Source of the DNA: Octopus bimaculoides
Lineage: Eukaryota
Direction: 5' to 3'
DNA: 44,831 bases
Assembly: GCF_001194135.2 (NCBI RefSeq)
Contig: NC_068993.1
Coordinates: 6,363,574 to 6,408,404 of the forward strand
In this document: positions 1-44,831 of the stretch, in pieces
Layout of the letters: each line of letters starts with the position of its first letter
Numbering within the stretch: position 1 is the stretch's first letter
Notes under the pieces: model-generated
Seen by the model: only the letters and a program-made list of their open reading frames with translations
Databases searched by the model: none
What the model was told of the DNA's origin: nothing
Position numbers and translations under genes: made by a program

Positions 1-37
<37 letters not shown>

Positions 38-400
38 CATACATACATACATGTGTGTGTACGTGTGTGTGTATAAATTTGAATTCGAAATAGAAGCCGT
101 CTAATAGGCATGATCAACGACATATACTCAACTGCACTATGGCGTGGTAGAGAATAATCTCTCAAAGCACCGGGTGTTAAGACACCGAAATGTCACGGAC
201 AGGCGAGATAACTCACCTCTAATCCCACATAAGAGTCATGGCTATCAATGTCTCGCCATTTTTTTTTCTTTGTGGCTTGTCAACATCAGGTACCCGAACA
301 GGATCGGAGATGAATCATTTCACCATTCCACGACTTATATAAACATAGCGTGCAGACCACGTGCAGGTATGTTCCAAAAATGCGTATGTATGCGCGTAAG

Positions 401-500
401 ATAAAGTACCTTGCTCAAGGACACAACACGTCGCCAGGAATCAAACAACGACATTTCGATTGTGAACGGAATAGCCTACCTCTAAGCCACGTGCTTTCAC
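401..500 (-). mobile_element. SINE family D, 5' head fragment (tRNA-like head plus CORE-like segment)
   Basis: Reverse complement begins gtgaaagcacgtggcttagagg (A-box-like) and contains tgtgtccttgagcaag; homologous to 17725-17851 and 33728-33902. Confidence 0.7.
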
Positions 501-931
501 TTTTAAAATGATCCGCGGTAATTGAAATCAAAGTTATATCGATCAGTTAGCACAAACACATATTCGGGTTTATATAAAACGTAGAGGAATACAGAGAAAA
601 GGTCAAATAAAATATAAAAATAAAAAGCATAATATCTACGTTTTGAGATATATGATTCTGAAAGCGACAAGTAAATTGGTATCGGAATTAGATGACTTCA
701 AATATATTAAGTTAATTAAATCCTAAATTAAATTAATCAAAAGTTCCACTTAAAAATTAGACTTGGAGAAATCAAATCAGTCGTACAGAAAGTACGTACA
801 TAAAAGGAGTGGGAGAATTATGAGCTTAACATTTCCTTTGCTAGACTTATTTATGTAATCAGGATGATTAAGTTGTTTCAAATGTAGAAGGATAAAGACA
901 AACCTCGTTTTTAGATTTAAGATCTATGATA

Positions 932-1281
932 GGCGCAGGAGTAGCTGTGTGGTAAGTAGCTTGCTTACCAACCACATGGTTCCGGGTTCATTCCCACTGC
1001 ATAGCACCTTGAGCAAGTGTCTTCTACTATAGCCTCGGGCCGACGAAAGCCTTGTGAGTGGATTTGGTAGACGGAAACTGAAAGAAGCCTGTCGTATATA
1101 TGTATATATATGTATATATGTATGTGTGTGTATATGTCTGTGTGTCTGTGTTTGTTCCCTCAACATCGCTTGACAACCGATGCTGGTGTATTTACGTCCC
1201 CGTAACTTAGCGGTTCGGTAAAAGAGAGCGATAGAATAAGTACTAGGCTTTCAAAGAATAAGTCCTGGGGTCGATTTGCTC
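932..1281 (+). mobile_element. SINE family A, near full-length, cut by N gap
   Basis: ggcgcaggagtagctgtgtggtaag A-box and ggttcattccc B-box, CORE-like gcaccttgagcaagtgtctt, internal (TA/TG)n, then gtcctggggtcgat; about 10 homologues in the window. Confidence 0.9.
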
Positions 1282-2103
1282 NNNNNNNNNNNNNNNNNNN
1301 NNNNNNNNNNNNNNNNNNNNNNNNNNNNNNNNNNNNNNNNNNNNNNNNNNNNNNNNNNNNNNNNNNNNNNNNNNNNNNNNNNNNNNNNNNNNNNNNNNNN
1401 NNNNNNNNNNNNNNNNNNNNNNNNNNNNNNNNNNNNNNNNNNNNNNNNNNNNNNNNNNNNNNNNNNNNNNNNNNNNNNNNNNNNNNNNNNNNNNNNNNNN
1501 NNNNNNNNNNNNNNNNNNNNNNNNNNNNNNNNNNNNNNNNNNNNNNNNNNNNNNNNNNNNNNNNNNNNNNNNNNNNNNNNNNNNNNNNNNNNNNNNNNNN
1601 NNNNNNNNNNNNNNNNNNNNNNNNNNNNNNNNNNNNNNNNNNNNNNNNNNNNNNNNNNNNNNNNNNNNNNNNNNNNNNNNNNNNNNNNNNNNNNNNNNNN
1701 NNNNNNNNNNNNNNNNNNNNNNNNNNNNNNNNNNNNNNNNNNNNNNNNNNNNNNNNNNNNNNNNNNNNNNNNNNNNNNNNNNNNNNNNNNNNNNNNNNNN
1801 NNNNNNNNNNNNNNNNNNNNNNNNNNNNNNNNNNNNNNNNNNNNNNNNNNNNNNNNNNNNNNNNNNNNNNNNNNNNNNNNNNNNNNNNNNNNNNNNNNNN
1901 NNNNNNNNNNNNNNNNNNNNNNNNNNNNNNNNNNNNNNNNNNNNNNNNNNNNNNNNNNNNNNNNNNNNNNNNNNNNNNNNNNNNNNNNNNNNNNNNNNNN
2001 NNNNNNNNNNNNNNNNNNNNNNNNNNNNNNNNNNNNNNNNNNNNNNNNNNNNTATGTATGTATGTACGTACGTATGTATGTATGTATGTATGTATTGTAA
2101 CTG

Positions 2104-2139
<36 letters not shown>

Positions 2140-2539
2140 ATAGATGAGTGGATGGATATGACACTCTATTGTAATCAATCTGGTATTCAGGGATCACCAA
2201 GCGGTCTACTGCTTATCTGAAGAGATCAGAAATTCAATAGGCTCCAATATAATGTTGGACAAAATCCTAACTGGAATATCGCAACTAACCACCTGTTAAG
2301 GTTACACTCAAGGGAGATCAGCAGCAACAAATTCAGTTATTGATCAGCTTTATAATTATAAGTTTTCAACAAGGTCCTTCAATAAATAAGTAAAAAGTAA
2401 ATGAAATGAATCAAAAGTTGAAGTCGGTATGCCAGAATGGCTGCTGTCCAATAACTGAAACCATCGAAAGAATAAAAGAATAAAGAATATGTGCGTAATA
2501 TGTATGTATATTTATGCGTGTGTGTGTGTGTGTATACAT

Positions 2540-2572
<33 letters not shown>

Positions 2573-3183
2573 CATATAATATAGCATAATATCTATGTAT
2601 ATACATACATATTTATATATATGAAAACGCACTCAGATTTATATACAAGAATAATCAAAATGCATATATATATANNNNNNNNNNNNNNNNNNNNNNNNNN
2701 NNNNNNNNNNNNNNNNNNNNNNNNNNNNNNNNNNNNNNNNNNNNNNNNNNNNNNNNNNNNNNNNNNNNNNNNNNNNNNNNNNNNNNNNNNNNNNNNNNNN
2801 NNNNNNNNNNNNNNNNNNNNNNNNNNNNNNNNNNNNNNNNNNNNNNNNNNNNNNNNNNNNNNNNNNNNNNNNNNNNNNNNNNNNNNNNNNNNNNNNNNNN
2901 NNNNNNNNNNNNNNNNNNNNNNNNNNNNNNNNNNNNNNNNNNNNNNNNNNNNNNNNNNNNNNNNNNNNNNNNNNNNNNNNNNNNNNNNNNNNNNNNNNNN
3001 NNNNNNNNNNNNNNNNNNNNNNNNNNNNNNNNNNNNNNATATATATACGAACATACATGTGCGTATATGTGCGAGTGTGTGTGAGTGTGTGGAAAGGTGA
3101 CGTACGATTGATATTTTCAATATCACCTGCTTCCATATGCAATAGCATTCACTATTTACCCCTCTCTCTCTCTCTCTCTTTTT

Positions 3184-3215
<32 letters not shown>

Positions 3216-3663
3216 GCTCGCTCGCTCGCTATTTACCTATATATTTATCTGTGTATATCAATCTACATACACACACAAATCCTGTCCAATTCTTTATTCA
3301 CCCCGATATCCTACCCACATACCCACCCCTTCGATACACACTTTACATCGTAAATCGAAAACCAAATTCTCCTTCAACGTGCTTACACCTGCTAAGCAAA
3401 AACAAAAATACATCGCTTTTACATTAGAAACGGTTTCACAAGTTGCCACTCAGGAAGCTACATGCTGTCCATTCTCGATGACCAGACGATATCTGGAGCC
3501 TTTTCATGTCTTTAAGTAAGCATTCGATCATTGATCTTTCCACGTTTCTGCAAGTTTCTGAGACGTTACATAAATTGCTGAAAAACAAAAACGGCGTCTG
3601 GTTTTAGAAACATCTAAATTGTCCATTTCCATAGCTGTTAGTAAACAACAGCTTATTTACTAT

Positions 3664-4429
3664 ATTATCTGGTCATTAAGAATGAAATGTCCGATTTTCT
3701 TATACACTAAGTTTGACAGTCGTTAACTCTAATGTTTTATCCTGACAATTCTTTGTTTTACAACATTGAAGAGTTACATCATCACTTTTCGAAATTCATA
3801 GTGTCTGATTATATTGTGAGTTTTCTGTTGAAAATCAATTTTTGTGAACCCATGGATAGATAAAAAATTCGTGTTGTTTCTGAATATGAGATCCGTCGTG
3901 GAACCAATGCATCTCAGAACCATCAATGAGGTGTTTGGTAAAGATGTGGTGAATGAGCGCATTGGACGTCAATATTTTGAGACGTTCCGGTTTGGTGACT
4001 TTACTCTTGAAAATCAGTCCCGTGATTGACCTGAGACCAAGGTGGATAATGATAAGCTGGAAACTGTCGAGGAAACGGATACATCTCAAATTACGCGTGA
4101 GTTAGCTGCAAAGTTTGATGCTTCGATTCCAACTGTATTGGACCATTTGAAACAAGGTAAAGAAGCTGGGCAAGTGGGTATCACACAAACTGAACGAGCA
4201 TCAGATGACACGTCGTTCTTCGCTGTTCTTTGCTGTCACAGCATAAAAGCGAACCATTTTTGCATCGTATTGTTACAAGTGATGAAAAATGGATAATTTT
4301 TAACAATAGCAAGCGTTCTGCACGGTGGTTGGACAGAAACCACGTTCCAAAACACAATCCCAAAAAGAATATTAACTAAAAAGTTAATGGCGTCAGGTGG
4401 TCCAGCGCTGGTGTCATCCACTACAGCTT
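3664..4429 (+). mobile_element. Mariner DNA transposon fossil, 5' half
   Basis: TIR-like tatctggtcattaagaatgaaatgtccgatttt near 3664-3698, followed by a decayed transposase; truncated at a (TA)n tract with no 3' TIR seen. Confidence 0.85.
3852..4429 (+). pseudogene. Mariner transposase pseudogene (N-terminal HTH to first catalytic Asp), with frameshifts and stops
   Basis: Translated segments TINEVFGKDVVNER, FRFGDFTLENQSRD*PETKVDNDKL, TRELAAKFDASIPTVLDHLKQ, KKLGKWVSHKL (WVPHEL motif), EPFLHRIVTSDEKWI (TGDEKW motif) and AGVIHYS; typical of Hsmar1/cecropia-type mariners. Confidence 0.9.
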
Positions 4430-4937
4430 ACGCATATACATATAAAGAATACATACATACATATATATATAAATATATATATATATATANNNNNNNNNNG
4501 AATAGCATTTAATGAAAGACAAAGACAGAAGTAGGAAGACGGGCTAACAAACAAGAAGAGGAATAGATAAATATATTAGATTAGTGGGTCAGAAGGCATC
4601 AGGGGATGTATTATTAGATCGATTTTAATTCTGTTTTGTTGTTTGTTTTTTAATTACAATGTAAGAAATGAAAATTTAATAAATGCTAATTTTATGTCAG
4701 ACTAGTTTGGCTTTCTTGGCTTTTTACCTTTTTATTGTTGATTTTCGAAAGGATTTTGTTGAGTTTATTTGTATTTTTTTTATTTCGTTTTTTTTTTTGT
4801 TTGTTTTTTTGCTTTTATTTTCTCTGCTTCGGTATGAAAACTAATATTCAATAAATAACCCTAACCTTAATCTAACCCTCTGCGTTTTATTATCATCATC
4901 ATCATCATTGTTATTATCCTTANNNNNNNNNNTATCC

Positions 4938-4982
<45 letters not shown>

Positions 4983-5200
4983 CAGTTCCATGAGTCAAAG
5001 TGTGATGATTAATCATGGATGTCTTCTAGGCAAATTCATTTTTGTCATTTCTGCGAGACGAGTATTTCTTGGTTATTTGCTTGTATACATGTGTTAGCTT
5101 GTTATGGACGCAAAGCGACAAAAGTCTGTATATATGTATATATGCATATATGTATGTATATATATTTATCTATATCTATCTATACATACATATACATATA

Positions 5201-5416
5201 TGTGAATTGGTAGACGGAAACAGAAAGAAGCCTGTCATATGTACATATGTGTAAGCATGTTCCTACCACCATTGGACAACTGACTCTGTAAAAGAAACCA
5301 GTAGAACGGGTACCTTGCTTTGAAAATAAGAACTGAGCTTGCTTCATTCGACTGAAATTCTTCAAGGCGGTTGCCCCAGTATGGTCGCTGCCCAATGACT
5401 GTAAAAAATGAAAGAT
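5201..5416 (+). mobile_element. SINE family A, degenerate middle and 3' part
   Basis: ggtagacggaaacagaaagaagcctgtc and caaggcggttgccccagtatggtcgc match family A body and tail. Confidence 0.6.
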
Positions 5417-5524
5417 ATTGTATATCATTTCTACGGAGTGGTTTGCTTGGCCTTTTCGTCGTTGATCGACGGCATTGCAGGAACAGTGACTTAAACATCT
5501 CTTCTATGTCTTGCCTGTTTACAG

Positions 5525-5609
5525 GACCATGTACCGAGCTCCAAGTACACCTCTTACCACATCTCTTCCGAAAGACAAATCAAAAGAATCACAGCATTCA
5601 CGGATCCGC
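5525..5609 (+). other. Candidate 85-nt exon (unverified)
   Basis: Pyrimidine-rich acceptor ...tcttgcctgtttacag at 5524, donor GTAAGG at 5610; open in all three frames; no recognisable homology. Confidence 0.2.
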
Positions 5610-5730
5610 GTAAGGATGCTTCCTGTCGATGAAGTATAACCGTAAATGTCTGCCTTGGAGTCTCTCGCTCCTGATTTTTTGTTTCTGATATTGATCTCTA
5701 CGTCCTTTATTGATTTCTACAACCTCCGCC

Positions 5731-5853
5731 CCTGATGAAGGCTGGAGGGCATATCAGCAGAAAGGTTGTGTTCACAACAAACAAGATGAGGGCAAATATC
5801 CGTCAAATGTAAATAATGTATAAGATAGATATGTTAAAAAAAGAACTAAGGGA
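5731..5853 (+). mobile_element. SINE family C 3' fragment, unit 1 (starts at hammerhead core)
   Basis: cctgatgaaggctggagggcatatcagcagaaaggttgtgttcacaacaaacaagatgagg... is homologous to the 3' part of 29499-29730 (-). Confidence 0.85.
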
Positions 5854-5982
5854 CCTGATAAAGGTGGAGGGTATATCAGCCGAAAGGTTGTGTTAACAAC
5901 AAACAAGATGAGGACAAATATCTGCCAAATGTAAATAATGTAAACAATGTATAAAATAGATATGTTAAAAAAAGAATTAAGG
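5854..5982 (+). mobile_element. SINE family C 3' fragment, unit 2 (tandem, period 123 nt)
   Basis: cctgataaaggtggagggtatatcagccgaaaggttgtgttaacaacaaacaagatgaggac...; shares the downstream atagatatgttaaaaaaagaa with unit 1. Confidence 0.85.
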
Positions 5983-6755
5983 CAATAATTGGAGATGAAA
6001 GAAAAATAAAGTTCACAGATGCATCTGTCAATCCTTACTACCCCTTTTATGCCCCTATACTTTTTTCCCATATTAACCATTCCATCACTCTCAAGTGATT
6101 GGTACCATTCAATTTGAGATGCAGTTATTCATCCCTGTTCAACACTGAAAATATTGCATGATCACAGCTGAAATAACTTTCATCATAGATTTGCTCCATC
6201 AAGTTTGAATGGAGTTAAATAACAAAACTGGAAAAAGAAAAGGATTCTCTTTGAACCATTACTGTACTCTAGACCGTGTGTTGAGTTTGTTTGTACAGAT
6301 GCGAGTGTGTTTGTATGTATGTATGTATGTATTCACATCCAATAAAGTTAACATGTCTCTGCGTGTATGCGCGTTATATATTATATAAATAATATATTAT
6401 ATATGTACGTGTGCTTGTGGGCGTATATAGTGTGCACGGGTGTTTTATACATTTCCTACACACACACTTATGTATGTATGTGTGAATACATACCTAAGTA
6501 TATATTAAGTATATGTATGCATGCATACTCATATATATATATATATATANNNNNNNNNNNNNNNNNNNNNNNNNNNNNNNNNNNNNNNNNNNNNNNNNNN
6601 NNNNNNNNNNNNNNNNNNNNNNNNNNNNNNNNNNNNNNNNNNNNNNNNNNNNNNNNNNNNNNNNNNNNNNNNNNNNNNNNNNNNNNNNNNNNNNNNNNNN
6701 NNNNNNNNNNNNNNNNNNNNNNNNNNNNNNNNNNNNNNNNNNNNNNNNNNNNNNN

Positions 6756-6787
<32 letters not shown>

Positions 6788-7226
6788 TGTATGCATGTAT
6801 GCATGTATTATTGTATGTATATCCATATATATGTAAGTGTGAGAGTATGTGTGTGCGTGTGTGCGCAAGATCAAATACATACATCAACAAAAATTCTAAT
6901 GGATTTCTCTAAGTGAAGAAAGTAACACAACGTTAATTGAATAAATAGATACAGCCTGTTAAGAATCAAACTTATAATTTCCTACTTAAATATTTATATT
7001 TGTCTTCACAGACACACATATATACATATACACTCTCCCTTTCTTTGTATTTCTCTCTGTCTTTCTCTCTCTCCTGTCTCTTTCTCTCTTACCCTCTCTA
7101 TTTCATTTATTCCATCTGCTTTATTCGACTTTACTACAAAACTCGTGTCTAAAAGGTATCGCACCCACGTATATCGCACAATTCGTTTAACCAAAGCGTA
7201 CCTGCTTCCAGAGCATTCGTCTGAAC

Positions 7227-7430
7227 CAGTAGTTCTCAACCGGGGACCACATGACCCTTAGGGTCATGTAAGATTTTGTTGTTAAAATTTATGTGCGATA
7301 AATTCCTTATATTTTTACGTTATATAAAACATTTTAACAATTTATACAATTCCTAATAATATTTAATAATAAAAATATAGTAGGATTTGAACAGCCGTTT
7401 CAATTAAGTCTAAGGATGAAAATAACAATT
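7227..7430 (+). mobile_element. hAT/Charlie-like MITE fragment
   Basis: Starts with cagtagttctcaaccgggg, a typical hAT-Charlie terminus (CAGTGGTTCTCAAC); opposite TIR not found. Confidence 0.5.
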
Positions 7431-7876
7431 ATTAAATCCTTATATTAGGCAAAATCTCATCCCCAAATACAACAATATATATANNNNNNNNNNNNNNNNN
7501 NNNNNNNNNNNNNNNNNNNNNNNNNNNNNNNNNNNNNNNNNNNNNNNNNNNNNNNNNNNNNNNNNNNNNNNNNNNNNNNNNNNNNNNNNNNNNNNNNNNN
7601 NNNNNNNNNNNNNNNNNNNNNNNNNNNNNNNNNNNNNNNNNNNNNNNNNNNNNNNNNNNNNNNNNNNNNNNNNNNNNNNNNNNNNNNNNNNNNNNNNNNN
7701 NNNNNNNNNNNNNNNNNNNNNNNNNNNNNNNNNNNNNNNNNNNNNNNNNNNNNNNNNNNNNNNNNNNNNNNNNNNNNNNNNNNNNNNNNNNNNNNNNNNN
7801 NNNNNNNNNNNNNNNNNNNNNNNNNNNNNNNNNNNNNNNNNNNNNNNNNNNNNNNNNNNNNNNNNNNNNNNNNNNN

Positions 7877-7919
<43 letters not shown>

Positions 7920-8109
7920 TATAACTGAATATGTGCGCACACGCTCATAAAAACGCTGTTGTTTATATTATAACTCATGTTACCTGTGTATATAGATCAT
8001 TTATATATTTGAAAGATTGCATTATTCCTCCTATTAAAGTAATATTGGAAATTTAACAGTAAATATCATTCCTATTAAATATATCGAAACACATTATATC
8101 ATTAAAGGA

Positions 8110-8164
8110 TTATCATTATTATCATTATTATTATTATCATTATTATTACTACTACTACTACTAC

Positions 8165-8213
<49 letters not shown>

Positions 8214-8230
8214 TATGATAATGATAATAA
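8110..8230. repeat. Compound (ATT)n/(ACT)n/(AAT)n microsatellite
   Basis: Directly visible. Confidence 0.95.
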
Positions 8231-8468
8231 TATCATTACTAATATACCTGGTGGATATACACAAAGGAAATAAAATGAAGAATGCTTTATGACTTCGATT
8301 CTTGATAACAATTCCTGTTTATTTGTTTAATATAACCAAAGATGTATTTTGCAGATTTGTAATAAAAAACAATATTGATGACGACAAAGACGACGACAAA
8401 AGCATTGGCGACGATGATTATGGTCATGATGATGATGATGATCACAGGGGGTTTATGTTACATTGCTA

Positions 8469-8470
<2 letters not shown>

Positions 8471-8535
<65 letters not shown>
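8471..8535. repeat. (GT)n microsatellite
   Basis: Directly visible. Confidence 0.95.
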
Positions 8536-8537
<2 letters not shown>

Positions 8538-10315
8538 ATGTATGTAGATAGATAGACAGACAGACAGATACATACATACATGCATATATACATAGGTAGA
8601 CAGAGAGACACACATGTACATTTAACTACATGTTTATATATATGTGTGTATATACGCGTATATACAAAAATACATCCATGTGTATATATATATATGTATG
8701 TATGTATATATATATATTTATACACATACTTAAACACATATATATGTATATCCCTATATATATATATATATATNNNNNNNNNNNNNNNNNNNNNNNNNNN
8801 NNNNNNNNNNNNNNNNNNNNNNNNNNNNNNNNNNNNNNNNNNNNNNNNNNNNNNNNNNNNNNNNNNNNNNNNNNNNNNNNNNNNNNNNNNNNNNNNNNNN
8901 NNNNNNNNNNNNNNNNNNNNNNNNNNNNNNNNNNNNNNNNNNNNNNNNNNNNNNNNNNNNNNNNNNNNNNNNNNNNNNNNNNNNNNNNNNNNNNNNNNNN
9001 NNNNNNNNNNNNNNNNNNNNNNNNNNNNNNNNNNNNNNNNNNNNNNNNNNNNNNNNNNNNNNNNNNNNNNNNNNNNNNNNNNNNNNNNNNNNNNNNNNNN
9101 NNNNNNNNNNNNNNNNNNNNNNNNNNNNNNNNNNNNNNNNNNNNNNNNNNNNNNNNNNNNNNNNNNNNNNNNNNNNNNNNNNNNNNNNNNNNNNNNNNNN
9201 NNNNNNNNNNNNNNNNNNNNNNNNNNNNNNNNNNNNNNNNNNNNNNNNNNNNNNNNNNNNNNNNNNNNNNNNNNNNNNNNNNNNNNNNNNNNNNNNNNNN
9301 NNNNNNNNNNNNNNNNNNNNNNNNNNNNNNNNNNNNNNNNNNNNNNNNNNNNNNNNNNNNNNNNNNNNNNNNNNNNNNNNNNNNNNNNNNNNNNNNNNNN
9401 NNNNNNNNNNNNNNNNNNNNNNNNNNNNNNNNNNNNNNNNNNNNNNNNNNNNNNNNNNNNNNNNNNNNNNNNNNNNNNNNNNNNNNNNNNNNNNNNNNNN
9501 NNNNNNNNNNNNNNNNNNNNNNNNNNNNNNNNNNNNNNNNNNNNNNNNNNNNNNNNNNNNNNNNNNNNNNNNNNNNNNNNNNNNNNNNNNNNNNNNNNNN
9601 NNNNNNNNNNNNNNNNNNNNNNNNNNNNNNNNNNNNNNNNNNNNNNNNNNNNNNNNNNNNNNNNNNNNNNNNNNNNNNNNNNNNNNNNNTGTGTGTGTGT
9701 GTGTGTGGAATAAAGACAAAGTAGAAAATGCTAAAATACTTTTATAAAGAACATTACAGAACCGGGTTCGATCCTTGAGATCTTTTCAACAGTAAATATG
9801 AATAAAAAATTATTGAAAAACTAAATTTTGGTAAATTTAAAAGAAAAGTTTTTTTAAAGACATATTTGTATTGTATTCAAATAACAGGGGCATTTTTCTT
9901 GTTTCTGCCTGTCTTTGTTTCACTTGTTAACTCTTGTGGGTATATATATATATATATATATATATATACGTGTGTGTGTGTGTGTGTGTGTTTGTGTATA
10001 TATGCATATATAAATATATTATATATATATATATACATGGACAGAAATTGTTCACTCGTTGAAAAACTTTAGAGTGGTATTTCTGCCATTTCTTTGCATT
10101 CTAAGTTCAAATCTTCCGCCATGGTCAAGTTTTCTACTCATACAGATTACCACCCAAGTAAGTTCTGGGGACAATAATATCCACTACATAACTCCTTTTA
10201 AAATTGCTAAATATATATTTTTCTATCGGTCGCACATGCATACGGTATGTGTTTGGCTTCTACGCCAAATTTTGCTGCGTGATAGCATCGACACCCCGGA
10301 TGTTATCCCGCAATT

Positions 10316-10548
<233 letters not shown>

Positions 10549-10609
10549 ATTACGTAATCTCTTTGTAGTTATTTGAGCTTGTTTAATTAACAGTTAGATT
10601 TGTTCCGAA

Positions 10610-10770
10610 CCGAAGTACAATCTAGCATCTTCAGAAGGATACATAGAATAATATACTCCAAGGAACACAATGCCTGAATTATAAACAAAGGTGAAAGACA
10701 TTCCACAGTTGGAATGCCTTTCATCATTTGCCTCACTTGATCAGGGCAAACTCTGTGTTAAACACAACTA
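10610..10770 (+). mobile_element. Degenerate 3' part of another interspersed repeat (family E)
   Basis: cacagttggaatgcctttcatc resembles cacggttggagcgcctttgatc near 17282-17302. Confidence 0.4.
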
Positions 10771-11724
10771 TGAGACATTCATTGACAAACGCCGCCCTTT
10801 AATAACGTTAACTCGATCCTTAAGCATTCTACTGTATCTTACACATTGTTAAACGCTTTATTTTGGTATTGTCGCCATTTTACTTACAAGTGTAATTTAA
10901 GACATTCCAGTTGTTTGTTTATTTGCCAAAGATATAACATTATGACACAGCAAATGATAAATACAATGCAAAATATGACAGACAGCGAGAAGTGAACGCA
11001 ACAAAGCCATGAGGGATTTCAATATACCTCAATAATTTTGTTGCAGCAAGCTGTATTATAAATTGTAGCTTCAGGTCGTGAAGTTTAAGGTTTGAGAAAA
11101 TAACTCGAATATCAGGCTGGGAATATCGGAGAATGATCTTAGATATTTAAGATGAAATATCGTTGAAACTTTGAAATAACTGATTAGTAATAAGATATCA
11201 GCAACATTCAGTAAAGTAATCGATACAACAACCATTAAATATACACTGATTCCAATAAACGAAAGCTTATCTCTAGACACTTCAGCTTCATATTCCATAT
11301 TCATTCGTGGACTATCTCCTCGCTTCAGCAAATAAATATTCAGCAACACACAACTGTGCAATGTTGTTAGTTCGACGCTTTCTCGTGACATGGAAATTCA
11401 GATCTATCCATGATTTCGAAGATCTGGTTGCATACGTTACCGTAGCATCCTCTACCTGTCTCTGTCACCGCTTTTCCTATCTCACAAGAGTTCTAAAGAA
11501 TGTGTGATGGTGTTAATGCTGGTGTCTTGTTTTTTTTATTTCTGACCAACCAGAATTAGGAGTATTGTAATGGCCAGTCCCACGTTCTTGTCCTTCGAAC
11601 TGGTATTGGCCAGGTGCAACAATTGCCACGAACCCCGTAGTTACAGGTTTTGTATAGAGTTGCCTTCTCTTAGATGAGCAGCTAAAAAACTGAACAGTCC
11701 CATCCAGTAGCAGACCTGTACTTT

Positions 11725-11960
11725 ATTTTATCAAAGTTAGGAAAGTGGAAAAATAATATTAAAGTTGATCTCGATAGGATTTGAACTCAGAATGAAAAGG
11801 GTTGGAAAAAATACCACAAAGTATTTAATGAAGTTCGCTGCTCTGGTGCCTGAAATTCGGGGGAAGGGAACTAGTCGTTTATATTGACCCCAATTTTCAT
11901 TTCATCAACCCTCATCTAAGTCGACCTTGATGGAATTTGAACTCAGAACATGAAGACGGG
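11725..11960 (-). mobile_element. Two degenerate SINE family B fragments
   Basis: aaagttgatctcgataggatttgaactcagaa and aagtcgaccttgatggaatttgaactcagaac (reverse-strand B-box region). Confidence 0.6.
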
Positions 11961-12410
11961 AGAAAAGATATGAATGATAAAATAAAAATAAAAAAGTAAG
12001 AACGCAGGAAATGAGAGAAAAGCCAAGACATCCGAAGCTGCACGTGATTTTCTTTTCTTTTCTTTTTTTGACAGTGGGGTTAATCAAAGAACGAGAAAAA
12101 ATACCTGAGTTTTTGGTAGTGCTACGAAGATTGGTAAAAGAAAAGAGAAGTTAGTGTTTGAACCGGAGATCTGACCCGAATGTTATCAGCACTAAAGGGC
12201 TGAAGAAATGGAGGGCCAGGTTAAACTGCAAGAAGGGACTACCTCGACCTCCCAATGAGGTAATACAATTCATACGAAATAATAATTTAAAAATTAAAAG
12301 AATACTATGAACTTAATTGATAACGAATAGAGGAACAGAACAGAATATTACCAATATTAAAGAATTTAAAAACTTTCAAGGAGATCCCCCTTTCCAACCA
12401 TGGATACTAA

Positions 12411-12766
12411 TAACAAGAGCACTCAGAGGGCGCAAACCACCGCCAAGGCAACACCAACGTCCTCTCAACGATTAGCCAGAGATGATTTTTAAAATGAGAA
12501 TATCTGAAATAAACTCGACTGCTCTCACGAACGAGAATACTAAAAATAAACCCGACCACTCTCAGAAATTAAGTAAAAAAAAAAATAAAACAGGAAAAAA
12601 TAATCCAGAATCCTTGTCTGGTACTGGATCGATCTCAAAATCTAATCAGTTCGTACCAAACATCCCTGAAAGTTTCATCCGAATCCATCCAGCGGTTCTT
12701 GAGATACCTTGTCCACGGACAAACAAACATGACTGAAAACAGTACCTCTGTCTTCGTGGAGGTAAT
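12411..12766 (+). mobile_element. Non-autonomous Helentron/HINE-like element
   Basis: 5' taacaagagcactcagag...accaccgccaagg sub-terminal segment; internal aagtttcatccgaatccatccagcggttcttgagat; short (AAAC)n; 3' terminal hairpin tacctc-tgtcttcgtg-gaggta. This is the architecture known for DINE-1/HINE-type elements. Confidence 0.65.
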
Positions 12767-12907
12767 GATGCGAGACCAGCAATTTTTGAAGAGAGGCAAG
12801 TACTAATATCGATACTATCGACACCAGCAGTTGACTGGTATTTCATTTTGTCGACCTCGAAAGTAATGATAACCTCCCCGGGATTTAATCTCAGAATCTA
12901 AAGAACG

Positions 12908-13118
12908 CAAAAGAATTATTGCAAAGCACAATCTTCCGATCTTTTGTGGGCACCAATAATAGATTTTAAAAGAGGAAAGCCGAAACTGAAAAATCCAGAA
13001 TTTGATCTCAAAATCTTAACCAAAAGAATTATCGCAATGCATTTTTTGCCGATGTTTTGTGGCACCAAATAATAGATTTCAAAAGCAGGAAGGAGAAACC
13101 GATAAACCCAGAATTTGA
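12908..13118 (+). repeat. Degenerate two-copy tandem duplication, period about 113 nt
   Basis: caaaagaattat...gcacca...ataatagattt...ccagaatttga occurs at 12908 and 13021. Confidence 0.75.
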
Positions 13119-13690
13119 AACCGTTTCCTCCATATGATGATTTAGGCAAAATTTTGAATATAGTAATAATCGATACTTGGAACATTTCTGATTGGTCAAA
13201 AGAAAAAACAAAGTTGAATATCGTCTTTAGAAATAACGACGGCACAGAAGTTTGTTAATAACAGAATTCTTTCGATACTAATATACGAAAAACTGTTGCC
13301 ACAAATGAAGACGCTTGTAACAAAACATATTAATTAATAATGAGATCTTCAAAGAGATTCATTATGTTTGCTGGTCTTTTTTCATGGAACTTCAGAGAAG
13401 TACAGCAGAAAAAGTATAAACTAATGAATTGCTAAATGGGGCGACGTGAGACAGGAGAAGTATACAGTTATGGGGTAAATAAGTACGTTGAGGATTTCTA
13501 AAAAGATTTAATTATAATGCTTTCGGAAACCTACATTGATGTGTCTGCGTCAAATCATCCGCGATATTTTTAATATTCTTGAAATGCAGCATAATTAATA
13601 ATAACAAGGTAAGGAATAGATTTCTAATTTCTTTTATTTTCTAATTTTAAAATTTACTATTTTGTGTGTCGATATTTTTTAGTACCTAAA

Positions 13691-13840
13691 TCTGAGTTTA
13701 AATTCCGCCGAGGTCGACTTTGCCTTTCAGCCTTTCGGGGTCGATGAAATAATTCCAGTTGAACACTGGGGTCGATGTAATCGACTACCATCTCCACCAA
13801 AATCTCGATTCTTGTGCCTATAGAAGTAAAAGAATTATTT
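13691..13840 (+). mobile_element. SINE family B, 5'-truncated
   Basis: tctgagtttaaattccgccgaggtcgactttgcctttcagcctttcggggtcgat...cttgtgcctatagaagtaaaagaattatt. Confidence 0.85.
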
Positions 13841-14039
13841 AATATCTAGTTCGTTTTTTTCTTCTTTTATTTAATATTCAAAAAGACTGCGAACAACTAG
13901 CATCAAAATCTATGTAAAAAAAAAAAATAGAATCCCAATGAAACTATTTAAATATAAGGAGATATTGACAACATCTTTGTTCTCAAAATTTCTGAACTTT
14001 TGCCAAAACGAAGAACAATATTTTGAAAGAGGTGGACTG

Positions 14040-14370
14040 GAAAAATGCTTTACTGCTTTCGTTCTGGCTCTTTACATTTTTACTTCAGTTCCCGTCTTGA
14101 TCAACTTTGCCTTTCATCCTTCGGGATTCGGTAAAATAAAGTACAAATCAAATAAAAGGGGTGAAGATAACCACAAGGTCCTATCCCACACACAAAACTG
14201 TTATCTTTGTACCTAAATTAGGAACCATTTTAAAAGGCGGTAGATTGGCAGAATCGTTAGAGTTGGAATAAATGTCGTGCGCTATTGGTTTCGGTTATTT
14301 ACGTTCTGAGTTCAAACCCTGCTGAGATCAACTTTGTGCTTCATCCCTCCAGGTTCGATAAAATAAAGTT
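14040..14370 (+). mobile_element. Two degenerate SINE family B copies (14040-14150 and 14236-14370)
   Basis: gatcaactttgcctttcatccttcggg; ggcggtagattggcagaatcgttag...gttctgagttcaaac. Confidence 0.7.
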
Positions 14371-14938
14371 TGAAGATCCGCATGTTCCATTGTCGTATAC
14401 TTATTTGTTAAGAAAAAGAGGTAAAGAAGAATTGTGCCTCCTTGCTATGTCTGGGTGGCGATGGAATTTTATCCCTTAGCGCATTGGGAATCAAGTAAAG
14501 ACCTCGTAATTTTGAAGAGAAGTACTTAACTGTTCGCCAATGCATGCGTTCATGTTGAAACGATATCCACGCACGGGCAAACACAAATGCACTGATACAC
14601 ACACATGCACGGACAAATAAGTGGAAACACATATACACATAGAGGCACAAATGCACTCCCATATACAGGTGCAGAAATACAAACATATATAAACATAGAC
14701 ATATATAAATACACAAACACAAAAAAAAATACATGCATACAAATGCGCGCACAAATGCACTCACACACATACACACACAAAATACATACACAAATGCACA
14801 ACTCGTTCCGTCACTTACTCCCGTTTTTGTGAATCGATTTTAAATGGAATTATCCAATAAAACTTGAGCTGGCTTCTACGTCACCTTTATCCGGATCAAA
14901 CGGATATGAAACGTGATTAAACAGAATAGACACCTATT

Positions 14939-14980
<42 letters not shown>

Positions 14981-15085
14981 CTTTGAAGATCCTAACAGCA
15001 TCGTTCCTGCTATACATTCAAAAGAACACGCGTTTCTTCTTCTTCTCCACCTTTTCTTTCTCATCGTCATTTAATTTACTTCCAG

Positions 15086-15113
15086 TCGGCGATATCATCA
15101 CGTCGGTTTTGTC
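15086..15113 (+). other. Candidate 28-nt micro-exon (unverified)
   Basis: Long pyrimidine tract ending ...tttacttccag at 15085, donor GTAAGG at 15114; open in all frames. Confidence 0.15.
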
Positions 15114-15539
15114 GTAAGGGCTGTCATTGTAGATCTCTCACCATTGCCTTCGTCATCATCATCATCACCACCATCATCATTGTTATATTCTTATTTGTCG
15201 TTCGGCGTCCATATTACCATCGTTATCATCATCATCATCATCATCATCACCCATGGTCATATTGAACGTCGTTGTCATCATCGCCATCTCTGCTAAATTC
15301 ATCATCATTGCCGTCTCATCGCACTTCTCGACGTCGCCGCCATCTTTGTCCTTTTCCTGTGTTAGAGTCCACCACTCCACCCCCACCCCCCGCACACACG
15401 CTTGCATACACATGCACTCTCACTGCACTTACATGTACGCAGCCGTGCACGCACACCACGTACACACGCAATCACATACCACGCGCGTATACACATATAC
15501 GCGCGTGCACACACACACACCGCACACGCGCGCACCACA

Positions 15540-15800
15540 CACTCATTCGCTCCTCACTCACTCACTCTTCACTCACTTCTACTCCTCACTCACTCCTCGC
15601 TCACTCACTCCTCGCTCACTCACTCTCTCACTCGCTTAGCGCTCACTCGCTTAGCGCTCACTCATTCGCACGCTCACTCACGCCTACGCTCACTCACTCA
15701 CTCGCACGATCACTCACTCACGCACACTCACACATACACTATCTCACTCGCACGCTCACTCAGTCTCTCTCTCTCTCTCCCTCACTCATTCAGACTCTCT
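15540..15800. repeat. Degenerate (CACT)n/(CT)n low-complexity tract
   Basis: Directly visible. Confidence 0.9.
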
Positions 15801-16329
15801 CACTCCCGCACACACACACGCATACATACACATGTACCCGCACACGCACATCTACACCCCTCTATTGAAATTGTCAATAGACATCGGGGTATTGTATCTA
15901 ATCAGAATCCTTCATATTGATTTTCAATTCCGTCAAGAACTGCTGAAAATCGATATGTCGTTAATTCACGGCATAAACGTAATTTTCTTTTCAAAGTAAC
16001 ACTGAATTGTATAATGATATATAACCAAATTAAAAACGCTGCTTCAATAGCGAAGGCCTCGCTGTCATCGCAGCAGACAAAAATATAATTAACTATGCTA
16101 CAGAATAGAATTTCAAGAGAAAGAAATATATGTATATACATGCATACACGTGTGTATATACTTGCTCGTCTGTGTGTGTGTGTCTGTGTGTGTATTTATA
16201 TGGTGTGTGTACATGCAATATATATATATATACACACTTGTACGTAGGTATACATGAACGTACGTATATATATATATATATATATATATNNNNNNNNNNN
16301 NNNNNNNNNNNNNNNNNNNNNNNNNNNNN

Positions 16330-16365
<36 letters not shown>

Positions 16366-16826
16366 AACATTTTATATACATATATATATATATATATATA
16401 CGTATATATATACATGCATACACGTGTGTGTATATGCAAAATATATATATACACACTTGTGCGTGGGTATACATGTACGTACGTATATATATATATATAC
16501 ACATATATGTGTATATATATATGCAGTGTTTGTATATATGTACGTACACACACACACTAGTGATAGCAAGGGTCGCAGGGGAATATTTTTGTTAACATGA
16601 AGCAAACAACTGTATTCTTAGATTTTTATTCATAACACACACAAGAAACAAATAACATAGACAAGACGCCCTCTGTCGGTGTCATGGCTGTCCCATTTTA
16701 TCAACAAAGGGTTAATGGTAAAATAATTTCCGCTTCTTCTCATGAAAGTCATTTCATTTTTTTTTATTATTATTATTATTCGAGAATGTATATTGAAGAA
16801 TTGACGGCGGCAACTGTGCAGCAGCC

Positions 16827-16995
16827 TTTTATCTTCAATCATTAGCCTACGGCCATGATGCAGCACCGCTTGAAGGGCTCAGTCGAACGAACCGGATCCA
16901 GTACTTAAGCTTATTTGTGGCCTGAGACTGAGTCAATCAGTCTCTATTTGCTGAGTTGTGAAGTTACGTAAACAAACCATCGTCGGTTATCAGGT
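16827..16995 (-). mobile_element. SINE family A 3' part, degenerate
   Basis: ggccatgatgcagcaccgcttgaaggg...agtcgaacgaaccggatccagtactta is the reverse of the family A tail. Confidence 0.6.
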
Positions 16996-17019
16996 GGTGT
17001 GTGCTTAACCGGTACATAA

Positions 17020-17135
17020 TTTATTTTATCGACCTTGAAAGGTTAAAAAGCAAAGTCGACTGAGGCGGAATTTGAACTTATAATGTGAAACCGGACGAAA
17101 TGACGCTGTACATTTTGTCCGGCACGTGCTACCAA
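17020..17135 (-). mobile_element. SINE family B fragment
   Basis: tttatcgaccttgaaaggttaaaaagcaaagtcgactgaggcggaatttgaact. Confidence 0.75.
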
Positions 17136-17149
17136 TGTTATCACGAACC

Positions 17150-17345
17150 AATAAGGTGAGAGATCCTCTACGCAGTCACTCCACCTGATAGAAATAGCAG
17201 ACACCTTTTCTTCAGATCACTAGCAATCGTCTTTAAACTAGAAATACCAAACGAACAAATAAAAATTCAAAACGGGATGTTCACGGTTGGAGCGCCTTTG
17301 ATCGAGGATATTTTTTATCATCCAGCTCCGACACGCTCCTAAAGC
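17150..17345 (+). mobile_element. Interspersed repeat family E, degenerate
   Basis: cagtcactccacctgatagaaatagcag...cacggttggagcgcctttgatc; similar to 10610-10770 and, reversed, to about 28830-28880. Confidence 0.4.
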
Positions 17346-17430
17346 TATAACGCGCTTATTCCCGTCAAACTACCATCTTATTACTTCATTCCTAAATACG
17401 GTTACGGCCTCTACCGTACTGATGGTACGA

Positions 17431-17560
17431 GCGGTTCGGCAAAAGCTACCGATTGAATAAGTACAAAGAATAAGTCCTGGGGTCGATTTCTTCGACTAAA
17501 ACCCTTTAAGGCGGTACTGAAGCATGGCCGTAGTCAAATAACTGAAACGTGTAAAAGAAT
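17431..17560 (+). mobile_element. SINE family A 3' part
   Basis: gcggttcggcaaaag...aagaataagtcctggggtcgatttcttcgactaaa...ggcggtactgaagcatggccg. Confidence 0.85.
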
Positions 17561-17724
17561 ATGGTGGACTCTCCTGTCGTAACCCGTAGGTGAGGGTCCC
17601 ACAATTTTTTTTTTTCTTTTTTTGCCGAATAATCTGCATCAAATAATTGTGCAGTACATAAGTTCACTCGCTCCATCAAACTGACGTTGCCTGGACAGAG
17701 GTGGAAAACGTCTGGTGTGAAAGG

Positions 17725-17851
17725 GATCGCAGAGCAGCGAGAAGTGAAGCATTTTTCTCAAGAACACAACGCATTGCCCAGTCCAGGAATTGAAACCACA
17801 ATCACGGGATCGTGAGTACAGCACCCTAACCACTAGGCAACGCACCTACAC
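17725..17851 (-). mobile_element. SINE family D head
   Basis: Reverse complement gtgtaggtgcgttgcctagtggttagggtg...ggtttcaattcc (A and B boxes). Confidence 0.75.
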
Positions 17852-17865
17852 TCTTTCTCTCTATC

Positions 17866-17896
<31 letters not shown>

Positions 17897-17960
17897 TATA
17901 TATATATATTCAAGCAAATCAACCTCGGGACTTATTCTNNNNNNNNNNTATATATATATT

Positions 17961-18292
17961 CAAGCAAATCAACCTCGGGACTTATTCTGTGTAAGCCTAG
18001 TACTTATTCTATCAGCCTCTTTTGTCGAACCGCTAAGTTAAGGAGACATAAACACACCAACATTGGTTGTCAAGCGATACTGGGGAGTTCAAACACACAC
18101 TCATACACATACATACATATATATATATATATATTACGAGCTTCTTTCAGTTTCCGTCTCCCAATCCACTCTCAAGGCCTTGGGCGGCCCGAGGCTATAG
18201 GAGAAGACACTTGCTCAAGGTGCCACGCAGTGGGACTGAACCCGGAACCATGAGGTTGGTAAGCAAACTACTTGCCACACAACCACGCCTGC
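17961..18292 (-). mobile_element. SINE family A, near full-length
   Basis: Reverse-strand homologue of 932-1281 with head ending at 18292. Confidence 0.9.
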
Positions 18293-18629
18293 TAGAGGAG
18301 TGAGGGAGAGGAAATCAAACAGTGAAAAGAAACGGTGCTATTAATCCACCAGTCTACCTTTCAAGAATAAATGGAAAATAAATTCGTTTCTCATCGTTTG
18401 AAGAGGTTATCCGTTTTATCTAAGATCTAGGATTCTCATAAACTTCAAATCTGTTCTCTGGAATCCAACTGTATCACAAACGAATAGTAAATAAGATCAG
18501 CGAGTCTAAGAGATAAGATATTAAAATAAATGGATGCTTTCGTTTGACTACAAAATAGAAGATTAATCTTTTACTAACAGCCTCTGCCATTCCTTCTCTC
18601 GCTCCTTCTATCCCTCTGTTGCTTTCTTT

Positions 18630-18721
18630 CCTTCCATCTGTCTCTCTCTCTCTCTCCTTTGCTTCTCGAATCTCTCTCTCTCTCATCGTATGTCATTCTC
18701 TCTCTCTCTCTCTGAATACCA

Positions 18722-18816
<95 letters not shown>

Positions 18817-18987
18817 ACCATCTCTCTCTCTCTCTCTGCATACCATCGCTCTCTCTCTATCTCTCTCTCTCTCTTTTTTACCCTATATCCCATCTCTTTC
18901 TCTCTTTGTCTTTTTCTTTCTTTCCTCTCTCTCTCTTCCCTTCATTCTCTGCATCTCTCTCTCTCTCTGCATCTCTCTCTCTCTCTC

Positions 18988-19024
<37 letters not shown>

Positions 19025-19153
19025 ACCATCGCTCTCTCTCTCTATCTCTCTCTCTCTCTTTTTTACCCTATATCCCATCTCTTTCTCTTTCTTTCTCTCT
19101 CTCTCTCTTCCCTTCATTCTCTGCATCTCTCTCTCTCTCTGCATCTCTCTCTC
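18630..19153. repeat. (CT)n-rich compound repeat with an internal duplication of about 180 nt
   Basis: gcataccatcgctctc...ttttaccctatatcccatctctttc...cccttcattctctgcat occurs at about 18838 and again at 19021. Confidence 0.9.
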
Positions 19154-20431
19154 NNNNNNNNNNNNNNNNNNNNNNNNNNNNNNNNNNNNNNNNNNNNNNN
19201 NNNNNNNNNNNNNNNNNNNNNNNNNNNNNNNNNNNNNNNNNNNNNNNNNNNNNNNNNNNNNNNNNNNNNNNNNNNNNNNNNNNNNNNNNNNNNNNNNNNN
19301 NNNNNNNNNNNNNNNNNNNNNNNNNNNNNNNNNNNNNNNNNNNNNNNNNNNNNNNNNNNNNNNNNNNNNNNNNNNNNNNNNNNNNNNNNNNNNNNNNNNN
19401 NNNNNNNNNNNNNNNNNNNNNNNNNNNNNNNNNNNNNNNNNNNNNNNNNNNNNNNNNNNNNNNNNNNNNNNNNNNNNNNNNNNNNNNNNNNNNNNNNNNN
19501 NNNNNNNNNNNNNNNNNNNNNNNNNNNNNNNNNNNNNNNNNNNNNNNNNNNNNNNNNNNNNNNNNNNNNNNNNNNNNNNNNNNNNNNNNNNNNNNNNNNN
19601 NNNNNNNNNNNNNNNNNNNNNNNNNNNNNNNNNNNNNNNNNNNNNNNNNNNNNNNNNNNNNNNNNNNNNNNNNNNNNNNNNNNNNNNNNNNNNNNNNNNN
19701 NNNNNNNNNNNNNNNNNNNNNNNNNNNNNNNNNNNNNNNNNNNNNNNNNNNNNNNNNNNNNNNNNNNNNNNNNNNNNNNNNNNNNNNNNNNNNNNNNNNT
19801 GTGTGTGTGTAATGAACGGGTATGGGGAAAATTGTGGAGTAGGTTTTGTATACGAGAGATCGAGTAAGCTAGATATAGATGAGCAGGTATCTATATATGA
19901 GAGAGATGTATTGAAACAGTTTTGTGTGGATAGATTGATAGATATGTATGTGTATATAATTATATATATATATATATATATATAATTATACTTATCATTT
20001 TTCGTTCATTCATTGACACAGTCTTTCCAGTTATTCATTCCTTATTTGACAATTGTTATTTATCCTTCACTGTCATTCATTCATTCTCTCTCATTTATTG
20101 TCATGTCATTTCTGCCATTTTCCTATCTTGGTTTAAATACTTTGTTTCCTTTTTTTTTTTCTGTTTTTCTCCTGATTCCCTTTTCAATAACGTTTGCAGT
20201 AAATATATATTTTAAACGGCCTTCTATATATAAATCAACATTTTACAATCACATCCCATCTCTCTCTCTCTCTTTCTCTCTTTATCTCTCTCTCTCTCTC
20301 TNNNNNNNNNNNNNNNNNNNNNNNNNNNNNNNNNNNNNNNNNNNNNNNNNNNNNNNNNNNNNNNNNNNNNNNNNNNNNNNNNNNNNNNNNNNNNNNNNNN
20401 NNNNNNNNNNNNNNNNNNNNNNNNNNNNNNG

Positions 20432-20462
<31 letters not shown>

Positions 20463-20719
20463 ATCCATTCTTTGTGATCATTATAACAGTCTTTGACTCT
20501 ACATTGTGTCACACACACACACACGTTTCATGTGAAGTTTTTCCTTTCGTCGATGAAATATTTCTTTCACCGGTGAAAGTTGTTAAATATACATCTCTGT
20601 AAAAGATGTATATGCAACATAATCCAACAGCTTATACAAACGTATTAATAATATACCTCTGGTCGATATCAATGTTGAAACATTAAGTCTCGATAAACGT
20701 GGGCTGTAACAGACGACAA

Positions 20720-21060
20720 ACACATTCGCCATTTTTTTCCCCCATCCTTTCATTGAAGTTTACCGTTTTCTGTAAACTTGGATGAGAATAAATGGATTCT
20801 GCCGTCTTGTATTCAAGATAAGAACAATAGCAAAATCCCTTGCCTAATCTCAGTTTTTTCCTTTCCCGTTAAGGCTTAAATACTCCACTGCAAAATTCGC
20901 CAATAAAATCATTTTTATAACATTCTTATAACTGACTGCATAATGTTTTTCTTTGTTTCTTTATTATCAGGTTTTGTCATTCCGCTTCGAATAACTTAGG
21001 TGTTTACCCATTGGAAGGTCATAAAATTGGAATTTTAGAAGAAAAATACAGAAGACATTC
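20720..21060 (-). pseudogene. Possible decayed protein-primed DNA polymerase B C-terminus (Maverick/Polinton-like)
   Basis: Collinear minus-strand peptides YDLPMGKHL (20997-21023), DFIGEFCSG (20884-20910), KTEIRQGI (20834-20857) and LEYKTAESI (20791-20817) resemble YDPPLGDYL, DYIxEFVSG, KVKGI and LNYK; frames are broken and the YxDTDS motif was not seen. Confidence 0.25.
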
Positions 21061-21307
21061 GACTTGAAATTTGAAAGCTGAACTTTACAAATATATAGTG
21101 ATGTTGGACCTATCCCGAAATGATCAACGACATGAAGAGGTAAAAGCATATTTTTTTGTTATCATAGCATTAGTAATTCCCTTATCTATTGGATGATATA
21201 TTGTGATCTTTAAATGAAGTCGAAAACATGGTTTCCATATGAGAATAAAGTTGTCACTAATGATCAAGATACATACAGTTAGTTTACTTTGATCTGTACC
21301 TCTGTCT

Positions 21308-21338
<31 letters not shown>

Positions 21339-21350
21339 CGTGTGTATGTG

Positions 21351-21392
<42 letters not shown>

Positions 21393-22051
21393 ATGAGCGA
21401 GAATGGGGATTAGATATACGTACATACAGCGATACACTGGGATAGTTCTAATAAAGCAGTTTTGCAGCGAAAATTTTGGCACCTCAAGAAATAATGAAGT
21501 TTTCGCATGTTTTATGTTGGCTAAAATGGCCAGTCTAACTAAGATGTAATTTCCGTTGTTGGAGTCGTACCAAACCGTTCAAATTTTAATATATGTAATG
21601 CTGAAACAAGTACGAAACGGTATCGGCTCAAGTCACCTGATTAACTCCCAAATTCCGTCAGCATCCTTTCATGAATATACCTTCCATATCCCTGTAACTT
21701 CTTATATTTCGATATTTTGTATTGTGGACAATCCGGATTGGATAATATCGTAATGATCTTTTCAGGTAACTTCTGAAGATTTTGGCCACATCTCTGTTGG
21801 TCAAGGTTGACCACCAGACCTCTGCACATGCGTGTTGTAGTGGGGGTAGGCCCAGGCAAGGTTTGGAGGGAAAAAAACTTGCAATTACTCATGCCTGCAT
21901 GGAGTGCACTTTATGTTTGAGGCTCTGAGGAAAGTGCAAGGTGTTGACTAAGGCACTCAGTTATGAGTCAACCACATCTTACAACGGAAACGGCTGTAAG
22001 CTAATGAAGTTCATAAGATAATCATTTATTCCTTTGTCATCTCTTTTCCTA

Positions 22052-22148
<97 letters not shown>

Positions 22149-22224
22149 CAGATATAGGGCAGGTGAAGCAACTCATGCTGACCCCTATATATTTATGATT
22201 ATATATATATATATATATATATAT

Positions 22225-22374
22225 GACAGGCTTCTTTCAGTTTCCGTCTACCAAATCCACTCACAGCTGTAGGCTATAGTAGAAGACACTTGCCCAAGGT
22301 GCCATGATGTGGGACTGAACACGGAACCATGTGGTTGGGAAGAAAGCTTCTTACCACACCAATACGCCTGCGCC
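22225..22374 (-). mobile_element. SINE family A 5' half
   Basis: ggcttctttcagtttccgtctaccaaatccactcac...gaagacacttgcccaaggtgcc...gcctgcgcct. Confidence 0.9.
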
Positions 22375-22983
22375 TTATGAAATTCTATTATGTAAAACAA
22401 AAAATTGCCGCAGTCTCGGCCCCGGGGCTCGATGAGGGCTTATAAAGATACGAACACGCGAATCTTTTGTCTATATTTCCTGCCTCGAAACTAAATATGT
22501 AAAACGACCCCTTGTTTTGGTTGTTGTTGTTGTTGTTATTGATGTTGTTCTTATTTTTATTTGTAATTTTTAAGGTAGTTGTTGTTGTTGCTGTGTTCTT
22601 GCCACTACTTTTGTTGTTTTAATCTCTCGTTTTTCTCTCGGGCGAAGATTGTGATTTTATTTCGCATTTCGTGATAATACATGGAAACCTTTCACAGATA
22701 TACGCATTCATAAATATACACGTACTCAGTTTGATGTCCCTACACATACATACACGCACACATATATTTATCTCACGTATACACAAATATATACTCACGC
22801 ACACGCCAATATATTCCCATACTCAAATATACTTTCACACACACACAAGCGTATATAAACGTGTGGGTGTACATGTGTATAGGTGTGTGTAATATATACG
22901 CGTGTGCCTCCATCGGTTTATGGACAACGCTTGCATGCTGATAGACGCAGTTGCGTCAGCAAATGTGTGAGTCCATGCGTGTT

Positions 22984-23061
<78 letters not shown>

Positions 23062-23367
23062 CGTATATGTATATAATGTATATATTGTATTGGCGTTTAT
23101 GTATACATTGACGAGTGTAACGTTAATTCTGAGTCTATTGAAAGTTGTGTGTGTAGATATAGGCGAGTGAGAGTGTGTACAAGTTGGAGCGTGTGTTCAC
23201 ATGTATGTGTGTATAAGATATTCGCTTCTTGCTTCATTTTCACAATGATCCCCCTCCCTCCCTAATGTCCATCTTATTCAGTGTTTCTCTACCTCTTCTA
23301 CATTATTTCTTTTTTTTTCCACCAAATATCGTTTTTTTCTTACTATCTGTCTCTCTCTTTCTTTGCG

Positions 23368-23403
<36 letters not shown>

Positions 23404-23445
23404 ATATAATATGTGTATCTCTTTCTCACTCTCATCACTACATCT

Positions 23446-23485
<40 letters not shown>

Positions 23486-24592
23486 GGGATGCAGCTTAAA
23501 TGAATTATATACACAATTCCCTNNNNNNNNNNNNNNNNNNNNNNNNNNNNNNNNNNNNNNNNNNNNNNNNNNNNNNNNNNNNNNNNNNNNNNNNNNNNNN
23601 NNNNNNNNNNNNNNNNNNNNNNNNNNNNNNNNNNNNNNNNNNNNNNNNNNNNNNNNNNNNNNNNNNNNNNNNNNNNNNNNNNNNNNNNNNNNNNNNNNNN
23701 NNNNNNNNNNNNNNNNNNNNNNNNNNNNNNNNNNNNNNNNNNNNNNNNNNNNNNNNNNNNNNNNNNNNNNNNNNNNNNNNNNNNNNNNNNNNNNNNNNNN
23801 NNNNNNNNNNNNNNNNNNNNNNNNNNNNNNNNNNNNNNNNNNNNNNNNNNNNNNNNNNNNNNNNNNNNNNNNNNNNNNNNNNNNNNNNNNNNNNNNNNNN
23901 NNNNNNNNNNNNNNNNNNNNNNNNNNNNNNNNNNNNNNNNNNNNNNAAAAATATTATATAATAAATTCTGCTTCCACTTAACCCGTGAGCCCCCTAAATC
24001 AAATATCTCCCCCCTTTACCCACCCACCCACCTATAGACAAAACTTCATTATCATCCGCACAAACTGTCCATTTTTAATAAATAATATTAAAGTTATATT
24101 CTCCAGTGATATATACCTATTAACCCATTTTAACCCTGTCGAAATTTTGAAGATTGTTATACAAACAGGGATAACAAACATACGGAAGCGTCCAGTTAAC
24201 CTTTATTGCAGTAAACTACGTTACATTCTAACTGCGCCACTAGCTCCATCTGAGGCGAGATTATCAGAACAGACGTATATCTTTTAAGAGAATATATCGC
24301 TGATCTCGAAGTAACTTTAACTCCAAACAGTCTGGCTGACTTGAGAAGTTATATACTTAAAACCGACTAAATATCAGATATCGAAATAGGAAACTAAAGA
24401 AAATGAAAGACTAAATACGGAAAATACATACGGCAAACAAAAATATCAAGAAGGGAAAGATAAACATCAAAGCTCTAAACATTGAGGAAGTAAATCGCCA
24501 AGACAGACATAGCAAACAAATAAAACAAACAAAGGAATAACGAACAAAACTGTAAAACTCCAACATTTCGAGGAAAATAGAGCAACAAATAA

Positions 24593-24629
<37 letters not shown>

Positions 24630-24689
24630 CGTAAGTGAATATATGACAGTTAAGAATAAAAAATTCTAAAGCTGGACATTTTAAATATG

Positions 24690-25110
24690 GTAACAATCTA
24701 ATGATAGAAATATTTAAAGAATTAAAATCGATAAATGTTTGTATGGGCGAGAGAAAGACTCCTCTCAACAGGAAAAATAAAATGGCGGCATATAGAAAAA
24801 AATACCGTGAAATGGGCTAATGTTGAGATAGTGGAAACAGATGTAAACATGAATATTACCAGGACAAATCAACTAATCTGTGTAACAGACACAATAGTCA
24901 CAAAGCAAAGTTGATATTGTCTCAGAACTACTTTTATATAAACAGTTAACCCAGAGCAAACAATGTAGGAAAACAGGAAAAAAAATAGAAAATAACTGTA
25001 AACTATATAAAAAAATACAGCAATCTTTTTTAATGAAACCATCGACCAAGAAAAGACGCAAATATAAAGAATGAGAAAGATGTACATTAGAAATTCTACA
25101 GAAACCTAAC
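24690..25110 (+). pseudogene. Heavily decayed non-LTR (RTE-like) reverse transcriptase fragment
   Basis: GNRCKHEYY followed (frameshifted) by QLICVT resembles GDxxxCxNYRxISL; IDQEK at 25041 resembles IDYEKAFD; order is collinear with RT domains 1-2. Confidence 0.35.
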
Positions 25111-25930
25111 GAGCTAGAACATCTGAAACGACTGCCGAAGACAAAGGATCCTCGCTAAATCGTAAAGAACTCTAAGTTATGTACAGTCACAACACTTCTT
25201 TGGGCAAAATAAAACGACTCTTTTTCAGGCCAAAACTTCTGGGAGACAAACAGATCTTGTGATGATCTGGAGTTGAGAGCACATGAACGTTGACGAGGTC
25301 ACGAATGGTGAGGAAAGGACTCTGACTGATCTAGCTGATAAACTGAACAATTAATCAATTGATTGGTTGAATGCTAACTAGTTGACAAATAATAAAATCG
25401 AAATAGAACCAATGCGTTTATTATTGACATGATGGCTATCTCAAGATATAATACAATCTGTTTTAACAAAAAATATATATTGGAGTGCAAAGAGTAATTA
25501 AAGAATATGTGGATACTGTTAAGATACTGTGACATAATCTCTGACTATTAATATATTGTCCATTCCTATTAATATTATTGTCAGTGTATAGTAGTAGAAG
25601 TAGTATTTCCTTTTTATGAACCAACCGCAACCACCTTAACTGTTTTCGCTTTAAGGCATAATGAGTTAGATTAAATATTTTAGCAAAACAAGTCTTTATC
25701 TAAAAAAACATTATTTAACTACCCTCATGAATTCAAATTTATACAAATATTCAACAAAGAGGTGTTGAAACATTTTTTTCTAATTTGTAATGCTTGTTGT
25801 TACTCGAATCGAATATTATCGAAAGAATTGATCACTGAAACAGACAAGACAAAATCAGCATTTATTTAAATTAGATCACTATCCTACGGGACGATCGAAG
25901 TAATATTTTGTATTTTATATATATATATAT

Positions 25931-25965
25931 GCTAGGTCTGATCAATAAGTACCCGGACTGTTGCC
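25931..25965 (+). mobile_element. Isolated mariner-like TIR fragment
   Basis: aggtctgatcaataagtacccggactg after a TA tract resembles mariner termini; recognised by eye only. Confidence 0.35.
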
Positions 25966-26009
25966 AGGTATATATATATAAAGTATAGACACACTCACCT
26001 TTTAATACC

Positions 26010-26326
26010 CGTTACAGTCGTCTGATTATGGCCATGCTAGGGTATCGCGCCTTGAAGAATTTTTAGTCGAATAAATCGATCCCAGTACCTATTTTGAAGC
26101 CTGGTACTAATCCTGTCGGTTCTTTTTGCCGAACCGCTAAGTTAGGGCGTTTAAGCACACTAACAAGCGGTGGTGAACGAGACTCACACACACTCACACA
26201 CGACGGGATTCTTTCAGTTTCCGTCTACTAAATCCACTCACAATGCTTTGGTCGGTTCGAGCCTATTAAATGTAGTGTAGTGGGAATGAACCTGGAACCA
26301 TGTGGCTGGGAAGCAAATTTTTTGCC
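26010..26326 (-). mobile_element. SINE family A, degenerate
   Basis: ggccatgctag..., gccgaaccgctaagtt, ctttcagtttccgtctac, gaacctggaaccatgtgg. Confidence 0.8.
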
Positions 26327-26858
26327 GCGCGCGCGCGTGTGTGTGTGTGTGTTGATACACAATAACAATTCTGAAACATCTCTTAATTTCGATGATGCTT
26401 ACTTTGTTTACAGCATCCGGTTACATTTTTTTTCTTTGAACCTTGTAACCAATTCTAAAAGTGTTGCTGTTGCGGTTGTGGTTCATGTAATAGATGTAGT
26501 ATTTACTATTTGTTGTCTAACTGAAATGAATTAACGAATGAATTAATGAATTTATAATACGCAAGGCTTCGCTAGAAGTAATATCGAAAGCAAGACGACA
26601 GTTGCAAAAATATTCAGCTGTCATTAAAACATGAAAACCAGACACTGTATAATTAATACGCTTAGGTTTTCATTTGCGCATGAATGTGTGTGTGTGTAGG
26701 TATGTATACGTACGTATATATATGTTTGTACATATGTTTTTGTATATGTGTACGTATACGTATGCATTGCTTAATTTTTGGTATGCATGAATACGTACGT
26801 CTCCGTGCTCAAATGGGGATATGTGTTGAGTAAATATCAGTTGCCATTATATATAATA

Positions 26859-26902
<44 letters not shown>

Positions 26903-28231
26903 CTCGAAACACCATTAAAACAGTCAGACACTGCATAATTAATAAGCTTAGATTTCCAGCTTATATATACATGTATATATATTCATAATCATATGCATAC
27001 GTATTGTATGCGCTTGTGTGTGTATTTTGTGTACATATGTATATACATGTATGTTTTTTGTACGTAATATATATTTATATAAAGGATATCAGCCATTCGA
27101 GTGTTTGTGTGTGTGCATGCATACATACGTATGTATATATACATAAACTTGCTTTTGTTAATGCACTTCGATAAATATATAAATTTTTTGAAAGTCAATC
27201 GCGTGGTGTGTTCACGCTGATAAAATCTTCCTATTGAACTGGAAAGTCCCACCAACGCCAAATGTGCAGTCCACATAGCCAGTTGTGCTCTCTTTCCCAT
27301 TCTACTTTCTTTCAACTTTCCCTACAATTAAACTTCACTATGCACAGCAACAGCGACGCCATACATATATCAATACCTCTGTCTGATAACACAACAAGAT
27401 TTGAACACGGAACTTTACAGGACATGGCTAAATACTGCAACACAATTTTACTGACGTTCAACTACCCCGACCAATTATTTTTCCCCTTTCACCAACTTAA
27501 TATCAATGGCTGGTCACGTGGTTTTAACTTTCATTAGAGTTAATTGATCTATCAGTAATAAGCGAAAATGATACCGCTTTCTCTTCTCTTCATTTCGATA
27601 TCACAACATATCAAAATAATAAAACAATATAAAACAAATACATAAGCATCATAAAATTAATAAAATAAAATATATAATATAAAAACGTAATAAAAAAAAT
27701 GATATCATCTCTGGATTTGACTCCAGGTTACTTAAATAACACTGAAATATTTTATATTAATTTCACTTTATATTAATGCTAAACATTATGGGAAAACCCA
27801 TAAATCTATGCTGCTATTTTAATTAAATTAATATGAGATTTAATTGGTCTGTAATCATATATTTATTAAATCTTCAGGTGATCTCTTAAACTGATTAAAT
27901 AATTTCGCATTTCCTTTTATTGTGTGCACACACACGTGTGTGTGTGTGTGTGTTACATATGCGCGGGGTGGCTATATTCGTTTATATGGCTTCTCTTTTA
28001 TATAGCTCGTCTGTTCATTATTTATGCATATATTTTATTTGATCACCGTGTGTCACTACAAAAGTCTTCATTATGTTGCAGCAATGATTTTTGTACAATT
28101 CTTCTGCAGGTGAATAGTAAAACACTTCAAAAGAATGTTGTTGTATTCTATTCCACTGAGGAACACAATATATTGAGTCGCGTCTCATTTATGGAGTAAT
28201 CTTTCTCTCTCTCCCTCTCTCTCTTTCTCTA

Positions 28232-28262
<31 letters not shown>

Positions 28263-28563
28263 TGATATTTGTGTGTGTCTGTATAAAGGCGGTGGCTACT
28301 GCAGAATATTGAAATGTGTCTTTGTCTCTCACTCCCTTTAATTCTCTGTATAAAGTATGTATCTGCATACACTCTTGCGTGTGTGTGTGTGTGTGTGTAT
28401 ACGTATACACTGTTATATATATGTGTATGTTTGTATGTGTGTTTGTATGTATGTATGTGCATGTGTATGTATGTGTATGTGTGTAGTTATGCATGTGTAT
28501 GTATGTGTGTATGTATGTATGTGTGTGTGTATGTGTGTGTGTATGTATGTGTGCGTGTATATA

Positions 28564-28622
<59 letters not shown>

Positions 28623-29498
28623 CACACTGTTATATATGTATATATTTATGTTGAGGTGTCATCATTAACTTATCCACTGTTGTTGTAGCTTAACCGTAAG
28701 TCATCACTGATTGTAGAAAACCAGCAATAAAAGCTAATCCAGACTAAATTACCATGTTCAAACCGTGTGCCATTCCTTTGTGTATGGTTGTGTATCTACA
28801 TTTAAGGATCCAGGGTAATTTGAGGTAGGTTTGGCTGGTGTTTCTAGCAAGTGGAGCGATCGCATACAGTCCCTCTCCGTTATTAGAGAGACAAAGAGAG
28901 AGTAGGCAGGGGGGGCTCGACAGTTTTGCTAATATCCAGATCTGCTGTATTGCTTCTATCAAAGTTTTCCAAGTGAAGATCCCACTGGTGGATAACATAG
29001 GGGTGTAGGTCATTAATGGATTTGATTTTAACAAAACCGTAGTAGTAGTAGTAGTAGTAGTAGTAGTACAAAGAGACAGAATCAAGGTGTTGGAGGATGT
29101 CTTTATTAATGGCAGTTCAATTTCCTTACATTATTGTAAACCTATGTACATTCGACGAAATAGTGTCGTACTTCTATGTCTCCCCTCTAATATTTTGTAT
29201 CATGACGTTTGCAATATTCTTACTTACACTGAAATTTCTGTATTACATTGATTGTCTGAAGTGCATCCTACTGCTTATGTCGTTGTGGTTTCATGTTGAT
29301 GTGAAGTCTTTCATTCGGGTGATTCTGAATATATTCTAATGATTAGTTGGTGATGGGAGCTATAATACATGTTGTGTTCCCTTTTATGAGTTTTGTAACG
29401 ATCTGTCCATCCATTCTACGACTAGAGTATTTTTGCTTTGTCTGGTAAAATCTTTGATATTTTATTTGTAATTGTGTGAGAGAATTTGTTCTTGTATT

Positions 29499-29730
29499 TA
29501 TTTACATTATTTATATTTGACGGGTATTTGTCCTCATCGTGTTTGTTGTTAGCACAACGTTTCGGCTGATATACCCTCCAGCCTTCATCAGGTGTCTTGG
29601 GGAAATTTCGAACCTGGGTTCTCATTCCTAAGGTATTTTTCGATGTTATTATTATTCAGGTCACTGCCTGGAATCGAACTCGGTATCTTGGGGTTAGTAG
29701 CCCGAGCTCTTAACCATTACGTCATATGCC
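29499..29730 (-). mobile_element. SINE family C, full-length: tRNA-like head, body and hammerhead-containing PLE-like tail
   Basis: Reverse complement GGCATATGACGTAATGGTTAAG (A box)...CCGAGTTCGATTCC (B box)...(AAT)n...GACACCTGATGAAGGCTG...CAGCCGAAACGTTGTGC...tail; possible 6-nt TSD tgtatt at 29493-29498 and 29731-29736 (low complexity). Confidence 0.9.
29551..29597 (-). ncRNA. Minimal type I hammerhead ribozyme motif
   Basis: Stem I GACAC/GUGCU (GUGUU in other copies); core CUGAUGA at 29591-29585; extra A; stem II GGCUG/CAGCC; GAAA at 29563-29560; palindromic (A)ACGU(U) stem III; GUU cleavage triplet with predicted cut between 29556 and 29555. Confidence 0.75.
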
Positions 29731-29914
29731 TGTATTGTTCTTGTATTGTTCTAATCTAACCGTTATTAAACAAATCTTTGTTTCACTCTTAATATTTTCT
29801 TATTGAAAGCTTTTTACAGGATGAAAATTTAAAAGCTTGTTAGAAAGGATTTGGCTACAGACGTTTTATGTATCTAAGGAGACTACAGACATTTAATATT
29901 TATAATATATTGTG

Positions 29915-30097
29915 ACACTCCGTCGGTTACGACGACGAGGGTTCCAGTTGATCCGATCAACGGAACAACCTGCTCATGAAATAAACGTGCAAGTGGCTGA
30001 GCACTCCACATACACGTGTACTGGTAACGTAGTTATCGGGGAGATTCAGCGTGACACAGAATGTGACAAGGCTGACCCTTTGAAATGCAGGTACAAC
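29915..30097 (-). mobile_element. SINE family D 3' part
   Basis: gacaaggctgaccctttgaaatgcaggtacaac overlaps the family D copy at 33728-33902; the tail ends ...gtcgtaaccgacggagtgtc on the minus strand. Confidence 0.75.
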
Positions 30098-30341
30098 AGA
30101 AACAGGAAAAAAGAGTGAGAGAAAGTTGTGGTGAAAGAGTAAAAACGAGTTCGAATTAAACAATCAAAGCATGCTGTCTACGTCTGTACACACCTTACCT
30201 ACAATTATTTCTATACTTTTTACACAAGAACGTAAATAAAAGATTTTCTACATCCATGTTGAAAATGTTACCAACTTGAATGGTTTCCTGTAAAATTTCT
30301 CTTTCACCAACACTACATTTTATCACCCTGGTATGTGTGTG

Positions 30342-30382
<41 letters not shown>

Positions 30383-30419
30383 TTAGTTGCTTAGCGATTC
30401 TGTGAGTATGTGTATTGAT

Positions 30420-30656
30420 TTCGAAGATTATAGATCAGAGGGGAGTGACGTTTCCTTGGAGTCCTTTCGGTGCCATGGATGTATCCTAAGCTAAATGTTT
30501 CAATGTATTGGAAAGAATCAGATCCGATTTGAGCATTTGCACTGATTAAGTTTACATTTTAGTGGTGCTGTTTTGTGTCTTGTTATTTTGACGAATTTGC
30601 TGTTGTTATCGTAGAGTATAATGCCGATTTTGCTAATGTCTTCGTTTTTTGTTCTA
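30420..30656 (-). pseudogene. Penelope-like element RT fragment, minus strand
   Basis: KNEDISKIGIILYDNNSKFVKITRHKTAPLKCKLN, then GYIHGT and NVTPL*SII; resembles PLE (N)KxDYIxKMxxILxDxxKFxKI...YGxxKxHK...PLRPII. Confidence 0.7.
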
Positions 30657-30726
30657 GATAACAAAAAAAAAAAAAAAGAATTGCTCTTATCGATTTTATA
30701 TATTACAATTTTATCGTTATTTTTCA

Positions 30727-31010
30727 GATCCTGGAGAGTTAGTTATTGTAATATGTAATAGCGATAAGAGAAATCTGTTTGTTATTTTGAACAAAGAATA
30801 CATTACAAAAGGGGAATAAAATAACAATATTTTCTATGATAACAGAAAATTTGTGAAAATTAGAAAACTCAAAAAACTAAAATTTAAAGTCGATAAATAA
30901 GTAAATTACTGTTGCTAATTCTCAAACGGGAGGCATTTCCTTTCGAAATACATAGTCTAACTCAGCACATATTTATGGCACCATGAAGACTCACAAGTCA
31001 GACATCTTGA
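30727..31010 (+). pseudogene. Penelope-like element RT fragment, plus strand
   Basis: DPGELVIVICNSDKRNLFVILNKEYITKGE*NNNIFYDNRKFVKI (compare IVIxKADKGNxVVILNKxDYIxK); after a frameshift, SNSAHIYGTMKTHKSDI at 30956-31006 (compare RIYGLPKxHKPDI). Confidence 0.8.
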
Positions 31011-31134
31011 TTACATCTTAAAGAAGTAAACGCCATAGAAGTATAGAATATGATGAGAGGAAGAATTGCAAGAAATTTTATGCGAAACCGACAAAGTTGG
31101 CGGCATTTCTACCATGGATGTAGAAAGTAGTCTT

Positions 31135-31493
31135 ACTTATCTTTTACGTGAACTGTGACCATGCTGGGGCACCGTCTTGAAGGGTTTTGCTAAAAAAAAT
31201 CACCCACCCACCCAATGCATATATTTTCAAAGTCTGGTATTTATTCTATCGCTTTCCATTGTTGAACTTATAAGTTACGGAGACGTAAACAAACCAACAC
31301 CACTTGTCAATCGGTAGGAAGGACACACACACACACGCACATATATACACTTTACATACTATAAAGGCAAAAGTAAATCTGCCTTCAACTCAGTCACGCA
31401 CCTATGTTTCGCTTATTGTTTGTGTGTTTTACTGCATAAATGTCGCGAACTCACTACCCTGAGTAATTACTGATGACACGTTCCTTATATATT

Positions 31494-31524
<31 letters not shown>

Positions 31525-31665
31525 TACACACACACACACACACACGAGACGCACACTTATATATTAGGAGACACAAACCCAAGGTGTCACGCAGTGGGAC
31601 CGAACCTAAAACCAATCGGTTCCAAAAGGAGCTTCTTAACCGCTCACCCAGCCGTGCCTGCGCTT
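31135..31665 (-). mobile_element. SINE family A, degenerate, split by about 240 nt of internal microsatellite/other sequence
   Basis: Tail gaccatgctggggcaccg...; head cccaaggtgtcacgcagtgggaccgaac...gcctgcgctt. Confidence 0.7.
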
Positions 31666-32062
31666 ATAGGGTTAATTAAAGAAAATTCGATGACTTTGAC
31701 TAAATGTATGATAATCCTTCTTTTTCCCAAAATTTCTTTTCCGTCAACTAAAGTGATTATTTTAGAATCAGGGTTTGATTGATTGATTTTCATATTTTAA
31801 ATCTTTTTAATCAAATTTCTTTTTCTCTTCTATCGATTTCATGCTGTTTAATTTTAATTCTTATTTCCATATTTATACCTTCTTAAAAACGGTTATATTT
31901 CTATATCGATTTCTCCATCACTTTTTCTCCCCCTCTGTTCCCTCTCATAAATACGTTTTCTAATGAAATGAAACCCCTTGAATTCATTTCGCGAATCCAC
32001 AAATATCTAGAATACAAATTCTCTAAGACAACTGTGTTGAGTAAACGTTATACTTTTCTTTT

Positions 32063-32215
32063 AGGTGCAGGTATAGCTGGGTGGTCAGAAGTTTGTTTCC
32101 CGACCACATGATTCCAGATTCAGACCCACAGCCTGGTATCTTGAATTAGGGTCTTCTTCTATAGCACAGGACCGAACAGAGCCTTGTGAATGGATTTGGT
32201 AGACAGAAACTAAAA

Positions 32216-32248
<33 letters not shown>

Positions 32249-32487
32249 ACACTCACTCACTCATTCACTCACTCACTCACACACACACACACGTGTCTGT
32301 ACCTCACCATTTGGCAACCGGTGTTGGTTCGTTTACGTCCCCGTGACTTAGAAGTTCGACAAAGATAGAATAAGCGAACCAGATTTAAAATTAAAGTACC
32401 GGGGTCGACTTGTTTGACAAAACCCTTCAATGCGGTGCCCCAACATGGCCGCAATCCAATGACTGAAGCAAGTAAACAGTAAAAGAC
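32063..32487 (+). mobile_element. SINE family A, full-length, diverged
   Basis: aggtgcaggtatagctgggtggtcag head through gcggtgccccaacatggccgcaatccaatgactgaagcaagtaaa tail. Confidence 0.85.
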
Positions 32488-32587
32488 AAATCTAAGAAAA
32501 GTTATCACCCTTTCTACACGAGTTTAAATAGTGATTTAAAGTACTAAGCTGTTTGTATTTATTAGTTTTGTTGCCGTTTATAATTCC

Positions 32588-32800
32588 TTTTCTACTCTAG
32601 GCACAAGGCTCGAAATTTTGGGGGAGGAACCCAGTCGATTAGATCTACCCCAGTACGCAACTGGTACTTAATTTATCGACCCCGAAAGGATGAAAGGCAA
32701 AGTCGACCTCGGCGGAATTTGAACTCAGAACGTAAAGTCAGACGAAATACCGCTAAGCATTTCGCCCGGCGTGCTAACGTTTCTGCCAGCTCACCGCTTT
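32588..32800 (-). mobile_element. SINE family B, full-length, well-preserved, with TSD
   Basis: Reverse complement gcggtgagctggcagaaacgttagc...gttctgagttcaaattcc...; flanked by ttgccgtttataattcc (32571-32587) and tggccggttataattcc (32801-32817), 15/17 identical. Confidence 0.92.
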
Positions 32801-33584
32801 TGGCCGGTTATAATTCCGCCCGAAGAAAAATAAGTAAATATTATTTTAAAGAAAACAATTCGAAAGATAAATTTATCTCCCATTTCCACTGAACTCTCTA
32901 AGTGGTAAGTTAGTTTAATGAATATCAAATGGGTTGAAAATAATATTTGCTCTCTGAATGTATGTGCACGTTTCTTTTTCTATTTAATCAAATAGATTTT
33001 TCTCTAAACGAATCGAGATCTTAAGGGGTTCCCCTCCTCTCTCTCTCTCTCACCCATAATTCATCATCATTTTCTCCACTCAGTTTCTCCATCAATACTA
33101 CTATCAATCATTCTATTGATCTGAATATACAAAACACTGCTAAATAGCTACGCATAGTTTATCATCACTTTTTTTTATATTGACATCTACAAATATTATC
33201 TAAACAATAGACTTACTTTTTCAATCCTTTCATGATAGATTAACCAATTGGTATATGACCGAAAAATATACTTCCTTGACCCCTAACTTCCATCTTGGAC
33301 CCCTTTGATTACTTTTCTATTCTGGTGGCGCCCCATAACCAATCGATGTTTAAAAACTAGTTTTATTGATTCTTCTTTCGAAATTCCTATTTCTTTTTCA
33401 CACATTTACTTGTGCAGGCTAAACTATGTGAAATGCTAGAGAAAGAAATCTTGCTGTTCCTTGGAATGAATACATCTAAAGCAACATTTTTCCACTGACC
33501 CTTAGAACAGTACAGTGGATCCGCAATTTACTTCCATGTCTCTAAGACATCTAATTTTGTTGACTTACCGTTTTACATTTTTTT

Positions 33585-33697
33585 AGGCGCAGGTGTGGCT
33601 GTTTGGTAAGAAGTTAACTTCCCAACCACATGGTTCCGAATTCAGTCCCACTGCATGGCACCTTGGGCAAGTGTCTTCTACTATAGCCTCGGGTCGA
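33585..33697 (+). mobile_element. SINE family A head, cut by N gap
   Basis: aggcgcaggtgtggctgtttggtaag...ggcaccttgggcaagtgtcttctactatagcc. Confidence 0.9.
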
Positions 33698-33727
33698 NNN
33701 NNNNNNNAAGCCCAGAGACACACCCAG

Positions 33728-33902
33728 TTTGACAAAGCTGACCCTTTGAAATACAGGTACAACTCATTTTTGACAGCTGAGTGGACTGGAGCAACGGGAA
33801 ATAAAGTGTCTTGCTCAAGTGCACAGCGAGCCACTGGGAATCGAACTCGCGACCTTACAATAGTGAGCCGAACACCCCTACCACTAAGTCACAGGCCTTC
33901 AC
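33728..33902 (-). mobile_element. SINE family D 5' half
   Basis: Reverse complement gtgaaggcctgtgacttagtggtagggg...gcgagttcgattccc (A/B boxes), then CORE-like cttgagcaagacacttt. Confidence 0.85.
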
Positions 33903-34194
33903 ACTCTGACGTATATATATGCATGAACATAACACTGAAACCCACATATATACACATCAGTCAAGCATTCATGTACGCATATACACAATACTAAAGCGCA
34001 CACACATATATATACGCACATACACAGAATGAAATACATATAAAGACCAAACATAAAATAGAAGAAAACTCATTTGCGGCGAAATCATTGGAATGGCCTC
34101 AGTTGTCCAGGGAGTTAATTAATAATTAACTAAAATTCGAACCACAACCAGTGTGTGTGTGTATTTTTCTTCCCACACACTAACGTACACACAG

Positions 34195-34226
<32 letters not shown>

Positions 34227-34427
34227 TTAAACATATTTGTGTTAAGAGGAGAGAGAGGGAGTATATATGTGTGTATACATATGAAGACCTATACATCGGC
34301 TTTTTAACGAATGTGTATGTATGTATGTATGTATGTGTAAATGTATGCGTATATATATATATGTGTGTGTATATGTATGCGTATATGTGTATGTATATGT
34401 GTATATGCGTATATGTATATGCATAGA

Positions 34428-34474
<47 letters not shown>

Positions 34475-34823
34475 TAATGATGAGCATTCAAACAACATTT
34501 TCTATTACTTCGTAAATTCAGTAATAATATTATTAATTGTTACAGCTAATTAATATAAAATTTAAATTCAGATTGAATGAAGTAGTAATCAAGTATCGTA
34601 TTCTCTTAGGAATTACGAAACCCGATTAAAAGCGAAGTCAATGTAGATTAAGTAATGACATATGATTGAGTGGTTTCTTAACAAGTAGTTAGTTAATTAC
34701 TTTGAGTTAATCTCCTACAATATTTTTCATGGCACAATCGATAGAATTATTGCGGGAACAGTTTTAATCAGTTTTCTTGTTACCCCTTAAAAGCAACATT
34801 TTAGCTTATTGCCTACGTAAGGG

Positions 34824-34855
<32 letters not shown>

Positions 34856-34861
34856 GAAAAG

Positions 34862-35485
34862 TCGGCGAGCTGGCAGAATCGTTAGCGCGCCGGGCAAAAT
34901 GCTTAGCGATATTTCATCCGTCGTTACGATCTGAGTTCAAATTTCGCCGAGGTCGACTTTACCTTTCATCCTTTCGGGGTCGATAAATTAAGTACTGATT
35001 GAACACTGCGGTTGATGTAATCGACTCATCCCCCTCCTCCAAGTTGCTGCCCTCGTGGCAAAATTTGAAATCATTATTATTATTATTATTATTATTAATT
35101 AAGGCTGCGAGTTGGCAGAATCGTTAGCACTCTGGGCAAAATGCTAAGCGGTATTTCGCCCGTCGCTACGTTCTGAGTTCAAATTCCGCCGAGGTCGACT
35201 TTACCTTTCATCCTTTCGGGGTCGATAGATTAAGTAGCAGTTGAGTACTGAGGATCACTCTGATTGACTCATCCCATTTCCCAAAATGGCTACCTTTGTG
35301 GTAAACTTTGAAATTGTTATTATTATTATTATCTTTACATTCTGAGTTCACATTCCGCTGAGCTAAACTTTGCCTTCCATCCTTTCGAGGTCGATAAAGC
35401 AAGTAGGAACGTAGTGAGGGTGATGTAACTAACCTAATTTACCCCCGAAAATTGATGGCATTATTCCAAAATTATAAAGAATTAC
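34862..35485 (+). mobile_element. Head-to-tail array of three SINE family B copies separated by (ATT)n
   Basis: Copies at 34862-35070, 35102-35315 and 35332-35485 (5'-truncated); (ATT)n at 34824-34855, 35071-35097 and 35316-35331. Confidence 0.9.
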
Positions 35486-36070
35486 TATTTTTGCTTTCGT
35501 TGTTGTTGCTGTCGTATTTTATATGAAATAAATTATCTTTATTATATGTTTAGCTGTTTATTACTGTTTTGGATGACAGATAGTAATGTTATACTGAGAT
35601 AATTCATCACATAATTAATCATTCAAACCAATAACATGTTTTTCAGCCAACACCATCTCATAATTTTAGAATCAATAGCTTGTTTTCCAACGACGTGTGA
35701 AAGTTGTTTATAGTAAATAACATATATGCAGAAGTTATCTCACATGCAAAAATATATTTTGATATATAGCGGAATAATTTTAATGAGGAATAATAACAGT
35801 TTAACTTAGATAAAATGCTAAAGAAAACATTAACTCTGTGCGTATGTGTGTGTGTGTGGAACATAGAATTAATTTTAAGATATTTATAGACATACATAGA
35901 TAAGACGTACATAGATAAGATGTAAGACATACATAGATAAGATATTTAAAGGCATACATAGATAGACATACATAGATAAACAGGTAGTTAGGCTGGTATG
36001 TAAGCCGGTAGGTTGATATATAGGTAGATAGACTATTAGGCTGAAAGATGTATATACATTTATACATATA

Positions 36071-36560
36071 TCCATCCATCTTCTCCGTCCACTATTCTTC
36101 GACGGATTATAGGGATAGTGTCTTCACGCACCACCTCCATAGGATCCTGTCAGAAGCAACCATCATTACACTTTTCGGCTCTATTTCCAAACGTGACCAA
36201 CTGAAACTATGGATATTATTTAACCATCACGTTCATGGTCTACCCCTTGGTTCAGCTTGAAGAATTTGTCTTGAGATTCTTTCCTGGAAAATTCTAATCA
36301 CACGTCTGCAGTACTGGAGCTGTGACTTTCCAATGTGGAGAAGCAGCGGCTCCCTTTGAAACGATTTTTAATCCTCACTAACACAGCAGTCCCCATCAGC
36401 GCATAAATTGATTAAATTTTTCAATGAAAACAATGTTAAGGCCAGCTTTTCTTGCCTGGATAACATCGCTTCCAGATCACACATTGAATCGAAAACCTAC
36501 ACCCACAGATCTCTTACCCGTCTGCCAACCTGTAACTGCTGAAATTAATCTCCCTTTTTA
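36071..36560 (-). mobile_element. RTE-clade LINE 3' end, decayed
   Basis: Minus-strand IRIFQERISRQILQAEPRGRP*T*WLNNI...VASDRILWRWCV matches the RTE C-terminal RxPRQIL..RGRP..TW...DRxxWR pattern; ends in short GATG repeats. Confidence 0.7.
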
Positions 36561-36739
36561 TTCAAAGTAGTCTCTCTTTCCAAATAAGTTGTTTACCGAG
36601 CATCCACAACATCCCGCGACCCACCTTCATTAGTACTCCGTAGATATACCATTACCTGTCATCTTTCAATAAACATTCTCCGGTTTATTTTAAATGGTAT
36701 ATGCTTCGCGTATTAAGCTCCAACTTTTATCGCACGTGC

Positions 36740-36868
36740 ACGATGGGTTTCTTTCAGTTTCCGTCTATCAAATACACTCACAGAGCTTTGTTAGACCTGA
36801 GACTATAGTAGAAGACATAACCCGGAACCATGCGGTTCGAAAGCAAGCCTCTTATCACACAGCTTGCA
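36740..36868 (-). mobile_element. SINE family A 5' half, internally deleted
   Basis: tttctttcagtttccgtctatcaaatacactcac...aacccggaaccatgcgg. Confidence 0.75.
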
Positions 36869-36923
36869 CTTATATATTGTCCACTTGTGTTCCCTTTTCC
36901 CTTGCTACATACACACTAATTCT

Positions 36924-37163
36924 AGGCAGTGAGTTTGCAGTCGTTAGAGCGTCGCATGGAATTCCTTGCTGTATCAATACCGGCATCCAGCATTCTGAGT
37001 TCAAATACCGTTGACGTTAACTTTACCTTTTTGGTTTTTCGGGATCGATAAAAAAAGAACTACCATTTCAAAGCGGTGTGGTGGTACTGTAATAACTTCG
37101 AACCAGTGCTTTGCAGTATTTGTTCTGGCTCTTTATGTTCTAAGTTCAAATCTCGCAGTGGCC
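36924..37163 (+). mobile_element. Two degenerate tandem SINE family B heads
   Basis: ttctgagttcaaatacc and ttctaagttcaaatctc B-box regions. Confidence 0.55.
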
Positions 37164-39139
37164 TATATAGGTAATACACCTGATCAGTTTTACACGACCA
37201 ATTGGTTCTAGGGGTACAGGTGTACCTTTTTAGCGGAATCTTTTCTGCTGCAAATATTCGGGAATGTCTTTTGTTTGGAAATACCCTTCTCTTTCATTTC
37301 CACTTTTCGGAGGCCCTGTCATAGTTTCCAAACAAAAAAAAACTTGAGAGTAGGCCTCGCCGACCTGTCGTGTTTCCGACTCGTCTTATTAAAAACATTT
37401 TGTCGAGATTTATATTTTCTTCTAGAAATATATGAATATTTTATTTGATCGTCGAGAGATTCAAACTGGATAGTGAAGACAAAGGTAGTGGGAAGAGGAG
37501 AAACGATGAGCAGATGACAACAGTAGCATTTAATGTCTCGAAAGTTGATTAATCTNNNNNNNNNNNNNNNNNNNNNNNNNNNNNNNNNNNNNNNNNNNNN
37601 NNNNNNNNNNNNNNNNNNNNNNNNNNNNNNNNNNNNNNNNNNNNNNNNNNNNNNNNNNNNNNNNNNNNNNNNNNNNNNNNNNNNNNNNNNNNNNNNNNNN
37701 NNNNNNNNNNNNNNNNNNNNNNNNNNNNNNNNNNNNNNNNNNNNNNNNNNNNNNNNNNNNNNNNNNNNNNNNNNNNNNNNNNNNNNNNNNNNNNNNNNNN
37801 NNNNNNNNNNNNNNNNNNNNNNNNNNNNNNNNNNNNNNNNNNNNNNNNNNNNNNNNNNNNNNNNNNNNNNNNNNNNNNNNNNNNNNNNNNNNNNNNNNNN
37901 NNNNNNNNNNNNNNNNNNNNNNNNNNNNNNNNNNNNNNNNNNNNNNNNNNNNNNNNNNNNNNNNNNNNNNNNNNNNNNNNNNNNNNNNNNNNNNNNNNNN
38001 NNNNNNNNNNNNNNNNNNNNNNNNNNNNNNNNNNNNNNNNNNNNNNNNNNNNNNNNNNNNNNNNNNNNNNNNNNNNNNNNNNNNNTTCTTTTTCGGCTCT
38101 TGGATCTTGTATTGTATCACAACGCAAGAAATCGATATTTTCTTAATTCTCAGACATTTTAGGACCAGGAACGAAAATAGTTTCTTTTATTTAATTATCT
38201 AACCGGAAGTAAGTGCATGGTTACGAAGAATTTGAAAGGATTAACGTGACAAAAAATAAAGAATAGACATTTTCCAGTTGATTGGTAACTCGCTCCAAAC
38301 AGCTTAGAATGGTAGAGAATGGTACCTCCTTTAATTGAAGTTTCACAATAACTAGCGATGACGTTACGTTAAACTCAGATATTATCTTCAATAGGAAAAA
38401 AAACTGGCAGCGCCAAAACAACATACTGATCAAATAAAGAGTGGATTGCATCTTAATTAATGGATTAATCAATCACAGGCAGATTAAACTATCAATACAA
38501 CGTGTGAAAGAAATTTGCATTTTCTAGCAATTGCATTTTTATACGCATAAACATGCACAGCACTGCACATGTCGTACGTACATACGCAAGTACAGACACA
38601 CAAGTTAAACTTCAGAAATAAAAGAGATTCTAAATCTTCAATTGATTTAAGAACCGACAGTCAAATCACACCCAAATGTCTTGAAAATAGATCTACTCAA
38701 TCAATGGTTAATGTTTTAAATTTAGTACACCTAAATGAACAAAACAAAACAGATATGGTGGTCTTGATTGGAACACCTTTAAACATACACATAGCTTTAC
38801 TCCACCAAAGCTAATCTGCATATAACCATTTATGGCAACAACAGAAATAAGCGAATGAAGTGTGTGCGAGTGTGTTAGTTTTCGTTGTATTTCAGATATT
38901 TTGTAGTCCTATGGATATTTTATTAGTTTTTCTAGTCGCATAAGGATCCAGTCTCCTTGTATTCCCGATAAACATAAGCTATCTATAGTATATTGTGAGT
39001 GGTGTATTCTAAATACAGTAATTTTTCTTAGCAAAGTCGCTAATGGATACATACACACATATACGCACGCACATGCACGCACGCATACACATACACACTC
39101 ACATATACACACGTATGCACATACGTACTATGATGTTGG

Positions 39140-39282
39140 GGTTCGTCTACGAAATCCACTATAAAGGCATTGGGTAACGCAGAGATATAGTAGAAAACAG
39201 CTTACCCAAGATACCCCACAGTGGATTGAACCCAAAACCACGTAATTGCTAAAGAAACTTCTCAACCACATATCCATGCTTA
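39140..39282 (-). mobile_element. SINE family A head, degenerate
   Basis: cgtctacgaaatccact...tatagtagaaaacagcttacccaag...gaacccaaaaccacg. Confidence 0.6.
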
Positions 39283-39298
39283 CACCAAATCTATTTAA

Positions 39299-39390
39299 TC
39301 TTTATAGCATCCGGGTTATTCTTTATAGCATCCGGGTTATTCTTTATAGCATCCGGGTTATTCTTTATAGCATCCGGGTTATTCTTTATA
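39299..39390. repeat. Perfect 21-nt minisatellite (tctttatagcatccgggttat) x4.4
   Basis: Four identical units from 39299 plus a partial unit. Confidence 0.97.
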
Positions 39391-39677
39391 TCGATATATC
39401 TTTCCACGACTATTCAGATGCCGTGATCATTGTTTTGGTCAATCTCGTCAACAGTAATCCTTTGCTATCCTTAATCCCTCCTAGAATCTTTCAATATCTC
39501 TTGCTGTTGGTGCTACATTGATTTCGTGTGTTCTTCGGTTCTTACTACCCTCAACAACCCCCTCTCACCCCCGAATTCTGCCGTTACTTCTGTTCTTTCG
39601 TTTTTCCTTCTTTGTTTATTTTTTTTAGTCTTTGAGCAAAGCGTTTTGGAGTTAAAATCGAACTGTGTTTTGTTTTT

Positions 39678-40051
39678 AGGCACAGGCTTGGCTGTGTGGT
39701 AAGAAGTTTGCTTCTCAACCACATGGTTCCGGGTTCAGTCCAACTGCGTGGCGCCTTAGCTAAGTACTTTCAGCTATAGCCTCGGATTGACCAGAGCCTT
39801 ATGAGTAGATTAGACAAACAGAAACTAAAACTCCTGTCGTGTGTGTGCGCGCGCGCACGCATCTTTGTTTGTCCACCATTCACTGCTTGACAACCGTGTT
39901 CGCTTGCTTACGTCTCCGTAACTTTGCAGTTCGGCAAAAATGAGTGATTAAATAAGTAGCAGACTTGAAAAAAAAAGCAATAAACATTGGTGCTGATTTA
40001 TTCGACTAAAACCCTTGGAAGAGCTACTCCAGCATGGCCGCAATCTAATTC
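39678..40051 (+). mobile_element. SINE family A, near full-length
   Basis: aggcacaggcttggctgtgtggtaag head to ctccagcatggccgca tail; cut by N gap. Confidence 0.88.
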
Positions 40052-40348
40052 NNNNNNNNNNNNNNNNNNNNNNNNNNNNNNNNNNNNNNNNNNNNNNNNN
40101 NNNNNNNNNNNNNNNNNNNNNNNNNNNNNNNNNNNNNNNNNNNNNNNNNNNNNNNNNNNNNNNNNNNNNNNNNNNNNNNNNNNNNNNNNNNNNNNNNNNN
40201 NNNNNNNNNNNNNNNNNNNNNNNNNNNNNNNNNNNNNNNNNNNNNNNNNNNNNNNNNNNNNNNNNNNNNNNNNNNNNNNNNNNNNNNNNNNNNNNNNNNN
40301 NNNNNNNNNNNNNNNNNNNNNNNNNNNNNNNNNNNNNNNNNNNNNNNN

Positions 40349-40403
<55 letters not shown>

Positions 40404-40409
40404 TTCTCT

Positions 40410-40453
<44 letters not shown>

Positions 40454-41204
40454 GTTTGTCTGTCTCTCTCCCTCTCTCCGGTTGTAACTTTTCCTTATTA
40501 AATTCAATAAGGATTGAGATATCCTTTTTCTTATCTTTTTCCTCTGTATATATTTTCTTTTTCTTACTACGTTTCTCTTTCCTTGGCTTTTCTTTTTGAT
40601 ATTCCAACAAGAATAGATCAGAGGGATTAACCAGTTTTCTTTTCAACTAACATGGCTGTTGCATATATCATTTCATTTAATCTGGTGATATTGATGTTCG
40701 CGTCTGTTCTCATTAAACCGGTCACAACCAGGATTGCGTTTATTTTCTGTTTTTCCTTGTTCTTTCATTCTCGACATTAATCCCCAGATAGTATTTCGTT
40801 TCTCTATATACCAACATCGTATATTGATTCTAATTCTTCAATTATTCCCACCTTTCGACTGTCAGATTCCTTATTTCTATCATTAGAATTTTCCATTTCA
40901 TAAATCTTCATATTCGTTTTTTCCTTATGTTTTTGTTTGTGTTACTCTGATTCCGTTTTTCTTTTATTTTTCCAATTTTTATTTTGCTATATATTTTGGT
41001 CAGTGTTTTTTGTAAATGTTCTACAATTTGAATTTCGCTCTGTTATTTATTTTATTTATTTTTTTGACTCGTGTTATTTATTATATTTTCTTTATCTTCA
41101 TGACTTAAGCTTTCGATTTTTTTTCTTTACATTTGTGTTGTGTTCGTTCTATTTTTGTGTTTTCGTTTTGCATTTTATTTCTTTCTAAAATTTCTATATC
41201 GATT

Positions 41205-41237
<33 letters not shown>

Positions 41238-41249
41238 CGTTTTAAGAAT

Positions 41250-41280
<31 letters not shown>

Positions 41281-41412
41281 GTAATGTAGCTCGCCTTTTA
41301 GGATCAAACGTGATGTTTAGATAAGGGCTGTTTTCTTTTTCCTCCAAATTTAATACGAGAATATTATAGTTGTCTCCTTGTTGGCGACGTGTAGGATCAG
41401 AAAAAAATCTTT

Positions 41413-41684
41413 AAGCCAGTTAACAGCAGCAATCGTTTGCACGTCGGACAAAATGTTTAGCAGTATTTTTTTCTGGTTCTTTATACTAGTTCAAACGCCA
41501 CTGAGGGCGATTTAGCTTTCCATCCTTTTGGGGTCAATAAAATAAAATACCAATTGAGTAATGAGGGCGGTGTAAATAATTAATTTCTCCCCACCCCCTA
41601 AAATTACTGACCTTGTGGCAAAATTTGAAGCCATTAAGCTGGTTTGCTGGCAGAATCGTTAGCACGCCGGACAAAATGCTTCGC
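41413..41684 (+). mobile_element. SINE family B copy followed by a second family B head interrupted at 41684
   Basis: tagctttccatccttttggggtcaataaa...ccttgtggcaaaatttgaa, then gctggcagaatcgttagcacgccggacaaaatgc. Confidence 0.75.
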
Positions 41685-41842
41685 TATTTTTCGATGTTGT
41701 TGTTATTATTATTCAAATCACTGCCTGGAATCGAACTCGGGCATGTGGCGTAGTGGTTAAGAGTGAGGGCTACTAACCCCAAGATTCCGAGTTCGATTCC
41801 AGGCAGTGACTTGAATAATAATAATAATAACATCGAAAAATA
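41685..41842. repeat. 56-bp inverted repeat (arms 41685-41740 and 41787-41842)
   Basis: The left arm is the reverse complement of the B-box/(AAT)n segment of the adjacent SINE C; 53/56 identical by manual alignment. Confidence 0.95.
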
Positions 41843-41927
41843 CCTTATGAATGAGGTATTCGAAATATCCCCCAAGACACCTTATGAAGGCTGGAGGGTA
41901 TATCAGCCAAAACGTTGTGTTAACAAC
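41740..41927 (+). mobile_element. SINE family C with mutated hammerhead core and short 3' end
   Basis: ggcatgtggcgtagtggttaag (A box), ccgagttcgattcc (B box), gacacCTTATGAaggctggagggtatatcagccAAAAcgttgtgttaacaac. Confidence 0.9.
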
Positions 41928-43530
41928 ACCACAACAATAACAACGTAATTGATCAGAAAATCATAATTGATTTATAATTTAGACCCAGGGGCCAGCTATT
42001 TTAGGAGAGTAGGGGTTAATCGATACCAGCGATACCAATTCCTTGCTGGAACTTAATTTTATCGACTTTGAAAGGGAAAAAAAAGCAAATNNNNNNNNNN
42101 NNNNNNNNNNNNNNNNNNNNNNNNNNNNNNNNNNNNNNNNNNNNNNNNNNNNNNNNNNNNNNNNNNNNNNNNNNNNNNNNNNNNNNNNNNNNNNNNNNNN
42201 NNNNNNNNNNNNNNNNNNNNNNNNNNNNNNNNNNNNNNNNNNNNNNNNNNNNNNNNNNNNNNNNNNNNNNNNNNNNNNNNNNNNNNNNNNNNNNNNNNNN
42301 NNNNNNNNNNNNNNNNNNNNNNNNNNNNNNNNNNNNNNNNNNNNNNNNNNNNNNNNNNNNNNNNNNNNNNNNNNNNNNNNNNNNNNNNNNNNNNNNNNNN
42401 NNNNNNNNNNNNNNNNNNNNNNNNNNNNNNNNNNNNNNNNNNNNNNNNNNNNNNNNNNNNNNNNNNNNNNNNNNNNNNNNNNNNNNNNNNNNNNNNNNNN
42501 NNNNNNNNNNNNNNNNNNNNNNNNNNNNNNNNNNNNNNNNNNNNNNNNNNNNNNNNNNNNNNNNNNNNNNNNNGTACGTGTGTGTATATGTGTACGTGTG
42601 TGTATATGTGTGTGTGTATATATATGTGTGTGTGTGTATGCGTGTTTGTGCATATTCTTGTGTGTGTGTGTACATTTGTATATGCGTGCATACATATATA
42701 TGCTTATGTGTGCATACATAATATGTATGCTAATATGTAGGTGTGCGTGCGTATATATGATTATGAGCGTGCGTTTGCACATGCATGTGCGTGCATGTAT
42801 ATTTGTATGCTAGTGTGTGTGTGTGTGTGTGTTTGAATGTGCATATTTGCTTGTGTGTGTGTGTGTGTGTGTGATTGTGTGTGCACGCAAATATCGTGCT
42901 GTGTTTGCGTTACCGAGCTTCAGTTTCGTAGCAGCTCTTTACTTTTGTGTTCTCCAATTTATCAAAGTGACGGACGCGACTGGTGTGAAGTCACCTGATC
43001 AAAGGAGGTTCCGTTGTCGAGGTGCACCAAAACTGACAGCTCCTTTCATCATTCTTTAAAGTGCAGCCATTGATGTTCAAAGCTCCTTCTGAATGCACCA
43101 ACAATTTCAGAAATTATTTGACAGAGGATACTTACAAACGTATTTCTCTCCACCCTGTCTTTCTCGTATTTGTGAGTGTGTGTGTGTCTGTCTGTCTGTA
43201 TGTATGTATGCATGTATGTGTGTGTGTATGTAGCAATCGCATTGCTATCATACACAACGATTAATGTACCAACAAATCGATTGTTAAATAACCTCGGATT
43301 TACATTTTGTATAGATTTCCCGATGTATTTAACCTATACAGTATCTTATATTACTCGCTTGATATTCGAATATCCAGGTTCACACGCTGCACACGTTCCT
43401 TCCAAGCACTGCTGTAAACAGCAGACGTGAGCTAGAACGTTGAAACTTTGTGCGCATGCACAACAGAGTTCCAGGTCAATCTGTGCCAACCGGCTTTACT
43501 CTGCGTGCTTTAGCATTGCTACTATGGCAA

Positions 43531-43856
43531 CAGTCGGGATACTTATTGATCAAATTTCGTTTTCGTAAGCTGTTCGTAAACCGAAACTATTTTTCCTCAT
43601 TGGAAACTCATGACAAGGCACAGCGAATTCAAGCTGGTGTATGAACTGAGTGAAAGCTNNNNNNNNNNNNNNTTTCCTCATTGGAAACTCATGACAAGGC
43701 ACAGCGAATTCAAGCTGGTGTATGTACTGAGTGAAAGCTAGACTGCAACTGATTCTCTCCCATTGATACTCCGAGCTTGTTGCCAACCGTTATTGCTGGC
43801 ATGGGTGTTCGTTATCCGACTGTTCGTAAACCTGTTTGTTCATAAAAGAGATATTC

Positions 43857-43862
<6 letters not shown>
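43531..43862. mobile_element. Possible pogo/Tigger-like MITE
   Basis: ttcgtaaaccgaaactatttttcctcattggaaa near the left end and gttcgtaaacc...ttccacta+TA at the right end resemble Tigger-type subterminal motifs; TIR match is poor. Confidence 0.35.
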
Positions 43863-43911
<49 letters not shown>

Positions 43912-44284
43912 CTTACATACAAATATATTAATATATAATAGACTCATAGAGATTCTCACTGCTGATGAGAAAAGGGTTTCGACATAAAGTAATACAACTA
44001 TTTGGCTGGAAAGCCCCAAACAAATTATTCAATACAGGCGGAGTTCAAGAAATAAAATATTCAATTATTGATAAATATCAATTGGAAGGTTGGTGTTAAA
44101 GTCGTTGCAACAATGTCTTTTTTCACGTTTTTGTTTTTAGTAGTCGTATTATATGAAAGTTCTCGGTTCTCTAAGATGTTTACAGTAAATTCTAAAGCTA
44201 CGCAATAAAATTGAAGCCGTCAACGTTATATATGTATACGTTAGTGAAAAGTGCATACACACGCATATATAGAATGGTATTTCA

Positions 44285-44317
<33 letters not shown>

Positions 44318-44425
44318 ATATACACGCTCATATACATACATACAATTTTGTTAAATTATATAATTTGATATTAGATTGTGTGTACACATACGTACGTATG
44401 TATGTATACACTTTCTCTGTCTGTC

Positions 44426-44456
<31 letters not shown>

Positions 44457-44831
44457 TATGCGTATGTATGTTCGCGTATGTATGTATGTGACTATTTTAT
44501 ACATTTATTCACATAAAATACAATTTGCTTTTGTATTTCATTAGATGTCATTTTAATTTTCCCCATACAACGTTTCCTATCACCTTACACAGTATTTCAG
44601 TTTTCATCAAAGATATTCTTAAGTTTAATGTTGTTTTTTTTTTATCCTCTCTTCTCGTAACCTTTGTAGTAGAAACCATTATTCCAGTAGTATTCTTTTA
44701 TTCTGTTGCATAGATACGTTATATATATTTGTAAGATGCAATTTTATTAATTTCTATTTTCGTGTAGAAATTTTTTTTTTTTTTTTTTTTGTCGATGCTA
44801 GTATTTCCTTCCAAGTTTTTGAGATACGAAA

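What the first reader, a model, noticed from the sequence alone, without database searches (positions are those of the whole stretch)
29499..29730. tRNA-headed SINE whose 3' end is a Penelope-type hammerhead ribozyme: candidate PLE-mobilised 'ribozyme SINE'
Seen: on the minus strand a Pol III A/B-box tRNA-like head is followed by AAGACAC-CUGAUGA-A-GGCUG(GAGGGUAUAU)CAGCC-GAAA-CGUU-GUGCU, containing all hammerhead core nucleotides in type I order. The same tail recurs at 5731, 5854 and 41874-41927. Established: PLEs carry minimal hammerheads in their 3'/pLTR regions, and SINE tails usually derive from the 3' end of the partner autonomous element (normally a LINE). Inference: this SINE took a PLE 3' end and is retroposed by PLE RT/GIY-YIG machinery. 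I do not know of a described Pol III SINE with a PLE-hammerhead tail, but cannot check the literature or Repbase/Dfam here; the family itself may already be named, for example among the octopus OR SINEs.
Basis: partly seen in the sequence, partly recalled or inferred. Interest (0 to 1): 0.9.

Follow-up and report, generated by a model that had tools for sequence, protein, structure and literature searches.

The report
Octopus SINE carrying Penelope-type hammerhead
A short octopus "jumping" DNA element has a tRNA-like promoter at its front and, near its tail, a complete minimal hammerhead ribozyme of the kind so far typical of Penelope-like retrotransposons. This suggests, but does not prove, that it is copied by Penelope enzymes rather than by the usual LINE partner.

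Summary
Window 29730-29499 (minus strand) is one complete insertion flanked by a perfect 13-bp target-site duplication. It has Pol III A and B boxes at tRNA spacing, a short body, a type-I hammerhead and a 52-nt AT-rich end. The hammerhead reads CUGAUGA, bulged A, 6-bp helix II closed by G10.1-C11.1, GAAA, palindromic ACGU and U17. A full descriptor of this motif gave 0 hits in 742 Mb of composition-matched random sequence. Each non-core feature matches the published description of the minimal hammerheads of Penelope-like elements (PLEs). Rfam hammerhead and tRNA models and ARAGORN do not detect it.

The majority sequence keeps the core. An Octopus bimaculoides predicted protein is a translated copy of the same element.

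PLE mobilisation is plausible but untested. The supporting points are the ribozyme type, a head-less tail module in head-to-tail tandem, an inverted fragment at one copy's 5' end, and reported recent PLE activity in Octopus vulgaris. No PLE coding sequence is in the window and no octopus PLE 3' end could be fetched.

Hammerhead-bearing SINE-like elements (schistosome SM-alpha) and PLE-dependent retrozymes are already known. I rate this a new variant of a known kind.

The parts
29735..29747 (-). 5' copy of the target-site duplication AATACAAGAACAA
   Evidence: Perfect 13-bp direct repeat with 29486-29498. It brackets the whole element.
29731..29734 (-). Four extra bases (TACA) between the TSD and the SINE 5' end
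   Evidence: Read from the sequence. They are absent at the 5' end of the 41740 copy. Origin unknown; untemplated 5' addition is an inference.
29659..29730 (-). tRNA-related head with Pol III A box (29724-29714, TGACGTAATGG) and B box (29682-29671, GAGTTCGATTCC)
   Evidence: Relaxed A/B-box pattern at tRNA spacing. The homologous head at 41740 fits the strict consensus. No tRNA call by Rfam or ARAGORN.
29597..29658 (-). SINE body: (AAT)n stretch, ATCGAAAAATACCTTAGGAATGAG, and a second GGTTCGAAAT motif
   Evidence: Shared with the 41740 copy apart from small indels. Translated in O. bimaculoides protein P0001.
29551..29596 (-). Type-I minimal hammerhead: helix I GACAC/GUGCU (3 bp here, 5 bp in the majority sequence GUGUU), CUGAUGA, bulged A, 6-bp helix II, GAAA, palindromic ACGU. 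Predicted cleavage after U17, between 29556 and 29555.
   Evidence: Features match the PLE min-HHR description. Cleavage is predicted, not shown.
29499..29550 (-). AT-rich 3' tail (AACAACAAACACGATGAGGACAAATACCCGTCAAATATAAATAATGTAAATAA)
   Evidence: 90% identical to the tail-only units at 5731 and 5853. It ends at the TSD.
29486..29498 (-). 3' copy of the target-site duplication
41740..41928 (+). Second SINE copy: intact strict A/B boxes, body, and a hammerhead with two core mutations (CUUAUGA, AAAA). Homology ends 13 nt past the cleavage site, in a (CAA)n-like run. No TSD found.
41685..41740 (-). Inverted, 5'-truncated fragment of the same SINE (second half of the head plus the AAT run), abutting the 5' end of the 41740 copy
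   Evidence: It forms a roughly 50-bp hairpin that Rfam mis-scores as MIR1222. The boundary with a neighbouring family-B SINE head shows about 9 nt of microhomology.
5731..5852 (+). Tail-only unit A: begins at CCUGAUGA, has no tRNA head, and runs about 35 nt beyond the 29499 SINE end (TAAGATAGATATGTTAAAAAAAGAACTAAGG)
   Evidence: Core intact, but C11.1 is changed to A and the palindrome is broken (GGUU).
5853..5985 (+). Tail-only unit B, head-to-tail with unit A. Same start and same 3' extension. Core mutated (CUGAUAA).
   Evidence: Units are 85% identical counting gaps. No TSD of 7 bp or more. The upstream 330 bp is unique in the window and has no Pfam hit.

Best explanation
This is a copy of a tRNA-derived, Pol III-promoted SINE family of octopus. 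Its 3' module, about 100 nt, was taken from a hammerhead-bearing retroelement of the Penelope-like (PLE) or retrozyme lineage.

Proposed mechanism, with the status of each step:
1. Pol III starts from the internal A and B boxes and reads through the body, hammerhead and tail to a T-run in the flank. The boxes are shown; transcription is inferred.
2. The 3' module mimics the 3' end (pseudo-LTR part) of a partner PLE RNA. PLE RT/GIY-YIG copies it by target-primed reverse transcription and leaves a variable-length TSD, 13 bp here. The TSD is shown; the partner is inferred.
3. The hammerhead is the minimal, helix-III-less type. It can be completed only by pairing the ACGU palindromes of two copies. 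On a lone SINE RNA it should therefore be largely silent, which keeps the promoter head joined to the 3' priming region. I infer that it is retained as part of the structure the RT recognises, and that it could cleave where copies lie in tandem.
For: - Single-insertion anatomy with a perfect 13-bp TSD.
- Pol III A and B boxes at tRNA spacing in both full copies. The strict consensus gave 0 hits in 20 Mb of random sequence.
- Complete hammerhead core in type-I order. It also has the features reported as characteristic of PLE minimal hammerheads: an extra nucleotide between A9 and G10.1, a G10.1-C11.1 closing pair, a long (6-bp) helix II, a short (4-5 bp) helix I, and a palindromic 15.2-16.2 with no loop 3.
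- The full descriptor gave 0 hits in 742 Mb of random sequence.
- The majority sequence of four copies keeps the core and gives a 5-bp helix I.
- The same composite exists in Octopus bimaculoides.
- The tail module also occurs without the tRNA head, as a head-to-tail pair with its own longer 3' end. This fits a module borrowed from a separate element.
- Head-to-tail tandems, inverted 5'-truncated copies abutting the 5' end, and 30-40-bp end extensions are described hallmarks of PLE insertions. The first two are seen here, and the 35-nt extension may be the third.
- O. vulgaris is reported to have 30 recently active Penelope families and 11.6% SINEs, mostly unclassified.
- No hammerhead has been reported in a LINE 3' end. 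The LINE-associated ribozymes described are HDV-like or twister motifs at or near 5' ends.
Against: - No sequence identity to a PLE 3' end was shown.
- No RT or GIY-YIG remnant lies next to any copy.
- The region upstream of the tail-only tandem is unique sequence.
- A 13-bp TSD and an AT-rich terminus fit LINE-mediated TPRT equally well.
- The inverted fragment could come from LINE twin priming.
- Only three independent copies were available, so no covariation test was possible.
- Rfam hammerhead models do not score the motif.
- Predicted folding is no more stable than shuffles: z = -1.6 for the SINE and -1.0 for the ribozyme.
- The tandem units carry GGUU, which breaks the dimerisation palindrome.
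- Published PLE minimal hammerheads cleave only weakly in vitro.
Confidence: 0.55

Rival explanations
1. LINE-mobilised SINE with a passenger ribozyme. The family is moved by an ordinary octopus LINE (RTE, CR1, Dong-R4 or L1-Tx1) that recognises the last roughly 50 AT-rich nucleotides. The hammerhead segment is an internal module captured from a PLE or retrozyme, with no role in mobility.
For: - A simple insertion with a 13-bp TSD and an AT-rich end (...AAATATAAATAATGTAAATAA) looks like a stringent-type LINE/SINE terminus.
- LINEs are the most abundant and most recently active octopus retroelements.
- SINE modules are known to be shuffled. A neighbouring SINE family in the window has a different head and tail.
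- The 41740 copy ends in a (CAA)n-like run just after the ribozyme.
Against: - The tail downstream of the ribozyme travels with the ribozyme in the head-less tandem units, so ribozyme and terminus belong to one donor module.
- That donor forms head-to-tail tandems, which is unusual for LINE products and typical of PLEs and retrozymes.
- No LINE fragment in the window shares the tail.
Confidence: 0.25
2. Retrozyme-type route. The hammerhead unit of about 122 nt is a small non-LTR retrozyme that spreads through self-cleaved, circularised RNA. The SINE is a secondary fusion of a tRNA promoter to one such unit, which supplies the promoter that retrozymes lack.
For: - Two head-to-tail units with the same start and end, each with a type-I hammerhead remnant.
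- Animal retrozymes are tandem type-I hammerhead repeats reported to lack promoters and to depend on PLEs.
Against: - Only two units are present, both with damaged ribozymes and a broken palindrome.
- Unit boundaries do not coincide with the cleavage site.
- 122 nt is below the 150-300 nt reported for animal retrozymes, which usually carry canonical rather than minimal hammerheads.
- The dispersed copy with a TSD shows ordinary linear-template insertion.
Confidence: 0.12
3. Chance or decayed resemblance. The hammerhead-like string is a fortuitous feature of a SINE body with no ribozyme ancestry or activity.
For: - Rfam hammerhead models give no hit even at E<=10.
- Folding energies are unremarkable.
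- Three of the four copies have core mutations.
- The finding comes from a scan of many windows, so rare chance motifs will be met.
Against: - The full descriptor gave 0 hits in 742 Mb of random sequence.
- The motif shows every extra feature of PLE minimal hammerheads beyond the core boxes.
- Mutated cores in old copies are what neutral decay predicts, and the majority sequence is intact.
Confidence: 0.05
4. Nested insertions, not a family. A PLE tail fragment happened to land next to an unrelated tRNA-derived SINE.
For: The window is crowded with nested SINEs.
Against: - Two copies share identical head-body-ribozyme junctions.
- One TSD encloses the whole unit.
- An O. bimaculoides protein spans body, ribozyme and tail.
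Confidence: 0.03

Closest known systems
SM-alpha / Sj-alpha SINE-like retroposons of Schistosoma (Ferbeyre et al. 1998; Laha et al. 2000, as summarised)
   Same: A short non-coding retroposon that combines a Pol III promoter with a type-I hammerhead having a very short helix III.
   Different: - The schistosome elements carry a canonical hammerhead that cleaves multimeric transcripts, and they are often tandem or satellite-like.
- The octopus element has the PLE-type minimal hammerhead (bulged nucleotide, no loop 3).
- Its best copy is a dispersed single insertion with a TSD.
- It comes from a mollusc.
- Sequence homology was not tested.
[quoted passage not shown] 2017)
   Same: The ribozyme architecture matches point for point: extra nucleotide after A9, G10.1-C11.1, 6-bp helix II, 4-5-bp helix I, and a palindromic A-C-G-U in place of helix III.
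   Different: - Here the motif sits behind a tRNA-like Pol III head in a 232-bp element, not in the pseudo-LTR of a 3-kb element encoding RT and GIY-YIG.
- Thousands of 'dispersed' minimal hammerheads were attributed to truncated PLEs. A SINE carrier was not proposed in the papers I could read.
Metazoan non-LTR retrozymes (Cervera & de la Pena 2020; Li et al. 2026 preprint)
   Same: Non-autonomous, type-I hammerhead, thought to depend on PLEs. The tail-only tandem at 5731-5985 resembles a two-unit array.
   Different: Retrozymes are tandem arrays of 150-300-bp units. They are reported to have no promoter of their own and to spread via circular RNA. This element has its own Pol III promoter and inserts as a single linear copy.
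Classical tRNA-derived SINEs with LINE-derived tails
   Same: Head, body and tail layout, A and B boxes, TSD, and many dispersed copies.
   Different: - The tail module carries a PLE-type ribozyme rather than a recognisable LINE 3' end.
- Identity with OR1, OR2 or OK could not be checked, because no sequences were available in the tools.

Membership tests
Hammerhead ribozyme, type I | Conserved core CUGANGA ... GAAA in the order helix I strand, core, helix II hairpin, GAA, helix III, H17, helix I strand | tested here: met
   29596-29551 (-): GACAC-CUGAUGA-A-GGCUGG(AGGGUAUA)UCAGCC-GAAA-CG-U-U|GUGCU.
Hammerhead ribozyme, type I | Score above threshold with the curated covariance models (Rfam Hammerhead_1 and relatives) | tested here: not met
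   No hammerhead hit at gathering score, or at E<=10 on a 251-nt stretch. These models expect a helix III, which minimal variants lack.
Hammerhead ribozyme, type I | Mg2+-dependent self-cleavage 3' of H17 | not testable with these tools
   Predicted site is 29556/29555. Needs in vitro transcription of monomer and dimer RNA.
PLE-type minimal hammerhead (Cervera & de la Pena 2014) | Unpaired nucleotide between A9 and G10.1, and a G10.1-C11.1 pair | tested here: met
   A at 29584; G at 29583 pairs with C at 29564. Criteria.
PLE-type minimal hammerhead (Cervera & de la Pena 2014) | No helix III or loop 3; palindromic 15.2-16.2 so that two copies form helix III | tested here: met
   The A15.1-C-G-U16.1 (ACGU) palindrome is present in the 29591 and 41881 copies. 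It is GGUU in the two tandem units.
PLE-type minimal hammerhead (Cervera & de la Pena 2014) | Long helix II (6-8 bp) and short helix I (4-5 bp) | tested here: met
   Helix II is 6 bp. Helix I is 3 bp in this copy and 5 bp (GACAC/GUGUU) in the majority sequence.
PLE-type minimal hammerhead (Cervera & de la Pena 2014) | Location in the pseudo-LTR of an element encoding RT and GIY-YIG | tested here: not met
   No RT or GIY-YIG motif anywhere in the window, and no Pfam hit upstream of the tail-only units. Octopus PLE DNA could not be fetched.
tRNA-derived SINE (SINE2) | Internal Pol III A and B boxes at tRNA spacing at the 5' end | tested here: met
   Strict consensus at 41746 (+) and relaxed consensus at 29724 (-). 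Random expectations are 0 per 20 Mb and 0.07 per window.
tRNA-derived SINE (SINE2) | Recognisable similarity of the head to a tRNA | tested here: inconclusive
   No Rfam tRNA hit at E<=10 and no ARAGORN call on the sense strand. The resemblance to tRNA-Arg or tRNA-Thr that I recalled from memory is only a lead.
tRNA-derived SINE (SINE2) | Short, non-coding, dispersed copies flanked by TSDs | tested here: met
   232 bp with a 13-bp TSD. Second copy 12 kb away. Copy in O. bimaculoides. No TSD found for the second copy.
tRNA-derived SINE (SINE2) | 3' tail homologous to the 3' end of the autonomous partner | not testable with these tools
   Needs the octopus PLE and LINE consensus libraries.
Non-LTR retrozyme | Tandem array in which every unit carries an intact type-I hammerhead; expressed as circular RNA | tested here: inconclusive
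   Two head-to-tail units at 5731-5985, both with damaged ribozymes. Circular RNA cannot be tested here.

The most novel reading that the evidence does not exclude
Octopus has a true Pol III SINE whose autonomous partner is a Penelope-like element. That would be the first SINE-PLE partnership of the classical head/tail kind. Such SINEs, rather than truncated PLEs, would account for many of the thousands of 'orphan' minimal hammerheads scattered through animal genomes. The hammerhead fold would be kept because the PLE reverse transcriptase recognises it, not because it cleaves.
Probability: 0.35. Interest if true: 0.75.

Novelty: new variant of a known kind. Interest (0 to 1): 0.55.

Why it matters
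The way PLEs choose and prime their RNA template, and the role of their universally conserved but barely active hammerheads, are open questions. A 230-nt SINE that borrows only the PLE 3' module would be a natural minimal substrate. It would mark out the sequence that suffices for PLE-mediated retrotransposition.

It would also allow ribozyme catalysis to be separated from ribozyme structure, by comparing core point mutants with helix-compensating mutants. In a SINE, cleavage would cut the promoter head away from the priming tail, so selection on catalysis and selection on structure pull in opposite directions.

It could also change how dispersed minimal hammerheads and the 'unclassified SINEs' are annotated. 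The latter make up most of the 11.6% SINE fraction of octopus genomes.

Tried and rejected
1. Rfam at gathering score on the whole window, and at E<=10 on the whole window and on two short stretches. There was no hammerhead or tRNA hit. The hits were microsatellite-driven miRNA models and a MIR1222 artefact caused by an inverted SINE pair.
2. ARAGORN, default and relaxed. The only relaxed call lies on the wrong strand, and I rejected it.
3. Exact-pattern scans of metagenome, viral and prokaryotic genome collections for the ribozyme, to obtain more copies. These gave nothing, or one unrelated 19-mer chance match, L001.
4. Searching the translated sense frame of the SINE against the protein collection to harvest more copies. 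There was one hit, O. bimaculoides A0A0L8FV75. It has no contig on record, so no further DNA was obtained.
5. Looking for PLE coding remnants, by regular expressions for YxDD, GIY...YIG, YIGxT, DKG and RPI in six frames, and by Pfam on the frames upstream and downstream of the tail-only tandem. Nothing was found.
6. BLAST of the tandem's flanks within the window. The 330 bp upstream is unique, so it is flank and not part of the element.
7. MFE and co-fold predictions. Helix II is predicted, but energies are not better than shuffles, and the dimer prediction is dominated by trivial strand swapping. These are uninformative for a tertiary-structure ribozyme.
8. Full-text search for 19-21-mers of the element in 8.3 million papers. 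No hits.
I dropped this because my recall of the sequence is unreliable, and because the absence of SINE-derived peptides suggests that octopus assemblies are not indexed.
10. Lunse et al. 2017 and Ferbeyre et al. 1998 are not held in the library. Their content is cited only through reviews.

Full report
**What is there.** On the minus strand, 29730-29499 reads as one retroposed unit. A perfect 13-bp direct repeat, AATACAAGAACAA, lies at 29747-29735 and 29498-29486. Four extra bases (TACA) sit between the upstream repeat and the element. The element has four parts:
- a 72-nt head, GGCATATGACGTAATGGTTAAGAGC...GAGTTCGATTCCAGGCAGTGACC
- a short body with an (AAT)n run
- a hammerhead motif
- a 52-nt AT-rich end

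The window is AT-rich, full of microsatellites, N gaps and other SINEs, and comes from an octopus. The sense-frame translation of the body, ribozyme and tail is 81% identical to the Octopus bimaculoides predicted protein A0A0L8FV75, which is plainly a translated copy of the same repeat.

**The hammerhead.** The sequence is GACAC-CUGAUGA-A-GGCUGG(AGGGUAUA)UCAGCC-GAAA-C-G-U-U|GUGCU.
- All core nucleotides are present in type-I order.
- Helix II has 6 bp and is closed by G10.1-C11.1.
- One unpaired A follows A9.
- Helix III is reduced to A15.1, C15.2, G16.2 and U16.1. This is the palindrome ACGU, which can pair with a second copy.
- U17 is the cleavage-site nucleotide, so cleavage would fall between 29556 and 29555.
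- Helix I is 3 bp in this copy and 5 bp (GACAC/GUGUU) in the majority sequence of the four copies.

It is the only intact motif of this kind in the window. A strict descriptor is expected 0.007 times per window. The full descriptor gave no hit in 742 Mb of first-order Markov sequence of the same composition, scanned on both strands. That puts chance below about 2 in 10,000 per window.

Cervera and de la Pena (2014) list features that emerged in PLE minimal hammerheads without being part of their search descriptor:
- a conserved G10.1-C11.1 pair
- a palindromic 15.2-16.2
- a larger helix II
- a short helix I of 4-5 bp

All of these are present here. The curated Rfam hammerhead models do not score the motif even at E<=10 on a 251-nt stretch. 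I attribute this to the missing helix III, but it remains a failed formal test. Thermodynamic folding predicts helix II but is no better than shuffles. Cleavage is therefore predicted, not shown. Published PLE minimal hammerheads cleave only weakly, and only as dimers.

**The head.** The copy at 41740 carries TGGCGTAGTGG, a 33-nt spacer, then GAGTTCGATTCC. This fits the strict Pol III type-2 consensus, which gave no hit in 20 Mb of random sequence. The copy at 29724 has two G-to-A changes in the A box and fits only a relaxed consensus. Neither copy is called a tRNA by ARAGORN or by the Rfam tRNA model. The head is therefore a tRNA-related promoter and not a foldable tRNA, as is common in SINEs. 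No TTTT lies inside the element on the sense strand. The first T-run is about 50 nt downstream, as expected for a SINE that uses flanking terminators.

**Other copies.**
- 41740-41928 (+) is 85.6% identical from the first base of the head to 13 nt beyond the cleavage site. There it ends in a (CAA)n-like run. Its ribozyme has two core mutations, G5 to U and G12 to A.
- An inverted fragment of the same SINE directly abuts its 5' end at 41685-41740. The fragment covers the second half of the head plus the AAT run. It forms a hairpin of about 50 bp with the full copy, which Rfam mis-scores as MIR1222.
- At 5731-5852 and 5853-about 5985 (+), two head-to-tail units contain only the ribozyme and tail. 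Both begin at the same base, CCUGAUGA. Both run about 35 nt beyond the 3' end of the 29499 copy (...TAAGATAGATATGTTAAAAAAAGAAYTAAGG).
- The two units are 85% identical to each other counting gaps. They share a C15.2-to-G change that breaks the palindrome, and each has one further damaging change.
- No TSD of 7 bp or more was found for the tandem or for the 41740 copy.
- The 330 bp upstream of the tandem is unique in the window and has no Pfam hit in any forward frame.

The ribozyme-plus-tail module therefore exists on its own, with its own ends, and forms tandems. The SINE carries a slightly shorter version of it behind a Pol III head.

**Interpretation.** The composite is a family. It shows the same junctions in two copies, one TSD around the whole unit, and a copy in O. 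bimaculoides. It is not a chance nesting.

The source of the tail module is most likely the PLE/retrozyme lineage, for four reasons:
- The ribozyme is of the type so far described in PLE pseudo-LTRs and Terminons.
- The module forms a head-to-tail pair, and one SINE copy has an inverted 5'-truncated partner at its 5' end. Both are listed hallmarks of PLE insertions, along with 30-40-bp end extensions.
- O. vulgaris is reported to have 30 recently active Penelope families and a very large, mostly unclassified SINE fraction.
- The ribozymes reported in LINEs are HDV-like or twister motifs at or near 5' ends, not hammerheads in 3' ends.

None of this is direct. No RT or GIY-YIG remnant is in the window, and I could not obtain any octopus PLE 3' end to align. 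A 13-bp TSD, an AT-rich terminus and even the inverted fragment (through twin priming) are compatible with a LINE partner. I put PLE mobilisation at roughly 0.55. The main rival, at about 0.25, is a LINE partner with the ribozyme as a passenger module.

**A mechanistic point that follows from the anatomy (inference).** The cleavage site lies between the promoter head and the last 57 nt, where reverse transcription must begin. Efficient self-cleavage would therefore destroy the SINE template. A ribozyme that is silent as a monomer and needs a second copy to build helix III is the only kind such an element could tolerate. If the core proves conserved across the family, that would argue it is kept as an RT-recognition structure rather than for cleavage. 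This makes the element a useful natural experiment on the unexplained function of PLE hammerheads.

**Comparison with what is known.**
- The SM-alpha and Sj-alpha elements of schistosomes are SINE-like, Pol III-transcribed and hammerhead-bearing.
- Animal non-LTR retrozymes carry type-I hammerheads and have been argued, most recently on phylogenetic grounds, to be non-autonomous PLE derivatives.
- Non-autonomous PLE derivatives sharing 3' ends with autonomous families are described for Chlamys elements.
- The idea of a hammerhead-bearing non-autonomous element dependent on PLEs is therefore not new.

What differs here:
- the combination of a classical dispersed tRNA-headed SINE, with a TSD, and the minimal PLE-type ribozyme
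- the host, a cephalopod
- retrozymes are explicitly described as lacking promoters, whereas this element has one

I found no description of such an element in the searchable literature. Repbase, Dfam and SINEBase could not be consulted, and two key papers were not held.

**Verdict.** I rate it a new variant of a known kind, of moderate interest.

Noticed in passing
window 34869-35076, 35100-35320, 41426-41636 (+); 17017-17129 and 32743-32799 (-): A second, more abundant SINE family with a different head (GCTGGCAGAATCGTTAGC...; B box GAGTTCAAATT) and (ATT)n tails. One truncated head of it (41640-41693) abuts the inverted fragment of the hammerhead SINE, with about 9 nt of microhomology.
   Followed up: partly
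window 41679-41848: Rfam scores this stretch as the plant miRNA MIR1222 (52 bits, E=1.4e-10, below the gathering score of 90). It is simply the long hairpin made by two inverted SINE pieces, so the hit is an artefact.
   Followed up: yes
window 3832-4376 (+): Frame-shifted remnant of a mariner/Mos1-type transposase. HTH_48 has E=9.5e-4 and Transposase_1 has E=0.026, both below Pfam cut-offs.
   Followed up: partly
window about 33891-33839 (-): A third tRNA-like A/B-box head (TGACTTAGTGG...GAGTTCGATTC), unrelated in sequence to the hammerhead SINE. It is probably yet another SINE family.
   Followed up: no
window 968-1159, 5183-5503, 32088-32246 (-); 36694-37011 (+): Another repeat family, recognisable by the recurring translated string LLSVSVYQIHSQ. 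One copy lies just upstream of the tail-only tandem.
   Followed up: no
whole window, e.g. 21324-21393, 34353-34423, 16381-16553: Dozens of (TA)n, (TG)n and (TATG)n microsatellites score as mir-297, mir-3149, mir-466 or mir-1277 precursors below gathering thresholds. These are low-complexity false positives. The window also has 17 N gaps totalling 5,253 N.
   Followed up: yes
window 29731-29734 (-): Four bases (TACA) lie between the upstream TSD copy and the first base of the SINE. They are absent from the other copy. They may be untemplated addition at the 5' junction.
   Followed up: no

What the first reader, a model, noticed from the sequence alone, without database searches (positions are those of the whole stretch)
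41685..41842. Fold-back inverted duplication fused to the intact 5' end of a SINE C copy
Seen: 56 nt (41685-41740) directly abutting the first G of the SINE are the reverse complement of internal nucleotides 41787-41842 (53/56 identical), giving a long hairpin with a 46-nt loop that holds the A box. The insertion truncates a family B SINE head. L1 twin priming inverts without duplicating in front of an intact 5' end, whereas cDNA snap-back and self-copying gives this geometry, and 5' inverted partial repeats are a known PLE feature. Inference: independent mechanistic support for PLE-driven mobilisation. It is also a potential cruciform or dsRNA/ADAR substrate.
Basis: partly seen in the sequence, partly recalled or inferred. 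Interest (0 to 1): 0.75.

Follow-up and report, generated by a model that had tools for sequence, protein, structure and literature searches.

The report
Inverted partial copy capping a SINE
A 56-base stretch of a short mobile element sits upside-down directly in front of that element's own start; it is real, many other copies of this ribozyme-carrying family show the same thing, and it is a known by-product of how such elements are copied into DNA, so it is a useful example and not a new kind of thing.

Summary
Arms 41685-41740 and 41787-41842 match 53/56, with a 46-nt loop holding the A box. It is the only inverted repeat in the window that is not low-complexity sequence. Single-copy contigs from three independent individuals span the junction exactly, so it is not an assembly artefact. 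Eight other individuals' contig sets lack it.

The left arm is the reverse complement of SINE C positions 48-103. It is cut short at both ends and has no target-site duplication. It joins a truncated B SINE head through about 8 nt of microhomology, and joins the SINE start through 1-3 nt.

Raw reads show the geometry recurs across the family. Position 1 of SINE C abuts an inverted SINE C segment starting at position 1, 2, 8, 12, 28, 29, 35, 41, 51, 95 or about 131, at 3% or more of 5' ends. SINE B shows no such joint among its 15 best-supported joints.

SINE C carries a minimal hammerhead ribozyme of the Penelope-like element (PLE) type, an AC-rich 3' end and an optional tail.

The best reading is one insertion-coupled inversion at the 5' junction, by cDNA snap-back or second-strand priming. 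Snap-back also occurs with the LINE R2, so the geometry alone does not prove PLE mobilisation. The ADAR idea found no support. Verdict: a new member of a known kind, of moderate interest.

The parts
41426..41632 (+). Older, diverged full-length B-type SINE that immediately precedes the truncated B head, making a B-B tandem. Context only.
   Evidence: BLAST against the window: 41426-41636 matches 34873-35076 at 71%. Sequence read.
41633..41692 (+). B SINE head, complete at its 5' end and truncated after about B position 57-60. Its last 8 nt or so (41685-41692, TATTTTTC; B consensus GGTATTTCG) are shared with the left arm, so this junction is a microhomology junction. The rest of this B copy is not found downstream.
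   Evidence: Alignment to three other B heads runs to about 41692. BLAST ends at 41691-41693. An 58-nt single-copy contig in X8 spans 41655-41712.
41685..41740 (-). Left arm: reverse complement of SINE C positions 48-103. It covers the B-box region and the (AAT)n(AAC)n stretch, up to CATCGAAAAATA. It is truncated at both ends relative to a SINE C copy.
   Evidence: It shares the minority T at the position equivalent to 41811 with the right arm (T in about 8-12% of the family). It has one private C>T and two AAT/AAC differences.
41741..41786 (+). Hairpin loop: SINE C positions 2-47, including the A-box-like TGGCGTAGTGG at 41746-41756.
41740..41936 (+). Sense SINE C copy. It comprises a tRNA-like module, (AAT)5AAC at 41813-41830, a degenerate hammerhead and an AC-rich end. 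It lacks the roughly 45-nt tail that most copies carry after ...TAACAAC.
   Evidence: Family read depth stops at about 41936, and reads from other copies continue AACAAGATGAGGACAAATATCCGTCAAATG after 41928.
41787..41842 (+). Right arm: SINE C positions 48-103 inside the sense copy. It includes the B-box-like GTTCGATTCC at 41791-41800.
41878..41919 (+). Minimal hammerhead motif of the PLE type, inactivated in this copy: cac-CTtATGA-A-GGCTG(10 nt)CAGCC-aAAACGT-T|gtg. Position G5 is T (41883) and G12 is A (41909). The family consensus has G at both.
   Evidence: Consensus letters from reads: 41883 T>G about 95%, 41909 A>G about 86%. The intact version is at 29559-29591 on the minus strand. Hallmarks as listed in PMC4209133.

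Best explanation
The fold-back is a scar of one complex retrotransposition event.

A SINE C RNA was copied into DNA by target-primed reverse transcription at a break inside an older B SINE. SINE C is a non-autonomous element with a tRNA-like head, a PLE-type minimal hammerhead and an AC-rich 3' end. The first cDNA reached the start of the tRNA-like module.

Before the 5' junction was sealed, a second stretch of DNA was made in the opposite orientation, covering SINE positions 48-103. Two routes give this:
(a) The 3' end of the cDNA folded back on itself and copied 48 to 103 (snap-back).
(b) The cut top strand of the target (...TATTTCG-3') annealed to the RNA at CGAAAAAUA (positions 95-103) and primed a second cDNA that stopped at 48.

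The ends were joined through short microhomologies: about 8 nt on the B side and 1-3 nt at the SINE start. The rest of the B copy was lost and no target-site duplication was made.

Shown here: the structure, both junctions, the microhomologies, the absence of a duplication, and the recurrence of the same geometry in the family.
Inferred: that one event made it, and which polymerase and template made the arm.

The hairpin has no demonstrated function. It is a by-product, possibly an unstable one.
For: Structure and junctions. Both junctions are spanned by single-copy contigs from independent individuals.

Family-level recurrence:
- With reads laid on sense SINE C only, 12 of the 15 best-supported joints are 'opposite strands'. 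Nine of these have SINE position 1 on one side and position 1, 2, 8, 12, 28, 29, 35, 41 or 51 on the other.
- These rest on 48 (X23) and 58 (X24) raw reads against a depth of about 1,700-1,800 at position 1, and on single-copy contigs. The shorter side reaches 66-71 nt.
- More such joints appear at k=95, where the laid stretch runs 40 nt past position 1 so the stretch boundary cannot explain it, and at k of about 131.
- No same-strand joint with position 1 is among those listed, so the process is orientation-specific.
- The k values do not cluster in the (AAT)n tract, where an ATT-preferring nuclease would place nested insertions.
- SINE B, with 8 times more reads laid, has no inverted joint among its top 15.

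The arms share a minority variant (T at 41811, about 8-12% of the family).

Published precedent:
- PLE insertions often carry an inverted 5'-truncated copy at the 5' end (PMC8557442).
- A PLE protein cleaves and extends both strands and starts in an AC-rich stem-loop downstream of the hammerhead, leaving an optional tail (PMC11167929).
- Snap-back 5' junctions occur after full-length cDNA in R2-driven insertion (PMC11371274).
Against: - The arms differ at 3 of 56 positions, more than expected if one arm was copied from the other recently, particularly if the structure is a young segregating allele.
- The arm does not include the element's 3' end, as a typical PLE inverted copy would.
- No target-site duplication and no empty site were found, so 'one event' is parsimony, not proof.
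- Eight other individuals' contig sets lack the junction. The alternative allele could not be reconstructed.
- X1 holds a contig in which the arm runs on to the antisense copy's own 5' end before the sense copy begins. This leaves room for a longer original palindrome.
- The SINE B control is qualitative only, because 70 further joints were not displayed.
Confidence: 0.55

Rival explanations
1. Secondary rearrangement at the DNA level. The locus first held a longer head-to-head pair of SINE C copies (inverted copy reaching its own 5' end), or an ordinary copy. A later event produced today's 56-nt arm: either an asymmetric deletion at the centre of an unstable palindrome, or a double-strand break repaired by fold-back synthesis and microhomology-mediated end joining.
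For: The junction is in 3 individuals' contig sets and missing from 8 others, as expected for a recent structural change. X1 has a single-copy-depth contig (26) reading arm ...CTCGG + AATTCTGGGGTTAACCACTACGCCATAAGCCCGCGT + GCATGTGG..., which is the arm continued to the antisense 5' end. X1 and X6 carry the B/arm junction behind a different B head. The junctions have microhomologies of about 8 nt and 1-3 nt.
Against: A deletion ending within 1 nt of the sense copy's first base would be a coincidence. Genome-wide, one side of the inverted joints is nearly always exactly position 1, not scattered as central deletions would be. The X1 contigs cannot be shown to be alleles of this locus: the head variant GAGTGAGGG occurs in about 5-13 copies. 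Contig sets cannot prove absence.
Confidence: 0.22
2. Two independent insertions. An older antisense SINE C copy was hit at its position 48 by a new sense copy, and separate deletions removed the older copy's positions 1-47 and 104 to the end.
For: The three arm mismatches (5%) and the different (AAT)n/(AAC)n composition fit two source copies. The left arm's microsatellite variant is itself very abundant in the genome (31-mer depth about 84,000). SINE C is high-copy, so nesting does occur.
Against: It needs three events and two exact coincidences. There is no target-site duplication, and no remainder of the old copy lies after the sense copy. The arm's left end is a microhomology junction with B, not a SINE 3' end. 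Only inverted joints with position 1, and no same-orientation ones, appear among the best supported. The arms share a minority variant.
Confidence: 0.15
3. Assembly artefact of a gappy short-read scaffold, in which two SINE C fragments were wrongly joined.
For: The window has 17 N gaps, one of them 150 nt downstream at 42091-42573. Three runs of a 2015 sample lack the junction. PLE-type tandem and inverted structures are known to disturb short-read assemblies (PMC8557442).
Against: Identical 65-nt junction contigs at single-copy depth occur in X7 and X8, with index words also in X55. These come from a different study and different individuals. The B/arm junction is also spanned.
Confidence: 0.03

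Closest known systems
Inverted 5'-truncated copy at the 5' end of Penelope-like element insertions (Evgen'ev & Arkhipova 2005; Craig et al. 2021, PMC8557442)
   Same: A partial copy of the same element lies in opposite orientation, immediately adjacent to the 5' end of the main copy. It recurs across the family. The element carries a PLE-type minimal hammerhead, an AC-rich 3' region and an optional tail. Partial head-to-tail tandems also exist (5731-5985).
   Different: Here the element is a roughly 200-nt tRNA-like SINE, not an RT/EN-encoding PLE. The focal arm is only 56 nt and lacks the element's 3' end. No autonomous partner was found in the window.
cDNA snap-back 5' junctions in R2-protein-mediated insertion (Zhang et al. 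2024, PMC11371274), attributed there partly to polymerase theta-like snap-back synthesis
   Same: Antisense insert sequence lies between the upstream target DNA and the RNA-templated 5' end, also after full-length cDNA. The upstream target is joined to antisense sequence.
   Different: That system is a LINE (R2) in human cells. Here the arms differ at 3 of 56 positions, and the identity of the template cannot be shown.
L1 twin priming (Ostertag & Kazazian 2001)
   Same: An inversion at the 5' side of a retrotransposed copy. There is microhomology between the target's top strand and an internal site of the RNA (about 8 nt here).
   Different: Twin priming gives an inverted 5' segment plus a 5'-truncated direct segment, with at most a small overlap, flanked by a target-site duplication. 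Here the direct copy is complete, the inverted segment is nested within it (a 56-nt duplication), and there is no target-site duplication.
Hammerhead-bearing SINE-like and retrozyme elements of invertebrates, such as Schistosoma Sm-alpha and non-LTR retrozymes (PMC4209133, PMC7229834; Sm-alpha from my own knowledge)
   Same: A short non-autonomous element that carries a type I/minimal hammerhead and is thought to depend on PLE machinery.
   Different: Retrozymes are tandem arrays thought to move through circular RNA. SINE C is mostly dispersed, has a tRNA-like head with A and B boxes, and at least one copy has a 12-nt target-site duplication.

Membership tests
PLE-type insertion architecture | Partial copy of the same element, in inverted orientation, immediately adjacent to the 5' end of the main copy | tested here: met
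   Arm 41685-41740 is the reverse complement of positions 48-103 and abuts position 1 with a 1-3 nt overlap.
PLE-type insertion architecture | The inverted copy is 5'-truncated but keeps the element's 3' end (RT start region) | tested here: not met
   The arm stops at position 103 and joins a B SINE through about 8 nt of microhomology. Positions 104 to the 3' end are absent.
PLE-type insertion architecture | The feature recurs in the family and is not found in an unrelated SINE family | tested here: met
   Nine position-1 inverted joints are among the top 15 for SINE C, with further ones. SINE B has none in its top 15. The control is qualitative: 70 joints were not shown.
PLE-type insertion architecture | Partial tandems (pseudo-LTR) and an optional 30-40 nt tail | tested here: inconclusive
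   A tandem pair of 5'-truncated hammerhead + AC-rich + tail units lies at 5731-5852 and 5854-5985. Three different 3' ends are seen: focal about 41936, copy 29730 about 45 nt longer, the units at 5731 about 80 nt longer. RT start sites were not mapped.
PLE-type insertion architecture | An autonomous PLE (RT + GIY-YIG EN) sharing the 3' module | not testable with these tools
   No open frame of 90 aa or more with coding character is in the window. The host genome is not searchable here.
PLE minimal hammerhead (Cervera & de la Pena 2014) | [quoted passage not shown] | tested here: met
   Copy 29559-29591 (minus strand) reads CAC-CUGAUGA-A-GGCUG(10 nt)CAGCC-GAAACGU-U|GUG. Reads give G at 41883 and 41909 as the consensus. 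Criteria are quoted. Rfam models do not detect it, as expected for a motif without helix III.
PLE minimal hammerhead (Cervera & de la Pena 2014) | Self-cleavage | tested here: inconclusive
   There is no pile-up of RNA-seq read ends at the predicted site. Ordinary poly(A)/cDNA libraries are not suited to show it. The focal copy has two core mutations.
L1-type twin priming | Inverted 5' part plus 5'-truncated direct 3' part, together no more than one element, with a small overlap or gap and flanked by a target-site duplication | tested here: not met
   The direct copy starts at position 1. The inverted part is nested within it (48-103). No duplication of 7 nt or more was found.
cDNA snap-back 5' junction | Antisense insert sequence lies between the upstream target and the RNA-templated 5' end, and the arm is copied from the same cDNA | tested here: inconclusive
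   The geometry is met. Copying from the same molecule predicts identical arms, but 3 of 56 positions differ, while the arms share a minority variant.
tRNA-derived SINE | Internal A and B boxes, a discrete 5' end, target-site duplications, and a 3' part shared with an autonomous partner | tested here: inconclusive
   A- and B-box-like motifs are present. There is a 12-nt duplication at the 29730 copy. No tRNA fold is recognised. 35-50% of heads have a conserved upstream extension. The partner is unknown.

The most novel reading that the evidence does not exclude
SINE C may be a tRNA-headed, hammerhead-bearing non-autonomous partner of a Penelope-like element. Its thousands of copies would then preserve a natural record of PLE integration intermediates. 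At several per cent of insertions a second, oppositely oriented DNA synthesis occurs at the 5' junction. The distribution of its start and end points, together with arm identity, could tell apart dual-strand priming by a dimeric PLE enzyme and cDNA snap-back in vivo. The focal hairpin would be one segregating example, still polymorphic in the population.
Probability: 0.35. Interest if true: 0.6.

Novelty: new member of a known kind. Interest (0 to 1): 0.4.

Why it matters
Little of the Penelope-like element integration mechanism has been worked out. One in-vitro study shows that both DNA strands are cut and extended (PMC11167929). The inverted and tandem structures seen in genomes are still unexplained.

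A short, very abundant non-autonomous element that leaves the same inverted 5' structures offers many small junctions that can be read in full. These could be used to test models of dual priming against snap-back. They could also show that a tRNA-like SINE can depend on a PLE and not on a LINE.

The single locus matters little in itself. It is a clean, read-supported and apparently polymorphic example, and a possible site of hairpin instability.

Tried and rejected
- ARAGORN and Rfam (gathering and E<=10 thresholds) find no tRNA and no hammerhead in the window or in the 29730 copy. The hammerhead was read by hand against published criteria.
- A search for target-site duplications at four candidate left boundaries found only chance 6-mers.
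- Cross-species empty site: the unique right flank is held only by organism A runs, so no orthologue could be examined.
- ADAR/dsRNA idea: three RNA runs show SINE C reads on both strands and 11-13 A>G places against 10 in DNA. There is no excess. Editing specific to this locus could not be separated from family variation.
- RNA 5' ends or hammerhead-cleaved ends: no pile-up was found.
- I suspected that the conserved upstream 'long-form' extension is an inverted copy of the element's far 3' tail. The alignment was not significant: 11 of 500 shuffles scored as well, and better chance hits exist elsewhere in the window. Rejected.
- Reconstructing the alternative allele in non-carriers from contig fragments gave inconsistent pictures. 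Left unresolved.
- A six-frame scan for a PLE ORF next to the hammerhead tandem at 5.7 kb, and across the whole window, found nothing.
- A literature search for the SINE sequences themselves gave no hits. The organism names are coded, so I do not name the species.
- The other long inverted repeats in the window are TA/TG/ATT microsatellites.

Full report
OBSERVATION

Arms 41685-41740 and 41787-41842 are 56 nt long, 53/56 complementary and 46 nt apart. The mismatches are at right-arm 41810, 41825 and 41828, all transitions.

The loop (41741-41786) holds the A-box-like TGGCGTAGTGG. The B-box-like GTTCGATTCC lies inside the right arm.

As single-stranded DNA the region folds into one hairpin of -57.2 kcal/mol, z = -14.7. 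It is the only inverted repeat of 28 nt or more within 800 nt in the window that is not low-complexity sequence. All others are TA/TG/ATT microsatellites.

ANATOMY

A second SINE C copy lies at about 29510-29730 on the minus strand. It is flanked by ATACAAGAACAA and starts within 4 nt of the same GGCAT. Aligned to it, the focal sense copy runs from 41740 to about 41936, and the left arm is the reverse complement of SINE positions 48-103.

To the left of the arm is a B SINE head (41633-41692). It aligns to three other B heads up to about 41692. About 8 nt (TATTTTTC; B consensus GGTATTTCG) therefore belong to both B and the arm.

At the other end the arm overlaps the first G of the SINE. It overlaps 3 nt (CGG) of the common long form of the head.

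The rest of the B copy is not downstream. What follows the SINE is unique sequence and then an antisense B fragment. No target-site duplication of 7 nt or more exists for any candidate boundary.

The arm is thus an internal fragment cut at both ends. It is not a normal 5'-truncated antisense insertion, which would keep its 3' end.

IS IT REAL DNA?

The window is a gappy scaffold with 17 N runs, so I laid public data on it.

A 65-nt contig covering 41711-41775 is the span expected for a junction-specific 31-mer path. It is present with no differences and at single-copy depth in X7 (40.9, against 35.1 for the unique flank) and in X8 (31.0, against 29.2). X8 also has a 58-nt contig, 41655-41712, across the B/arm junction. 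The index finds the junction words in X7, X8 and X55 only. It finds them at 0.00 in seven other listed runs of the same organism (six samples), including three runs of a 2015 sample.

No spanning contig was seen in X1, X2, X3, X4, X5, X6 or X9, which come from five samples.

The junction is therefore genuine. It looks like a segregating structural allele. Contig sets drop variants, however, and cannot prove absence.

I could not reconstruct the other allele. X1 and X6 carry the B/arm junction behind a different B head. X1 has a contig in which the arm runs on to the antisense copy's own 5' end before the sense copy starts. The head variant occurs in about 5-13 copies, so these may be paralogues.

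THE FAMILY

Reads of two individuals (X23, X24) and contigs of two others were laid on sense SINE C only (41740-41860). Of the 15 best-supported joints, 12 are 'opposite strands'. Nine of these join SINE position 1 directly, without letters in between, to an inverted SINE C segment starting at position 1, 2, 8, 12, 28, 29, 35, 41 or 51.

These nine joints rest on 48 and 58 raw reads from many start points, against a depth of about 1,700-1,800 at position 1. That is at least 3% of 5' ends. They also rest on single-copy contigs. The shorter side reaches 66-71 nt, so these are real inverted duplications.

With the 29730 copy and 40 nt of unique flank, a joint between position 1 and position 95 appears exactly at 29730. 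The position-1 joints are therefore not a boundary effect. A further class joins position 1 to about position 131, with 20 or more reads in X24.

No same-orientation joint with position 1 is listed. The start points do not cluster in the (AAT)n tract, where an ATT-preferring nuclease would place nested insertions.

The same test on a B head laid 8 times more reads and gave no inverted joint among the top 15. This control is qualitative, because 70 joints were not displayed and the ranking favours contig-supported joints.

WHAT SINE C IS

The family consensus and the 29730 copy carry CAC-CUGAUGA-A-GGCUG(10 nt)CAGCC-GAAACGU-U|GUG. This meets every hallmark listed for the minimal hammerheads of metazoan PLEs (PMC4209133):
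- a G10.1-C11.1 pair;
- palindromic positions 15.2-16.2 with no helix III;
- a short helix I.

In the focal copy G5 and G12 are mutated. Reads give G at both positions in about 95% and about 86% of copies.

Directly after the motif comes an AC-rich stretch. The focal copy ends there. Most copies continue for about 45 nt, and two 5'-truncated units in head-to-tail tandem at 5731-5985 continue for about 80 nt.

This matches the published picture for a PLE: RT initiation in an AC-rich stem-loop downstream of the hammerhead, an optional tail, partial tandems and frequent 5' truncation (PMC11167929; PMC8557442). Read depth over the hammerhead module is 4-6 times that over the head.

No PLE ORF is in the window, so the partner remains inferred.

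About 35-50% of heads carry a conserved upstream extension, AAGCCTTAAAATTCACTCCATAATTGCCCACG. Its nature is unknown. The 'intact 5' end' is therefore the start of the tRNA-like module, the short form.

MECHANISM

Classical twin priming does not fit. The direct copy is complete, the inverted piece is nested inside it, and there is no target-site duplication.

Two routes give the observed product.
(a) Snap-back. The completed cDNA folds back, primes at position 47/48 and copies to 103. Its new 3' end (...CGAAAAATA) anneals to TATTTCG in the B SINE.
(b) Second-strand priming. The cut top strand ending in ...TATTTCG anneals to the RNA at CGAAAAAUA and primes a second cDNA that stops at 48. The two cDNA ends are then joined.

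Route (b) is what a PLE protein that cleaves and extends both strands would do. It explains both the microhomology and the three arm differences, because two RNA molecules would be involved. Route (a) has direct experimental precedent, but with the LINE R2 (PMC11371274).

The geometry alone therefore does not discriminate PLE from LINE. The PLE link rests on the hammerhead, the AC-rich end, the tail, the tandems and the family-wide inverted joints.

I put 0.55 on a single insertion-coupled event. I put 0.22 on a later DNA-level rearrangement (palindrome-centre deletion or fold-back repair), 0.15 on two independent insertions plus deletions, and 0.03 on artefact.

SIDE CLAIM

The hairpin is a potential cruciform or dsRNA. 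Three RNA-seq runs show SINE C reads on both strands. They show no discrete ends at position 1 or at the ribozyme site. A>G places are no more numerous than in DNA: 11-13 against 10. Editing of this one locus could not be tested.

VERDICT

The fold-back is an instance of a known class: an inverted partial copy at the 5' junction of a retrotransposed element, typical of PLEs and also seen as snap-back with R2. It occurs here in a tRNA-like, hammerhead-bearing SINE family in which it recurs at several per cent of 5' ends.

It is a new member of a known kind. The locus itself is of moderate interest. The family would be a good natural data set for studying the PLE integration mechanism.

Noticed in passing
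window 5731-5852 and 5854-5985 (+): Two head-to-tail units, each consisting only of the SINE C 3' module: a hammerhead (both slightly mutated), the AC-rich stretch and a long tail (...AAGATGAGGACAAATATCCGTCAAATGTAAATAATGTA...GATATGTTAAAAAAAGAA(C/T)TAAGG). They look like a PLE-style partial tandem (pseudo-LTR) of 5'-truncated copies. No ORF lies beside them.
   Followed up: partly
window 29510-29730 (-): A second SINE C copy with an intact minimal hammerhead (29559-29591), the roughly 45-nt tail and a 12-nt target-site duplication, ATACAAGAACAA. Four nucleotides (TACA) lie between the upstream repeat and GGCAT.
   Followed up: yes
reads laid at 41738/41740 and 29730; not present in the window: About 35-50% of SINE C heads in the genome are preceded by a conserved extension, AAGCCTTAAAATTCACTCCATAATTGCCCACG. 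A 'long form' therefore exists, and the tRNA-like start is not the 5' end of every family member. Its origin is unknown. The idea that it is an inverted tail was tested and rejected.
   Followed up: partly
reads laid at 41807-41815 and 29619-29630; not present in the window: A very abundant sister family shares the tRNA-like head (to about position 71) and the hammerhead module. In place of the (AAT)n region it has a perfect roughly 30-nt palindrome, CTAGGTTCGTCCATCGATCGATGGACGAACCTAG. This is another inverted duplication fixed inside an element of this group.
   Followed up: no
window 41711-41775 (junction), runs X7, X8, X55 against X1-X6, X9-X11, X13: The junction-specific contig is present in three individuals of one 2025 study. 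It was not found in eight other individuals at similar depth, including the 2015 sample. It is either a segregating structural allele or contig drop-out. The alternative arrangement could not be reconstructed.
   Followed up: partly
window 34840-35480 (+) and 41426-41692 (+): B SINE copies sit in head-to-tail arrays separated by (ATT)n tracts: 34862-35070, 35100-35315, then a 5'-truncated copy. The truncated B head at 41633 also directly follows another B copy. The B family seems to insert repeatedly into its own (ATT)n tails.
   Followed up: no
window 41897, 41913, 41765, 41788 (family-level reads): Several CpG-type transitions are 2-4 times more frequent in RNA reads than in DNA reads of SINE C (for example 41913 C>T, 36-45% against 11%). 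This suggests that the transcribed copies are a biased, older or methylation-decayed subset. It is not an A-to-I editing signature.
   Followed up: no
window 29538/29643, 29588/29656, 29605/29680: Single-copy contigs in two individuals show inverted joints between two internal SINE C positions, not involving position 1. Not all inverted structures of the family are anchored at the 5' end.
   Followed up: no
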